A DNA stretch of 64,000 bases from an uncultured Spirochaetota bacterium (GCA_963745235.1 CAVUXE010000052.1:256001-320000), one strand, 5' to 3'; positions 1-64,000 are shown, counted from the stretch's first letter. A program made the numbers and translations. The notes: generated by a model not told the origin, from the sequence alone.

Positions 1-146
1 TGGTAGACGGCAGAGCATGCGGAGCAGCGCACAAACGCAAATCCGTCGCACGCCAGGAAAGGAGAGCGCGCCACGGAGGCGCAGAGGGGGCACGGAATGG
101 ACTCAAAGCGTTCGGCGCCAGGCACGGATGAATATGTTTTCGGCAT
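1..146 (-). CDS. Partial (runs off window) class I SAM-dependent methyltransferase with N-terminal Zn-ribbon
   Basis: Hand translation from ATG146 (GGAGG RBS; alternative GTG149): MPKTYSSVPGAERFESIPCPLC...FVRCSACSAVYQ. The CxxC..CxxC-VYQ pattern is typical of this family. Not in the ORF track. Confidence 0.6.
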   Translation of the reverse strand, partial: MPKTYSSVPGAERFESIPCPLCASVARSPFLACDGFAFVRCSACSAVY

Positions 147-226
147 CACAGCCTCCGTTGATCTCGTTCGCCGACGGGTGCCGCAGACCGACCAACAGTC
201 GCGGCGTATCCACCGCAGCGTTCAAT

Positions 227-1108
227 CTATTCTCGGACTGTGAATGAGATTTCCTTTGTGGTTTCGTTCCCCGCAAAATTGCGCACGGAAAGGTCCAGAT
301 GACTGTTGCCGGCGCGCAGGTCGACGCCTCCGCATTTCACGAGACCGTCGCCCGTGTACACGCTGCCCAGCGGCAGCCGTGCTCCGCCCAGCGTGAGGCG
401 GCCATCCGAAACCTGGAGGGAGTCGAAGACGATTCTGGCCACTTCCTTGCCGTCCACCTCCAGGCGGACACCGTACAGACCGAGGGGCCAGTGGAACCTG
501 ACATCCTGGCGCAGGTCATAGGCTTCAGCGATGATCTGCCCCTGCCCCGCCGGCACTTTTGCGCCGTTATCCAGCGGGATGAGCGTGCCGCCCGCGGAGA
601 GAAGCACTCTCCGTATCACCGGCGCTTGCGTGTCGGCCACGGGAGGGAGGAAGGAAAGGGGATTCACGAAGGAGGCTGTCTCTTCGTCATACAGGGAAAA
701 ATGCAGGTGCACGCCGTCGGAGGAGCCTGTGTCTCCGCTCGCCCCCAGGGTCTCTCCGGCCGCATATGCGGTCCGCACGGGACCGAGAGAGCCCTTCTTC
801 AGGTTGCAGGAGGTGGTTTCTATTTTTCCCTCGTGGTGCAGCGCGACGAAGCTGCCCAGGCCCCGAGGAAGCGAAGAGTAGTCCTGGTCCTCGTCGTAGC
901 GGAAAACAAGCTCACCGGCAAGAACTGCATGCACGTCCTGCTGGCCGCCCCCGATATCAAGCCCGTCGAAGAAATGGCCGTCCTGGTCCTGGGCAAAAGT
1001 CCCAATGATGATCTTTTTTTCGACCGGCCAATCCAGGCCCCGCAGCGGGAGCACGGCGGCAAGAAAGAAAAAAGCGACGCCGACCAGAAGGCACGCCTGA
1101 CGCATCAC
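227..1108 (-). CDS. Secreted M23-family (LytM) peptidase-like protein, degenerate Zn motif
   Basis: Signal peptide; GLDIG, G..V...H, GDTGSSDGVHLHF motifs. Confidence 0.75.
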   Translation of the reverse strand: MMRQACLLVGVAFFFLAAVLPLRGLDWPVEKKIIIGTFAQDQDGHFFDGLDIGGGQQDVHAVLAGELVFRYDEDQDYSSLPRGLGSFVALHHEGKIETTSCNLKKGSLGPVRTAYAAGETLGASGDTGSSDGVHLHFSLYDEETASFVNPLSFLPPVADTQAPVIRRVLLSAGGTLIPLDNGAKVPAGQGQIIAEAYDLRQDVRFHWPLGLYGVRLEVDGKEVARIVFDSLQVSDGRLTLGGARLPLGSVYTGDGLVKCGGVDLRAGNSHLDLSVRNFAGNETTKEISFTVRE

Positions 1109-2199
1109 AGGGCCTCCACATCCACCCGCAGGAGCCTGCCACCCACGCCAAGGAGCAACTGACCGTCAACAGATCCGAGGAACATGTCTCCCACGGGAAA
1201 GGACTCGGAGCCGAGGGTTCGCAGGAATGGAAAAACCAGGCTGATGTTTACCCGTTGCCCGTCACGCGCTGCAAAGGCTGCAATCCTTGCATCCTGCAGA
1301 AAAGCGGAACCTGCAAGCAGCCCCCGAAGAGGCACGGCGGAAAGCCTCCCGCCCTGCGGCTCGACCAGGCCCACCGCATCGCCTGCTTCATAGAAGAGGT
1401 AGCGGGAGTCAGGAGAGAATCCCATGCGGACTTCGCGACGGAAATCCGTGGACAACCCGGCTCGCAGGGCCACTGTGTAGCTGGCGCCGCTTTGGCCGAG
1501 GACGGTGAGCGCTTGCGGCCCGATGCCCGAAACCGACGCGATGAAAGATCCGTCCCGCGTCACCGCGCATCCGTAGATGACGGGGATGCGGCTTGGGCCG
1601 GGAGGGCCCTGATAGAGGAGGGCGCCGCTGCGGTTGAGAAGCTGAAGGGAGCCGTTGAGGAGGCCGATCAGCAGGAAGTTTCGCTGAATGGAGATTGACG
1701 TCATGATTGCAGGGAAGTCCCTGGTCCAGGCAGGATCCCCGTTCCTGTCCACTTCGGCCAGGCCCGTGAGATCGGAGTTGACCACGAGGACCCGGCTCCC
1801 GTCCGCGCTGAGCAGGGGATACCCGTCGCCGGAGAAGCTCACCACCCGTTCCCCCCGGGGATCGCGCATGATCCAGTCGGTTCCCGTTCGCGCATAGTTG
1901 ATATAGCCGGACCGTGAGAGAGCAACCTGAAAAAGCCGGTGGCCGACATGAAGCAGCGTTCCATCGGGTTCGACATAGCCGAAGACGTCCCCCAGCCGGA
2001 ACGGGAAAGCTCCCTGCGGCCCGGCGGTTGGAGCGGGCTCCCCGCCCGCGGGGCTGTTCGACGGCGCAGGGACCACGCTCACGGCCCAGACAGGCTTTGC
2101 CACGAGCTCCTTACCCAAGGGATAGGGGAAAAGGGCAAAATAGAGTACGATGAGAAGGACGGACGTGAAGAAGATGCTCGCCGGTCGCCTTTTTTTCAT
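1105..2199 (-). CDS. Membrane-anchored beta-propeller (WD40/PQQ-like) protein
   Basis: N-terminal TM after KKRR; repeated beta-rich blades (SADGS, TRDGS, FSPDSRYLFY); 4-nt overlap with the M23 gene. Confidence 0.6.
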   Translation of the reverse strand: MKKRRPASIFFTSVLLIVLYFALFPYPLGKELVAKPVWAVSVVPAPSNSPAGGEPAPTAGPQGAFPFRLGDVFGYVEPDGTLLHVGHRLFQVALSRSGYINYARTGTDWIMRDPRGERVVSFSGDGYPLLSADGSRVLVVNSDLTGLAEVDRNGDPAWTRDFPAIMTSISIQRNFLLIGLLNGSLQLLNRSGALLYQGPPGPSRIPVIYGCAVTRDGSFIASVSGIGPQALTVLGQSGASYTVALRAGLSTDFRREVRMGFSPDSRYLFYEAGDAVGLVEPQGGRLSAVPLRGLLAGSAFLQDARIAAFAARDGQRVNISLVFPFLRTLGSESFPVGDMFLGSVDGQLLLGVGGRLLRVDVEAL

Positions 2200-2289
2200 G
2201 CAGGGTTCCCTTGAACAAGGAAATCGAGCCATTGCGGACAAGGACGGCGAGGCATGGGCAAGCCTAAGCAGCGCGGAGGGTGTTTGTCA

Positions 2290-2700
2290 ATGAGAAAACC
2301 TGATCCCGAAGAGCTCATCTCCCGCGCGCGTGAGGCGGCCGGCAATTCATACTCTCCCTACTCGCTTTTCCCCGTTGGAGCCGCCCTGGTGTGTTCGGAT
2401 GGAATAGTCATCACCGGCGCCAACGTGGAGAACCGGTCATACGGCCTGGCTTGCTGCGCGGAGAGAAGCGCCATTTTCGCGGCGGTTTCGCAGGGAAAAA
2501 GAGAGTTTCAGGCCATTGCGGTCTGTTGTCCGAAATCCGACGTGCCTGTCTCTCCGTGCGGCGCTTGCCGCCAGGTTCTTGGCGAGTTCTGTCCGCCGGA
2601 TATGCCTGTCTACTTTGCCGGGAAGGGCAGCGACTACATCACTGCAAGCGTCGGGGAGCTCCTGCCCCATGATTCGCTGCACAATCTGAAAAAGGCCTGA
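2290..2700 (+). CDS. cdd: Cytidine deaminase
   Basis: YSPYS.FPVGAA, GANVEN.SYGL.CCAER, SPCGACRQ. Confidence 0.95.
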   Translation: MRKPDPEELISRAREAAGNSYSPYSLFPVGAALVCSDGIVITGANVENRSYGLACCAERSAIFAAVSQGKREFQAIAVCCPKSDVPVSPCGACRQVLGEFCPPDMPVYFAGKGSDYITASVGELLPHDSLHNLKKA

Positions 2701-2703
2701 CTC

Positions 2704-3510
2704 CTATTTCTTCGGAGCGTCGGCCTTCTTGATGTCATTCTCCATCTTGGTGCGCCATATGTCGGTTTTCTTTTTCACCACGTCCGCCTGCTCTGACTCC
2801 CCCAGGATCACGTGAAGCCTGCGCACGGCCGCAAGAAAGTTGATTCCCGCCTTGATATCGTCAATGCGCATGGTGGAAAGCTCGTACTTCTCCCGGTAGC
2901 GGTCCGCGGCCTGCTGCAGGAGCGCGCGGGCCAGCCCGAGGTGCGCCATGCGCGCTCCAAAGCCCGCCACTCGTGGATCCATTCCCGCCACGAAGGTCTT
3001 GAGATTGAGCAGGTTCTTGGCAATCACGGCAAACCTGCCCTCGAGCTCGACAAAAGACCATTTCCACTTGGAGTTCTCCCCGTATCCCTCCTCCAGGGAG
3101 TCTATGGTGAATCCAAGCTTGCGCACCAGGTTGTACCTGTCGTCATCCGAAACCGAAACAATGGTTTCCAGGCCCTGCTCGTAGTCGGAGAACGGCGCAT
3201 CAATCATGGGGGAGACTATCTCCTCCAGGTAGATGAGCGCCTTGTAAATGCACTTGCGTCCCTCGTTCAGATAGGCTTCGTTTTTTACGCCCAGGAACGA
3301 CAGGGAAAGAGAGTTCATGACGAGATACTGGGCAACGAGGTCCAGGTTGTCGTCAACGAGCGCCAGTCTCTTGAAGCTTGCCCCCTCGGTGCCCGCCGCG
3401 ATCTGCTCCTTGACCTTTTTTTCCTTCTCCAGAACGCCATCGATGGCGTTCTTGTAGTCCTTTATGTAGTCGACGTAGCGGCGTCTAGCTTCGTCGCTGG
3501 GCTTCTTCAT
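2704..3510 (-). CDS. Conserved all-helical hypothetical protein
   Basis: 268-aa ORF with strong coding bias, coupled to the recN stop (ATGA overlap). Confidence 0.75.
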   Translation of the reverse strand: MKKPSDEARRRYVDYIKDYKNAIDGVLEKEKKVKEQIAAGTEGASFKRLALVDDNLDLVAQYLVMNSLSLSFLGVKNEAYLNEGRKCIYKALIYLEEIVSPMIDAPFSDYEQGLETIVSVSDDDRYNLVRKLGFTIDSLEEGYGENSKWKWSFVELEGRFAVIAKNLLNLKTFVAGMDPRVAGFGARMAHLGLARALLQQAADRYREKYELSTMRIDDIKAGINFLAAVRRLHVILGESEQADVVKKKTDIWRTKMENDIKKADAPKK

Positions 3511-5205
3511 CTCTCATCCTTCTGAGGGCCATACTTTGCGAGCAGCTCACCGGCATGCTGGAGTGAGAGCTCTCCCTTGCGATCTCCCGCCAGCATGCGC
3601 GCAATTTCCTCCTGCCGCGCTGCGCCGGTAACCTTCTCCACCCGCGTAACGGTGCGGCCGGACTGAGTGACCTTCTCGATCCTGAGATGATTATCGGCTC
3701 GCACGGCTATGGTAGCAAGATGCGTGATGCACAAAACCTGCTTGTGCCGCGCCAGGGCCCCGAGCCTTTCCCCGACTGCCAACGCAACCTCACCGCCTAT
3801 CCCGGCGTCCACCTCGTCGAAGATGAGAGAGCTGACGTGATCCGATTCGGCGAGGACCCCCTTGATGGCAAGCATCACGCGAGAGAGCTCACCACCGGAA
3901 GCGATGGCGCGCAGCTTCTTGAACGGCTCCCCCAGGTTGGGAGAGATGACGAACTCTATTGCATCCTTTCCCCACGGCGTGAGGACGGGAGTTCCCTCCC
4001 GCGCCGCATCCTGGATGAGGACGCGGAAGCTCACCTTTGGCATGCCCAGCTGCCGGAGCTCGGATTCGATCTTCTTCTGAAGATCCGCGCTTGCCGCCTT
4101 CCTCTTCTCCGAGAGCTCACGCGCAACGGCGCCGATCTCCTTCTCTGTCCGGCCGATCTCCTCCTCCAGGCTCTTCTTTTCCCCTTCCCAGTTCTCCATG
4201 CCTGCAAGCTCCTGCTCGCCGGACCGGCAATATTCCAGGACGGCTTCCACGGTGTCCCCGTATTTCTTCTCCAGGGAGCGGATGGCCGAAAGGCGTGATT
4301 GCACGTCGTCCAGCCGACCGGGGCTGAAATCCGTGCGGGACTTGTACTGCCGTACGCTTTCGGCAAAGTCCTCGATCTCGTAGAACGCATCTTCCAACTG
4401 GTGGGACTGCCGGGAAAGAGAGGAATCTATTGCGAGGATCTCCTCCATGGAGTGCCGCGCCTTGCGCAGGGCCGACAGCACCCCTCCCGCTCCCTCTGCA
4501 ATCGCGCCGTGCACCTCCTCCAGGAGGGTGAAGAGCTTCTCGTGATGCACAAGGATAGCCAGCTCTTTCTCCAGCTCTTCCTCTTCTCCGGCGCGGGGGG
4601 CGAGGGCCTTGATCTCGTTCACCGCATACGTCAGCAGGTCGATGCGGCGCAGCCTCTCCCGTTCGTCGCTCACGAGGGAAGAAAGTCTCTCCCGAAGCGA
4701 CGCGAGGGATGCATACAGAGAGTGGAAACGATCCGCCAGCCCCTCCGTGCCGGCCCACCTGTCAACGAGCCTGCGATGGTTCTCCAGGTCCAGGAGAGAC
4801 TGGTGCTCGTGCTGGCCATGGAGGTCGAACAGAAGGGAGGAAAAGTCGTGGAGGTCTGTGCGAGTCACGGGAGAGGACTGGATGAAAAGGGATCCGCGGC
4901 CATTGGATTTCAGCATCCTGCGCAGGATGACAACGCCGTCCTCCGGCTCGATCCCTCGCGCGGAAAGCCACTGCGCGGCCTCCGTGTTGCCGGCAAGGGA
5001 GACAATACCGGACACGCTTGTCTCCTCCGCCCCCGACCTGATGATGGACGTGTCTGTCTTGTCCCCCAGGAGAAGGCCGAGCGCGCCGACCAGGAGGGAC
5101 TTGCCCGGCGCCGGTCTCTCCGCTCAGGACGTTCAATCCTTCAGCGAAGCGCACCTGCAGCTTGTCGATGATGGCATAATTGTGGACGTGAAGCTCCTCA
5201 AGCAT
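3507..5205 (-). CDS. recN: DNA repair protein RecN (frameshift at ~5105)
   Basis: MLEELHVHNYAII...GETGAG in one frame; KSLL...HGQHEHQ, ASGGELSR, LIFDEVDAGIGG, QVLCITH in the next. Confidence 0.93.
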
Positions 5206-6076
5206 TCGGCTCCCCCGCCCAGTTGAGCTTTGTCCTGAGCACTTCGTAGAAGCTCCGCCGGTCCGTTCGGACGATGAGGGTCTTCTGCTCTGCCCGGCGC
5301 ATGATGACGCTGTCCCGGGGGTGCAGGAAGAAAGTCTCCTGCCCGTCGATCGTCAGGACTGTCTCCGCCTTCTGCGGCTCCTCCACCTCGATGCGAAGAA
5401 CCACGGACGCCGGTACGACGGTTGGACGATTGGACAGGGTGAACGGACAAATGGGGGTGAGGATGAATGCTTCCATCTCGGGATGGAGAATGGGGCCGCC
5501 TGCCGCCATTGAGTACGCGGTGGAACCCGTTGGCGTGGCCACGATGACCCCGTCCGCGCGATACCTCCCCAGGTACTGCTCGGAGAAGAATATCTTGAGC
5601 CTGATCATGCGCGAGATTCCTCCAATCCCAATGACGGCCTCATTGAGCCCGAGGAATGCGCCAATCTCCTTTCCCTCTCGAATCACCGTCACGGAAAGCA
5701 TGACCCGTTCGCCCACCGCGAGGCGCCCGGCAAGATACTTCTCCCAGGTGTCTACGAGCTCGTTCCGCGAGACCTCCGTGATGAACCCGAAGTCTCCCAT
5801 GTTGACCGCGAGGATGGGCACCTCGGAGCCGCGCGCTCGAGACTGCGCGAGCATCCGCGCGCAGGAAAGGAGGGTGCCGTCTCCGCCAAGGGTGATGGCA
5901 AGGTCAACGTCAGTGAGCGTCTCCCTGCCGGTGTGGTTTGTATAGTCGACGAGGATGGCCTCGGCGCCGTGCGCGCGAGAGAAGTCTTCTATCGTCTGTA
6001 CGACGCTTTTCACGTCGTCCTTCTGGGAGTTGATGACGACGAGCACCTTGCGCATCCGAGGCAGCGGGACAGCCAT
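5198..6076 (-). CDS. nadK: NAD kinase
   Basis: LGGDGT, LNE, DGVIVATPTGSTAYSMAAGGP, TIDGQ. Confidence 0.95.
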   Translation of the reverse strand: MAVPLPRMRKVLVVINSQKDDVKSVVQTIEDFSRAHGAEAILVDYTNHTGRETLTDVDLAITLGGDGTLLSCARMLAQSRARGSEVPILAVNMGDFGFITEVSRNELVDTWEKYLAGRLAVGERVMLSVTVIREGKEIGAFLGLNEAVIGIGGISRMIRLKIFFSEQYLGRYRADGVIVATPTGSTAYSMAAGGPILHPEMEAFILTPICPFTLSNRPTVVPASVVLRIEVEEPQKAETVLTIDGQETFFLHPRDSVIMRRAEQKTLIVRTDRRSFYEVLRTKLNWAGEPNA

Positions 6077-6084
6077 GTGCGCTA

Positions 6085-6113
6085 ACTATAGTTGCGCCAC
6101 GACGGGAAGGCAA
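6085..6113 (-). promoter_or_regulatory. Sigma70-like promoter of nadK-recN, probably leaderless
   Basis: TTGCCT-N17-TATAGT, 8 nt before ATG6076, no SD. Confidence 0.6.
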
Positions 6114-6172
6114 GGGTACGCGGTACGGGAGTACCCGTTCGGCGAGTACGCCGTACGCGGCTTGCGCCGCCG

Positions 6173-7197
6173 CTATGGCAGGGTGGCCAGGACCTTGGCG
6201 ACGGTTTCCACGTCGCGCTTTCCCAGCATCGGGTAGAGGGGGAACAGCAGGCAGCGCAGAACGAGAGAGCGCGCGTTGACGCATTGGGCGCCTGGACCGT
6301 CGTCCAACGCCGCGACGGTGTCCGCAAACGCCGGCATCGTGTCCACGTTCTTCTTCAATGCATACTGCCGCACTTCCTTCATCCCGTCAGTCAGGCCCAC
6401 GGGAAAGGAGGAGAGCACGTTTTCCGCTTCGAGCTTTGACACCAGGCTCTTGTGGCGGGACTTCAGAAGGGACTGTGAGAACAGAGCGGAAATCTCGCGG
6501 CGGACGCGCGCGAAGTTTTCCAGGGCCGCCATCTGGGAAATCCCGAGCGCCGCATTCATGTCGGCGAGCGGAGAATACAGGGGCGAGCTCTCCACGACGC
6601 GCCGCAGGGCGGTCAGCAGCTGTTTGCTCTTTGCCAGCACGAGGGCGCCCCCGCCGCACGTGATAATGTTCTCCGGTTCCAGGGAAACCAGGCAGATGTC
6701 GGCCTTCGAGCCGCACAGTTGCTCTGCGACCCTGCCGCCGAGCCCCTGCGAGGCATCTTCCAGGATCGGAAGCCCATGCGCGCGGAGGCCTTCCACGTCG
6801 GTGACTACTCCGAGGGTGTGGTGGACCAGGATTGCTTTGGCGCCTTTCTGGGCAAGCCTTGCCGCTTCCTGGGGGTCAAGTGAGCCGGACTCCTGCTCCA
6901 CGTCCGCCACGAGCGGAACAAGGCCCCTGTCGTGCAGCACCCGCAACCACACAGACGGGGAGAGGGCCGGCAGGATCACCGGATCCTGGGGGAAAGCCCC
7001 AGGGCTTCGAGAGCAACCGAGAGGGCCAGGTATGAATTGCACAAGGAGACCCCGCCCGCGTGCCCGAGCAGCTGGCACGCGCGGGAGATCAGCTCACGCG
7101 AAATCTCCCCCGGCCCGAGCTTGTCGGAGACGATGCAGGACAGGACGCTGCCCATGTCCTTTCTCTTGACGGTGGGACGAAAGACTGGTAATGCCAT
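6173..7197 (-). CDS. DegT/DnrJ/EryC1/StrS-family protein (frameshift at ~6990), lacks the canonical PLP lysine
   Basis: ALGL.P.D.VILP, KAILVHH.LG, PILEDASQGLG, ITCGGGALV, LFPLYP; split between ORFs 6976-7197 and 6173-7078. Confidence 0.8.
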
Positions 7198-7233
7198 GTT
7201 TCCTCAATGAGCCGCCTTCGACGGGGCTTTGTC

Positions 7234-7275
7234 AAGCTCAGCCCGAAAGCTCAGCCCGAAAGCAGCTCAGCCCGC
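7234..7275. repeat. 13-bp tandem repeat (AAGCTCAGCCCGA, about 3 copies)
   Basis: Directly visible; the third copy includes the pcm stop codon. Confidence 0.8.
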
Positions 7276-7923
7276 AAACCCGCCCTCACCGATGAGGGGC
7301 ACGAACCTGCACCCGATGCTCTCCTGGGAGACGAACGATCCGCCGATCCTGCGGACCACGACGATGATTTGCGACCGCCGCCAATCTCCCACGGGGACCA
7401 CAAGGATTCCGTTGTCCGCCAGCTGCCTCTGAAGCGCAGTCGGCACCGTTGGGGCGGCCGCGGTGACAAGGATGCGGTCAAACGGCGCCTCCTCCGGCCA
7501 GCCGGGTCCGCCGTCAGCCGTCTTGAACGTGACATTCGTGAATCCCAGGGAGCCGAGTGTCCTCTCCGCCATGGCCGCAAGCTCGGGGATGCGTTCCACG
7601 GTGAAGACGCTCGCCGCAATCATCCCCAGGATGGCCGCCTGGTATCCGCTGCCGGTCCCGATCTCCAGGACCTTCTCACCGCCGCTGAGGCTCAGCTCCT
7701 GGGTCATGAAGGCAACCATGTAGGGCTGAGAGATTGTCTGCCCATGGCCGATGGGCACAGGGTAGTCGGCGTAGGCGGTAGCGCGATTGCCAGCGGGGAC
7801 GAACTCGTGACGCGGCACGCTGCGCATGGCCTCGAGGACGCGCTGGTCGTCGATGTCGCGGTTCTCGATCTGGAGCTTCACCATGCGCTCGGCTTCGGCG
7901 TTTTTCCCCCAGGAAAGTCGCAC
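7267..7923 (-). CDS. pcm: Protein-L-isoaspartate O-methyltransferase
   Basis: VPRHEFV, AYAD.P.PIG.GQTISQP, VLEIGTGSGYQAA, APFDRILVTAA, FVPLI; start uncertain. Confidence 0.95.
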   Translation of the reverse strand: MRLSWGKNAEAERMVKLQIENRDIDDQRVLEAMRSVPRHEFVPAGNRATAYADYPVPIGHGQTISQPYMVAFMTQELSLSGGEKVLEIGTGSGYQAAILGMIAASVFTVERIPELAAMAERTLGSLGFTNVTFKTADGGPGWPEEAPFDRILVTAAAPTVPTALQRQLADNGILVVPVGDWRRSQIIVVVRRIGGSFVSQESIGCRFVPLIGEGGFAG

Positions 7924-7936
7924 GGCGGCGCCGGGA

Positions 7937-8797
7937 CTACACTGCCACGAGAACTGGCAGCTCGCTCCTGCGGATGAGGTGGGATGCCGTGGGGCCAAGG
8001 AGGTAGTCACGCATCTTGTGCCTGCCATGCGCGCCAATGAGGATCATGTCCACGCCTTCCCGTTTTGCGATCCGGGAAATCAGGTCAACGGGCTTTCCCG
8101 TTTCCGTGAGGAGCCGGTAGGGAATCCCATGGCCGTTCAGGTAGCCCAGCTCGGAGGCAACGGGGAAGCTCTCCTCCAGCTCCTCCCTGACGGTGAGCAC
8201 CACCATCTCCTCCCAGATGTTCCCCAGGGCGTTCACGCAGAATTGAAGCGCTTTCTCCGCTCCCGGGCTTCCATCGTAGGGAAAGAGCATCCGCTTGGGG
8301 CTGTGAAAGGGCATGGGGCAGACGAGCACGGGCCGCGGGGAGGAGCGCACCACGTCCTCCGTCGTCGACCCGACGATTGCCCTTTCGATGTGGGCATGCT
8401 CGCCTTTCTGCCCAACAACAAGGAGGTCCCCCGAGCGGGTCTCCTCAGCAAGCACCCCGGAGGGCAGCCCTTCGCGCAGGACGGTGGTGGCCTTGATCCC
8501 CACTGTCTCTGCCTCGCTTCGACACCGGTCGAGGCAGTTCTCCGCGAAGGACTTGATGTCCTTCCTCACCTGCTCGTAAAAGCCCTTCAGGCCCGGGTCA
8601 GGCGGGATGTACACGCGCTCGAACCCGTAATCGAAGTGACTGGCCGTGTAGATGATGGGAAGGTCGGTTTTGCGTGAATCAATGACAAAGACGATCTTGA
8701 CGGCCGCGCTCACGCGGCCCGCAAGGTCGACGGCGTACTGAAACGCCGCCAGGGAGTTGGGCGATCCGTCTATTCCTGTGACGATCTGCCCGATCAC
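7937..8797 (-). CDS. Tandem-domain universal stress protein
   Basis: IVTGIDGS, DLLVVG..G, VGSTTE.VVR.SP.PVLV; second domain PYDGS...GAHG...LLG. Confidence 0.9.
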   Translation of the reverse strand: MIGQIVTGIDGSPNSLAAFQYAVDLAGRVSAAVKIVFVIDSRKTDLPIIYTASHFDYGFERVYIPPDPGLKGFYEQVRKDIKSFAENCLDRCRSEAETVGIKATTVLREGLPSGVLAEETRSGDLLVVGQKGEHAHIERAIVGSTTEDVVRSSPRPVLVCPMPFHSPKRMLFPYDGSPGAEKALQFCVNALGNIWEEMVVLTVREELEESFPVASELGYLNGHGIPYRLLTETGKPVDLISRIAKREGVDMILIGAHGRHKMRDYLLGPTASHLIRRSELPVLVAV

Positions 8798-9012
8798 CCC
8801 TGCACTTTCCCCCCGCCCGCAACCGGGCTCTTCTCTGCGGTCTTTTGCGCCTGGGAGTCCTTGTCATGGAGCTTCGACAGCTTGTACTGCTTGAGCAGCA
8901 GCCGGATGGCGTCGTTTATGCCTTCGGTCCTGCTGACGTAGTAGCCTTCTTTGATCATTTCATCGAGCCCTTCGAGAAGCTCGGTTGAAGTCTCAACGAA
9001 TGTCTTTGACAC
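8794..9012 (-). CDS. Ribbon-helix-helix (CopG-like) regulator
   Basis: GTG start with GGAGG; LDEMIKEGYYVSRTEGINDAIRLLL pattern. Confidence 0.75.
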   Translation of the reverse strand: MSKTFVETSTELLEGLDEMIKEGYYVSRTEGINDAIRLLLKQYKLSKLHDKDSQAQKTAEKSPVAGGGKVQG

Positions 9013-9059
9013 TGCTCCCTCCTGCTGCCGCGGCCCCCACAAGAGCTGACGCTGCGGCC

Positions 9060-9088
9060 ATACTACAGCGCTCCGCACAGGAGCGCAA
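9060..9088 (-). promoter_or_regulatory. Promoter of the RHH-usp-pcm operon with overlapping palindrome
   Basis: TTGCGC-N17-TAGTAT; GCGCTCC-N5-GGAGCGC at 9068-9086. Confidence 0.55.
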
Positions 9089-9138
9089 GTCCGCCGACCC
9101 TCTCACGGGTATGCCATGGGAAGGAAATGTGTGAGTGG

Positions 9139-9918
9139 TCACGGCAGAACCAACTGCGCCATTTTCTCGACCTGGCCCCTGCTGAGGGACTTCCACAGGG
9201 CGTGGAAATCAAGGAGCCACCCGGACTCGATGCCGGAGCGCAGGAACCTGTAGAGCTCCTGCGAGCTTTGGCGCGCATTCCTGCGGAAGTCCCGCAGTGA
9301 GTCCTCGTCCCCGAGGTCGGAAACTACTCGTATGCTGAGCGGTGGAATGCGCGCCCGGAGCGCGCCGACGAAGATGCCCGCGGTTTCCCAATTGCAGGCC
9401 GCGGCGCCGCTGACGGCATGGAGGGACTCCCTGACCTGCAGGGACTGGATGAAAAACTCGCCGCATGCCTGCACGCCGGATCTCACCTGGAGCCCGAGGC
9501 CATTCCCGAGCTGCGCCGCGGCCCGAACGAGCCGCTGCGATTCCCTGCGCGCAAGGAGCTGGAGCCCCGAGGGAAGGCGCATCTCGGGGATGATCCTTGC
9601 GGGAAGCCCGCTGCCGGAAATGTCATACTCGATGCAGGTGAGCCCGATCACGATGCTGTTCACGATCAGGTCTCCGTCGAGCGCCGCGCATGTCCCCGAG
9701 TCTATGACAAGGTCCGGCTGGACGTCCCTGATCCCTGCCACCGTGGCTGAGGCGGCCCTGGCCTTCGCCGGCCCGGACTGGAGAGCGATGATCTCGGTGT
9801 TGGCGATTGAACCGCGGCTCGAGCGGCACCCCAGGATGGGGGGGCCGTCACGCAGGGACAGGGCGGAGCGGCAACTGGTGAACTCGAGCGGGATTGGGCA
9901 TATCACAAGGATGCGCAC
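9139..9918 (-). CDS. Nucleoside phosphorylase / MTA-SAH nucleosidase-like protein (PNP_UDP_1)
   Basis: SGPAKA.AA, PDLVIDSGTCAAL, NWETAG, IRVVSD. Confidence 0.75.
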   Translation of the reverse strand: MRILVICPIPLEFTSCRSALSLRDGPPILGCRSSRGSIANTEIIALQSGPAKARAASATVAGIRDVQPDLVIDSGTCAALDGDLIVNSIVIGLTCIEYDISGSGLPARIIPEMRLPSGLQLLARRESQRLVRAAAQLGNGLGLQVRSGVQACGEFFIQSLQVRESLHAVSGAAACNWETAGIFVGALRARIPPLSIRVVSDLGDEDSLRDFRRNARQSSQELYRFLRSGIESGWLLDFHALWKSLSRGQVEKMAQLVLP

Positions 9919-9950
9919 ACGTTCTCCCGACCGGCATGATAGCTGAAGCG

Positions 9951-9985
9951 AAAAAAAATGTGGGGATAGGTAACACCTATCCCCA
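9951..9985 (-). terminator. Rho-independent terminator
   Basis: 11-bp perfect stem TGGGGATAGGT/ACCTATCCCCA followed by U8 on the minus strand. Confidence 0.85.
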
Positions 9986-10055
9986 TGGTGAGACAAGGGG
10001 GCAAGGAAAGGAGGTGAAACTTACCCCACGAATCTAGATTCCGTTCTGTCTCTAC
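9951..10055 (-). ncRNA. Candidate small RNA with anti-SD loop (UUUCACCUCCUUUC)
   Basis: Nested stems GAGACA/UGUCUC, GAAUC/GAUUC and GGGGUAAG/CUUGCCCC (G-U pair only on the minus strand), then the terminator; intergenic. Confidence 0.6.
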
Positions 10056-10162
10056 ATTAATAAACACCGGCACACGGCAATTGTTACACCACCGTGCGCG
10101 CCACGTCCAACGAACCCGGGCTTTTTGATTATCTTTTCATGGCGCGAGGGAGGCGCACGCTG

Positions 10163-11113
10163 ATGGAAATGAACACCAGCAAGGTGGCAATCATCGGGGC
10201 AGGCTCGGTCGGCTCCACGCTCGCGTTCAATCTTTGCCTCAAGGGTGCCGTCACCGACATCGCCCTGATCGATTCGAACCGGGAGAAGGCTGAGGCTGAA
10301 ATCCTGGACATCAAGCAGGGGTCTCCTCTCGGCAGGTCGTTGAAGATAGAGGCCGCGGACTATGGATCCTGCAGGGACAGCCGCATCGCAATCATCACGG
10401 CGGGGGCCAGGCAGAAGCCGGGAGAGACACGCGTTGACCTCATGGAGCGCAACATCGGCATCATGAAGTCGATTGTGAAATCCATCCTCGACTCCGGGTT
10501 CCAGGGCATCTTCCTCGTCATCACGAATCCCGTGGATGTCCTGACATGGGTGGCTTTCGCCGAAAGCGGCTTTCCCGCGGCGCGCGTCTTCGGTTCGGGC
10601 ACCATCCTGGACTCCGCGCGGCTGCGTGAGTACGTGGCCCGCCACTGCAAGGTGAACCCGCAGAACATCCACGGCTACGTCCTGGGCGAGCACGGGGACA
10701 CATCGTTCCCGGCGTGGTCGCTCCTCACCATCGGCGGGATCCACTTCAACGAGTTCTGCCCCGTGTGCGGCGTCTGCGAAGAGCTGGAGGTGTTCAAGCA
10801 GAACACGATGAACGAGGTTCGCGCTACGGCGTACCGGATCATCCAGGCGAAGGGCTCAACGTGCTACGCCATCGCGCAAGCCGCCTCCCTCCTTGTCGAA
10901 TCCATCGTCCGTGACGAGAGGCGGATTCTGCCCGTGTCCACTGTCCGAAAGGAGTTCAAGGGCATTCGGAACACGGCCTTCAGCTTTCCCGCAATCGTTG
11001 GACAGACCGGCGTGAGCCGTGTCCTGGATTTTCCGCTTCCACCCGACGAGGAGAAGTGCCTTGTCGACTCTGCGCGGTACGTGGCTGAAAACATTTCCCG
11101 GGCGGGCTATTGA
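10163..11113 (+). CDS. ldh: L-lactate dehydrogenase
   Basis: IIGAGSVG, TAGARQKPGETR, TNPVD, GSGTILDSAR, LGEHGD. Confidence 0.95.
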   Translation: MEMNTSKVAIIGAGSVGSTLAFNLCLKGAVTDIALIDSNREKAEAEILDIKQGSPLGRSLKIEAADYGSCRDSRIAIITAGARQKPGETRVDLMERNIGIMKSIVKSILDSGFQGIFLVITNPVDVLTWVAFAESGFPAARVFGSGTILDSARLREYVARHCKVNPQNIHGYVLGEHGDTSFPAWSLLTIGGIHFNEFCPVCGVCEELEVFKQNTMNEVRATAYRIIQAKGSTCYAIAQAASLLVESIVRDERRILPVSTVRKEFKGIRNTAFSFPAIVGQTGVSRVLDFPLPPDEEKCLVDSARYVAENISRAGY

Positions 11114-11123
11114 ACGGACGCCT

Positions 11124-12533
11124 TCAGAGCTTCGACCATTCCGTGTGGAACGTTCCCTGTCTGTCCACCCGCTGGTACGTATGGGCACCGAAGTAGTCCC
11201 GCTGTGCCTGGATCAGGTTTGCCGGAAGCCTTTCCGTGCGATATGAGTCGAAATAGGAGAGCGCGGATGAAAAGGCCGGGATGGGAACTCCACGTTCCGC
11301 GGCCACCGCCACGAGGCGGCGCCACCCGGGCTGGGCCTTTTCAACGATCTCCTTGAAGTACGGATCCAGGAGGAGGTTCGCAAGATCCGGCTCCTTTTCG
11401 TATGCTTCCCGGATCCTTCCCAGGAATCTCGCCCGTATGATGCATCCCCCGCGCCAGATGGAGGCAATCTCTCCGAACTTGAGACCCCACGAGTATTCCC
11501 GGGCGGCTGCCCTCATCAGGCTGAAACCCTGCGCGTACGAGCAGATCTTGGAAGCGTAGAGAGCGTCATGCACCGCCTCCACAAGCTGGCCCGCGTCCCC
11601 CGAATACCCGCCGGACGGGCCGCGCAGGACCTTCGAAGCCTGGGTCCTTTCCTCTTTCATGGCGGAGATGGTGCGGGCGAACACCGCCTCCGCCATGGTC
11701 GCGGAGGCGACCCCGAGATCAAGGGCGGACTGGATTGTCCACTTGCCCGTGCCCTTCTGGCCGGCCTTGTCCAGGATCTGCTCCACAAGCGGCAGCCCGG
11801 TTTCCGGGTCCTTCTTCGTGAGGATGTCAGCGGTAATCTGGATCAGGTACGAGTCCAGGTCTCCCTGGTTCCACCGCGCAAAAACCCTGGCCATCTCCTG
11901 GTTGTCCATGCCCAGGAGGTTTCTCATGATGAAGTACGCCTCGGAGATGAGCTGCATGTCGCCGTACTCGATGCCGTTGTGGACCATCTTGACGTAATGC
12001 CCCGCTCCGTCCGGACCGATGTACACGCAACAGGGCTCTCCGTCCACCTTCGCGGCAATGTCGCGCAGGATCTTTCCCGCGGAGTCCCATGCGGCACGAC
12101 TCCCCCCCGGCATGATGCTGGGACCGTGCAGGGCGCCCTCCTCTCCTCCGGAGACCCCGGTGCCGAGAAACAGGAGACCCTTCGCCTCGATGTCCCTGGC
12201 CCGGCGGATGGTGTCCTGGAAGAACGAGTTGCCGCCGTCAATGATGATGTCCCCGCGGGAAAGAAGAGGCGCCACATGGTTGATGACCTCGTCCACGGGG
12301 CTTCCCGCCTGCACCATGATCAGGAGGGTACGGGGCTTTGAAAGCCCGGAAATCAGCTCCTCGATTGACCACGCGGGGACCAGGCGCTTGCCTTTCCCGG
12401 GCCCTTCGACAAGCTCGCGGGTCTTCTCCGCCGTCCGGTTGTAGACGCCGACGGTGTAGCCCCTGCTCTCCATGTTGCGGGCGAGGTTCTGACCCATGAC
12501 GGCCATGCCAATGACTCCGATATGCGCACCCAT
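11124..12533 (-). CDS. gndA: NADP-dependent 6-phosphogluconate dehydrogenase
   Basis: [43 protein letters not shown]. Confidence 0.97.
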
Positions 12534-12534
12534 T

Positions 12535-13818
12535 TCAGCTCCCTCCTTGCTGTCCACGCTGCCGCGCGCGCTCGATTCTGGGCTCCGTGCCGCTGACGAT
12601 CCGCACCGGGTCTCCGTCCGCCATGATGGAAAGGCGGCCGGCTTCGACGACCAGCTCGTTCACGGCGCTGTTCGAAGGTGTTGCGATAATTCCCTGTTCG
12701 TCGATCAGGGCCGCCTGGCGCCGGCGCTCCTCCAGCGCTGCCGCCGGCGGCAGAGCGCGCGTGGACTCTTCCAGGCAGACAACGCTCCTCGTGATGGCTT
12801 CGATGGAATCAAAACCGTATCCGAGGGGACGAAGCCCTTCTCCCTCCCAGGGCACCAGCTGGAAAAAATCAGGGCTGGTGAACTGGAAGGACGATCCCTG
12901 CACGGGCTGATCCGCAAACGCGTAGCTCACGCCTCGGAAATGATCGTCGTGACGGATCATCCCGGCAACCCCGGCGCCTTCGCAGTACAGGAGGAGGCCC
13001 TGGTCGTTGCTCCCGGCGGCCTGGTCCGGGTAGCCCAGGCCGTTGGTCACCGAGAGGAGAGCGCCGTTCTCCCACGTCACCCTGGCATGAGACCAGAGGA
13101 ACCCCTCGTTGCCGTTCGGGAAACGCCGGCGAATGCCGACAACGGAGACCGCCACGGGGAGAAGGCCAGTGATGAATCGCACCAGGTCGACATAGTGACA
13201 CCCGATGTAGGTAAAGGGGTCGGTGTTCTCCACGGTGAACCAGCTCTGGAAGTTGGAGCTTCGGTACCTGGAGGGCTCGATGAGCCTTGCCTCTCCCATG
13301 ACCAGCTCACCGAAGCGACCCGCGCGGTAGCCGGCGCGTGCCACGCGGGCTCGCCTGTCCCATCGTTTGTGATACTCCACTCCGACAAACAGGCCGCGGG
13401 CGCCCGCCGTCCCGGCGATCTCAACTGCCTGGGAGTGCTTCAGCGCGAGCGGCTTGACGCACAGGACATGCTGGTCCGATTGAAGCGCCGTCATCACCAC
13501 CTCATGATGGAGGTGATCAGGGACCGCAACCACCACCATCTGGCGGGGCCGGAGGCTCTCAATCGCCCTGCGATACAGGAGAGGTTGCGTCTCGTCTCCC
13601 GGCGCGCCCAGGTCTGGCCACGGTTTGAACGAGCTTCCCGGAAATGCAGCCCTGATGCCCGCGTGCGAGGCAAGGATGCGGAGCGTCGAAGAGCGGGACG
13701 CGCAGACCGCGATGTCCCCGATCATCCCGGTGCGCTGGAGGTGATACAGCGAGGGCAGGATGAGGTCCGCGGTGACCATCCCGCCGCCGATGACGAGCGC
13801 ATCGGGGCGGCTGCTCAC
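12535..13818 (-). CDS. Gfo/Idh/MocA oxidoreductase
   Basis: [33 protein letters not shown]. Confidence 0.85.
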
Positions 13819-15191
13819 GAGAGGACCTCGTCCATGGCCTCACCAAGGGTCGCGAGCCCCTCCAGGAGCGCGTCGCGGGAAATGTCCAGGGCGGGGGCAA
13901 TCTTGATGCACTCACCGGAGGCCCCGACGGGGGCGAACATGAGAAGCCCCTTGTGAAAGCAGGCGGTGTTCACGGCAAGGGCGGCAGCTGAATCAGGCTC
14001 CCGCGTGCCGTGTCGGACAAGGCGGACTCCGCCCACCAGGCCCATGCTGCGGATGCTGCCCACTGAGCCGGCGTGGCGCGCCCCCAGGTCCTCGAGGCCG
14101 CTTCGAAGCACGGGGCCCAGCTCCTGCGCGTTCTGGAGGTACCCGCCTTCCTTCAGGGTCTTCACGCTCGCCAGGGCCGCGGCAACAGGCAGCGGCGAGC
14201 CGGAATGGGTGGAGGTCATGGAACCGGGGGGATACATCTCCATGACGTCAGCTCTCCCGATCACCGCAGAGAGCGGAAGCGATCCCGAAACGCCTTTCCC
14301 GCACGCAATCAGGTCAGGGACAATGCCGTAGTGCTCGAAGGCAAACCACCTGCCCGTCCGGCCGAAGCCGGCCTGCACTTCGTCCACGATCAGGAGCGAG
14401 TCATTCTTTCTGCACCACGATTCGAGCTGGCGTGCGTACTCGACGGGGAGGAAGTCTGGCCCGACCCCCTGGAAGCTCTCTGTCATCACGGCGCAAACCT
14501 GGGAGGGCCGTACGCCCCTGCGCTCCAGCGTCTCCGGCAAGAGGTCGAAGCGAAGGTCCTGGTTCGCGTATCCGTCAGGAAATGGCACCTGGACGAACGA
14601 GTCATCAGGCCGTCCGAGCCATGCTTTCTGCGCGGCATTTCCGCCCGCCAGCTGCGCGCCCATCGTCCGTCCGTGGAAGGCGTTCTCGAAGGAAACGAGC
14701 ACGCGTCGCTCAGGACCGTGGGTCGCAAGACCCCAGGTCCGGGCCAGCTTGATGCAGTTCTCAGTGGCCTCGGAACCCGTGGTGAGAAGGAAAACTTTGT
14801 ACCCCGGCGAAGGGGCAAGCCCGGCGAGAAGCTCCACCAGCTCCGCCCTCTTCTGGTGGGCAAAGACGTAGGTGCTGAGAAGAGGACGCTCGATCATCTC
14901 CCGGAGCGCTGAAACGATTGCCGGATGTCCGTTTCCCACATTCGATATGAGCACTCCGGAAGACCAGTCCAGCCACTTGTTGCCCCACCTGTCGTACACG
15001 CTCCATCCCACGGCCCGATCGATGACGAGCGGAGGCTGCCCTTGCATGGAAGAAGGTTCGAAGCGTTCCAGGGAAAGAAGGATGGGCAGGGACTCCGGCA
15101 CGGGGAGCCGGGTCACAATGCGTCTGTTCGGCGTCTCAACCCGCGGGACCTCCCGCGGCTCGAGCGAATATTTCCTCTGATGGCTGCTCAC
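13815..15191 (-). CDS. Class III PLP aminotransferase
   Basis: TGSEA.E..IK, FHGRT, DEVQAGFGRTG, PDLIACGKG.SG, STHSG.P. Confidence 0.9.
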   Translation of the reverse strand: MSSHQRKYSLEPREVPRVETPNRRIVTRLPVPESLPILLSLERFEPSSMQGQPPLVIDRAVGWSVYDRWGNKWLDWSSGVLISNVGNGHPAIVSALREMIERPLLSTYVFAHQKRAELVELLAGLAPSPGYKVFLLTTGSEATENCIKLARTWGLATHGPERRVLVSFENAFHGRTMGAQLAGGNAAQKAWLGRPDDSFVQVPFPDGYANQDLRFDLLPETLERRGVRPSQVCAVMTESFQGVGPDFLPVEYARQLESWCRKNDSLLIVDEVQAGFGRTGRWFAFEHYGIVPDLIACGKGVSGSLPLSAVIGRADVMEMYPPGSMTSTHSGSPLPVAAALASVKTLKEGGYLQNAQELGPVLRSGLEDLGARHAGSVGSIRSMGLVGGVRLVRHGTREPDSAAALAVNTACFHKGLLMFAPVGASGECIKIAPALDISRDALLEGLATLGEAMDEVLS

Positions 15192-15233
15192 GCTTCCGCC
15201 TCGGGGTAATAATGGAAGCGGGCCGCGTCAAAG

Positions 15234-16313
15234 TCAATGCGCGACGCTCGGGGAAGCTTCCGTGCTCTGGGCAATCCGCTGCATCAGTTTCTTCACATCC
15301 CCCTTTTTCGCCAGGGCCTCCATGGAAAGCATGAACGCCTTGAGATCACTGCCGCAGCGCTCCTGGAACCAGGAATGGAGGAGTGGCACGTCGTCCGTAT
15401 ACAGGCTGTACAGGGAAAGGTAGGCATTGTTGATGGGAAGATCGGCAATCCTGCTGTACCCGGGAGATCGGAACATGGTGCCGGCCTCCCCAGCAAGCCT
15501 CTTTCGAAACGCGTTGATGAGCTGGCTTTTCCGCTCCAGCTTGTATGCTCGCGGGATGGGAGAGTCGTAGACCTCCTCGAGAGACGCGTCGAGCTGTCTC
15601 AGCTTGGCGACGAACAGCTCAGAGTCAGCCTTCTCGTCCAGCGCGGATCGATATTCCGCGGATTGTTGTCCGTAGCGCCCAGCAATCCATTCCAGCGCAC
15701 CCGTTTCACCAACGAAGTCCGCGAGCTCCTCGTTGAAATCCGTCTGGCCCTTCACCCACAGGGTCGCGTGGGTCTGCTCGTGCATGATTGTGCTGGCCAG
15801 CTCGTAGGGGGAGTACTTCTTCATGAAAGAGTACACCGGGTCCCGGGTGAAGCCGAGAGTGCTGAAGGCATCCACCTTGCGGACGATCACGTCGTATCCC
15901 CGCTTCTTGAGGCCTTCGGCTTCAACCAGGGCATCCGCCCGCTCGTAAAAGCCCCTGTAGGGCAGCCGGCCGAGTACGGGGTAGCTCCACTGGTACGGGG
16001 TGAAGGAGACAGCATCACAGGCCTGGACCACGTCAACGAGGTAGTCCTTTTCGATGCTCTTGTAGCGGGTGTAGTTGCCGTTGTCCCGCAGCCCGATGCT
16101 CTCGACGGCAAAACGCCTGATCTCCTTCACCTCCTGGAGGAACCCGCGGACGTCGGGCGGCGTGGATGCGGTCTTGAGGAGGTCATCCACGCTTTCCGTG
16201 CCGTTGGAGTAGCGAAGGAGGTAGTTGCCCTGCTTCGCCAGGTAGCCCAGGTCGGAAACGCAGCCGGACAGGATGGAGATCAGGGTTGCAAGCACAGGCG
16301 CGGCGGCTTTCAT
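15234..16313 (-). CDS. Putative zinc aminopeptidase lipoprotein
   Basis: Lipobox LSGC; YL.KQG, AFSTLG..DP, HEQTH (HExxH), FNE.LA. Confidence 0.8.
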   Translation of the reverse strand: MKAAAPVLATLISILSGCVSDLGYLAKQGNYLLRYSNGTESVDDLLKTASTPPDVRGFLQEVKEIRRFAVESIGLRDNGNYTRYKSIEKDYLVDVVQACDAVSFTPYQWSYPVLGRLPYRGFYERADALVEAEGLKKRGYDVIVRKVDAFSTLGFTRDPVYSFMKKYSPYELASTIMHEQTHATLWVKGQTDFNEELADFVGETGALEWIAGRYGQQSAEYRSALDEKADSELFVAKLRQLDASLEEVYDSPIPRAYKLERKSQLINAFRKRLAGEAGTMFRSPGYSRIADLPINNAYLSLYSLYTDDVPLLHSWFQERCGSDLKAFMLSMEALAKKGDVKKLMQRIAQSTEASPSVAH

Positions 16314-16423
16314 GGCTTCCCCCCAAGGGTACAAGCGCCGCACTCACGTGTCCATTTGGCGTCTCTTCTCTGGACATTCTTTCCGGGATATTCTGTGAGA
16401 ACCCGGGGAAAGGAGGGACGCGC

Positions 16424-17539
16424 ATGGCGTCAGGAAAAAAGGTGCGGGTCGGAGTTGTCGGACTGGGCTTCGGCGCGGAGTTCGTGCCCCTTTACCAGAA
16501 GCACCCTGACGCGGAGTGCTTCGCGATCTGCCAGAGAGACAAGGCGAAAATGGACGCGGTGGGCGACATGTTCAAGGTGCAAAGGAGATACACCCGCTAC
16601 GAGGATCTCCTTGCGGACAGGGACGTGGACGCCATCCACGTGGTCACCCCCATTGCGTTGCACGCACCCATGACGATAGCAGCCCTGCACGCGGGGAAGC
16701 ACGCCTGCAGCACGGTGCCCATGGCGACAACGATCTCGGATTGCCTGAAGATCGCGGAGGCGCGAAAGAAAGCGGGCAAGGTATACATGATGATGGAGAC
16801 GGCCGTGTATACGCGCGAGTTCCTCTACGTCAGGGAGATGGCGGAGAAAGGGGAGCTCGGCAAGATCCAGTTCCTGCGAGGCTCGCACCAGCAGAACATG
16901 AGCCTTCCCGGTTGGCCGGACTACTGGTATGGCTTTCCGCCCATGCACTATGCCACCCACGCGGTCAGCCCGCTCCTCGCGCTGAGCGGCGGCCAGGCGG
17001 AATCCGTGGTGTGCTTCGGATCAGGGACCATCCGTGAAGAGTATGCAAGGCGCTACGGCTCACCCTTCGCAATCGAAACGGCCCTCGTGAAGCTCGCGGA
17101 CTCCGACCTGGCGTGCGAGGTTACCAGGTCCCTGTTCGACACCATCCGCCAATACCGCGAAAGCTTCGATGTCTACGGGACGAAGCTTTCTTTCGAGTGG
17201 GAGCAGCTCGCGGGGGAAAAGCCCGTGCTGTATTCAGGATACGAGGAGGCGAGGAGAGTGGACGTTCCTGATTTCGGCCACAGGCTCCCCGGGGAGATCG
17301 CACCGTACACGATCCATGGCGTCTATGATGATGAGCACGCGCATACTTCCTTCATCCAGGGCGCGGGTCATGGCGGGTCTCATCCGCACCTCGCCCACGA
17401 GTTCATCCGGGCCGTTGTCGAGGGACGGGAGTCCGCGGTGGACGCGCCGACGGCCGCCAACTGGACCATGACGGGCATTTGCGCTCACGAATCCGCCATG
17501 AAAGGCGGGAGGCGCATTGAGATCCCGCGCGTGAAGTAG
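16424..17539 (+). CDS. Gfo/Idh/MocA oxidoreductase
   Basis: VGLGFG, GKH..STVPMA, PPMHYATH, GHGGSHPHL; strong RBS. Confidence 0.88.
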   Translation: MASGKKVRVGVVGLGFGAEFVPLYQKHPDAECFAICQRDKAKMDAVGDMFKVQRRYTRYEDLLADRDVDAIHVVTPIALHAPMTIAALHAGKHACSTVPMATTISDCLKIAEARKKAGKVYMMMETAVYTREFLYVREMAEKGELGKIQFLRGSHQQNMSLPGWPDYWYGFPPMHYATHAVSPLLALSGGQAESVVCFGSGTIREEYARRYGSPFAIETALVKLADSDLACEVTRSLFDTIRQYRESFDVYGTKLSFEWEQLAGEKPVLYSGYEEARRVDVPDFGHRLPGEIAPYTIHGVYDDEHAHTSFIQGAGHGGSHPHLAHEFIRAVVEGRESAVDAPTAANWTMTGICAHESAMKGGRRIEIPRVK

Positions 17540-17661
17540 AGAGTCTGTTGCTTCCCTTGACATCTGAGAGAGAAAGTGCTTCTTGGAGATGCTGACCAGT
17601 TGGCCGTTTCCGGACCCGCCCCCTGGTGACACCGGCAGCATCGGAAACGTCAAGGGCATAG

Positions 17662-18600
17662 ATGGAATACAAGGACCTACCGCCGGGCGCGCCTGCAGAG
17701 CTCAGCAGCGCGTCCGCGGACAGCCTCGATCTGACGCTCGACCTGGGCGACCTTCCCCTCCTGGACCAGGTCAATGAAAGCTTTGATGATCTCATTGCGC
17801 GGGAGCAGTACCGAAACGGTCTTCTCGTGCAGCTGAAAAAGTGCAGGCTTGGGCTCCGCGAGGGCGGCACTCTTCGCCTCACCAACACGCGCCAGGGCGA
17901 CAATGATGTTTCCTATCTCGAGCGTCAGGAAATGCTCCTGCGGACGGCTGGCTTCACGGACGTCACGGTAGCCGCGGGGCCCCCGCTCCAGGTGGAGGCG
18001 GTCAGGAGGCCCGCCGTGGTGGAGGAGCAGGAATACGGGATGGTTGTACGCGAGATGGTCACGCCGGAAGAGATCGTGCGCGCCCACGAGTTCGCGAGGG
18101 AATACTACTTCTACAAGGACTACAACTACGATTACGAAGTGGCCAGGCAGTTCGACCTGAACTCCGACGTCTACGCCGTGACGGACAAGTCGGGAGAAAT
18201 GGTCGCTCTTGCCAAATGCGCGGTCCGCGCACCAGGCTACTATTGCCCGTTCATGTACGCTAATGTGGAGGACGGCAGCCATTTCCGGCTCCCCGACCAT
18301 TGGCGCCGCATCGGGGAAGTCATGGCTATCTATAAGGAAGGCAAGAGCGGGGTGGTTGCCTACAAGAGGCTGATGGAGTTTCTGACCCAGTACTCCTGCC
18401 ATATCGCGCGGGCCGACACCATCCTCACGACGTACGCCGTGAACGATCCCTACACCGGCAACTACTACAAGAGCAAGTTCAGGATGGAAGAGGCCGGGGC
18501 CACCCTGACGTACCGGGATTTCGGAGGCAAATGGATCCTTTTATGGACGAACAAAATCCTCGAGCTCGCAAAGCTGCACCGGGACTTGTTCAAAAAGTAA
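17662..18600 (+). CDS. Hypothetical protein: methyltransferase-like N-terminal remnant plus LuxI/FeeM-like GNAT domain
   Basis: LREGG.L...LL..AGF.DV pattern; then R..Y....Y.....QFD..S..Y.V.D..GE.VA...; fold assignment is inference. Confidence 0.55.
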   Translation: MEYKDLPPGAPAELSSASADSLDLTLDLGDLPLLDQVNESFDDLIAREQYRNGLLVQLKKCRLGLREGGTLRLTNTRQGDNDVSYLERQEMLLRTAGFTDVTVAAGPPLQVEAVRRPAVVEEQEYGMVVREMVTPEEIVRAHEFAREYYFYKDYNYDYEVARQFDLNSDVYAVTDKSGEMVALAKCAVRAPGYYCPFMYANVEDGSHFRLPDHWRRIGEVMAIYKEGKSGVVAYKRLMEFLTQYSCHIARADTILTTYAVNDPYTGNYYKSKFRMEEAGATLTYRDFGGKWILLWTNKILELAKLHRDLFKK

Positions 18601-20555
18601 GGGCCCTCCTCTTCGAGGGTCTCCCCCAGTCGCGGGAGCAGCGCGAGCAGTATCGACGCCAGCAGGCGGACTCCCTCACCCGGATAAACCGGGTCTTTGC
18701 CCTCGTCGGCGTGGCGGCCACGGCATACCTCATGCTCTTCAGTGACGCCACGACGTACCCGCAGTACGCGCATGCCATGTTCCAGGGCAGGATGTACACG
18801 ATCGTCGCCGCGACGATCATCGGCTTGTTGTCCTTTTTTCCCTTTGCCCGTCGTATCGGCATTCCATTGTCTTTCCTTCTCTTCGTGAGCGGCACGCTGC
18901 AGACAGCCCACCTCACGGCAGTGATGAACAATATTCCCGCTGACCTGACGGCGTGGGTCTACATCAACCTCATTTTCTGCGGCATCTACCCCCTGCCCGT
19001 CACGTATTCCTTCGTCGCAACGGTCATCGGCGTGGCCTATTACATCGTCGTCTACAGATTGAGCGGCTTCGTGCCGGACGTGGCTTTCCAGCAGACCCTG
19101 GTGAATATCGTGGTGCCGAGCCTCCTGGTGCTCGCGTTCAAAATCGGGATGGAGCGGATCCGAAAGAGGGAGTTCTATTTCCGGGTCGGCCTGCAGAAGG
19201 CCAACCAGGAGATTGCGGAGCTGAATGTGAAACTCGAAGACGAGAACCTGAGGCTGTCCCACGAGCTGGAGGTTGCCCAGCACATCCAGAGCATCGTGCT
19301 GCCGCAGGAAAGCGACTACCAGGCTTTCCGCGACCTGGAGATCTCCTGCCGCATGGTGCCGGCAACCGAGGTGGGAGGGGATTTCTACGACACCATCCAT
19401 TTCGGCCCCGAGGGGTTTCTTTCCATCGGGGACGTGACGGACCACGGCCTGCACTCCGGCCTCATCATGATGATGGTCCACACCGCCCTGCGAGCCTTGA
19501 GCAGGATAGAGCGCAACGACATCCAGCGGATCTACGGCGTGATCAACCGCCTGTTGTACGATTTCCGCCTCAAGACCCTGGACCACCGCATCATGTCGCT
19601 GATCATCCTCAGGTACCTGGGGGACGGCAACTTCATGATGACGGGTCAGCATGAGACCATCCTCATCCTCCACAAGGACGGCACCGTCCGGAACATCGAA
19701 TCCCTGGAGTACGGGATGTATGCCGGGCTTGACGCCAACGTGCTCCCCTACCTCAAGCTGTTCAACTTCCATCTCGACGAAGACGACGTCCTGATCCTCT
19801 ACACAGACGGCGTGACAGAAGCGCAGAACGGGCAGGGAGATGCCTTCGGGACAGCGGGAATCATCACCGCGGCAAGCCCTGTTCGCGGGTCATCCGCGGA
19901 GGCAATCCAGACAGCCATCGTGGAAGCCTGCCAGCAGCACATCGGCCAGGCGCGGCGTTTCGACGACATTTCGGTGGTCGTGGTGAAGAAGGTTGCCGAC
20001 AAGGGGTGGGACGGGCAGCTGCGCGGCACCGTTCACGTGGGGGATGCAATCGACCTCGACAGCGGAGTCGAAAGCGCCTTCAACGTGCGCTTTCTCCCCC
20101 TGGACATGTTTGACCACTGGCAACGAGGGAGCGTCCTCTCGGATTTCACCGCGGACTACTTCCGGCATAATTTCCCGTCGGAGGAACAGGCCGGGCTCAT
20201 ATCCACGGTGGTCAACGAGCTGGTGGAGAACGCGGTCAAGTTCAGCTCCAACAACTCGCTCCCCGTCGAGCTCATCCTCAGGAAGGCAAATGACAGGATG
20301 GTGGTGGAGATCACCAACACGCTGCCGCAGAACCGCACCCAGCCCTTCATGGCCACCTGTCGGGAGCTCTTCGAGAGCAACCTCGATGAGCTGTACGTCA
20401 AACGGATGGACCAGGGACGGACGGATCGCGAGTCATCAGGGCTCGGACTGCTCCTGATCAAGAAGGACTACAGCACCAAGCTCAGCTTTCAGTTCCGATT
20501 TGACGATGATGATACCGTCCAGGTGACGGTCGCAACAGAGCTGGCCTTCAAATGA
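18531..20555 (+). CDS. Membrane sensor + SpoIIE/PP2C phosphatase + C-terminal anti-sigma-type HATPase kinase (slr1658/SiaB-like)
   Basis: About 5-6 TM; coiled coil; VGGDFYD, GDVTDHG, LYTDGVTEA, DDIS; NELVENAVKF and SGLGL; start may be 18543. Confidence 0.85.
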   Translation: MDPFMDEQNPRARKAAPGLVQKVRALLFEGLPQSREQREQYRRQQADSLTRINRVFALVGVAATAYLMLFSDATTYPQYAHAMFQGRMYTIVAATIIGLLSFFPFARRIGIPLSFLLFVSGTLQTAHLTAVMNNIPADLTAWVYINLIFCGIYPLPVTYSFVATVIGVAYYIVVYRLSGFVPDVAFQQTLVNIVVPSLLVLAFKIGMERIRKREFYFRVGLQKANQEIAELNVKLEDENLRLSHELEVAQHIQSIVLPQESDYQAFRDLEISCRMVPATEVGGDFYDTIHFGPEGFLSIGDVTDHGLHSGLIMMMVHTALRALSRIERNDIQRIYGVINRLLYDFRLKTLDHRIMSLIILRYLGDGNFMMTGQHETILILHKDGTVRNIESLEYGMYAGLDANVLPYLKLFNFHLDEDDVLILYTDGVTEAQNGQGDAFGTAGIITAASPVRGSSAEAIQTAIVEACQQHIGQARRFDDISVVVVKKVADKGWDGQLRGTVHVGDAIDLDSGVESAFNVRFLPLDMFDHWQRGSVLSDFTADYFRHNFPSEEQAGLISTVVNELVENAVKFSSNNSLPVELILRKANDRMVVEITNTLPQNRTQPFMATCRELFESNLDELYVKRMDQGRTDRESSGLGLLLIKKDYSTKLSFQFRFDDDDTVQVTVATELAFK

Positions 20556-20917
20556 CGGCGGGGTACGGGCAGATGGACGACAATACCAGGGAACCCTATT
20601 CGGTCAGGGTGACGCGTGACTTCTCTCGGATCGCTTTCACCGGGACGCTCCGGCTGCAAGGCAGGCCGGACTACGAGAAGATCCATCGCATGCTTCGCTA
20701 TGCGGCTCAGAGATCCGGGGAGAGCCTTGAGATCGACCTGCGTCAACTGCTTTTCCTGAACAGCTCTGGAATATCCACCTTCAGCCTTTTCATCATCGAG
20801 ATGCGGGAGATCGGAAAGAAGATTACCATCACGGGGAGCAAGGCAATCGCCTGGCAGAGCAAGTCCCTTGCAAACTTCCGGCGCCTGTACGACAAGGTCG
20901 TGGTCAACCTAGTGTAG
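20552..20917 (+). CDS. STAS-like anti-anti-sigma protein (slr1659-like)
   Basis: F.G.LRL.G..Y, L.FLNSSGI, WQSKSL.N.RL; ATGA coupling. Confidence 0.8.
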   Translation: MTAGYGQMDDNTREPYSVRVTRDFSRIAFTGTLRLQGRPDYEKIHRMLRYAAQRSGESLEIDLRQLLFLNSSGISTFSLFIIEMREIGKKITITGSKAIAWQSKSLANFRRLYDKVVVNLV

Positions 20918-21910
20918 ACGACCGGGAGCGCCCCCCTCCGCCTCAATGAACCGCACGGCCTTCCTCAGATCTTCCAGGATGGACGACCTCTCAGCGGGAG
21001 TGGCCGAATCCGGCTCGTAGTAGAGCTGGCGCAGGAAGAACCCGTTCCCGAACTCGACGAACCTCGATTCCCCGGCGCCCGTTTCAGTCTTGATTCCAAC
21101 GATCTTGAAGACCTTGAGGGGATAGTGGATTCCGCGGACCTCGATCAGGCGCGGTCCCTCGACTTCCACGATGTCCTTGACCAGGGCGTAGGTGTACTCG
21201 CTGATGAATATCGAGTTGCGGTCGGCGATTTTTTCCAGGCGCGCCGCGATGTTCACCTGGCCCCCGATGATGGTGTAGTCCATCCTGGCTTCGGAGCCGA
21301 AGTTGCCGACTGTGCAGTAGCCGGTGTTGATCCCCATGCGCACGGCAAGGCCCTGGGAGGCCCCCACGGCAAGCCACTTGCTGCTCAGCAGCTTCACCTT
21401 CTCCAGCATCTCCACGGCCATGCGCACGCAGCGCTTGGCGTGCGTCTCGTCATCGATGAACTGGGGGTCACCGAAGAAAACGACAATGGCGTCCCCGATG
21501 AACTTGTCCACCGTTCCCCCGTAGATGCCCGCGATGGTGGACATCTCGGTGAGGTACTCGTTGAGAAGGGCGGACAGCGTCTCGGGCTCCAGGGTATCGG
21601 TCACCTCGGTGAAGCCCACGATGTCTGAAAAGAACATGGTGAGCTTCTGGCGCTTGTAGGAGAGCTCGGAGGTGAGCTTTCCCGTCTCGATGGAGTCGTA
21701 GACCTGGGAGGGCAGGTAGATCTTCATGAGGGCGAGCAGGCTGTTGATGCGCTGGTTTTTCTCCTCCAGCTCGTTCTCGATCATCGTTCCGTGCTCGATC
21801 GTGTTCTCGTACATGATCTGGAGATCACGCTGCCAGTTCTTGAGCTTTTCGATCTCCCGCCTCAGGTCCGCGATGTCGACGAAGCTCTCCTCCGGGGGAT
21901 TCTCTGTCAT
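20909..21910 (-). CDS. Class III adenylate cyclase with N-terminal coiled coil
   Basis: FSDIVGFT, DKFIGDA, RMGINTG, MDYTIIGGQVNIAARLE (K/D adenine-specifying residues). Confidence 0.9.
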   Translation of the reverse strand: MTENPPEESFVDIADLRREIEKLKNWQRDLQIMYENTIEHGTMIENELEEKNQRINSLLALMKIYLPSQVYDSIETGKLTSELSYKRQKLTMFFSDIVGFTEVTDTLEPETLSALLNEYLTEMSTIAGIYGGTVDKFIGDAIVVFFGDPQFIDDETHAKRCVRMAVEMLEKVKLLSSKWLAVGASQGLAVRMGINTGYCTVGNFGSEARMDYTIIGGQVNIAARLEKIADRNSIFISEYTYALVKDIVEVEGPRLIEVRGIHYPLKVFKIVGIKTETGAGESRFVEFGNGFFLRQLYYEPDSATPAERSSILEDLRKAVRFIEAEGGAPGRLH

Positions 21911-21954
21911 GAGATCAATGTAACGGCAGAGGGAACGCGATGGAAGGTCCCGCT

Positions 21955-22341
21955 TCAGGCTTCCCCGCGGGAGCGCCGCGCGTCGATGTCATCCGGATAC
22001 GAGAGGGCTTCCCCTCCCCGCTCCCCCGTGCGGATGCGAAGGACATCTTCCACGGGGTAGATGAAGATGATTCCGTCCCCTTCCTTGCCCGTGCGGGCGG
22101 CCTTCATGATGGCGGCGACCGTGGTTTCGACGTTGCGCTCGCTGAGGATGATGTTCAGCTGGATCTTCGGGAGCATGTCTTTGTGCAGATAGGTATACCG
22201 CCAGGAGTGCTCCTGGCTGCCGAGCCTTCCGTGGCCGCGGATCTCGAAAACGTTCATTCCCACGATCCCGATGCCGGCCAGCGCCTCGCGAACGCCGTCA
22301 AGGGCCTCCTCCCTGATGATTGCCTCGATCTTTCGAAACAC
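21955..22341 (-). CDS. PII-family regulator, non-canonical T-loop
   Basis: KIEAIIR, G.GR, D.LPK, ARTG..GDG.IF..PVE.V.RIRTGE.G. Confidence 0.9.
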   Translation of the reverse strand: MFRKIEAIIREEALDGVREALAGIGIVGMNVFEIRGHGRLGSQEHSWRYTYLHKDMLPKIQLNIILSERNVETTVAAIMKAARTGKEGDGIIFIYPVEDVLRIRTGERGGEALSYPDDIDARRSRGEA

Positions 22342-22518
22342 GCTTCTGTTCTCCTTTCACACAGAACGTGCACGAATACGGCCTCCTCTGCAACGGTCGG
22401 CCGGCGGCTCCGCGGGGAGGTCGGTATTCGCGCCATCTTGTCCTGTTCCATCTCTACCACGCGGAGCAGCGCGTGATGAATTTGATGGTGATCCAATTGT
22501 TTCCGAGGAGGATTGCCT

Positions 22519-23871
22519 ATGACCAAACGCGCTCTCTCGGTCGTGGCATGCGCCGCGGCCATCATGCTGCTGGGAGTGCTCCCCGCCGGCGCTGGCGGGC
22601 AGCCGGAAGCTTCCACGGGGCCGGTGACGCTGCAGTACGCGTTCTGGGGGGACCAGAACGAGATCAATGCCACCAACGCATACCTGAACGGGTACATGCA
22701 AAAGCACCCGAATGTGAAGATAGAGGCTCTCAACTTCGGCTCGAACACCGATTTCAATACCAAGATCACCACCCTTGCCGCAAGCAACACGCTTCCCGAC
22801 CTCGGGTACTTCTACGAGCCCAACGTGCTCACCTGGGGAATGAGCGGCAAGTTCGTTGACCTCACCGACTTCTACAAGAGCCAGCCGGCCAAGCTGGATG
22901 CCATCAAGTTCGTCACCCCGGACGGAAAGATCGTCGGGGTCAGCGTCGCGAACGAGGTCCAGGTGATCTGGTACAGCAGGAAGATGTTTGATGACGCCGG
23001 GCTCCCCTACCCGCCGGCGGAGGCGAGCAAGGCATGGAGCTGGGACAAGTTCGTGCAGGTGGCGAAGCAGCTGACCAAGGACGCGAACGGAAAGACACCC
23101 AACGATGCGGGCTTCGATCCGCAGAACATTCATCAGTTCGGGACATGGGTCCAGAACTGGTGGATGCCGTGGCTCACCTTCGCAATCAGCAACGGCGGAG
23201 GCCTCGTCAACGCTGACGGGACGAAACTGATCATGGACAGCCCCGGCACCATCGAGGCAATCCAGAAGATGGCTGATCTGGCGACGGTGGATCACGTGAG
23301 CCCCGCGCCCGGCACGCAGCAGATGCCCACCGCCGCGGCAACGGCGCTGCTCAGCCAGCAGGTGGCGATGGTGGTGGACGGGACCTGGGACCTTCTCACG
23401 CTGGGGATCACGAAGCAGCAGCAGGGCCTGGACTTCGGCGTCGGGGTGCTTCCCTCCATGAAGAACCTCGCCACCTCGTCCGTCGGGACGCCCATTGTGG
23501 TGTACAAGTCCTCCGCGCACATCCCCCAGGCGCTGGAGCTGCTGAAGTTCGTCATGAACCCGGAGAACTCGCTTCCCCTTGAGAAGAGCGGACTGTGGCT
23601 TCCGAACGAGAAACAGTGGTACACGGACCCGAAGCTCATTGCGGAGTGGACGGACAACCCTGTGCATCCGCCCGAGTACAGGACGGCGGTGGTGGATTTC
23701 GCCCTGAACTACTCGCACCGGCTGCCGCAGTACTATGTGCCGACCTTCTCGAAGATGGACGACGTCATTGAAGCAGCGCTTCAGCAGGTCTGGCTGGGCC
23801 AGAAGACGGCCGCGGACGTGATCAACAACGAGATCATGCCGAAGATCACGCCGATCTTCCAGGGAAAGTGA
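22519..23871 (+). CDS. Sugar ABC transporter substrate-binding protein
   Basis: Signal peptide; FWG, LPDL, WSWD.F, AM.VDG.W. Confidence 0.9.
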   Translation: MTKRALSVVACAAAIMLLGVLPAGAGGQPEASTGPVTLQYAFWGDQNEINATNAYLNGYMQKHPNVKIEALNFGSNTDFNTKITTLAASNTLPDLGYFYEPNVLTWGMSGKFVDLTDFYKSQPAKLDAIKFVTPDGKIVGVSVANEVQVIWYSRKMFDDAGLPYPPAEASKAWSWDKFVQVAKQLTKDANGKTPNDAGFDPQNIHQFGTWVQNWWMPWLTFAISNGGGLVNADGTKLIMDSPGTIEAIQKMADLATVDHVSPAPGTQQMPTAAATALLSQQVAMVVDGTWDLLTLGITKQQQGLDFGVGVLPSMKNLATSSVGTPIVVYKSSAHIPQALELLKFVMNPENSLPLEKSGLWLPNEKQWYTDPKLIAEWTDNPVHPPEYRTAVVDFALNYSHRLPQYYVPTFSKMDDVIEAALQQVWLGQKTAADVINNEIMPKITPIFQGK

Positions 23872-24782
23872 TTTCAGCGCGCAGGACCGCGCGTCGATGG
23901 ACAGCCCGTGAGGCAATCACGGGCTATCTCTTTGCCTCCCCCGTCATCCTGGGGCTCCTGATCTGGGTGATCGGGCCCATGATCGGGATCGTCTTCATCA
24001 GTCTCACGGACTGGAACGTCCTCAGCGTCCCCCGCCTGATCGGCCTCCGCAACTACATCCGCCTCTTCACCACGGACCTCTTCTTCCGCGGCTCCCTCGC
24101 GGTCACCTCGTATTTCGTGGTCGTGAACGTTGCGCTGACCATCCTCTACTCCCTCATCCTCGCCCTGCTGCTCAACCAGAAGATCCGGGGGCGCGGGATC
24201 TACCGAAGCATCTTCTATCTCCCGTCCATCCTCCCGGTCGTTGCGAGCAGCATCCTCTGGCTGTGGCTGTACAACCCGGACTTCGGGCTCTTCAACGATG
24301 TGCTGCGGGCCGTCGGGATCCGCAAATCCCTGTGGCTCGTCGGGCAGACGACCGTGGTCCCCTCCCTCGTCCTCATGTCCGTCTGGGGCGGCGCGGGCAA
24401 CACCATCGTCATCTTCCTGGCCGCGCTCCAGGGCGTCCCGCGGCAGCTCCTGGAGGCGGTTGAAATGGATGGAGGGAACTGGTTTCACAAGTTCTGGGCC
24501 ATCACGTGGCCCATGATCTCACCGGTCACGTTCTTCAACCTCGTGGTTGGTCTCATCAATTCTTTCCAGGTCTTCACGCAGATCTATATCATGACCAACG
24601 GCGGCCCGAACAACGCGAGCCTCTTCTATGTCTACCTGATGTACCGGGACGGTTTCCAGCGAAACGACATGGGAACGGCGGCGGCGTTGTCCCTGGCGCT
24701 CTTCCTGATCGTTTCCCTCCTCGGTTTGCTCCTCTTCCGCTGGTCGCGGCGCTGGGTGTACTACGGCGGGGAAGGCGCATGA
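23868..24782 (+). CDS. Carbohydrate ABC permease
   Basis: LQGVP.QLLEA..MDG (EAA loop), MTNGGP. Confidence 0.92.
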   Translation: MISARRTARRWTAREAITGYLFASPVILGLLIWVIGPMIGIVFISLTDWNVLSVPRLIGLRNYIRLFTTDLFFRGSLAVTSYFVVVNVALTILYSLILALLLNQKIRGRGIYRSIFYLPSILPVVASSILWLWLYNPDFGLFNDVLRAVGIRKSLWLVGQTTVVPSLVLMSVWGGAGNTIVIFLAALQGVPRQLLEAVEMDGGNWFHKFWAITWPMISPVTFFNLVVGLINSFQVFTQIYIMTNGGPNNASLFYVYLMYRDGFQRNDMGTAAALSLALFLIVSLLGLLLFRWSRRWVYYGGEGA

Positions 24783-25612
24783 GATCGGAACGGAGGCTGT
24801 GGCGCGTGCTGCTGTACTTCATCCTCACCCTCGGCGCCGCGCTTTGCCTTGTCCCGATCTTCTGGCTGGTGCGCAGCTCACTGATGACCCTCGTGGAGAT
24901 ATTCAAGTTCCCGCCCCTCGCGTGGCCCGCCATGATGCGCTGGGACAACTACGCAGGGGCAATGACCACCTTTCCCTTTCTCCTGTATTTCAGGAATACG
25001 CTGATCGTCGTGGTGCCCACGGTGCTCGCGTCCCTGGTGACCTCCAGCCTGTCGGCCTACGGACTGGCGAGGTTCCGTTTTCCGCTGCGAGGGTTCTGGT
25101 TCTCGCTCGTTGTGGGCGCCATCATCGTGCCGCCCGCCGTGGTCCTCATTCCGCAGTTCATCCTCTGGACTCGTCTTCACCTGGTCAACACCTTCTTTCC
25201 CCTGATCGTCCCTTACTGGTTCGGCGGCGGCGCGTTCAACGTGTTCCTCCTGCGCCAGTTCTTCATGACCGTGCCGAGAGACTTCGATGACGCGGCGAGG
25301 ATGGACGGCGCAACGTACTTCCGTGTTTTCCGCCAGATTCTGCTCCCGTTCATCCAGCCCGCCCTCATCGCCGTCGGCCTGTTTCAGTTCTTCTTCCAGT
25401 GGAACGATTTCTTCGGCCCCCTGATCTACCTCAACGACCCGCATACCTACACCCTGGCCGTCGGGCTGACGCACTTCATTGGCACATTCGCCACGCAATG
25501 GAACTACCTGATGGCGGCAACCGTCATCATCGTCGTCCCTCCCGTCATCGTATTCTTCGTCGGCCAGCGGTACTTCGTCGAGGGCATCACGCTGACAGGC
25601 ATCAAGATGTGA
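24779..25612 (+). CDS. Carbohydrate ABC permease
   Basis: LRQFF..VP.DFDDAARMDGA, WNDFFGPLIYL. Confidence 0.92.
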   Translation: MRSERRLWRVLLYFILTLGAALCLVPIFWLVRSSLMTLVEIFKFPPLAWPAMMRWDNYAGAMTTFPFLLYFRNTLIVVVPTVLASLVTSSLSAYGLARFRFPLRGFWFSLVVGAIIVPPAVVLIPQFILWTRLHLVNTFFPLIVPYWFGGGAFNVFLLRQFFMTVPRDFDDAARMDGATYFRVFRQILLPFIQPALIAVGLFQFFFQWNDFFGPLIYLNDPHTYTLAVGLTHFIGTFATQWNYLMAATVIIVVPPVIVFFVGQRYFVEGITLTGIKM

Positions 25613-25674
25613 GGAAGCGGAGCACTTGCCGCGACACCCTCCAACGCGTACGTTGAAAAGGCGAGGAGGGCGCG

Positions 25675-26169
25675 ATGAAAGCAGGGGCGCTTTTCATCAT
25701 TCTGGTGCTCGGGCTTGTCGCCGCCGGGAGGGCGGCCGCGGAGGATACGACAAAGGGGGATCCGAGGGTCGCGCGGCAGCTGGACCGATTGGGCCTGAAG
25801 TACAAGCTCACCGACAGCGGCAACTACTCTCTCACGTACGATCTGAAAGGCGGGCGCAGTCAGACCGTCTATATCATGGGCACGACGGAAAAATACAATG
25901 ATACGGAAATCCGCGAGCTGTGGTCCCGCGCGGGCACGTATGACACGCTGCCCCCCGCGGACGTGATGCAGACGCTCCTGGAGGAAAGCGGGACGGAGAA
26001 GATCGGCTTCTGGAGCATCGAGAAAAGCGACGGGGGCGGGTACATCGTGTATTTCTCCGTGAAAGTCCCTGTCTATGTGCGGGATTCGGACCTCTCCTCG
26101 CTTCTCGAGCTCACGGCGGACGTGGCGGACCAGAAAGAGCAGGAGCTGTTCAACTCGGACGACGAGTGA
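25675..26169 (+). CDS. Secreted hypothetical protein (YbjN/T3SS-chaperone-like pattern)
   Basis: Signal peptide, AGGAGG RBS; GRSQ.V.I, KIG.W, AD..E..L...D. Confidence 0.6.
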   Translation: MKAGALFIILVLGLVAAGRAAAEDTTKGDPRVARQLDRLGLKYKLTDSGNYSLTYDLKGGRSQTVYIMGTTEKYNDTEIRELWSRAGTYDTLPPADVMQTLLEESGTEKIGFWSIEKSDGGGYIVYFSVKVPVYVRDSDLSSLLELTADVADQKEQELFNSDDE

Positions 26170-26326
26170 ACGGGTTGATCTGCCCGGCCAGAGCGGCGCG
26201 GCTCTTGCGCGGGTGAACGCAGCGGGCTCGCCGCTCATGGCAGGGCCAATCGCGCTGCTCGTCCGGCTGCCGCGCGCGGACGCGATAACTGCCCACGGCG
26301 CTGTCCTTCCTCAGTATCTTGTGTCT

Positions 26327-27029
26327 GTGACCCTTCGAATCGGCACCAGCGGCTACAGCTACAAGGAATGGAAGGGCGTATTCTACCCGGAGGACCTCAA
26401 GGCATCGGAAATGCTGTCCTACTACGCCGAGCGGCTGGGCACCGTGGAGATCAACAATACCTTCTACCGACTCCCGACGCGAAAGCTGCTGGAAGGCTGG
26501 GCCTCCCAGGTGCCGGACGGCTTCCGCTTTGTCCTGAAAGTGTCCCAGAAAATCACCCATTTCAAGCGGCTCAAGGGAGCGGAGGAAGAGACCGGTTACC
26601 TTGTGGACAGCGCGCGCGTGCTGGGGCCAAAGCTCGGAGCCTTCCTTGTCCAGATCCCGCCGAACTTCGCGCGCGACGATGATCGGCTGGCGAAGTTCCT
26701 CGCCTTGCTGCCCGGCGGAAATGCGCGCGGCCCTCGAAGTCCGCAATCCTTCCTGGATGGACCCCCAGGTCTTCGCGATACTGGAAAAGCACGGCGTTGC
26801 CCTTGTTGCGAGCCAGACGGACGAAGAGCCCGAGCCGGCCATCGTGAGGACCGCCCCCTGGGGCTACCTTCGACTTCGAAAGACGTCGTATCAGCCCGGC
26901 GAGCTCACGGACTGGTCGCGGCGGATAGCAGACATGGGATGGGACGACGCCTTCGTGTTCTTCAAGCACGAACAGATAGCACCCGATCTGGCTGAAAAGC
27001 TGACCGCAGCCGCGCAGAAAAACGCATAG
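26327..27029 (+). CDS. DUF72 (YecE-like) protein, frameshift at ~26712
   Basis: IGTSGYSY.EW.G.FYP, VEINNTFY, LVQ.PP; second frame ALEVRN.SW, YLRLR, VFFKH. Confidence 0.88.
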
Positions 27030-27097
27030 GCGCAGGCCGCCCTGACCAGGCATCCCCGCGGGAACCGCTTGCCGAAGAGGCGTGTTCAAGAGTAATC

Positions 27098-28162
27098 ATG
27101 GGTATGCTGTTCACACCTTTGACGATTCGTGAGATCACGCTTCGAAACCGTATCTGCGTCTCTCCCATGTGCCAGTACTCATGCCAGGACGGCTTTGCCA
27201 CTGACTGGCACCTCGTCCACCTCGGCAGCCGGGCCGTGGGCGGAGCGGCGCTCGTCTTCACGGAGGCCACTGCCGTGACCGCGCAGGGACGGATCAGCGC
27301 GCATGACCTTGGCATCTGGAAGGACGAGCACATCCCCGCGCTGGCACGGGTTGCGCACTTCGTCGCGGCACAGGGAGCGCTGCCCGGCATCCAGCTTGCG
27401 CATGCCGGCAGAAAGGCTTCCGTCGCGGTCCCCTGGGACGGCGGAGGCCCGGTTGCGGAAGCGGGAGGCGGTTGGCGGACCGTGGGCCCCAGCCCTCTCC
27501 CCTTTGCCCAGGGATACCAGGCCCCTGACGAGCTGTCCCCCGCGGGCATCTCGGAGGTGGTTGCCGCCTTTGCGGCCGCTGCCCGGCGGGCTCTGGAGGC
27601 CGGCTTCCAGGTCCTGGAAATCCACAACGCACACGGATACCTCCTGCACGAGTTCCTCTCCCCGTTGTCGAATCATCGCACCGACCGATACGGCGGCTCC
27701 CTGGAAAACCGCATGCGCCTGCCGCGCGAGGTCGCGGCGGCGGTGCGCGCCGTGGTGCCGGGGCGTCTCCCCCTGTTCGCCAGGATCTCCTGCTCTGACT
27801 GGGTGGAAGGGGGCTGGGACATTGAGCAATCAGTGGAGCTCGGACGCGCGCTGAAGCAGGAGGGAGTGGACCTCATAGACTGCTCTTCCGGCGGCAACGT
27901 CATGGAGGCGCAGATCCCCTTCGGGCCGGGCTATCAAACCGGCTTTGCGGAACGCATCCGGCGCGAGTCGGGTATCCCTACCGGATCCGTCGGCCTCATT
28001 ACGTCGGCCCAGCAGGCGGATCACGTCCTTCGAACAGGACAGGCGGACGTGGTCATCATGGCCCGACAGCTCCTGAGAGATCCATACTGGCCGCTTCGCG
28101 CGGCGGCTGAGCTGAAAGCGCAGGCTCCCTGGCCCAACCAGTACCTCCGCGCCAGGGTCTGA
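27098..28162 (+). CDS. NADH:flavin oxidoreductase (Old Yellow Enzyme, NamA-like)
   Basis: SPMCQYS, IQLAHAGRKA, H.AHGYLLHEFLSP, RTD.YGGSLENR. Confidence 0.95.
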   Translation: MGMLFTPLTIREITLRNRICVSPMCQYSCQDGFATDWHLVHLGSRAVGGAALVFTEATAVTAQGRISAHDLGIWKDEHIPALARVAHFVAAQGALPGIQLAHAGRKASVAVPWDGGGPVAEAGGGWRTVGPSPLPFAQGYQAPDELSPAGISEVVAAFAAAARRALEAGFQVLEIHNAHGYLLHEFLSPLSNHRTDRYGGSLENRMRLPREVAAAVRAVVPGRLPLFARISCSDWVEGGWDIEQSVELGRALKQEGVDLIDCSSGGNVMEAQIPFGPGYQTGFAERIRRESGIPTGSVGLITSAQQADHVLRTGQADVVIMARQLLRDPYWPLRAAAELKAQAPWPNQYLRARV

Positions 28163-28190
28163 AACCCGTCCCCGTGGCCGCGAAAACCGT

Positions 28191-28886
28191 ATGGATGAGC
28201 AGGACAAGGCACTGATCCAGCCGGGGAGCAAACCTGACGCCGCGGTCATTCTCCTGCATGGCCTCGGCGCGGACGGCCACGACTTCGAGCCGCTCGCGCC
28301 GGAGTTGAATCTGCCCGACGCGCCGTCGATACGGTGGGTCTTCCCTCACGCGCCCGTGCGGCCCGTCACCGTCAACGGCGGATACAGGATGCGCGCCTGG
28401 TACGATATCATCGCCCTGGACCCCGAGGCTCCCGAAGACGAAACCGGGATTCGCGAAGCGGCGCGGACTGTCGGCTCTTTCATCCGTGCCGAGCGGGAGC
28501 AGGGAATCCCGGATCACAGGATTGTCCTTGCCGGCTTCTCGCAAGGCGGGGCCGCGGCGCTGTTCACGGCGCTGCGGTGGCCAGAGCGTCTTGCCGGGGT
28601 TGTCGCCTTGTCCTGCTACCTTCCCCTTCCGGGACGGTTGACCGCGGAGGCCCACCCGGCGAACAAGGCTGTGCGTATCTTCATGGCGCATGGGACGGCT
28701 GACCCGGTTGTGCCGCTCCCGTTCGGGGAAGCGGCAAGAGATCAGCTGACGGCCATGGGATGCGACGTGGAGTGGCACACCTACCAGATCCAGCACGGCC
28801 TGTGCGCGCAGGAGGTGGGAGACTTGAGGGCGTGGCTCCTGGGCGTCCTTCCCGGACTTACTTCGGAGCCACCGTCATCTCACTGA
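28191..28886 (+). CDS. Carboxylesterase/phospholipase (alpha/beta hydrolase)
   Basis: LHGLGA, MRAWYDI, GFSQGG, HGTADPVVP. Confidence 0.93.
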   Translation: MDEQDKALIQPGSKPDAAVILLHGLGADGHDFEPLAPELNLPDAPSIRWVFPHAPVRPVTVNGGYRMRAWYDIIALDPEAPEDETGIREAARTVGSFIRAEREQGIPDHRIVLAGFSQGGAAALFTALRWPERLAGVVALSCYLPLPGRLTAEAHPANKAVRIFMAHGTADPVVPLPFGEAARDQLTAMGCDVEWHTYQIQHGLCAQEVGDLRAWLLGVLPGLTSEPPSSH

Positions 28887-30153
28887 CCGCTGATCGAAGC
28901 TTCTCCTGCATCTTTTTGATGTCGCCGCTGAAGATGTATGAAATGGCGAGCAGGAGCAGGGCGCAGGGAACCCACATGGCTGCGGAGATGCTCAAGGCCG
29001 CCCCCATTCCGAGGGCCACCGAAAGAACGCCTCCGACGAGCTTGCCGAGTCCTGTGCCCACGGAATCCGTCAGGTTGAAGATCGAAAAGATGGATCCCCG
29101 GTTTTCCGGCACGTTCACATCCAGCAGCATTGTCTTCACGTTCGGGTTGGTGATCATGGCGATGAAGGAGGCAAGAAGGCCAAGGATCAGCATGAGAGGC
29201 AGGTTCCTTCCCAGGGGCAGAATGAAAATGACCACCGCTATCAGGGCCCCGGCGAAGGTCGTAGCCGAGCACAGGAGCGGAAGATGGGAAGCCGTGCGCT
29301 TGAACAGGGCGCCTCCCCACAGCCCGCCGACAATTGTTCCGATGGTTGCCCCGACGCCGAAGAACAGGAACACCGTGGTCGCTTCCTGGATGGTAAAGCC
29401 CCGGTCCTCGCTCAGAAACTTCACGAGGAAGAGCGGGATTGCGCCCCAGGGAATTGTGCCGACGAGCCCCTGGATGAACAGGTACAGGTTGGTCTTCACA
29501 CGGAACAACTCGCGGTAATCTGAAAGCTTCATTGTCCGGGAATAGACGTAGCCGCCATCTATCAGCGCTTTCAAGGATTCTTCCGTGGCGCCCCGCCGGG
29601 GCTCGGAGACAAAGAAGTAGAAAAAGGGCAGGACGATCAATCCCGGCAACGCGGTGACCAGGAACGGAAACCGCCATCCGAAAGCGGGGCCGAGGTATCC
29701 GCCGAGGAGCTGGCCTAGTATCTGGCCCAACCCGATGACGGTGACCATCCACGTCACCGCGGATGCCCTTTCCTTCTCCCCGTACATGTCGCCGATCAGG
29801 GAGAAAATGGTCGGAAAGGAAACACCCACCCCGATGCCGGTGAGGATCCTGAGGATGAAGAACTGCGGGTAGTTCTGCACGAACGCGGTCAGCAGGCACG
29901 GGATCTGGCCGAGGAGGATGGAGTAGACAAACAGCAGCTTCCGGTTCTTCTTGTCCGTCAGGTATCCCCAGACGATGCTGACCACCGCTCCCAGGATGGT
30001 AAAGAGCCCGCTCATGAGGCCGATGGCGGCATCATTGACGCTGAACTCCTTTTCGATGAGCACGAGCGTGGAGTTCATCACGTTCTGGTCCGCGTTCAGG
30101 AATCCGACGATGATGATCATGAGCACAAGCGCAAGGGTCCTGCTGTTTTTCAT
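28858..30153 (-). CDS. MFS transporter
   Basis: 12-TM pattern; G.L.DK..RK motif A. Confidence 0.9.
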   Translation of the reverse strand: MKNSRTLALVLMIIIVGFLNADQNVMNSTLVLIEKEFSVNDAAIGLMSGLFTILGAVVSIVWGYLTDKKNRKLLFVYSILLGQIPCLLTAFVQNYPQFFILRILTGIGVGVSFPTIFSLIGDMYGEKERASAVTWMVTVIGLGQILGQLLGGYLGPAFGWRFPFLVTALPGLIVLPFFYFFVSEPRRGATEESLKALIDGGYVYSRTMKLSDYRELFRVKTNLYLFIQGLVGTIPWGAIPLFLVKFLSEDRGFTIQEATTVFLFFGVGATIGTIVGGLWGGALFKRTASHLPLLCSATTFAGALIAVVIFILPLGRNLPLMLILGLLASFIAMITNPNVKTMLLDVNVPENRGSIFSIFNLTDSVGTGLGKLVGGVLSVALGMGAALSISAAMWVPCALLLLAISYIFSGDIKKMQEKLRSAVSEMTVAPK

Positions 30154-31769
30154 TTCCGGCTGCTCCTTTTTACAATCAGAACATCGTATGGTCCAAGATC
30201 GGAACCGTGGGTGTCGACGCCCGAGGCGTCTGGTCCCCGCGAGCGCAGCAATACGGTGCTCTCTTCATCTCCTGCAAGCTCCAGCTTTACCCGCTTGCCG
30301 GTAAAGTTCAAGGCGACGAGCACCTTTTCTGATGCGTCCAGCCTGAAGTACACAAGGGCGTTTGGAAGGTATTCCTCCACGAACCTGATCTCACCGGACT
30401 GGAGCGCGGGGCGCTTCTTCCTGAGCCAGATGAGCTCCCTGTAAAGGCTCAAGAGCGAGCCTGCGGATCCGGACTGGGTCCCCACATTGGCTTGCTTGAA
30501 GTCGCTGGCCACGGGAAGCCACGGCTTCCCGCCCGAGAAGCCGCCATTGGCGGAGCCGTCCCACTGCATGGGTGTCCGCGCCAGGTCCCGCCTGAATCTT
30601 CGAAACGGCCAGGTCTTCCTGCTGAGCGGGTCAACGAGGTCTTTTCTTCTCAGCCGGCCTCCGGTCATCCCGATCTCCTCTCCGTAGTACAGGAATGGCG
30701 TGCCGCGGAGGGTCATGAGCAGCGCCGCAGCAACCCGTGCACGCGCATCGGTCCATTTTCCCCTGCTGTACCTGAGACAGTGGCGCAGGTTGTCGTGGTT
30801 GCTGAGGGTGAATGCAGGCCAGGCGCCGGCGGGCAGTCGGCCATACCAGTTCGCCAGGGACCTGTGCATCCGGGTGGCGCTCCACGGCTGGAACAGAAAG
30901 TCGAAATAGAACACCAGGTGAAGAGCATCGTTGCCGCTGCCGTAGTACGCGGAGGAGATGGCGGGATCATCCGCGTAGACCTCGCCCACCATCATCCTTT
31001 CGCCATACGAGTCAGTGAGTGCCCGCAGCTCTTTGCACAGGTCAACGGTCTCCGGCCTGTTGCGGTCATAGACATGCTTGTGGAGGTCGATGCTTCCCAG
31101 GGAGAGCGGGTTGCTGCGCAGCCGGTCATCCTTGATGAACCAGTTGATGACGTCGAGCCGTAAGCCATCCACGCCCATGTCGAGCCAGTACCTGATCACG
31201 TCCAGCATCTCCCGCTTGAGCCCGGGGTTCCTCCAGTTCACTTCGGGCTGGTGCCGCGTGAAGGTTCCGAGATAGAACTCGCCGCGGGCCTCGTCATACC
31301 ACCATGCGTTTCGCAGCTCGAACTGCGAAAACCAGTTATTGGGCGGCCTCCCGTTCTTACCGGGGTGCCAGAGGTACCAGTCCGCCTTCGGGCCGTCCCT
31401 GCCGCGCCTGGATTCCTGGAACCAGGGATGCTCGTCGGAGGTGTGATTCAGGACAAGGTCTATGATGACATGGATTTTCCGCCCGTGAGCCTCAGAGAGA
31501 AGCTGCCTGAAATCCTGGAGCGTGCCGAACATCGGATCGATGTCCCGGTAATCGGAAACGTCGTATCCGAAGTCCCTCATGGGGGACCGGAAGAAAGGAG
31601 AAATCCACACCCCGTCCACGCCCAGGGACCTCTCGGTCCCGTCATTCAGGTAGTCAAGCTTTTCCCTGAGGCCTCTGAGGTCCCCGATCCCATCACCGTT
31701 GGAGTCCTTGAAGCTTCGAGGATATATCTGATAGAGGACGCCGGATTTCCACCATGGGTCGTGAGTCAC
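30150..31769 (-). CDS. GH13 alpha-glucosidase / oligo-1,6-glucosidase
   Basis: WWK..VLYQIYPRSF.DSNGDGIGDL, DLVLNHTS, DGLRLD, VGE, NHD. Confidence 0.93.
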   Translation of the reverse strand: MTHDPWWKSGVLYQIYPRSFKDSNGDGIGDLRGLREKLDYLNDGTERSLGVDGVWISPFFRSPMRDFGYDVSDYRDIDPMFGTLQDFRQLLSEAHGRKIHVIIDLVLNHTSDEHPWFQESRRGRDGPKADWYLWHPGKNGRPPNNWFSQFELRNAWWYDEARGEFYLGTFTRHQPEVNWRNPGLKREMLDVIRYWLDMGVDGLRLDVINWFIKDDRLRSNPLSLGSIDLHKHVYDRNRPETVDLCKELRALTDSYGERMMVGEVYADDPAISSAYYGSGNDALHLVFYFDFLFQPWSATRMHRSLANWYGRLPAGAWPAFTLSNHDNLRHCLRYSRGKWTDARARVAAALLMTLRGTPFLYYGEEIGMTGGRLRRKDLVDPLSRKTWPFRRFRRDLARTPMQWDGSANGGFSGGKPWLPVASDFKQANVGTQSGSAGSLLSLYRELIWLRKKRPALQSGEIRFVEEYLPNALVYFRLDASEKVLVALNFTGKRVKLELAGDEESTVLLRSRGPDASGVDTHGSDLGPYDVLIVKRSSRK

Positions 31770-31780
31770 AACGGACGGCC

Positions 31781-32020
31781 TCAGCGCGCCGGCACGATGT
31801 CGATGTGGCGGACCGCTTCCAGGTTGGGGCTCATCTCCCAGCGCCCTCGGGCGTTTCGACGGAATGGCACCACCATTGCAGCCGCGCCTCCGAAGACGGA
31901 GACTCGCAGCAGGTACGTCCCGCCGCCGCCGCGCGCCACCTCCATGTGGAGGCTCCCCGGGTCCGCTTCCGCGAACACCTGAAACGACATGACAGCCGTC
32001 TCTCTCTTCGAAGCGGACAC
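31781..32020 (-). CDS. Small hypothetical protein (79 aa)
   Basis: AGGAGG RBS before GTG32020; lies directly upstream of the GH13 gene. Confidence 0.55.
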   Translation of the reverse strand: MSASKRETAVMSFQVFAEADPGSLHMEVARGGGGTYLLRVSVFGGAAAMVVPFRRNARGRWEMSPNLEAVRHIDIVPAR

Positions 32021-32074
32021 CTGCAATTCCTCCTTTTCCGGGCATACTACCGCTAAGCCTTCCGGCAAGTAAAG

Positions 32075-33241
32075 TCAGTGCCGCGCGGGGCGCGTGAGGA
32101 TCCGTGCGCCGAAAACGACAAGAACGATGACCCCGACCAGGGGCACAATCGAAGAGAGGAGAAAGAGAGAGCTGTAGCCGTGGGCCTCCAGGACATAGCC
32201 CCCCAGAACGGCAGCAAGAAACGTGGGAAGCCCGCCGCCCACCGAGTTGTAGATCGCCATGCCCATTCCCCTGCGGGCAGGGGCGACCCTGCCGTTCACG
32301 TACGCCACGGCCGCCGTGTGAAACGTCCCGAAGGTGAAGGCATGGAGCAGCTGGGCAAAGCCCACAACGAGAACAGATGGCGCCAGGACGAACAGGGCAA
32401 GTCGCAGGCTGACGGCGGCCAGGGACGCAATCAGCAGAACCCGTATTCCAAACCGTCCAATCAGTGCGCCGGAAAAAATAACCAGTGGTATCTCGGCCAT
32501 GGATCCGATTGCCCACAACACGCTCACGCTGGAAAGACCAAAGGTGTCGCGCAGGTAAAGGGAGAAGAACGAGTAGTAGGCCCCCAGTCCGAACCTGCCC
32601 AGGAAGACCACCCCGATCACCGCCCAGAACTTTGCATCCAGGCCATCACCATCGTCGGAGTCCGCTCGGACCTCCTGTGCAGATCCGGCAGGCGCGGCGG
32701 GAATGAGCCAGATCGCCGAAGCCGCGAGTCCAGCGGCCACGCCGAAGGCGGCAAGGATGGAAAGGGATGAGTCGCCGGAGATGACCCCGCTCACCTGGAG
32801 AAAGAGGGAGACTCCGACAAAGCTGATGCTGCCCGCAACGCGAAGCCCCCCGTACTGGCGGGCCGGGTCATGGAGGATCCTGCCCACAAGGGAATCCAGG
32901 AGAGGGACAGTGGCCCTGTAGGAGAACCCCATGATGGCGATGCACACCAGGTACAGCGGCAGCGCGCTCGCGAGCTGGAGGGAAACGAAAGCGACAACCG
33001 GCAGCAGCAGGGATGCGAAGTACACGGAGCGGTATGCGGTTTTCCTGTCTGCCAGGTGGCTGAGGATGATGGGGCCGCCGATCCCGGTCAGCTCCATCAT
33101 GCCGAGGAGGAGCCCGATGCGCGAGGGCGGCAGCCCGCGCGCCTTGAGATACAGCTGCAGGTAGGGCGTGAGGATGGCGTAGCTTGCAAAGAGAAGCACA
33201 TAGTTTGCCCAGGAGGAGGCCCGTACGCTCAGCGTGCGCAT
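32075..33241 (-). CDS. MFS transporter (MFS_1_like)
   Basis: PYL.LYL..RG, YG.LR..GS, QLLHA.TFG. Confidence 0.88.
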   Translation of the reverse strand: MRTLSVRASSWANYVLLFASYAILTPYLQLYLKARGLPPSRIGLLLGMMELTGIGGPIILSHLADRKTAYRSVYFASLLLPVVAFVSLQLASALPLYLVCIAIMGFSYRATVPLLDSLVGRILHDPARQYGGLRVAGSISFVGVSLFLQVSGVISGDSSLSILAAFGVAAGLAASAIWLIPAAPAGSAQEVRADSDDGDGLDAKFWAVIGVVFLGRFGLGAYYSFFSLYLRDTFGLSSVSVLWAIGSMAEIPLVIFSGALIGRFGIRVLLIASLAAVSLRLALFVLAPSVLVVGFAQLLHAFTFGTFHTAAVAYVNGRVAPARRGMGMAIYNSVGGGLPTFLAAVLGGYVLEAHGYSSLFLLSSIVPLVGVIVLVVFGARILTRPARH

Positions 33242-33442
33242 TGAAGGCACACTGTAGCAGAAACCTTCAGCGCGGGTCGAGTTGCGCGGCATCAGGGCGC
33301 CGATGAGCCGCGCCTCCTCTCCGGGCTGCGAGCTTTCCGGTAGCGAAAGCCGCCGGCCGCCTCCAGCTTCTCCCGCACGCACAGCCCGATGACCGCCTCA
33401 TCCCCGAGGGCGCTGCACTCTGCGATGACGTCCCCGAGGGGA

Positions 33443-35212
33443 TCACCGTTTTTCAGCTGGTCGTCGTCCGAAGTACGCCAGGTCCTCCCGTTCCGCGCTC
33501 ACCATCTCGTCGAACATGGATGCAATCTCTTCGGGATGACATACGGCTGCTGTCAGGGGATCCAGGAGCAGCGCGTGGCGCGCTGCAGCCAGGTCCCGGT
33601 TGAGCACCGCTTCCACCATGAGGCCGTGCACAGCCATGTGCGCGCCATCCAAGGCTGCGAGCTGCCCGGGGAGAGGGCCGAAGTGAACGGGGCTCAGCCC
33701 CGAGCTGTCGGCAAGCACGGGAACCTCGACGCAGCCGTCGAATGGAAGGTTCTCGATCAGGCCGGTATTCAGCACGTTGCCGTGGATCACGGCCGGGCGG
33801 CCGCATTCTATCGACTCGACGATCGTGGAGGCATACTCCTCGCTGCGCTGGAGAGCCAGGGGAGACCGGCCGTCGAGGATCTCCCGGATCGAATTGTCCC
33901 CACCCGCCCGCCAGGCGGGCCAGTTGTTCGCGTAAAAGCCGCTCTCCCCGCGATATCCCCCCCGCATATACCGCCGAATGAGCTCAGGCCGTTTTCGGAA
34001 GTAAGGAAGGTACTCCGACATGTGGCCGCTGGACTCGGTGCAGAACGCGCCGAAATGCTTCATCATCTCAAAGCGCACCGGGTCCGCGTCGTAGACGTCG
34101 GGATCCGCGGCGCGCTCCTGAAGACGCGGGTACATGTCACGGCCGTGGTGCGTGAGCTCCGTGAACCAGGCGAGGTGGTTGATGCCGGCGCACCGCCATG
34201 TGAGCTCCGAGGCGGGCAGATCGAGGTAGTCGGCTAGCTGCTGCGATGTGCCCTGCACCGAATGACACAGCCCGACCACGCGCAGTCGCGTGGCACGCAG
34301 GGCAAGCAGGGTGAGCGCGGACATCGGATTGGTGTAGTTCATCACGACCGCCCGCGGGCACAGCTCCTCGATGTCACGGAGGATCGAAAGCCATGCCGGG
34401 CCGGTGCGCAGCATTTTGAAGACGCCTCCGGGGCCTATGGTGTCTCCAATGCACTGGTCAACGCCGTACTTCAACGGAATGTCGTAGTCGTGCCGGACGT
34501 TCCGAAGACCCGCCACCTCGATGGAGTTGATGACGTAGTCGCAACCGGGGAGCACCCTGCGACGGTCCCGCGTCGCCTCCACCCGCCATTCCCTGCCGGC
34601 GGCCTTCACCATCGCATCCCCGACGCGCTTTGCCAGCGCAAGGCGTTGCGCATCCACGTCGACCAGGAAAAAGGTGCCCGACATGAGCCCCGGCGTCGTA
34701 AGAATGTCGGCGATGAGCTGACGGGCGAACACGGCGCTTCCGGCGCCGATGATCGCGACCTTCAAAGGACGGGAGACAACCTCGTCCCTGGCAGTCCTCT
34801 CCTCGGCAGTTGCCGAGGGGAAGGGATCCGGCTGGGACGGTTTCTCACGCACGCCATCCGACAGGGAGATAACCAGCTGTCCCATTTCACCGGTATTGAT
34901 CCGAATCTTCAGGGCGTGGGACCCGGGCGCAAGGTGCGTACCGCGCAGGCGCATGGTAACGGCGACTCCGGATGTGAGCACCAGGGGCGTCGCAGCGGTT
35001 ACGCTGTCTCCACTCCTGATCCCGCCGTCGGCAAGCATGACCGAGAGGACATCCGTGGAAAAGCTCCTTCCATCAACGTCCACGGAGAGCAGCCCGGTGA
35101 GCGTCCCCGAGCCAACGAAGTTTCGAAGCTGAAGCTCGCACCCATCCGTCGCGTTGACAAGGCTGCCCTTCACGTACAGGCGCTTGAGCACGAAGTTGGG
35201 GATGGCTGGCAT
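33443..35212 (-). CDS. melA: GH4 alpha-galactosidase with extra ~125-aa N-terminal beta domain
   Basis: IIGAGS.VF, DT.GPGG, NYTNPM, GLCHSV, GINH.AW, TESSGH.SEY. Confidence 0.85.
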   Translation of the reverse strand: MPAIPNFVLKRLYVKGSLVNATDGCELQLRNFVGSGTLTGLLSVDVDGRSFSTDVLSVMLADGGIRSGDSVTAATPLVLTSGVAVTMRLRGTHLAPGSHALKIRINTGEMGQLVISLSDGVREKPSQPDPFPSATAEERTARDEVVSRPLKVAIIGAGSAVFARQLIADILTTPGLMSGTFFLVDVDAQRLALAKRVGDAMVKAAGREWRVEATRDRRRVLPGCDYVINSIEVAGLRNVRHDYDIPLKYGVDQCIGDTIGPGGVFKMLRTGPAWLSILRDIEELCPRAVVMNYTNPMSALTLLALRATRLRVVGLCHSVQGTSQQLADYLDLPASELTWRCAGINHLAWFTELTHHGRDMYPRLQERAADPDVYDADPVRFEMMKHFGAFCTESSGHMSEYLPYFRKRPELIRRYMRGGYRGESGFYANNWPAWRAGGDNSIREILDGRSPLALQRSEEYASTIVESIECGRPAVIHGNVLNTGLIENLPFDGCVEVPVLADSSGLSPVHFGPLPGQLAALDGAHMAVHGLMVEAVLNRDLAAARHALLLDPLTAAVCHPEEIASMFDEMVSAEREDLAYFGRRPAEKR

Positions 35213-35269
35213 GGGGTCTCCTCCCGGCGATAGTACGACCGTGGACAACATCTTCGCAAGGAGTAGAAT

Positions 35270-36490
35270 ATGCGGGTGGGCGACTCAGATCTCCCGTATC
35301 CCGCCAGACAGGACCGCCTGGGGTTCTGGCTGTACTACCTTCTGTTCGGCGCCGTGGTCGTCCGCGCTTTTGTCTATTCCCTCGGGCAGGGGAGATTTGC
35401 TCCCCTCCCCTACGCGCTCATGGGGTGCTTCCTGCTGCTCAGCCTCGTCGAGCCCTGGCTGAGCAGGAGATCCCGCATCCTGGTCGAGGTCTGGCTTGGC
35501 TCGCAGGCGGTGGTGATTTTTGCGATGCTCCTGACCCGGCCCGAGCACGACTACTACGCCATGCTGTACATGGCGCTCAGCCTCCCTGTCGAGCGCTCAA
35601 TGCCCGCCCGCCGCGGCCTCATCTGGCTCGGGGTCTTCTGCCTCATGCTCGTCGGCGGGCAGCTCCTGGCTTTCGGTCTGCCGGATGGGCTGATGTATGC
35701 GCCGTCTTTCATTGCCGGGGTGATTCTCATCGGGCTCTACGGTTGGGCCATCCAAAGGGCCGAAGCCTCCCGGACACGCAGCGACGAGCTTGCCGCCGAG
35801 CTGCGGGAAGCCAACCGGTACCTGCGCGTGTACGCCGACCAGGCCGAGCAGTCGGCCACGGCCCAGGAGCGCGCGCGCCTTGCGCGTGAGCTGCATGACG
35901 CGGTCACGCAGACGGTGTTCAGCATGAACCTCACTGCCCAGGCCGCCCGGATCTCCCTTGATCGTGATCCGCGCAAGACGCGGGGCCTGCTGGAACGTCT
36001 CCAGGAACTGGCGCGGGACGCGCTCACCGAGACACGGTCCCTCGTGGACGAGCTGCGGCCGAGGACCATCGCCGAAATGGGGCTCATCAGCGCCCTGGAG
36101 CAGCACTTCGCGCTGCGGGAAAAGCGGGACGGGCTGCATGTTTCTTTCACTGTGGAGGGTCAGGAGACGGGCAGGGCCCCGCTCCTGGACGCGCTGTTCA
36201 GAACGACCCAGGAAGCGCTGAACAACGTCGCACGTCATGCGGGGACGGATTCCGCGGCCGTCAAACTCGCATTCTCCGGGGACTGCGCGGTGCTGAGCGT
36301 CCGAGACCAGGGGAAAGGCTTCGACCAGGAAGGGCCGCGGCGCGCTGAGAGCTACGGCCTGCTCACGATGCGCGAGCGCGTCGAGTCCCTAGGAGGCAGC
36401 TTTCGCCTGAGCTCGGTGCCCGGAGCGGGCACGGAGATCGAGGTGCGCGTGCCGATCGACGAAGAGCCGGGAGGGGAGCCAAAAGGATGA
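35270..36490 (+). CDS. Sensor histidine kinase (HisKA_3, NarX/DesK-like)
   Basis: TM N-terminus; ERARLARELHDAVTQ, QEALNNV.RHA, D.GKGF, GL..MRER. Confidence 0.93.
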   Translation: MRVGDSDLPYPARQDRLGFWLYYLLFGAVVVRAFVYSLGQGRFAPLPYALMGCFLLLSLVEPWLSRRSRILVEVWLGSQAVVIFAMLLTRPEHDYYAMLYMALSLPVERSMPARRGLIWLGVFCLMLVGGQLLAFGLPDGLMYAPSFIAGVILIGLYGWAIQRAEASRTRSDELAAELREANRYLRVYADQAEQSATAQERARLARELHDAVTQTVFSMNLTAQAARISLDRDPRKTRGLLERLQELARDALTETRSLVDELRPRTIAEMGLISALEQHFALREKRDGLHVSFTVEGQETGRAPLLDALFRTTQEALNNVARHAGTDSAAVKLAFSGDCAVLSVRDQGKGFDQEGPRRAESYGLLTMRERVESLGGSFRLSSVPGAGTEIEVRVPIDEEPGGEPKG

Positions 36491-37149
36491 AAAGCAGCAA
36501 GCCGGAAGGGATCAAGGTCCTTATCGTTGACGACCACGCGGTCGTCCGGGAGGGCCTGCGGTCATTCCTGGGGTTGCAGGAAGGCATCGCGGTAGTCGGA
36601 GAGGCGTCGAACGGAGCCGAGGCCCTGGCGATGGTGGATCGCACACGCCCCCACGTGGTCCTGATGGACATGGTGATGCCGGAGATGGACGGCGTGCAGG
36701 CCATTGGCCGGCTCCATGAGACGCACCCGGAGGTGAAGTGCATCGCTTTAACGAGCTTCGCCGGGGATGACACGGTGTTCCCCGCCATCCGGGCGGGCGC
36801 CGTGGCATACCTTCTGAAAGACGTGGGCCCCGGCGAGCTGGAGGATGCCGTGCGAGCCGTGGCGCGCGGCGAAGTGCGGCTGCATCCCGACGTGATGCGA
36901 AAGCTGGCTTCCGGGATCCCGGACCCCGGGGAAGAGAAAACTGACAAGGGTCTCACCAGGCGGGAAAAAGAAATCCTGGCGTGCCTTGGACGCGGACTTT
37001 CCAACAAGGAGATCGCCTCCGAGCTTTTCATCAGCGAAAAAACGGTGAAGACGCACGTGAGCGGCGTGCTGGCGAAGCTCGGTCTTTCGGACCGGACCCA
37101 GGCTGCGCTGTATTCGGTCAAGCACGCGGCAGACGGCCCCCGGGGGTAG
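36487..37149 (+). CDS. NarL/LuxR response regulator
   Basis: VDDH..VREG, LMD, YLLKD, LT.RE.EIL...G.SNKEIA. Confidence 0.95.
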   Translation: MKSSKPEGIKVLIVDDHAVVREGLRSFLGLQEGIAVVGEASNGAEALAMVDRTRPHVVLMDMVMPEMDGVQAIGRLHETHPEVKCIALTSFAGDDTVFPAIRAGAVAYLLKDVGPGELEDAVRAVARGEVRLHPDVMRKLASGIPDPGEEKTDKGLTRREKEILACLGRGLSNKEIASELFISEKTVKTHVSGVLAKLGLSDRTQAALYSVKHAADGPRG

Positions 37150-37291
37150 CCGCGGGACATTTTCCTCGCGGCGTTCTCCTCCATCGCAAGACCGAGAAAT
37201 CCCTGCGACCAGCGGATGAGCCAAAACAGGTCCCGCGCGGGATGCGAACGGGCGCGCGACGAGCTTATCATCATCACTGAACGGAGGACAG

Positions 37292-38473
37292 GTGATTCCA
37301 CAGGCTTCCCGCGCGGCCACAGGCTCACGGCTCTATTTCATCGACAACGTGCGCTGGCTGGTCATTGTGATGGTCGTCTTCATGCACGTTTGCGTCACGT
37401 ACAGCGGCATCGGTTCCTGGTACTACAAGGAAGCCGGCGCCCTGGGCATCGGCGCCGGGCTCGTATTCATGCTCTACGAGAGCTTCTCCCAGGCCTTCTT
37501 CATGGGGCTTCTCTTTCTGATCGGGGGGATCTTCGTTCCCGCGGCCTATGAGCGCAAAGGGTGCGCGCGCTTCATCCGCGACCGCCTCGTACGGCTGGGA
37601 GTCCCCACGGCAGTCTTCATGCTCGTCCTGGACCCGGGAATCAACCTCATGATGTCGTTGCTGAAGGGCGGCAGCATCAGCCTCTCTGCTGCGCTCTCCC
37701 GCTACGCACATTTCATCACATCGTTCCAGTTCGTCTCTGCAAGCGGACCCTTGTGGTTCGCCCTGGCCCTGCTTGTTTTCTCGATTGCCTATGCGCTCTC
37801 ACGGAAGGCTTTTGAGACGATTCGCGGTGCGCGGCCCCCACGCGCCCGCCGCGGTTCGCCCGTTACCGACGCTCGAGTCTCCGCGGTCGTTGCGGTTATC
37901 GCCCTCGGCTCTTTCCTTGTGCGGATGGTGCAGCCGTTCGGGTCGAGCTGGTTCAACATGCAGCTGGGAAACTTTATGCAGTACATCGTCCTGTTTCTCG
38001 TCGGCCTGTGGGCCGCGAGGACCGACCTGCTGCGCACTCTCCCCTACCAGTTCGGGATGAGCTGGTTCCGCATGGCCCTTGCGGCCGGCGTGCCCGCCTG
38101 GTTCATCATCGGTGGCCTGGGCGGGGCGATGGGAGGCAACCCCGGGTTCCTCCTGGGCGGATTGCACTGGCAGGCTGCCGCCTATGCCCTGTGGGAATCT
38201 TTCTTCTGCGTCGGGATCTGCCTGGGCCTGATAGTGCTGTATCGGCAGAGGGCGGATGGCCGGGCCCTGGTGAGCGGCTTTCTTTCCGACAATGCTTTCG
38301 CCGTCTACGTCTTTCACGCGCCGGTGCTCGTGGCCCTCTCCCTGGCGCTGAGGGGCCTCCTGATGGCGCCCCTCGCGAAAGCCGCGATGGTGGGAGTCCT
38401 GGCCGTGACAGGCAGCTACCTGGCCGCGTGGCTCATCCGGCGGGTCCCCGGCCTGCGAAGGATCTTCTCCTAG
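37292..38473 (+). CDS. Acyltransferase-3 (OpgC/MdoC-like) membrane protein
   Basis: YFIDN.R, FFMGL.F, R..RLG.P, GPLWF, Y.FH.PV. Confidence 0.85.
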   Translation: MIPQASRAATGSRLYFIDNVRWLVIVMVVFMHVCVTYSGIGSWYYKEAGALGIGAGLVFMLYESFSQAFFMGLLFLIGGIFVPAAYERKGCARFIRDRLVRLGVPTAVFMLVLDPGINLMMSLLKGGSISLSAALSRYAHFITSFQFVSASGPLWFALALLVFSIAYALSRKAFETIRGARPPRARRGSPVTDARVSAVVAVIALGSFLVRMVQPFGSSWFNMQLGNFMQYIVLFLVGLWAARTDLLRTLPYQFGMSWFRMALAAGVPAWFIIGGLGGAMGGNPGFLLGGLHWQAAAYALWESFFCVGICLGLIVLYRQRADGRALVSGFLSDNAFAVYVFHAPVLVALSLALRGLLMAPLAKAAMVGVLAVTGSYLAAWLIRRVPGLRRIFS

Positions 38474-38517
38474 TAATGTTACAGAAATAGCTTGACAATC
38501 GCCGCGGGCGCCAGCGG

Positions 38518-39856
38518 CTACTGGGCAGCCGCCAGCAGCCATCCCACAGCAGCGTTGTAGTCCGGCGTCTTGCCATCCCACTGCGGCACGTTGACATCAG
38601 GGCCAAGGCCCAGCTCGTGCTCATCCGCCCACTCGCGCAGCCAGTCCAGCGTGTCGTCAACCAGCTCGCGCGGCGGCTCGGGCGCGAGCAGCTTGCCGGC
38701 AGGCGAGTGGAAGGCAAAAACGCCCTCGGCTTCGCAGGTTACGGTCCACCCGCCTTCGTGAACCAGGTGATGATGGAGGCTGCACAGCAGGACAACATTG
38801 ACCAGGCTGGTTTCCCCGCCGTGCAGCCAGTGCCGGATGTGGTGCCCGTGAAGGAAGGCGGTGTGAGTGCACCCCGGAAAGGCGCAGCCGCGGTCACGCA
38901 GCATCAGGGCGCGACGGATGGCGGGCGGAATACTGCGGGCGCGGCGACCGATGTTCAGTGCCTCCCCATCTCCACCTGTGGCCACCAGGCCGCAATCGCA
39001 GGCCACCCGGCGCAACGTTTCCGCGGAAACGCGGGTTCCGTCCTCCAAGGTGGCCGCCCAAGCACTGTCTGGCCCAAGCACCTCCTGATCCAGGTGAACC
39101 ATGACCTGGAAGCGCTCCCCGCCGGTTCCCGTCACGGGATTGCCGGCCAGGAACGACTCGGCGAGCTTCACCGCGCCATCAGCCCGCGAGGGCCAGCACG
39201 TTTCCGCGGAAATGCCGGCGGCTTCAACTGCCTCCGCCTCCCCCCGCGCCGCAGGTACAGGAGGCACGGCAGGTACGGCAGGCGCTCCGGGAGCCTCTGT
39301 CTCCAGCGGCTCTGCCCGGCGGGCGTGCACCTCCCGGGCGCGCTCGATGGCGCGCAGGATCAAATCCGCCTCGTCGGGCTCAAGCACTAACTCCAGCTTG
39401 ACCATCCCCCCCGCCAGCAGCCGCTGGCGTACCGAACGCTCCTCCGGCGCCGGCGTCCTTTTCAGAGTCCAGCACCCCTCGATAGCCTCGGCAAAGCCGC
39501 TCAAGCTGCGCCCCGGTTGCGATAAGCGCCATCTCCAGCAGCTTCGCTTCGTTCTCGGGGGTCGCCACCCGAGTGAGCGCGCGGACCTTGGCGTAGGATA
39601 GCCTGGCGGTGCGCAACGATTCGCTGATGGCGGGCAGCCTACCCAGCGCGCGTGCCACCCGTACCTTCTCGCGGGCGGTGGCCAGGTCCCATCCGAGGCG
39701 CCACGCCAGCCAGTGCGCGCAGGACACCGCGCCCTGCTCGTGCCAGCCGCAGGCCTCATCGAAGCGTCGGATGCATTCCAGCAGACGGTGGGCGGCTGCA
39801 TCCAGGTGGGCGGACAAGCTGGCGATCTCTTGACCGAGTTCCTCGAGGTTCTCCAT
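38518..39856 (-). mobile_element. DUF222 + HNH endonuclease gene (13E12-repeat type), frameshift at ~39458
   Basis: SCAHWLAW, LSYAKVRALTR; RRALMLRDRGCAFPGC, HH..HW.HGG.T...N..LLC..HH..VH. Confidence 0.8.
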
Positions 39857-39863
39857 GGCAGGT

Positions 39864-39892
39864 ACTATACATCTGTGTAGTTATCACTGCAA
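39864..39892 (-). promoter_or_regulatory. Leaderless sigma70 promoter of DUF222-HNH with overlapping palindrome
   Basis: TTGCAG-N17-TATAGT, 7 nt before ATG; CTACACAGATGTATAG near-palindrome. Confidence 0.65.
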
Positions 39893-40021
39893 GTGTTTTT
39901 TCGCCCCTCGGATGCTTGCCGTTTTCCGCCGATAGCTGCATCCAAGTGCTCTCCAAGCTCGCGCGTTGTAAAGAAGCGTTACGTACACCACATTGGCCGG
40001 GACCAGAGGCGCTCTGGATTC

Positions 40022-40378
40022 TTACGCCGTTGCTGATGCCTCGCCCTTTTCTCCGCGCGGTCCCTGTTCACCCCGCGGCCCCGGCTCTCCTCGCGCTCCC
40101 TGCGGTCCCTGCGGACCAACCGGGCCCTGCGGCCCGGCAGGCCCCTGCTCACCTTTCGGGCCCCGTTCTCCCTGCGCCCCGGCCGGACCTTTCTCCCCCT
40201 TCTCCCCCCGCGGCAGACCAAGGGTGAGCATTCCCGTTGCCTCGTCCAGGGTCGCGTACGGCGCCTCCGAAGGGCCAAGGACCGTCACGGTCACGCCGCT
40301 CAGCGTCACGCCGCGAGCTTTCTTGACCTTGCCCTTTTTCTTGGTCGGGCTGTCCGCCTTGTTCTTGTTCTTCGCCAT
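40022..40378 (-). CDS. Small collagen-like protein (19 Gly-X-Y triplets, Lys-rich N-terminus)
   Basis: GGAGG RBS; uninterrupted GXY x19. Confidence 0.85.
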
Positions 40379-40579
40379 GCCTTCCTCCCCACGGCGCTCT
40401 CCTGCGCGTGTCATGCACCATTATGGTGCCGTATCTGTACTAACGTCAAGTTTATTTTGCACTCTTTTCTGACATTTTCTGCTATCGAGGTGCACCTGCG
40501 GCGGGACAAAAGGTCCTGCGGGGCCGCAAGACACGGAGCCCCTCGGCGCTCTATCATGGGGCGAGGTGGAGTGCCCGGG

Positions 40580-41302
40580 ATGCCGAAGCTCGAGATCAGC
40601 AAGGTCCATGACGCCTACGCGCAAGGAGCGGAGTGTCCGCTGTGCACGCTCATGGACGGCGCGGAGCACACGTACCTGGTCTCGTTTCAGCACTCGCGCG
40701 TCATGGAGCCTGACGTCCGCGTCAAGACCAATGCCAGCGGCTTTTGTCCTGACCACCTGGGGAAGCTCTTCCGGGGGGAGAACAAGCTTGGCCTTGGGCT
40801 CGTGATGCTCACCCATATGCAAGGAAAATCCGCCGAGCTTCGCGCAGCGCTGGATGGGCTCGTCGAAGCCGGTCGGAGCGGAGCCAGGGAGCAGACAAGG
40901 AAGATTCGGCAGATCATCGAGTCGCTTGAGGCTCTGCAGGACTCCTGCTTCATCTGCGATCTTCTGGCCCAGGACATGGCCCGGTATTCCTGGACAATCC
41001 TGTACCTCTGGAGCAAGGACAAGCAGTTTCCCGCTGTCTTTCGCGCCTCACGGGGCTTCTGCCTGAGCCACTTCTGCGCTGTCCTGGCCACCGCGCGCGA
41101 AGTATTGCGGGGAGACAGGCTGGAGCTCTGGCTGCAGGACGCAGTCCCCCTGGTGAAAAGAGCCCTGACCGGTCTTGAAGAAGACCTCCTCGCCTTCACC
41201 CAGCTTCACAGGTCGGAAAATCGAAGCCTCGGAACCGACCAGGTGCGAAGCGCGCTTGCCCGCACCCTGCAGATGCTCTCCGGGCGGATTCAGAGGCAGT
41301 AA
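40580..41302 (+). CDS. DUF6062-like protein with duplicated CxxC...GFCxxH modules
   Basis: CPLC...GFCPDH; CFIC...GFCLSH. Confidence 0.75.
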   Translation: MPKLEISKVHDAYAQGAECPLCTLMDGAEHTYLVSFQHSRVMEPDVRVKTNASGFCPDHLGKLFRGENKLGLGLVMLTHMQGKSAELRAALDGLVEAGRSGAREQTRKIRQIIESLEALQDSCFICDLLAQDMARYSWTILYLWSKDKQFPAVFRASRGFCLSHFCAVLATAREVLRGDRLELWLQDAVPLVKRALTGLEEDLLAFTQLHRSENRSLGTDQVRSALARTLQMLSGRIQRQ

Positions 41303-41311
41303 CAGGCTCCA

Positions 41312-44300
41312 CTACCTGAAATCGTGGCTTGCGCGCGCCGCTCCCTGTGCCTCGACGAAGTCAGGCTTCCAGAATGACTCGGCGATTATGTGAACCACTC
41401 CTTCGGCTACCTGGAGCCGGCCGGTGACTCCCAGCAGCCAGTTGGTCAGGATCATGGTCCGGTATTCTTTGAAGACCTTTTCCCAGACCACGAGGTTGGC
41501 AAAGCCCGTCTCGTCTTCCAGCGTCATGAACAGCACCCCTGCGGCGGTCCCCGGCATCTGCCTGCAGATGGCACACCCGGCAAGGGAAACCTTCCGTCCA
41601 TGCTCCATCCTGGCGATGCGCGCCGAGTCAGGGAGTCCCTGTTTTTCCAGGATCTCGCGGAATTGTTCCATGACGTGCCCGCGCGGGCTCTGGTCCGATG
41701 CAAGGTAATCCCAGTTGACTTCCTCAGCGGCGCTCAGGGGCTGGAAAGAAGGGGACTCTTCGAATCCCTCCACGAGAAGACGCGTGGGACGCTCGGTCTG
41801 GTCCAGCACTCCCCAAAGAGCATCACGTCGTCCTGTATCGAAGCAATCGAAAGCTCCCACCTCGGCGAGCCGCTCCATGGAGTCGCTGGGGAGCCTGCAG
41901 AGAGCCGTAAAATCCGACAGGGTCAGTGTGCGACCGCCGGCGCATCCGTCAGCGCGCCACGCGTGGATGCGGTCCCAGTCTGCTTCTCCAAGGCCTTTGA
42001 CGTAGCGCAGGCCAATGCGAACAGCATAGGGGCGGTCACCTGAGGCCTCGGGCAGGCGTTCCAGCGTGCAGTCCCAATCGCTTTGAAGGATATCGATGGG
42101 CAGGAACTTCACCGAGTGCCGCTTCGAATCATCGATGACCGTTGCTGGAGAGTAGAACCCGAATGGCCAGGCATTCAGAAGAGCGCATGCAAACACGACG
42201 GGGTAATGATGCTTGACGTATGCAGTGGCATAGGCGATGAGCGCAAAGCTTGCCGCGTGGGACTCCGGGAATCCATACTCGCCGAAGCCGAGGATCTGGC
42301 TGAAGACCCGTTCCGCGAACTCAAGCTCTATTCCTTTGGCAACCATGCGGGATACCAGCCGGTCATGATGTTGCGCGATCCTCCCGCGTTGTTTCCACGC
42401 CGCCATGTCCCGGCGGAGCTGGTCCGCCTCACCGGGCGTGTAGTCCGCCGCCACGATGGCAAGCTTCATCACCTGTTCCTGGAACAAGGGGATCCCAAGC
42501 GTCTTCTTGAGGACCGGCTCCAGACTGGGATGTGGATACGTGACCGCCTCCGTCCCCGCGCGTCTCCTGAGGTAAGGATGGACCATCCCGCCCGTTATCG
42601 GTCCTGGTCGAACCAGGCTGACTTCAATGACCAGATCGTAGTAGCTGCGAGGCTGTAACCGCGGCAGCATGGACATCTGCGCTCGACTCTCGATCTGGAA
42701 AACGCCCACAGTGTCAGCCCTGCATGTCATGGCAAACACGTCCTTGTCATCAGGCGGGATGGTGGCCAGGGAGAGGTCGGTGTGGTAGTGGCTCTTCAAC
42801 AGGCGAAACGCGTAGTCCAGGTGCGTCAACGCGCCCAGTCCAAGGAGATCCACCTTGAAGAGGTTCATGGTCTCTATGTCCGTCTTGTCCCACTGGATGA
42901 CCGTGCGGTCCTGCATGGTGGCATTCTCAATGGGGACGATCGTATCAACGGGTTCGCTGCCCAGAAGGAAACCACCCGGATGAATGGACAGGTGTCGAGG
43001 GAAGCCCGCAATCTCCTTTGTCAGGGCGATGATGTGTCCGAGGACATGCCCGGGAAGGTCGATCCCCGCTTCTTTGAACACCGCGTCAAGGTCTCCATCC
43101 CAGTGCGGAAGAAGCTTGGCGCAGTGGTCCAGAACGATCTCCGGGATGCCGAATGCCTTGCCCACTTCACGGATGGCTGACCGCGTGCGGTAGCGGACCA
43201 CGTTGGCAACCATGGCCGCGCGGTCCCTTCCGTACTTCTGGTACATGTGCTGGATGACTTCCTCCCGCCGGTTGTGCTCGATGTCGAGATCAATATCAGG
43301 CGGCTCCGCCCTCTCCCGGGACAGGAATCTCTCGAAGAGCAGGTTCATCCTCACGGGGTCCACGGACGTCACACCAAGGCAATAACAGACAACGGAGTTT
43401 GCGGCAGACCCTCTGCCCTGGCAGAGAATGCCCTTCCCCCGGCAGAACCGGACAAGCTCCCACATCGTCAGGAAATACCCGCAGTAGCCCAACTCCTCAA
43501 TGAGGGAAAGCTCCTTTTCAAGCAGGGCGCGCGCGCTGCCAGGGACGTCTCCCTGGTATCGATTCCTTGCGCCCTCCAGGGTGATGTGCCTGAGCCACCT
43601 TGCCGTGGTGAAACCCTCTGGGACTGCCTCGTCCGGGTACTTGTAGACGAGCTCTTCAAAGGAGAAGCGGCACCTGTCAGCCACGTCGAGGGAAGCCTTC
43701 ACCAGCTCAGGAGATTGGCGGTAGAGGTCCTCGAAATCAGCCGCGGACTTCAGGGCATGTTCGTCGTTTGGATTGAGCTTTGTCTGGGCCTCCCGCAAGG
43801 TAGTCCCGTGCCTGATGCACACGAGGACGTCTTGAAGCTTCCGCCGGTCCGGCACGTGGTAGAGAACTTCCGTGGCTGCGACGAGAGGCAGAGCGAACCT
43901 GGCTGCTGTCTCTCTTGTTGTGCGCTCCCGAGCCACATCATCCACCCATCGATGACGCGAGACAACGGCGAAAAGATCGTTCCCGAATGCCTCCTTGAGC
44001 GCGGCGAGCCCGCATTCGCGCAGGGACGGGCTTGCGGGATCGTTGAGCCACAGGGCGCACAGGCCGGGGGCGCGCTCAGCCACCTCTGTCCAGGAGACTG
44101 AGCACGTCCCCTTCTGATTCCTGAGGTGGCCGCGGGAGATCAGGCGGCACAGGTTGCCATACCCCACCCTGTCCCTGGCCAGCAGGACGACCGAGGAGCC
44201 ATCATCTATGGAGACCTGGGACCCGATGATGAGCCTGACCTTGCTCTGTCGCGCTGCATCGAACGCCCGCACCATCCCGTAGACGCCGTTGCGGTCAGTG

Positions 44301-44410
44301 ATGGCGATGGCCGGCAGCGCGAGCCGGGCTGCGGTTTCAACGAGCTCCTCGGTATGGCTTGCGCCTTCCAGGAACGAGAAGTTGCTCTTGCACCACAACG
44401 GGGCGTACAT
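41312..44410 (-). CDS. dnaE2: Error-prone DNA polymerase (ImuC)
   Basis: SNFSFL.GASH..ELV, GRGSAANS, PPDIDLD, HPGG, YGFPESHAASFA, TLEDETG. Confidence 0.96.
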   Translation of the reverse strand: MYAPLWCKSNFSFLEGASHTEELVETAARLALPAIAITDRNGVYGMVRAFDAARQSKVRLIIGSQVSIDDGSSVVLLARDRVGYGNLCRLISRGHLRNQKGTCSVSWTEVAERAPGLCALWLNDPASPSLRECGLAALKEAFGNDLFAVVSRHRWVDDVARERTTRETAARFALPLVAATEVLYHVPDRRKLQDVLVCIRHGTTLREAQTKLNPNDEHALKSAADFEDLYRQSPELVKASLDVADRCRFSFEELVYKYPDEAVPEGFTTARWLRHITLEGARNRYQGDVPGSARALLEKELSLIEELGYCGYFLTMWELVRFCRGKGILCQGRGSAANSVVCYCLGVTSVDPVRMNLLFERFLSRERAEPPDIDLDIEHNRREEVIQHMYQKYGRDRAAMVANVVRYRTRSAIREVGKAFGIPEIVLDHCAKLLPHWDGDLDAVFKEAGIDLPGHVLGHIIALTKEIAGFPRHLSIHPGGFLLGSEPVDTIVPIENATMQDRTVIQWDKTDIETMNLFKVDLLGLGALTHLDYAFRLLKSHYHTDLSLATIPPDDKDVFAMTCRADTVGVFQIESRAQMSMLPRLQPRSYYDLVIEVSLVRPGPITGGMVHPYLRRRAGTEAVTYPHPSLEPVLKKTLGIPLFQEQVMKLAIVAADYTPGEADQLRRDMAAWKQRGRIAQHHDRLVSRMVAKGIELEFAERVFSQILGFGEYGFPESHAASFALIAYATAYVKHHYPVVFACALLNAWPFGFYSPATVIDDSKRHSVKFLPIDILQSDWDCTLERLPEASGDRPYAVRIGLRYVKGLGEADWDRIHAWRADGCAGGRTLTLSDFTALCRLPSDSMERLAEVGAFDCFDTGRRDALWGVLDQTERPTRLLVEGFEESPSFQPLSAAEEVNWDYLASDQSPRGHVMEQFREILEKQGLPDSARIARMEHGRKVSLAGCAICRQMPGTAAGVLFMTLEDETGFANLVVWEKVFKEYRTMILTNWLLGVTGRLQVAEGVVHIIAESFWKPDFVEAQGAARASHDFR

Positions 44411-44422
44411 GAAGTGCCCGCC

Positions 44423-45877
44423 TCAGTCAACGACGCCCTGGATCCAGGACATGCCGGAGAGCCTGTCCTCGAAGAGCCAGAGAGTGCCGGCCGACGATTC
44501 CTGGAAGCAATAGCTGCGATGATAGGGAGCGTCCTCTCCCTCGGTACCCCACCATGAACCGGAGACGACAAAAGCGTGGCTGTCGGCACTGTCCTTCTGA
44601 GCAGGTCGAGCCCGTGCGGGAGTGAAAAGAATCCTTCTCACCGCCTTGAAGCCCCCGGTTCCCTCCGGGCCCCGCGAGGGGAGGATGGGCCGCGAAAGCG
44701 GCGCCCAGGAGAAAGACCTTTCCGGGAGATGGGAGTCGCGGAGCTGTGCGCTGGTCACGGAATCGTTGCCATATCTGGCGCGGATGGCAGCAAATGCCCG
44801 GGCGCCCGCCTGCAGGTCCCGGCCTTTGACGGCAAAGAGCTCCTCCTGTCTGCGAGACGGCCGCGCGCAGGCGCAGCGGATCTCTATGTCGACCACGCCG
44901 GATTGGAATTGACGGGCCGACAGGCGCAGGTGGATGAGGCGTCGCAGGAGAGGGAGCCTGAGTGTGGGGACGGCCGGGCGGATGACGTCCGTGGAGACAT
45001 CTCCTTCCTCCGTGCGGAGGATGAGGGTGAGCCCCGAAATGACCGATTTTTCCGCCTCTACGCGCCCGGCCTCTCCTGCCAGGAGCTCCTCCACGTGAGG
45101 CATGAGCAGGTTCAGATCCACCAGAGGGGCATCCAGACGTCGCCTGCACGGCGTCGACTCCTTCAAAGAAACGGGCTGAATGGGAAGCGGGTCGTCCGAG
45201 AGGATGGCGGCGCGAAGGGATCCCGCGTCTCTTCCGAAGCGCAGGACGGTCTCTCCGGCAGGGAGCGAGACAAACTGTTGCACGGTGCGGACCTCCAGCT
45301 TGCGCAGCGTGCTCTTTGTCCGCTGCGAGAGAGGGAGGATGTCGACGGGAGAACGGCTCATCAACGCCTGCTCATCCGTGGGTGATGCGAACACGCGGGA
45401 GCGTGACCGGGAGCGGGCAATGGCATACGTGCCGAAACGAGTGAACCCGACGACGACATTCACCCGAAAACCTTGCGCGGCCAGCGCATCTTCTACTGAC
45501 TTGATCCAGCGGGCCTCCGAGGCAAACAGCGAACGAAGCCCGTCCACCGACACCCAGAAGGCGTCCACATCGAACGAACAGGGCTCTATATCCGGCGTAA
45601 AGGCGGACAGGAACCTGGCGATGCTCTCTCTGGCTTCGAAGATCTTGTCAGCAGGCACGGCCCGGGCCCGCAGGGCGGGAACGAGAGAAAGGGCGCTTGC
45701 GTATCTCATTCCGGCGGCCAGCCCCTTTTCCCTGGCTTCCCTGTTCAGGGCGATTATCGGGCTCTGCGGTCTCTCCTCTTTCGTAACCGCGACGGGCGTG
45801 CCCACCCATGAGGGGTTCTCCCTCAGAAGGATCTGCAGCGGCAGGGCGCGAACGCTAATACATCCCCGAAGGGCCAT
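44423..45877 (-). CDS. imuB: ImuB, inactive Y-family polymerase
   Basis: A...G..AGM....A, FTP.IE, C-terminal G.WW...R.Y...LWLF.D...W..QG..D; cassette position. Confidence 0.85.
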   Translation of the reverse strand: MALRGCISVRALPLQILLRENPSWVGTPVAVTKEERPQSPIIALNREAREKGLAAGMRYASALSLVPALRARAVPADKIFEARESIARFLSAFTPDIEPCSFDVDAFWVSVDGLRSLFASEARWIKSVEDALAAQGFRVNVVVGFTRFGTYAIARSRSRSRVFASPTDEQALMSRSPVDILPLSQRTKSTLRKLEVRTVQQFVSLPAGETVLRFGRDAGSLRAAILSDDPLPIQPVSLKESTPCRRRLDAPLVDLNLLMPHVEELLAGEAGRVEAEKSVISGLTLILRTEEGDVSTDVIRPAVPTLRLPLLRRLIHLRLSARQFQSGVVDIEIRCACARPSRRQEELFAVKGRDLQAGARAFAAIRARYGNDSVTSAQLRDSHLPERSFSWAPLSRPILPSRGPEGTGGFKAVRRILFTPARARPAQKDSADSHAFVVSGSWWGTEGEDAPYHRSYCFQESSAGTLWLFEDRLSGMSWIQGVVD

Positions 45878-46490
45878 TGTACTGCCTTCTCTGCCGGGAG
45901 CTTGTATTCGAGCGCTTGTCTTTGACCGTGGAGATATTCACGACAAAAGGCGAGGCGCCGGACCGGCTAATGCATCCCCGCAGTGAGATTCTGGAGCCAA
46001 GGGATGGATCATGGGGGGGTTTGCGCGTCAGGAAGACTACCGCACATTGACTGCGCTCCGCGAGCTTCAGAATGCGTCCAAGTGATGCGTCATTGACGTT
46101 CCCCTGCCCCATGATGTCCACGAGGACCAGCCCCATGGCTCCTGACCCGATCAGCCATTCCGCTGCCGTCAGGGATTCGGTCTCCCCGCCCGCCCGGATG
46201 ACTGCCAGGGCGGAAAGGTCGATGCCGCGGTCACGAAGATCCGGGGGAAAGAAGATGGAGTCCGTCCCGGCAACCCATGCAACGGGCTCGTTCTGGTCCT
46301 GGGCCTCTGCAATGATCTCCGCTACAAAGCTGACCGCGCCTGACGGCGTCTCTTCAGAGATTTCCGCAAGGACCCCGACCAGGTTCTCCAGTCTCCACGA
46401 TCCCTCGGTTGGGGATTTTTTCAGTGTTGCTGCCCGGAAGACAGGGATTTCAGCAAGGGACCCCGCTCCCCTGGAACCAGTGGGAATCAC
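45855..46490 (-). CDS. imuA: ImuA, RecA-like protein
   Basis: G.L.EIS, Q...EPVAWV, FFPPDL...GIDL, SGA.GLV.VD, SLGS; GTG46490 preferred as start. Confidence 0.85.
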   Translation of the reverse strand: MIPTGSRGAGSLAEIPVFRAATLKKSPTEGSWRLENLVGVLAEISEETPSGAVSFVAEIIAEAQDQNEPVAWVAGTDSIFFPPDLRDRGIDLSALAVIRAGGETESLTAAEWLIGSGAMGLVLVDIMGQGNVNDASLGRILKLAERSQCAVVFLTRKPPHDPSLGSRISLRGCISRSGASPFVVNISTVKDKRSNTSSRQRRQYNGPSGMY

Positions 46491-46496
46491 ATGGAT

Positions 46497-46525
46497 AGGG
46501 TAACATCCGTTAAGTAGTTCGTCAA
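46497..46525 (-). promoter_or_regulatory. imuA promoter with TAAC-N4-GTTA palindrome (candidate LexA box)
   Basis: TTGACG-N17-TACCCT, 6 nt before GTG; TAACATCCGTTA at 46501-46512. Confidence 0.6.
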
Positions 46526-46552
46526 TACGCTGCGACAAGATATAGTAAGCGC

Positions 46553-47563
46553 TTGAACATGCCAGGGGGTTTCGAGCTGCTTTCTCCGGATGTCGCGCTG
46601 CGCGTCGTGGAAGAGAGCTACGGGCTGGCTCTGGACGGGACGCTTGACTCCTACTCGAGCTACGTGAACCGGGTCTACGGCATCCGTGAGGAAAACGGAG
46701 ACAGGTTCGTCGTCAAGTTCTACCGGCCCGGCAGGTGGCAGAAGGAGGCCATCCGGGAGGAGCACCAATACCTCCTCGATTGCAGCAAGGCGGAGATTCC
46801 TGTCATCTCGCCGCTGCCGGGCCTCGCGGCGGAAACTCTTCACGAGGTGAAGGTTGCCGATGGGGACGAAGAGCAGGTGTTCTTCTTCGCCCTCTTCCCA
46901 AGAACGGGCGGACGCACTTTCGAGCCGGAGACGGATTCGGACCTTCTCCGGCTGGGCGCCCTCCTGGGAAGATGCCACGCGGTGGGGGCTTCAGGAAACG
47001 CGCCCAATCGCCTTGCCTGCACCCCGCAAGCCACCACGGCCGCGTACGTCCAGGAGCTCTTGTCCGACGGCCTTGTCCACCCCAAGTGTCGGGATGATTT
47101 CGCCGCGGTGTGCGGGGAAACCCTTGAGCTCATCAGTCCCCTGTTCGCGGGCGCACCGCACCAGAGGATCCACGGAGACTGCCATCGCGGAAACATCATT
47201 GATCGGCCGGATCGCGGGCTCGTCCTCATCGATTTCGATGACATGATGATGGGTCCGCCGGTCCAGGACCTCTGGCTCATCCTTCCCGGTTCTCTCGCTG
47301 ACAGCGGCCATGAGCTGGATGTCGTCCTGGAGGCCTACTCGCGGTTTTCCCCATTCGAGACCCGGACTCTGGGCCTCATCGAGCCCCTCCGCTTCATGCG
47401 GATGATCTACTTCCTGGCCTGGCGGGCGCGCCAGCGGAACGACTTCTGGTTCCGAGAGAGTTTCCCGGACTGGGGCAATGAAGCTTTCTGGATCACGGAG
47501 ATCGAGGACCTGCGAACGCAGGCATCCGTGATCAGGGAAGGCGCCGATCTGAAACACAGGTAG
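46553..47563 (+). CDS. srkA: Stress-response Ser/Thr kinase (SrkA/RdoA/YihE)
   Basis: SY.NRVY, VKFYRPGRW...I.EEH, RIHGDCH.GN, IDFDD, P.VQDLW, IEPLR. Confidence 0.92.
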   Translation: MNMPGGFELLSPDVALRVVEESYGLALDGTLDSYSSYVNRVYGIREENGDRFVVKFYRPGRWQKEAIREEHQYLLDCSKAEIPVISPLPGLAAETLHEVKVADGDEEQVFFFALFPRTGGRTFEPETDSDLLRLGALLGRCHAVGASGNAPNRLACTPQATTAAYVQELLSDGLVHPKCRDDFAAVCGETLELISPLFAGAPHQRIHGDCHRGNIIDRPDRGLVLIDFDDMMMGPPVQDLWLILPGSLADSGHELDVVLEAYSRFSPFETRTLGLIEPLRFMRMIYFLAWRARQRNDFWFRESFPDWGNEAFWITEIEDLRTQASVIREGADLKHR

Positions 47564-47582
47564 CCGACCCGGGCGCGCTCAC

Positions 47583-47897
47583 CTACAACACGCCGGCGTG
47601 GTCATGCCGTCCCTTGACGAAGAAGTACCACATCGCCGCCATGGAGATCCCGGGCTCGCCCTCGATGACCTCTTGTATGTCTTTGATGCCGATCACCTTC
47701 GTACCCCTGTCATCCTTGATGACCTTGCCGTCGAACTCCGCAACTTTCTTGCCGTGGGAGTCCCGAAGGTTCTTCTTCTCGATCTGGCCAAAAACCGCGC
47801 CGTTGTAGGAGCGGATGGTGTCCTTCTCCACCTCTGCGAGCTTTTGTCCGGAGCTTTTCTTTATCAGGCGGCGTCCGTCGAACGTGTAATCTGCCAT
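47583..47897 (-). CDS. Small beta-hairpin repeat protein (beta-flower-like)
   Basis: Four ~16-aa repeats plus C-terminal hydrophobic helix; GGAGG RBS. Confidence 0.65.
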   Translation of the reverse strand: MADYTFDGRRLIKKSSGQKLAEVEKDTIRSYNGAVFGQIEKKNLRDSHGKKVAEFDGKVIKDDRGTKVIGIKDIQEVIEGEPGISMAAMWYFFVKGRHDHAGVL

Positions 47898-47919
47898 CTT
47901 CTCCCTCCGTTGACCTCAA

Positions 47920-48835
47920 TTATATCCCCCGAAGAAATGAACCGACAACCGCGCGCGCGGAGGCGCATCCGGCGAGCCCCAGGGTGAGATCCAGCTCGGC
48001 GATGATGTTGCCGACCGCCTCAGTGACCCCCTGTTCTCCAGCCACGGCCAGCCCATAAACGTACGGCCGCCCCACGCAGACCGCGGAGGCGCCGAGAGCA
48101 AGGGCCTTGAAGACATCCGCTCCGCCGCGCACCCCGCTGTCGAGCAGGACGGGGACACGCCCGCGGGCGACCTTCACAATCTCCACCAGGGCGTCCAGCG
48201 ACGCGATGGCCCCGTCCACTTGTCGACCCCCGTGGTTTGACACTATGAAGCCATCCACGCCGCGGTCGATCGCGGTGGCGGCATCGTCAGGATGCAGAAT
48301 GCCCTTCAACAATATCGGCAACCGGGTATGGCGGCGCAGGAGCTCCAGGTCCTCCCAGCGAAGCGACGGACGTGAGTACGAGGCCAGGAACATCCGCACG
48401 GCCTCCCGCGGCTCGCGCGACCGGAGGTTGCGGAGCAGGCCGCCGGGAAAGTGGGCTTTCTGCTGGAGCGCGACCACCACGGAACGAAGATTTATGGGCG
48501 GATTCCCGGCCGCAGGATCCGGCGCGGCCTTCGGCCGCCGGGAAGCCTCGCGCTTCACCTCGGCCCGGAACACCGGGTCGCTCGTGTACTGGGCCAGGCC
48601 CTCCCCGCGGAGAAACGGCAGAGATGCCAGCTCGAGGTCACGAGGGCGCCAGCCGAGCATCGTCGTGTCCAGGGTCAGGACGATTGCCGAACAGCCGCAG
48701 TCCTCGGCGCGGCGAACGAAGCTCGCGACGAGCTCATCCAAACGGCTCCAATAGAGCTGGAACCACCGCGGAGCGTCCTTTCGGGCGCCCTCCATTTCCC
48801 GCGCGCATCGCTCCATAGGAACGGAGGCCTGGTTT
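47920..48835 (-). pseudogene. N-terminally truncated FMN alpha-hydroxy-acid oxidase (lactate 2-monooxygenase-like)
   Basis: Homology begins at NQASVPME; [44 protein letters not shown]; the family N-terminus is absent. Confidence 0.75.
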
Positions 48836-48844
48836 CGACCGACA

Positions 48845-51662
48845 TCAGCGGGGAGACTGGCCATGACCGGACCGGTCGCGGATGCCCGCGAGCACTGCCT
48901 CCTGGTCAACCGGGCAGACTGTCCACGCGGACGCCGACGGCGTTGTAAATGGCGTTCGTGATGGCGGGGGCTGTCGGGACGGCGACGATCTCCCCAGCCC
49001 CCTTGGCGCCGAAAGGTCCCGTGGAAACGGGATGCTCAACTGCGATGGAGACTATCTCCGGCACGTGGGTGATCGAAGGCATGCGGTAGCGCGCCAGTCG
49101 ATCCGTGACCACCTTCCCGCCCTCCACAATGAAGCGCTCGGTCAGGGCGTGGCCGATGCCCATGATCGCCCCTCCTTCGATCTGCGCCCTGAGCCCGAGA
49201 GGATTGATGACCGCACCGACGTCATTTGCCGCGACCAGCCTCGTGACGCGCACCTCCCCCGTCCGTGTATTGACCTCCACCTCCGCGGCCTGCGCGGCAA
49301 AGGAGAACGCAACGTGCATGTCGCCCTCTTCTCCGAGCGGCTGTGTGGCGGGGGCGCTGTAGGTGGCCGACACTCGCAGCGGGCGTCCGGATGACGTCAT
49401 CAGCTCCGCAACCTCGCGAAAAGTAAAGGTGCGGTCCTTCAAGCGGGCGATTCCCTGCGAGAAGCTTATCTCCGCGGCGCCCGCAGCGTAGCGGGCTGAG
49501 AGCTCGCCTGTCATCATGGCGCGCAGGGCGGCGGCGCTCTTTCGCACGGAGTTTCCCGTAACGTAGGTCTGGCGCGAGGCGGTCGTGGGCCCGCCGTCTG
49601 GAGTCAGGTCGGTGTCGGAGAGCAGGACGCGTACCCCCTCTGGCTCAGTGCCAAGCTCTTCGGCGGCAATCAGCTGCAGCACCGTCGGAAGTCCCTGTCC
49701 AAGCTCTGCTGATGAGCAGCGAACTTCGAAGGAGCCGTCCGAAAAGAGCTCCACCTCCGAGGTTGCGCGGTCCTGGGCGCCTCCGCCGAGGCCGGTGTTC
49801 TTGTAGGCGACGGCAATGCCCCACGCCCGGCGCAGATGCGGCATGCCGAGGACTTCCTTCGCGGCAAAGGGTTCAGCTCCGCCGAGGCGGATCATCTCGG
49901 CCTGTACGCGGTCGATGCACTCCCGCAACCCCACGCTTTCGCGGAGGACTTGACCAGTGTTCGTTACGCTTCCCGTGCGAAGCGCGTTGATTCGCCGCAG
50001 GTCGACGGGGTCAACGTGGAGCTTCTCGGCAAGCATGTCCATCGCACTTTCGACGGCGAACGCGGATTGCAGGACGCCGAATCCTCGAAATGCGCCGGCA
50101 GGCGGGTTGTTCGTGTACACCGCGAAGCAGTCTGCCTTCACGTTCGGCACCTCGTAGGGACCGGACGAGTGTGTCGTGGCGCGTGTCATCACGATCTCAC
50201 CAAGGGAGGCGTAGGCACCCGTGTCACCGTACAGGAACGTTTCACAGGCGGTCAGCTTCCCATCCCGCTTTGCTCCGAGCCTCACGCGGATCTGGGTGGC
50301 ATGTCGCTTGGGATGAACGATCAGGCTTTCCTGTCGATCGAAGAGAAGCTTCACCGGCCTCCCCGTCGCCGCAGCCAGCAGGGCGGCATGTATCTGTCCG
50401 GCAATATCCTCTTTTCCGCCGAAGCCGCCGCCGATCAGCTGGCCGATGACGCGCACGCGGGCCTCGGGAACGCCAAGGGCGCTTGCGACCTGGGTGCGGT
50501 CTTCGTACGGGATCTGCGACCCGACATAGACCTCCATCCGTCCGTCAGGGGTCGGGCGCGCTATGCTGCACTCCGGTTCCATGAAGGCATGGTCGTAGGT
50601 GGGCGTGTGGAAGGTGTGATCGATCACCGCCTCGGCCTCGGCAAAGCCGCGCTCCGCGTCTCCCCGACGCACCTGGATGTGCTTGAGCAGATTTCCGTTC
50701 GGATGGATGGCAGGGGAATCGGATTGAAGCGCCGCCACCGGGTCCGTGACCACCGGGAGCGGGTCAATGCGGACGTCAATCAGATCGAGCGCGCGGCCTG
50801 CCGTCTCGCGCGTGTCTGCGGCGACCAGTGCCAGGGCGTCCCCGACGGTGCGCACCCTTTCCCCGACTCCCACGAGCACGGGCCAGTCCTGCACGATGAC
50901 CCCATGGTTGTGCTCGCCAGGGATGTCCGGAGACACGAGCACTGCCGCGACGCCGGGCAAGGCCCTGGCCCGGCTCACGTCGACGCTGCGCACCAGGCCT
51001 GACGGCACGAGCGCCCGCTTCACCCTGGCGTGGAGCATTCCGGGGAAAGAAAGATCATCCGTGTACAGCGCCTTGCCCGTGACCTTGTCGATGGCGTCGG
51101 CACGCGGCACGACTGTCCCCACTGCTCGATGCTGAACCATGGACCGCGGTATGTCCCTCGGTGGATCGACCGGCAGACCGCGTGCGGCCGCACGAGCCGC
51201 CGCCCGGATGGCGCGGATGATTCCCCCATAGCTCCCACAGCGGCAGAGCGTGTCCTTGAGCTCAGCCTTGATCTCTTCTTCGTCGGGGTCGGCATTTTCG
51301 CGCAGCAGCGCATAGGCGGCCATGAGCTGGCCGGGCGTACAGAACCCGCACTGGACCACCCCGTACTTCACAAACGCGTCCTGGAGCGGATGCAGGCCGT
51401 TGGAGGAGGGCCCCGTTTTCGCAAGCCCTTCTATGGTGAGCACCTCCTTGCCGCGGGCCTTCGCGGCGGGACACGTGCACGAGAGAACCGGGCGGCCATC
51501 CAGGAGCACCGTGCAGGCTCCGCACTCCGATTCGTTGCAGCCGATTTTTGTTCCCGTCAGCCGAAGCCGTGAACGCAGCAGGTCGGAGAGCATCTCCCCC
51601 GGCTGCTCCTCAACGGCGACGGCGGCGCCGTTGACCGTAAGCTCGATCGTTTCCCGGCTCAT
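48845..51662 (-). CDS. Xanthine dehydrogenase-family 2Fe-2S + molybdopterin subunit fusion (frameshift at ~48913)
   Basis: [57 protein letters not shown]. Confidence 0.93.
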
Positions 51663-52545
51663 GCCGCTGCCTGGACCGCCGCGGTCCGCTCCCAGGCTGC
51701 CGCGACAACCTCCTGCAGGAGCACCTCGCTCAACAGGTAGCGATAGTCGGCGCTTGCCCGGCCCGGGCTCAGCGGAGCCTCAAGGCGTTCCTCACCTCTC
51801 GAAGCATCGCCTCGACGCTCTGGTCGGTCAGGCTCTTTCCCCGGAGGGTCCCCTCCAGCTCGGCCGCCCGGCTGGGAACGGGTCCGGAAGGGCCGACTGC
51901 GATCCGGATGTCATGGATGTAGTTCTCTCTTCGATCCAGCCAGACCGCCGCATTCAGAATGGGAAGGGCAACTCCCTGCGGTCTCATGATCCGGTCGAAG
52001 GCCGAAGAATGTCCTGCGCCGGTCGGGATGTGGAAGCCGACAAGGATCTCGCGGCCGCCTGACAGAGCGGACTCGCCCGGTCCGCGGTAAAGCTCAGGAA
52101 GAGGCACTCGCCGCCGGCCGTACGAGCCGGCAATTTCCGCCTCCGCGCCCAGCGCAAGCAGCGCTATCGCGCCGTCCGCCGCGGGCAGAGCGTGGGCAAC
52201 GTTGCCTCCCAGCGTGGCTGCGCTGCGCACCTGGGGCCCACCGATCATGCCGCATGCCTCGGCAAGGGCACGAGCGTGCGCCCGCACTAGGAGATGCGTG
52301 GCCACATCGCACACCGGCACCGCAGCGCCGATGAACAAGGAGTCCCCGCGCAGCTCGATATCAAGAAGCTCGGGGACCGCCGAAACGTCGATGAGGGTAT
52401 GCACGGGAGCGTGTCGACCCTGCTGCAGCTCGAGGAGCACGTCCGTGCCGCCCGCGATCAGGCACGCCGGCGCGGCTGCTTCTCCCATGGTTTGCAGCGC
52501 ATCATCGACGGAATGTACAGAGGTATATTTGAACCAGAGACTCAT
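51659..52545 (-). CDS. Xanthine dehydrogenase-family FAD subunit (frameshift at ~51770)
   Basis: IAGGTD, IGGPQVR..ATLGGN...A.PAAD; C-terminal SPGRASADYR in the shifted frame ends in an ATGA overlap. Confidence 0.9.
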
Positions 52546-52625
52546 CGGTGGACTCCTTCTGGGGCGGCACTTTTCGACGGGTTTCTGCCCGACGCCGGCA
52601 CGGATTTCCGTGACGACCACCGATG
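52543..52625 (-). promoter_or_regulatory. Structured 5' leader of the XDH operon (candidate riboswitch)
   Basis: CAUCGGUGG pairs with CCACCGAUG (includes the AUG), enclosing two hairpin arms; TTGCAA-N17-TAATAT promoter just upstream. Confidence 0.45.
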
Positions 52626-52752
52626 CTGATTTGTCGCTTATATATTACCACTTCGGTCAGGTATTTGCAAGAAAATGCGTCATTACCTTTTGACAGGCAA
52701 AATCACAAATCCGCTGATTTCTTTCATCACACCCAGGGTCTACCTTGTGGGC

Positions 52753-52995
52753 ATGGCATCGCCGTTCTGTACGATCTGCAGAGGTTTGGGAGACACGGAA
52801 GGACGTCTCAGCTGCGAAGCTTTCCCCCTTGGAATTCCAAAGGAAGTCTACCCATGTGGGTGCGTCCCTCACGGGGGGCGTGGCTTCGGGTTCACGCCGA
52901 GACGGGGCATGGAAGAGACCGCGGCGCGGTGGGCGGGGCTCGACGGGGAAGAAAGTTCGCGGGGCGTCTCACCGATCAGTCAGCGTCCCGGCTGA
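52753..52995 (+). CDS. Small Cys-rich protein (CxxC...CxAFPxGIP)
   Basis: TACCTT-N6-ATG leaderless start; motif recognised by eye. Confidence 0.55.
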   Translation: MASPFCTICRGLGDTEGRLSCEAFPLGIPKEVYPCGCVPHGGRGFGFTPRRGMEETAARWAGLDGEESSRGVSPISQRPG

Positions 52996-53074
52996 GCTCC
53001 TCAGGAACAGCCTTCACCGCGGATGGGGGCTCGAGCAGAATGCTCAGGGCGCTGGGGAAGGCGGCAGAGACGAA

Positions 53075-54148
53075 TCAGTGCTGGCTGTCGGCGGGAAGCC
53101 GTATTGAACCTGATCCGCAGCCGGGGAGCTCTGACGCGCCCTCCTTGCCCACGCTGTTCCACAAGTCAGACGGGCCGAGGCCAATGCGCCAGAAGGCCAC
53201 GGACCTGATGTCTTTTGACTTGTACAGCTGAAGTTTTTCTCCAAGGGACCGCAGGTCGTCGTAGAACACTCGAACGACGACTTTCTCCGAATACTCGAAA
53301 TACGACCCTAGCTCAGAGACGTAGTTCATCCTCGGGTTCTTTTCAGTTATGATGTCCTGCACATTTTGAAACCCCATGGCTCGTGACAGCTTCTTGTCCT
53401 GCCACGCCCTGCCGTAGAGGGGTAATCCCATCACGATCTTGTCATTTTCGATTGTACTCTGCGCGTAATCAAGCACCTCCGAGCACCAGGGAAGCGAGGC
53501 GACGGGGCCCGGCGAGCTGGTGCTCCAGTGCTCGTCATAGGCCATGATGACCACCCGGTCCACAAGGGGCGCAATATTTGAATACGCATACGCGTCTGCC
53601 TTCGGCGTTGTCCTGGCAGGAACGGCGACGCTCAGCATTTTCCCGGGAGGAAGCTTCCCTCTCAGGCCCCGGAGAAAATCCCAGAAATATTCGCCGTCGT
53701 CCGCAGAGACAGTCTCAAAATCTATCTGCACCCCGTCGAAGCCCTGCGAAACTCTGCATATGTCATCTATGAGCAGAGGCCGCACTCCGTACACGGGACT
53801 CAGCGAAAAGTGCATGAGCGGGGGGCTGGAGAGCTCGGTAATGACAAGGTCGATCCGGGGCGTCGACCCGTCATCAAGGAAGACCAGGGGCCGGGCGACT
53901 GTATCCTCTATGCGCCCCTCGTTGTTCACGCTTGCGCTGAAATAGCAAAGATGCGTAAAGGGTTCAGTTCCCGTCAGCTCGGCCTCGCGGCCTCGCATGA
54001 GATAGCCCCAGATGTCTTCGAAAACGATCTTCTCCGGGAGGGCGGCGCTGGTGCTTTTCGTGGAAGCGCAGCCGCTCAAAGCGCCTGCCGCGACAGCAAT
54101 CAGAGCGCATGCAAGGAGAAGCAAGCCTCGCTTGATTGACGACCCCAT
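53075..54148 (-). CDS. GH18 glycoside hydrolase lipoprotein
   Basis: Lipobox LSGC; FDGVQIDFE, IMAYDEHW...PGPVAS, MGLPLYG, AFWRIG. Confidence 0.88.
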   Translation of the reverse strand: MGSSIKRGLLLLACALIAVAAGALSGCASTKSTSAALPEKIVFEDIWGYLMRGREAELTGTEPFTHLCYFSASVNNEGRIEDTVARPLVFLDDGSTPRIDLVITELSSPPLMHFSLSPVYGVRPLLIDDICRVSQGFDGVQIDFETVSADDGEYFWDFLRGLRGKLPPGKMLSVAVPARTTPKADAYAYSNIAPLVDRVVIMAYDEHWSTSSPGPVASLPWCSEVLDYAQSTIENDKIVMGLPLYGRAWQDKKLSRAMGFQNVQDIITEKNPRMNYVSELGSYFEYSEKVVVRVFYDDLRSLGEKLQLYKSKDIRSVAFWRIGLGPSDLWNSVGKEGASELPGCGSGSIRLPADSQH

Positions 54149-54208
54149 ACAAGTCTACAAATCCTACCGTTCGCGGGGCCCTTGTCAAGCTCGACATGCA
54201 TTCGGGAG

Positions 54209-55339
54209 TCAGGCACCCGACCTCAGGTCGGCATCTACGGGCGCGGACTTGATCAGGTCGGTGAGCCGCCGGTGCCAGCCGATGTCGCGCCACATGCCGA
54301 CAAACTGCGGCCCGCAGAAGTTGGACGTCGCAAGGGCCACCCAGCGTCCCTGCCGGACCGCGTGCTCCACGCCCATGGCGGTCAGGTCTTTGACCCAGCC
54401 CCAGTCCAGGCCGGGCCAATCCTTGTAGTCCACCACCGCCCAGCACTCGGTGGTGATGAGGGGCCTCCCCGAAGCGCGCGACCAGGCGGCCACGCCGTCG
54501 ATTTCTGCCATGAGCGCAGCATCGTATTTCTGCTTGCCCTCCCGATAGACGCGATACCCGTTGTCCACGATGTTTTCGAACCCCCGCGGATCGAACTTCT
54601 CGAAATTGTAGCCAACGCGCTCGTTCCAGTCGCTGGTGCCCGGAAACGACATCCAGACGTGAGGCTCCAGGAGGTCGAGCATGGAAACGTCCTGGTCCTT
54701 CCAGTCCCTGTATTGCGTGCAGAAAGAAAACGTGTAGTCGAGCCTTGGATACTGGCGCCCGGTTTCCTTGATGGCCTCCCGCATCCAGGCGGCGATTTCC
54801 GGCAACCTGCGCGACTTCTCCTGATTGGAAGGGGTATTTTCGTTGCCGCCGTAGAGGTACGGCGTCCAGAAGGGCGTGGGAAACTCGTTGCTGAAATCGA
54901 CGTACAGAATTGCCTCCAGGAGCCCTGCCTCCTCCAGATAGCGCAGCGTATCAGTCCAGATCAGCGCGTGGTCAGCCGGCGTCCTGATGCCGTTCCTCAT
55001 GCCTGTGGCGTCGAGCCGGTTCCATGTGGACAGGCCCACCCTGACTCCGCGGTTACGGCACCCGGCCACGAACTCGCGCAGCTCAGGACCCACGCGAAGG
55101 CTCACTTTCGACTGCGCTCCCCACGCGGTCTGGTTCCAAAGGGGGAGCAGGTCCCAGACCCTGTCAGGGGAAGCGGAAACCAGGTGCGGGTAGGCATCTA
55201 TGCGCACGGCATCGTAGCCGCGCTCCAGAAGCTCATCCAGGGCCTTGCCCCAGTCCTCGTACCCGGCACCGGGCCAGCGGCGCTCGAGCCACGAGAAGTC
55301 CCACATTGCTATGGCGAGGGGTCGTTCGATTCTCACCAA
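54209..55339 (-). CDS. Cellulase-like (clan GH-A) glycoside hydrolase
   Basis: MWDFSWLERRWPGAGYEDW, RGYDAVRIDAYPH, NE, ITTECW. Confidence 0.8.
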   Translation of the reverse strand: MVRIERPLAIAMWDFSWLERRWPGAGYEDWGKALDELLERGYDAVRIDAYPHLVSASPDRVWDLLPLWNQTAWGAQSKVSLRVGPELREFVAGCRNRGVRVGLSTWNRLDATGMRNGIRTPADHALIWTDTLRYLEEAGLLEAILYVDFSNEFPTPFWTPYLYGGNENTPSNQEKSRRLPEIAAWMREAIKETGRQYPRLDYTFSFCTQYRDWKDQDVSMLDLLEPHVWMSFPGTSDWNERVGYNFEKFDPRGFENIVDNGYRVYREGKQKYDAALMAEIDGVAAWSRASGRPLITTECWAVVDYKDWPGLDWGWVKDLTAMGVEHAVRQGRWVALATSNFCGPQFVGMWRDIGWHRRLTDLIKSAPVDADLRSGA

Positions 55340-55384
55340 AAGAAATTACTTGACAAAGGGCCCAAGCGGAGCAACAATCGATTG

Positions 55385-56542
55385 ATGTCCGGACAAGCTG
55401 TAACTACAAGTAAGCATGCTGAGATAAGCGATTGGATCAGGGCAGAAATCGATGCTGGATCCATCCGTCCTGGAGATCGCCTTCCGTCAGAGAGTGAGCT
55501 CTGCAAACGGTTTGGAGTCTCACGCACATCGGTTCGCCTCGCAATCGCAAACCTTTCCCGGGAAGGTCTTCTAGAATCGCAGAAAGGGATAGGAACGTTC
55601 TGCCGTACGTTTAAGCCCAAAGCTGCCAAAGATCTCGCCCTGGTCTGTTTTTTCCCCAGCTCTTACATCTTTCCGCGGATTGCCTCCGGGTTCGACGAGC
55701 TGACCCACAGGCTCGGGTATCACATGCTTCTCAACCAGTCTGGTCTGAGGCTGGAGAGGGAGCGGGAGATCCTGCGAAAGCTCAGGGCCCGAGGCGTGGG
55801 GGGGATTGCCATAGAGCCAATCAATCCCGGCTCGAATGATCCGCGGAATCCCGTCGCCCTGGATAAGACGAATTATGCTCTCATACGGGAAATCAGGGAC
55901 TCGGGGATCGGGATTGTCCTCCTGGACAGCGATTTCGGAGACGGCAGCTTTCCTTCGATAACCATCAGTGACAAGCGCGGGGGCGAGATGGCGGCCCGAT
56001 ACCTCTGGGAGCGCGGCCATCGGGAGATCGGGATTGTCTGCTCACAGGACCATCTTGCAAAAAAGCTCAGGTCGTGGGGCGCGCAGGATTTTCTCGGAGC
56101 GGCGGGAAGCCCCGTTCCCGAGACCTGGAGGATTCTGCCTGAGCGCACCAGCGGCGCTGAGCAGGCAATCGAGGAGTTCTTCGCCGGCGCCGCCGCGTTT
56201 CCGCGGGCTTTCATCTGCACGAACGACGAGGAGGCGGTTGCCCTGTACAGGGTTGCCTCTCGGAGGGGGCTGCGCGTGCCACGGGACATCTCGCTCATCA
56301 GCTTCGACAACTCGGACTACGCGAGGCTGCCCGGCCTGGATCTCACCTCCATTGACCATCCCGGAGCGTTCATCGGGGAGAAGGCGGCCCAGATCCTCGC
56401 TGATTACGCGGCCTTCCCGCACGTGAAGTTCTCCAACGCGATATCGATCGAACCTGTCATCGTGGAACGTTCATCGGTCCTGGACGTGCGCCCCCGTACG
56501 GGGCCTGCAAAACAGCTTCAAGCTCGAGGAGGAACGGAATGA
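55385..56542 (+). CDS. GntR-HTH + LacI-type sensor regulator (AraR-like)
   Basis: GDRLPSESEL...FGVSR.SVR.A...GTF; RVPRDISLISFDN; TTGACA-N17-AACAAT-N6-ATG. Confidence 0.92.
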   Translation: MSGQAVTTSKHAEISDWIRAEIDAGSIRPGDRLPSESELCKRFGVSRTSVRLAIANLSREGLLESQKGIGTFCRTFKPKAAKDLALVCFFPSSYIFPRIASGFDELTHRLGYHMLLNQSGLRLEREREILRKLRARGVGGIAIEPINPGSNDPRNPVALDKTNYALIREIRDSGIGIVLLDSDFGDGSFPSITISDKRGGEMAARYLWERGHREIGIVCSQDHLAKKLRSWGAQDFLGAAGSPVPETWRILPERTSGAEQAIEEFFAGAAAFPRAFICTNDEEAVALYRVASRRGLRVPRDISLISFDNSDYARLPGLDLTSIDHPGAFIGEKAAQILADYAAFPHVKFSNAISIEPVIVERSSVLDVRPRTGPAKQLQARGGTE

Positions 56543-57840
56543 GAAAAGCCACTCTGTCTCTGCTCATCGCGGCCGTCCTGATCGCCGTCACGGGCGCAGG
56601 GGCCGCATTCGCCGCGGACATCCAGGCAAAGATCACTGTCTGGGCCTGGCCATCAGCGGACAAGGCGTTTGATTCGATCATCGCCGGCTTCAACGCGAAG
56701 TACCCGGGCATCCAGGTGACCTGGGAGATGAAACCCGGCCAGGCGGCCGGCACGCGGGACGCGCTGCTGGCGGCAATGGCGGCCGGAGCGGGAGGACCCG
56801 ATGTCGCGCTCCTGGAGATCAACGACATCGGCATGTACGCGCTGCACGGCGGGTTCGTCGACCTGCGCCAGCCCCCCTACAATGCGCAAAAGTACAAGGC
56901 AGATTTCGTGGGCTACAAGTGGGACCTGGCAACCGCGCCGGACGGCTCCCTGTTCGCCTTCCCCTGGGACATCGGGCCCGCGGGGATCTTCTATCGCCGC
57001 GACCTCCTGGACAAGGCCGGGGTTCCGTCTGACCCCGATCGCCTGGCAAAGCTCATCAGGACCTGGGATGACTTCGTCGCGGTCGGAAAGAAAGTCAACG
57101 ATCCGAAAAACAAGGTCTGGTGGATCGACACGGCGCAGGGGATTCCGTACATCTACTACGCCCACAAGAATTTCTTCGACAAGGACATGAACATCGCCAT
57201 CGACAGTCCCACCACGCGCAGGGTGCTCACCATTGCCAAGCAGCTGAGGAACGCGGGAATGGACGCCAAGGCATCCCTGTGGACGGATGAATGGTACACG
57301 ATGCTCAACACGGGCCGCGTTGCCACCAGCATCGTCGGCTGCTGGTTCGGCGGCTTCCTCAAGAGCTGGATCGCCAAGGACACCGGGGGCAAGTGGGGAG
57401 TCATCCCCATTCCCGAGCAGCCCCTGCAGAACTGGGGCGGGTCGTTCCTCGGCATCCTGCAGACCAGCCAGAACCCGGAGGCGGCGTGGAAGTTCGTGGA
57501 GTACGTGTGCGCGGATGCGGAGGCTGAGAACACCATCATGAAGACGGTGGACTACTTCCCCGCGTACAAGCCCGCATGGAAGGACCCCATGTACGATCAG
57601 CCTGATCCGTTCTTCGGCGGTGAGAAGACGCGCAGGCTCTGGGCGAATATCGCAAGCTCCCAGGGACCTTTCGTCGTTTCTCCCCTCGATGCCCAGGCCG
57701 AGCAGGCGTTCAACGTGGAGCTCGGGAAGTTCCTGGATCAGAACCTCGCCGTGGAGCCGACCATCAAGGCCATGGTGCAGGCAATCGACGAGAAGACCGC
57801 AGCGGACCGCAAGATCGTGCTGCAGATGATGGGACGGTAG
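56539..57840 (+). CDS. Sugar ABC transporter substrate-binding protein
   Basis: ITVWAW, GPDV, PWDIGP..IFYRRD, NWGGS. Confidence 0.92.
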   Translation: MRKATLSLLIAAVLIAVTGAGAAFAADIQAKITVWAWPSADKAFDSIIAGFNAKYPGIQVTWEMKPGQAAGTRDALLAAMAAGAGGPDVALLEINDIGMYALHGGFVDLRQPPYNAQKYKADFVGYKWDLATAPDGSLFAFPWDIGPAGIFYRRDLLDKAGVPSDPDRLAKLIRTWDDFVAVGKKVNDPKNKVWWIDTAQGIPYIYYAHKNFFDKDMNIAIDSPTTRRVLTIAKQLRNAGMDAKASLWTDEWYTMLNTGRVATSIVGCWFGGFLKSWIAKDTGGKWGVIPIPEQPLQNWGGSFLGILQTSQNPEAAWKFVEYVCADAEAENTIMKTVDYFPAYKPAWKDPMYDQPDPFFGGEKTRRLWANIASSQGPFVVSPLDAQAEQAFNVELGKFLDQNLAVEPTIKAMVQAIDEKTAADRKIVLQMMGR

Positions 57841-57849
57841 AATGACCTT

Positions 57850-57873
57850 GGGGGCGGCCAGGCCGCCCCCTTT
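57850..57873 (+). terminator. Intra-operon stem-loop after the SBP gene
   Basis: GGGGGCGGCC-A-GGCCGCCCCC-TTT. Confidence 0.6.
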
Positions 57874-57890
57874 CCCATGAGGACAGGCTG

Positions 57891-58799
57891 ATGAAAATGG
57901 CCCGGCAGCAGATCGGCAAAGTGGTCACCGCGTACACCTACATCGCGCCGTTCTTTCTCCTGTTCCTCCTCTTTGGCCTCTTCCCCATCGTCTACTCGCT
58001 TTTCCTCAGCTTCACGTGGTGGAAAGGGATGGGGAGACAGATCTTCGTCGCCTTCGACAATTACAAGGCCCTCTTCCATGACAGGACTTTCTACAAGGCC
58101 CTGTACAACACGGCCTACATCTGGGTCTTTGCTCATCTCTTGATCCTTCCCGGAGGCTTCCTCGTCGCATACCTGCTGAACACGGAGTACGTGAAGCGGA
58201 AGAACCTGTTCCAGGCTCTTTTCTTCACGCCCATGGTGACGTCCACCATCGCGGTGTCCCTCGTCTTCTCCACCCTCTTCGGGGAGCAGTTCGGCGTGCT
58301 GAACTGGTTCCTGGAAGGGCTCGGCATTCAGCCGATTTCCTGGTTCCACGGCAACGGCGGGTGGATCAAGCCGGTGATCATCCTTCTCTTTGCCTGGCGG
58401 TGGATCGGGTGGAACATGGTGATCTATTTCGCCGGAATGCAGGGGATAGACCGCGAGCTGTACGAGTGTGCGGCCGTAGAGGGCGCCAACAAGGCCCAGA
58501 TCCTTGGCCGCATCACCATCCCGCTCATGAAGCCGGTGATCCTGTATACGCTGGTGCTGTCCTTCATCGGGGGAATGCAGATATTTGACGAGCCGTTCAT
58601 CCTCACCGGGGCCTCCTACGGGTATATCGGCGGGACCAACCAGGCGGGGCTGACTCTGGCGACGCAGCTCTACGAGATCGGGTTTCGAACAGGCAACATG
58701 GGCACCGCTTCGGCGCTGGCATACACCATCATGGCAATCATTGCCGTCCTGAGCATCTTCAGCATCCGCCTCTTTGCGGGGAGAGGGGAACGGGTATGA
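57891..58799 (+). CDS. Carbohydrate ABC permease
   Basis: WRWIGWNM, ELYE.A.VEGA, QIFDEP. Confidence 0.92.
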   Translation: MKMARQQIGKVVTAYTYIAPFFLLFLLFGLFPIVYSLFLSFTWWKGMGRQIFVAFDNYKALFHDRTFYKALYNTAYIWVFAHLLILPGGFLVAYLLNTEYVKRKNLFQALFFTPMVTSTIAVSLVFSTLFGEQFGVLNWFLEGLGIQPISWFHGNGGWIKPVIILLFAWRWIGWNMVIYFAGMQGIDRELYECAAVEGANKAQILGRITIPLMKPVILYTLVLSFIGGMQIFDEPFILTGASYGYIGGTNQAGLTLATQLYEIGFRTGNMGTASALAYTIMAIIAVLSIFSIRLFAGRGERV

Positions 58800-59650
58800 G
58801 CGCGCCTGCGCGGGCCGCTATCGGGAGCCAGGGCATCCGAGCCCTGGTCCTCGCCATGCTGGGACTCCTGGCCGTCCTGACCTTCTTTCCCTTTTATATG
58901 ATGGTCATCCAGGCCACGCACACCTCGGAGGAGATCCTCACCACGCCGCCCCCGCTGGGGCCCGGCGTCCACTCCCTGCACAACTACGCGAAGGTGGTAG
59001 CGGTGGTCCCCTTCTGGAGGAACTTCCTCAACAGCGTGATCGTCTCCAGCAGCATCACGGCGCTGACCCTCCTTTTCTGCTCCCTGGGGGGCTACGCGTT
59101 CGCCGTGTACCAGTTTCCTCTGAAGCGGCTCCTGTTTGCGACACTCCTGGGCACCATGATGCTTCCCTGGCTCGTGGATCTCATCCCCTGGTTCATCATC
59201 GTGACCCGGCTGCACTGGCTCAATTCCTTCCTGGCCCTGGTGGTCCCCTCCGCGGTGAGCGCCTTCGGAGTATTCTGGATGCGGCAGTACATCTCGTCCA
59301 ACGTGCCCATGGAGCTTCTGGATGCCGCCAGGATCGACGGCTGCCCTGAGGGGCTGATTTTTTTCAGGGTCGTCGTCCCCATCCTGACCCCGGCCCTTGC
59401 CGCCCTGGCCATCATGAACTTCCTGCCGAGCTGGAACAGCTTTTTCTATCCCCTGCTCGTTCTCACGAAGGCGAAGGTCATGACGCTTCCCCTCGTGCTG
59501 AATCTCCTGCGCGGAGATCCGTATCGCGGGATGGATTACGGCGTGCTGATGACCGCGACCACAATGGCGCTGGCGCCTGTCATGATCGTATTCTGGCTGG
59601 CTGCCCGCCGCTTCATCAGCGGCATGACCGCCGGCGCAATCAAGGGGTAA
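58796..59650 (+). CDS. Carbohydrate ABC permease
   Basis: AFGVFWMRQY, ELLDAARIDG, WN.F..PL. Confidence 0.92.
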   Translation: MSAPARAAIGSQGIRALVLAMLGLLAVLTFFPFYMMVIQATHTSEEILTTPPPLGPGVHSLHNYAKVVAVVPFWRNFLNSVIVSSSITALTLLFCSLGGYAFAVYQFPLKRLLFATLLGTMMLPWLVDLIPWFIIVTRLHWLNSFLALVVPSAVSAFGVFWMRQYISSNVPMELLDAARIDGCPEGLIFFRVVVPILTPALAALAIMNFLPSWNSFFYPLLVLTKAKVMTLPLVLNLLRGDPYRGMDYGVLMTATTMALAPVMIVFWLAARRFISGMTAGAIKG

Positions 59651-59653
59651 TGT

Positions 59654-61657
59654 ATGTATTTTGGAACAGCCTGGTATCCGGAGCACATCTCATCCGACCG
59701 CTGGGACAGCGATGCGGCCCTCATGGAACGCGCGGGGTTCAACGTGGCGCGGCTTGCCGAGTTCGCGTGGGCATTCATGGAACCAGAGGAGGGGACCTTC
59801 CGATTGGGGTGGCTCGAGGAGGCAATTGCCACCGCGGCCAGGCACGGCATCAAGGTGATTCTTGGCACACCCACGGCGTCCATGCCGGCCTGGGTGGCCC
59901 GCAAGCACTCCGAATGCCTTGCCGTGGACAGGACCGGCAGGCGCTTTACGTGGGGAGTCCGGCGGAACAACTGTCCTTCTTCCCCCGTGTACCGCCAGCT
60001 CTCAGCCAGCGTCACTCGGGCGATGGCAAAGCGCTTCGGATCCTCTTCCGATGTCATTGGATGGCAGACTGACAACGAGCTTGGAGCTCCGTTCTGCTAC
60101 TGCGCCTCCTGCCTGAGCTCCTTCCATGAATGGCTGAAGGCGCGCTACAGCGCGGTCGCGGAGCTCAACCGCGCCTGGGGAACACACTTCTGGGGACACA
60201 GCTTCGGCTGCTGGGAGGAGATCCCGTTCCCCGATGATCTTGCCGCGCAGAACCCCGGCCTGTGTCTCGATTTTCGACGTCATCATTCATGGCTGACGAC
60301 ACGGTTCCAGGCGGAGCAGGTGCGCATCCTGCGGGAGCTGTGCAGGAATCATTTCGTGACCCACAATCTCATGGGGCTGTACTCGGAAATCGACTACGCG
60401 GACCTGGCCAGGGACCTCGACTTCGTGAGCTGGGACAACTATCCCGTCCAGTTTGCTCCAGAGATACGCTACGACGCCGCTGCCGCGGCTGACATCATGC
60501 GGGGGTTGAAGAAGAGAAGCTTCTGGGTCATGGAGCAGACCGCAGGAGCGCGCGGCTGGGGAACAATGGGCAGGAACCCGCGGCCAGGGGAAATCCGCCA
60601 GATTGCCTACCAGCAGCTCGCCCACGGGGCGGACTCCCAGCTCCTCTTCGGCTGGAGGACCGCCACGGCAGGCCGGGAGCAATACTGGCACGGCCTCCTG
60701 GGGCACGACTCGAAACCCGGCCGGCGCTACGAAGAGGCAGCGCAGACGGCGCGGGAGCTTCGCAGAATCTCACCCGAGCTGGAAGGAACCACCGTCCGGG
60801 CGGACGTGGCGATGATTTACGACTATGAAAGCCTCTGGGCCTTCGAGATCCAGCCCTCGTACACGCCCCGGGAGACCGGTGAGCTGAGCGGCGCCTCCAA
60901 CTATCAGAACGCGGTGCGCAGGTACCACAGGGCGCTTTTTCGGGCGGGCGCGGCAGTCGACATGATCCGCGCAACAGACGACTTCTCCCGGTACAAGGTG
61001 GTGGTCGCTCCGCACCTGTTCATCCTCAGCGACACCGCCGCGAAGGGCCTCTCTGAGTTTGTGCGCACGGGCGGCGTCCTTGTCAGCGACTGCAGGACGG
61101 CCGTCAAGGACGAATCGGGGTTGTGCCACGCCCGGACCCTTCCCGGGTTGCTGAGCGAGGCCCTGGGGATTTCCATCGATGAGTACGAGGCCCTGGATCA
61201 GACCATGAAATATGCCCTGGCGTGCAAGGCGCCGTTCTCCACGGAAAAGTCCTATACCGGCATCTCATTCTCGGATTGGGTGATCCCCGCCGGAGCAGAG
61301 GTTCTTGCCGGATACAGGGAATGGCACGCCAATCGGTATGCCGCGGTGACCCGCAACCGTTTCGGCAGCGGGCTCGGCTATTACGTGGGGACTATCGTGG
61401 AGCAGGAGAGCTTCTACGATGAGCTGATGTCAGAGGTTCTTGACCGCGCGGGGGTTGTCCCGGTCGTGAAACCGCCCCACGGCGTGGAGGCGATGACCCG
61501 CGAGGACGACGGGAAAAGAATCCTCTTCCTGATCAACCATGCTGAGCTGCCTCGAACGCTCGAAGTGCCCGCGGGGAAGCGGGAGCTGATCAGCGGAAAA
61601 GTCACGGATGAGAAGGCAACGCTTGATCCGTTCGGAGTGATGGTTATCAGGCTCTGA
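59654..61657 (+). CDS. GH42 beta-galactosidase
   Basis: YPEH, R.AEFAW..MEP.EG, WQ.DNE, CYC..C, SWDNYP, FWVMEQ. Confidence 0.93.
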   Translation: MYFGTAWYPEHISSDRWDSDAALMERAGFNVARLAEFAWAFMEPEEGTFRLGWLEEAIATAARHGIKVILGTPTASMPAWVARKHSECLAVDRTGRRFTWGVRRNNCPSSPVYRQLSASVTRAMAKRFGSSSDVIGWQTDNELGAPFCYCASCLSSFHEWLKARYSAVAELNRAWGTHFWGHSFGCWEEIPFPDDLAAQNPGLCLDFRRHHSWLTTRFQAEQVRILRELCRNHFVTHNLMGLYSEIDYADLARDLDFVSWDNYPVQFAPEIRYDAAAAADIMRGLKKRSFWVMEQTAGARGWGTMGRNPRPGEIRQIAYQQLAHGADSQLLFGWRTATAGREQYWHGLLGHDSKPGRRYEEAAQTARELRRISPELEGTTVRADVAMIYDYESLWAFEIQPSYTPRETGELSGASNYQNAVRRYHRALFRAGAAVDMIRATDDFSRYKVVVAPHLFILSDTAAKGLSEFVRTGGVLVSDCRTAVKDESGLCHARTLPGLLSEALGISIDEYEALDQTMKYALACKAPFSTEKSYTGISFSDWVIPAGAEVLAGYREWHANRYAAVTRNRFGSGLGYYVGTIVEQESFYDELMSEVLDRAGVVPVVKPPHGVEAMTREDDGKRILFLINHAELPRTLEVPAGKRELISGKVTDEKATLDPFGVMVIRL

Positions 61658-61687
61658 GCACCGTTTTCAGCAGTACTTTAGTCACGT

Positions 61688-63991
61688 ATGGAAAAAAAGA
61701 GCGTCGCACGACGGTCCGGCCCTCTGCATATCACCCCGCTTCGCTACCACGAGGAAGGGAAGCCCGGGAAGATAGAGGTAGTCCCGACCAAGCCGGTCTC
61801 CTCGCAATATGATCTTGCCCTCGCCTACTCGCCCGGCGTGGCCGAGCCCTGTCGGGCCATCGCCGCGGACCCTGACGCCTCCTACCGCTATACGGCGAAA
61901 GGGAACCTTGTTGCCGTGGTGACCAACGGCTCGGCGGTGCTCGGCCTCGGGAACATAGGCGCTCGGGCCGCGAAGCCGGTCATGGAGGGCAAGGGTGTCC
62001 TCTTCAAGCGGTTCGCCGGCATCGACGTGTTCGACCTGGAGGTGGACTGCGATGATCCTGAGACCTTCATCGGGATTGTCCGCTCCCTGGAGCCGACCTT
62101 CGGCGGCATCAACCTCGAAGACATAAAGTCTCCCGAATGCTTTGCGATCGAGGAGGAGCTCCGACGCCGCTGCTCCATTCCCGTCATGCATGACGACCAG
62201 CACGGCACGGCCATCATCTCGGGCGCGGGGCTCATGAACGGCCTGACCCTGCAGAAGAAGCGGATCGAGGATGCGCAGATCGTGATGCTGGGCGCCGGAG
62301 CAGCGGCGCTTGCATGCGCCAGGTTCTACCTGCTCCTGGGGGCTCGGCGGGAGAACATCGTTGTGGTGGACAAGGACGGCGTGGTTCGAAAAGGCGATGT
62401 GGAGGCGAACGACGTGCGCGCTCCCTTTGCCACGGACCGCGCGGTTCGCACCCTCGGCGAGGCTCTCGCGGGGGCGGACGTGCTGGTGGGGCTTTCTGTG
62501 GGCGGCATCGTGCGACCCGAGCACCTCGCGCGGATGGCGCCGAACCCCATCGTGTTCGCCCTGGCGAACCCGGATCCCGAAATCGACTATGAATCAGCCG
62601 TCGCCTCCCGGCCGGATGCAATTGTGGCGACCGGAAGGAGCGATTGGCCCAACCAGGTGAACAATGTGCTCGGATTCCCCTTCATCTTCCGCGGGGCCCT
62701 CGACGTCGGGGCTCGGGAGATCAACGAGCAAATGAAGCTTGCCGCCGCGCATGCGCTGGCGGACCTCGCGCGGGAGCCTGTCCCGGACGCGGTGACGCGC
62801 GCTTACGCGGGCACCGAGCTCGGCTTCGGCCGCGACTACCTCATTCCGAAGCCTCTGGACCCGCGCCTCCTGACCACCGTCGCTCCCGCCGTGGCCCGAG
62901 CGGCCATGGAGTCCGGAGCAGCGCGCAAGGCAATCACCGACTGGCGGCAGTATGAGGCGGAGCTCCTGAGCCGGGTCGGCATTGACCAGAAGCTGGTGAC
63001 CGGGATCGTGAACCGGGCGCGCAAGGAGCCCAAGCGCGTGGTGTTCGCCGAGGCTGATACCTACAATGTGCTGAAGGCCGCGCAGATCGTGCGCGACCAG
63101 GGGGTTGCGGAGCCCGTGCTCCTGGGCAACCGGGACCGCATCAGCGAGCTGATCCTGGGCCACCAGATCGAAGGGCTCGAAGGCTGCGAGGTCCTGGACC
63201 CGGCCGGCGAAGGGCTCATGCTGGATGAGTATGCCGAGGTGCTGTACCAGAAAAGGCAGCGTAAGGGCGTCACCCACTACGATGCGCGCAAGTCCATGAC
63301 AGACCGCAACTACTTCGGCTGCGCCATGCTGGCCCTCGGGCGCGTCGACGCGCTCATTTCCGGGATGACAAAGGAGTATCCGAAGATCATCCGTCCCGCG
63401 CTGCAGGTCATCGGGCCCCAGCGGGGGGTGCGCAAGGTGGCCGGGATGTACATCGTCAACTCCTCCCGCGGGGTCTATTTCTGTGCCGACACCACGGTCA
63501 ACATGAACCCTTCCGTGGAGGACCTGGTGGACATCATCGGGTTGACTGCGCGGACGGTGCGGTTCTTCGACGTGGAGCCGGTTGTCGCGATGCTCTCCTA
63601 CTCGAACTTCGGCTCCACCCGGGCGGAGGAATCCGACAGGTGCAGGGACGCCGTGATGGCCGCAAAGAGCCGCTACCCCGGTCTCGCCATTGATGGCGAG
63701 ATCCAGGCGAACATCGCCCTGGACACCGAGCTCCTCGCGGAGACGTACCCCTTCAGCGACCTGGTGGCCAGGCGGGTGAACACCCTGATCTTCCCGAACC
63801 TCTCCGCGGGCAATATCGCCTACAAGCTGCTGCACGAGATAGGCGGCGCGGAGATCATCGGACCTGTGCTCATGGGAATGGCGCGGCCGGTGCACATCCT
63901 GCAGCTCGGGTCCTCGGTGCGGGAGATCGTCAACATGACCGCCCTTGCGGTGGTGGAAGCCCAGCGCAACAGGGAGGAGCGCGCGGGGTAG
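61688..63991 (+). CDS. maeB: NADP-dependent malic enzyme with PTA domain
   Basis: AYSPGVA, KPVMEGK..LFK.FA.ID, NLEDIK.PECF, HDDQHGT, PNQVNN, C-terminal PTA domain. Confidence 0.96.
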   Translation: MEKKSVARRSGPLHITPLRYHEEGKPGKIEVVPTKPVSSQYDLALAYSPGVAEPCRAIAADPDASYRYTAKGNLVAVVTNGSAVLGLGNIGARAAKPVMEGKGVLFKRFAGIDVFDLEVDCDDPETFIGIVRSLEPTFGGINLEDIKSPECFAIEEELRRRCSIPVMHDDQHGTAIISGAGLMNGLTLQKKRIEDAQIVMLGAGAAALACARFYLLLGARRENIVVVDKDGVVRKGDVEANDVRAPFATDRAVRTLGEALAGADVLVGLSVGGIVRPEHLARMAPNPIVFALANPDPEIDYESAVASRPDAIVATGRSDWPNQVNNVLGFPFIFRGALDVGAREINEQMKLAAAHALADLAREPVPDAVTRAYAGTELGFGRDYLIPKPLDPRLLTTVAPAVARAAMESGAARKAITDWRQYEAELLSRVGIDQKLVTGIVNRARKEPKRVVFAEADTYNVLKAAQIVRDQGVAEPVLLGNRDRISELILGHQIEGLEGCEVLDPAGEGLMLDEYAEVLYQKRQRKGVTHYDARKSMTDRNYFGCAMLALGRVDALISGMTKEYPKIIRPALQVIGPQRGVRKVAGMYIVNSSRGVYFCADTTVNMNPSVEDLVDIIGLTARTVRFFDVEPVVAMLSYSNFGSTRAEESDRCRDAVMAAKSRYPGLAIDGEIQANIALDTELLAETYPFSDLVARRVNTLIFPNLSAGNIAYKLLHEIGGAEIIGPVLMGMARPVHILQLGSSVREIVNMTALAVVEAQRNREERAG

Positions 63992-64000
63992 GAACGGCTC

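Follow-up and report, generated by a model that had tools for sequence, protein, structure and literature searches.

The window, i.e., the whole 64,000-nt stretch of DNA from an uncultured Spirochaetota bacterium that was analysed here (GCA_963745235.1 CAVUXE010000052.1:256001-320000), carries on its minus strand a compact arrangement of a promoter, a structured RNA and a terminator. Read from 10088 to 9951, the order is TGTAAC, a 16-nt spacer, TGTTTA, about 8 nt, an RNA with three helices and an intrinsic terminator. The transcript borders listed in Table 1 combine the predicted fold with matches of two covariance models (10055-9954 for model R1, 10057-9954 for model R2). Here, the 5' end is placed by analogy with the promoter-to-ATG distance of the sigma gene discussed below and the 3' end lies within the U-tract.

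Downstream of the RNA and co-oriented with it follows a gene for an MTA/SAH-nucleosidase-like protein. Its GTG start codon (9918) is located 32 nt after the U-tract. The protein is distantly similar to MTA/SAH nucleosidases, which are its relatives in the PDB. A reading of this gene as a defence effector was discarded, for which there is just a weak PADLOC match of 18.4 bits. Further downstream on the minus strand we find a small RHH-type gene, a UspA gene and a protein-L-isoaspartate methyltransferase gene, all with sequences resembling a Shine-Dalgarno (SD) element. The small ORF between the nucleosidase and UspA genes (8794-9012, minus strand, about 72 aa, starting with VSKTFVETSTELLEGLDEMIKEGYY...) has a strong SD and looks by eye like a ribbon-helix-helix protein; the same ORF precedes UspA in loci L060 and L084.

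Table 1. Features of the RNA locus and of related loci in the same genome. Positions without a contig name are counted from the first letter of the window.
Feature	Position	Strand	Details
sRNA transcript	9951..10058	minus	~100-108 nt (~105 nt); covariance-model matches and fold
-35 element	10083..10088	minus	TGTAAC, ECF-type promoter; conserved before homologues
-10 element	10061..10066	minus	TGTTTA, 16 nt after -35; ~1.7-1.8 bits at TGTT
Helix P1	9990..10052	minus	closes three-way junction; GAGACA 10052-10047 with UGUCUC 9995-9990
Helix P2	10028..10044	minus	ACGGA 10044-10040 with UUCGU 10032-10028; MFE fold
Helix P3	9998..10027	minus	8 bp; GGGGUAAG 10027-10020 with CUUGCCCC 10005-9998
P3 loop	10019-10006	minus	14 nt, UUUCACCUCCUUUC; copy of 16S 3' tail
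Intrinsic terminator	9951..9985	minus	11-bp stem 9985-9961, 3-nt GUU loop, U8 9958-9951; terminator scan
MTA/SAH-nucleosidase-like gene (PNP_UDP_1)	9139..9918	minus	Pfam PF01048, E = 6e-20
Type B sRNA gene	L005:1450-1580 = G000:C18:52700-52831	minus	promoter TGTAAC-N16-GCGTTT; outside the window
ECF sigma gene	G000:C53:125585-126112		Pfam Sigma70_r2/r4_2; NCBIfam sigma70-ECF 87.3 bits vs cut-off 42.9
ECF sigma/anti-sigma operon with promoter	L113:1471-3090 = G000:C53:125555-127174		
PWM site, rank 1			26.9 bits; promoter of the window sRNA
PWM site, rank 2	C18:52831	minus	24.4 bits; type B sRNA
PWM site	C22		17.8 bits
PWM site, rank 4	C53:125555		14.9 bits; directly before ECF sigma gene
Last two of six PWM sites			duplicated site

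The minus strand folds with an MFE of -39.9 kcal/mol (z = -4.58), and none of 200 shuffled sequences was equally stable; the fold of the plus strand is weaker (z = -3.35). The loop of P3 is unpaired in the minus-strand fold. All elements that an earlier note had described from the sequence of this locus are found in the minus-strand sequence, among them the outer stem, the 8-bp hairpin with its loop and the 11-bp terminator followed by U8, the latter confirmed by a terminator scan. The inverted repeat that the note placed within the outer stem (GAATCTAGATTC) is present as well, and P2 overlaps the GAAUC/GAUUC palindrome GAAUCUAGAUUC, but the fold as well as one compensatory change (in genome G023) prefer the shifted register ACGGA/UUCGU. 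The assignment to the minus strand holds, since it is fixed by the U-tract and by wobble swaps in the hairpin stem. That is, P3 is found within the family in two forms, G-C with U.G and G.U with C-G, and each of them pairs on the minus strand only.

Conservation of the RNA and its loop

The Rfam scan that had been proposed for this locus finds no described family. At gathering scores, Rfam 15 gives 0 matches for the whole window, and for E values up to 10 just 4 weak and unrelated matches are reported within 9700-10300 (13.9-20.1 bits compared to gathering scores of 54.6-88). The sRNA is thus not matched by any Rfam 15 family, which includes the LhrC, RsaE, cuckoo/ar14 and csRNA models. Searches of the freely accessible full-text literature found no description of the sRNA or of the sigma factor's regulon, and to our knowledge post-transcriptional regulation in spirochaetes is poorly known. 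While the sRNA is new to Rfam 15, it most likely belongs to a known kind of regulator, i.e., the stress-sigma-dependent anti-Shine-Dalgarno sRNAs.

A DNA search among 40 related genomes finds the element in 23 of the 24 other genomes of the family with 82-93% identity, its flanks being mostly unmatched. Since the element alone and not its flanks is conserved across the family, this is more than expected by chance. Model R1 identifies the RNA in 59 of 92 genomes of the order and in seven of its eight families, usually with one copy per genome (f1 23/24, f2 4/5, f3 2/2, f4 2/2, f5 7/8, f6 15/21, f8 5/5, and f7 0/24, where R1 covers only the form found in the window, in the following called type A). 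The loop hairpin is also present in seven other families of the order. We rejected a repeat or mobile element as explanation, given the single full copy in the genome and the one copy per genome in most relatives.

Scanning the collection with a degenerate loop pattern resulted in 57 loci. Among these, 51 belong to MAGs whose titles read Spirochaetales, Spirochaetaceae, Spirochaetia or Spirochaetota. The remaining 6 loci (Streptococcus, Macromonas, Prevotella, two Bacteroidales and one other bacterium) show no promoter and were for this reason taken as chance matches.

To assess the structure, 52 homologues were aligned using R2, a four-helix model built from the family. In this alignment, which is fitted to the structure such that pairing is inflated, 96.8% of the cells hold standard pairs, compared to 36-59% after shifting the 3' partners by 1-3 columns. 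Over the 52 sequences, 25 of 28 pairs have changed on both sides and compensatory changes are present in all four helices. Both-side changes are seen for 6/6 pairs of P1 (one pair is A-U in 25 and G-C in 21 sequences), for 4/4 modelled pairs of P2, for 7/8 pairs of the P3 stem and for 8/10 pairs of the terminator, where 99.2% of the cells are paired. The unfitted alignment shows the change of P1 from GAGAC/GUCUC to GAGGC/GCCUC and changes within the terminator, too. The comparison supports a discrete RNA gene on the minus strand with promoter and terminator of its own, as proposed in the earlier note, and this gene is outside of Rfam. As judged from sequence comparison, the locus is a real and previously uncatalogued small RNA gene of uncultured spirochaetes.

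The genome encodes two 16S rRNA genes, both ending in ...GGAUCACCUCCUUUCUAG. The sRNA loop and this 3' tail have 12 nt in common (UCACCUCCUUUC), i.e., the similarity to the 16S tail noticed before is an identity with the genome's own rRNA and holds for both copies. A fragment of the 16S rRNA was ruled out, since only these 12 nt are in common and the flanks differ. Among the 52 aligned sequences, the complete loop is identical in 42 and CCUCCUUU is kept in all 52, where for 48 of the 52 the search pattern itself accounts for part of this invariance. Within the family, whose loci are anchored independently by synteny, no aligned member deviates from this loop. Conservation of the loop, on which the initial interpretation hinged, is thus observed among relatives, and the loop is the sole near-invariant part of the RNA.

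Promoter motif and the ECF sigma operon

The motif GTAAC-N16-[G/T]GTT is present upstream of the RNA in 34 of 35 loci from relatives, the remaining one being truncated at the end of its contig. The same holds for 49 of the 51 spirochaete loci of the collection, the 2 misses having only 13 and 28 nt of upstream DNA. The consensus of 51 distinct promoters is TGTAACnAA-N13-TGTTT with a spacer that is fixed in length (16 nt) and unconserved in sequence. When the whole 5.85-Mb genome is scanned with the respective PWM, just 6 sites score above 12 bits (Table 1). The ECF-type promoter that had been suspected upstream of the RNA is supported by the comparison, with a 16-nt spacer between its two boxes, and its bipartite motif is also found before a conserved ECF sigma gene.

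This sigma gene is overlapped by an anti-sigma gene, which is followed by two further genes. The anti-sigma protein shows an HxxxCxxC motif and one membrane span, while its zf-HC2 match is below the cut-off. One clear orthologue of the sigma factor (46-93% identity, paralogues at most 33%) is present in 90 of the 92 genomes of the order. Considering 28 of 30 fetched loci (one cut by a contig end was left out and one omitted), GTAAC-N16-xGTT is located directly before the sigma orthologue in 26 and a 1-nt-shifted form is found in the other 2. The conservation of the motif is not a coding effect, because it is intergenic where the upstream cysS gene ends earlier. A motif at this position is apparently what is typically seen for ECF sigma factors that regulate their own gene, and a promoter in common with such a sigma gene is what characterises ECF-sigma-dependent sRNAs. 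The promoter of the sRNA is thus most likely recognised by the conserved ECF sigma factor. Given that the genome contains about 20 ECF-like sigma genes, it is solely the common motif that singles out this one.

In all 28 orthologue loci, the sigma ATG is located 3-5 nt after the GTT of the -10 element and no SD is present. Because of this short distance, the sigma mRNA is probably leaderless. For the anti-sigma cistron, on the other hand, an SD (GAAGGUGA/GAGGGUGA) is conserved at 5 nt upstream of the ATG. The leaderless state is of relevance for a further claim of the earlier note, namely that leaderless stress genes of the window would escape the sRNA. In this form the claim is not supported, since SD-like sequences precede the starts of the genes directly downstream, i.e., the nucleosidase, RHH and UspA genes. 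Nevertheless, the idea of an escape survives in another form, as it is the sigma factor's own mRNA that looks leaderless.

Type B, i.e., the paralogue behind the second-ranked site, is flanked on one side by the 3' end of a GH1 glycosidase gene, which is convergent to it, and on the other by an ankyrin-repeat gene, which is divergent. Its RNA is shorter than type A and consists of about 20 unpaired nt followed by a terminator hairpin with the loop UUUCACCUCCUUU; its locus has no Rfam match. Within the order, the pattern TGTAAC-N17-GTT-N10-90-CCTCCTT occurs in 74 of 92 genomes, compared to 13 matches in 11 genomes for the reversed control. By exact pattern, type B forms are found in families f1 and f6 as well as in 12 of 13 genomes of one f7 genus, and short forms like type B are present in 7 of the 25 genomes of the window's family. 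Among the genomes with the short form are the complete ones of f7 genus g18.

For an even sample of the class, the pattern was found in 100 of 201 genomes (control: 25 matches in 20 genomes) and a sigma orthologue (E up to 1e-20) in 168 of 201. Cross-tabulation by hand places the pattern in 96 of the 168 genomes with an orthologue vs. 4 of the 33 without, which is to be read as consistency and not as a statistical test, since related genomes are not independent. The four genomes with pattern and without orthologue are G210, G212, G233 and G275; for 3 of them, which are 79-92% complete, the match resembles a real sRNA. In many other orders of the class, the same promoter is followed by RNAs carrying ...UUUUUCAUCGACCUCCUU, i.e., the complement of an SD and a subsequent AUG. 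The best conserved extra promoters of the sigma factor appear to drive anti-SD RNAs.

Two class-level examples (G160:C1:3481532-3481635 and G092:C6:24611-24712) contain ...UUUUUCAUCGACCUCCUUUU..., which is complementary to SD + AUG + AAAAA. In such RNAs, there is often another CCUCC-like box after UUUUUCAUCGACCUCCUUUU.

Genomic neighbourhood

Many of the collected loci are found at the borders of contigs. That is, 19 of the 51 spirochaete loci are at most 400 nt away from a contig end, and in every case it is on the upstream side of the promoter that the contig breaks off. Upstream rRNA was recognised in 15 of 20 contig-end loci, 7 of them via Rfam and 8 via string match. In the former, co-oriented 3' parts of 23S and/or 5S rRNA are directly upstream (7/20 loci); a partial tRNA is reported by Rfam for 1 locus, L092. 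In the latter, the contig starts with the string that ends the genome's own 23S rRNA (5 loci) or its own 5S rRNA (3 loci). ARAGORN reports no tRNA upstream in 12 contig-end loci. Where a 5S gene is upstream, it is followed by a T-run and then by 7-64 nt up to the -35 box.

In five MAG contigs (L043, L044, L061, L073 and L085; first ~115 nt, sRNA-forward strand), the sRNA promoter is located about 70 nt after the 3' end of the 23S rRNA, and this gap contains neither a 5S gene nor an evident terminator. Here, the sRNA occupies the usual place of the 5S gene and may be reached by read-through of the rRNA operon. Given rRNA genes upstream and the nucleosidase gene downstream, the ancestral order was rRNA genes (23S/5S), sRNA, nucleosidase gene. 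In the window's family, the sRNA-nucleosidase module adjoins instead a divergent L-lactate dehydrogenase gene. As a separate observation, the contig start G000:C22:5-4833 harbours several partial and partly repeated 23S pieces (four fragments, model positions 1379-2912), which could reflect either a misassembly or a second rRNA locus that is broken.

On the downstream side, a co-oriented nucleosidase homologue (34-100% identity) is present in 36 of the 52 loci, in 32 of them about 90-230 nt after the loop. The 16 loci without a downstream nucleosidase, 1 of which has no downstream DNA, feature among others a co-oriented endonuclease IV gene (4), a UspA gene (3) or a convergent acyl-CoA synthetase gene (5). 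Because a convergent gene comes next in 5 loci, the sRNA can be a complete transcription unit. These loci, the covariation of the terminator and the unlinked paralogue together imply an independence from any single downstream gene, i.e., the comparison suggests a terminated transcript that is not tied to one neighbour, as characteristic for trans-acting sRNAs. A riboswitch or attenuator, which is always part of the 5' UTR of its regulated gene, would not be expected in the 16 loci without nucleosidase and in particular not before the 5 convergent genes.

Nevertheless, the two genes are close. In many members of the family, the U-tract and the SD of the nucleosidase gene are just about 15-30 nt apart. 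Since a promoter would not fit in between, expression of the nucleosidase is explained most simply by transcription that starts at the sRNA promoter and reads through, which is considered likely.

Proposed role and alternative readings

With somewhat better than even chances, we consider type A an ECF-driven, terminated sRNA of about 105 nt whose loop pairs with SD regions and thereby lowers SD-dependent translation under stress. Beyond the gene, its structure, the loop identity, the promoter sharing and the synteny, all of which come from sequence and comparison, we infer sigma dependence in vivo, mRNA pairing and read-through as follows. Stress would free the conserved ECF sigma factor from its membrane anti-sigma factor and the sigma factor would drive type A. 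The scaffold of P1, P2 and P3 would keep the 14-nt loop open, such that it could pair with the SD regions of mRNAs (GGAGG, up to GAAAGGAGGUGAAA) in competition with the 30S subunit. During stress, translation and probably also stability of SD-dependent mRNAs would fall, while the sigma mRNA, starting at or next to its ATG and without SD, would not be a target. Some transcription probably passes the terminator into the nucleosidase, RHH, UspA and protein-repair genes. The sRNA would form the repressing arm of the ECF regulon, as do MicA/RybB/MicL and SabS.

The seed is conserved and unpaired, and what it is complementary to are generic SDs. At least 10 contiguous nt of loop complementarity are found for 177 genomic sites, mostly inside genes or without a start codon, and this genome-wide scan for contiguous complementarity showed no outstanding or conserved target. 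To block SDs generically, the sRNA would have to be highly abundant.

A cis-acting leader, which was the alternative named in the earlier note, would likewise agree with the tight and old linkage to the nucleosidase gene. In its strict form, the sRNA would be nothing but the 5' leader (attenuator) of the nucleosidase operon, with a terminator that sets the amount of ECF-driven transcription reaching the genes and a released short RNA without function. This would account for the 36/52 co-oriented downstream nucleosidase genes and for the start of 32 of them about 90-230 nt after the loop, for the short gaps that leave no room for another promoter and for the 7 further loci in which endonuclease IV or UspA genes occupy the nucleosidase's place. 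It does not account for the 5 loci with a convergent gene after the terminator or for a paralogue with the same promoter and loop between unrelated genes. Furthermore, near-invariance is confined to the exposed loop and does not extend to the junction or to a segment for alternative pairing, and no antiterminator is found in the MFE and centroid folds (thermodynamic folding only) of the sRNA and of the read-through RNA, where the loop stays free. Pairing of the loop in cis with the nucleosidase SD was considered as well and dismissed, as it is absent from the read-through fold and the U-tract pairs there instead. We thus regard the strict leader as rather unlikely. What stands of this alternative is the old linkage and a likely read-through, i.e., a role for the nucleosidase that is added to the one of the sRNA and does not replace it.

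A different use of the loop would be that of a decoy for the 16S 3' end, which titrates a tail-recognising protein or part of a complex (a maturation nuclease, an Era-like factor, a ribosomal protein or a toxin) instead of pairing with mRNAs. We rate this as quite unlikely. It keeps some weight because the 12-nt identity reaches beyond the CCUCC core and because of the rRNA linkage, i.e., the ancestral position of the gene directly after 23S/5S rRNA, with rRNA upstream in 15 of the 20 contig-end loci. However, no candidate protein is linked to the sRNA gene, and the loop variants UUUUACCUCC, UUUGACCUCC and UUUUCCUCC retain the SD complement and lose the UCA of the tail. Moreover, the RNAs with the same promoter in other orders have anti-(SD+AUG) seeds with flanks unlike the 16S tail, which speaks for pairing with mRNAs rather than for mimicry of the 16S tail alone. 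Hardly probable at all is a function of the plus strand, be it as a strong SD (AAAGGAGGUGA) of a small ORF or as a bidirectional terminator with chance similarity. While GGAAAGGAGGTGAAAC is found on this strand, which also has a good fold, a start codon is absent within 13 nt after the SD, the G.U/U.G swaps would become A-C/C-A mismatches, and all homologues have promoter and U-tract oriented for the minus strand.

When relating the preferred reading, i.e., pairing with SD regions, to the sigma operon, positive feedback is allowed, because the anti-sigma cistron is SD-led and the sigma cistron has no SD. The sigma factor and the anti-SD sRNAs might then constitute a switch of translation mode with built-in positive feedback, which we deem unlikely. 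In such a switch, the leaderless sigma cistron would be immune to the sRNAs, while the sRNA loop could cover the SD of the overlapping anti-sigma cistron, such that induced sRNAs would raise the sigma:anti-sigma ratio. Leaderless (SD-independent) mRNAs would globally be favoured over SD-led ones, and the ancestral position behind rRNA genes, in some lineages directly after 23S, would couple the amount of the 16S-tail copy to rRNA synthesis.

If type A blocks SD regions, the clearest conserved direct outputs of a sigma factor present in 168 of 201 class genomes would be sRNAs that copy the mRNA-docking sequence of the ribosome. Such sRNAs would offer a compact means of reducing SD-dependent translation under stress with the leaderless sigma mRNA escaping, and a testable case for the debated question whether SD-dependent vs. 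leaderless initiation is a regulated choice in bacteria. Most carriers of the sRNA are uncultured. For genome annotation, the models R1 and R2 with 52 aligned members describe an RNA family that is so far unannotated, and the sRNA explains a recurrent feature at contig ends beside rRNA genes in spirochaete MAGs.

The following comparison to known systems draws on portions of the cited papers. ECF regulons often include sRNAs, e.g., three for RpoE and SabS for SigAb (PMC12153292). As for the spirochaete sRNA, the small ECF regulons of MicA, RybB and MicL (E. coli) and of SabS (Acinetobacter baumannii) include the sigma factor's own operon and sRNA genes, and these sRNAs are the repressing arm of an activator-only sigma factor (PMC12153292). 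In contrast to the generic anti-SD seed of the spirochaete RNA, their seeds are specific for envelope mRNAs and Hfq is used (PMC12153292).

The stress-sigma-driven CcsR1-4/'cuckoo' RNAs of Alphaproteobacteria (Rhodobacter sphaeroides) resemble the spirochaete RNA in their alternative stress sigma promoter (there RpoHI/RpoHII), in hairpin loops that show an anti-SD (CCUCCUCCC), in being tied to the UTR of a neighbour (3' UTR in R. sphaeroides, 5' UTR in S. meliloti) and in their Rho-independent terminator (PMC8034643). The spirochaete RNA differs in that it has no sequence or covariance-model match to CcsR, one loop that repeats 12 nt of the 16S tail in place of CCUCCUCCC, an ECF-type and not an RpoH-type promoter, no DUF1127 partner and an origin in a different phylum. 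LhrC1-5 of Listeria monocytogenes are similar as multicopy, envelope-stress-induced RNAs with CU-rich sites that block translation at the RBS, but are under LisRK two-component control and use three short UCCC-type sites compared to one long 16S-tail copy (PMC4132741). Unlike LhrC, the spirochaete RNA has no match in Rfam. Pairing with the RBS in competition with the 30S subunit is the mode of CcsR/cuckoo, LhrC and other sRNAs with CU-rich seeds (PMC8034643, PMC4132741).

With regard to the promoter, ECF16 (EcfF of Bradyrhizobium japonicum, BcrS of Brucella melitensis) shows a similar -35 element, (T/C)GTAAC(c), a spacer of 16-17 nt and an autoregulated sigma/anti-sigma operon (PMC3420878, PMC8315932). 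The transcription start mapped in B. japonicum overlaps the ecfF ATG, i.e., the mRNA is leaderless as proposed for the spirochaete sigma factor (PMC3420878, PMC8315932). The -10 elements differ, with CGAA for ECF16 vs. TGTT(T/A) in spirochaetes (PMC3420878, PMC8315932). That is, compared to the ECF16 regulon pattern (T/C)GTAAC-N16/17-CGAA, the spirochaete promoter matches at the -35 and not at the -10 element. For B. subtilis SigX, the -35 box is identical to the spirochaete one while again the -10 element differs (PMC3420878, PMC8315932, PMC12153292). Finally, the spirochaete sigma factor scores best, below cut-off, with NCBIfam ECF models other than ECF16, and its anti-sigma factor is distinguished from that of ECF16 by the HxxxCxxC motif and one membrane span.
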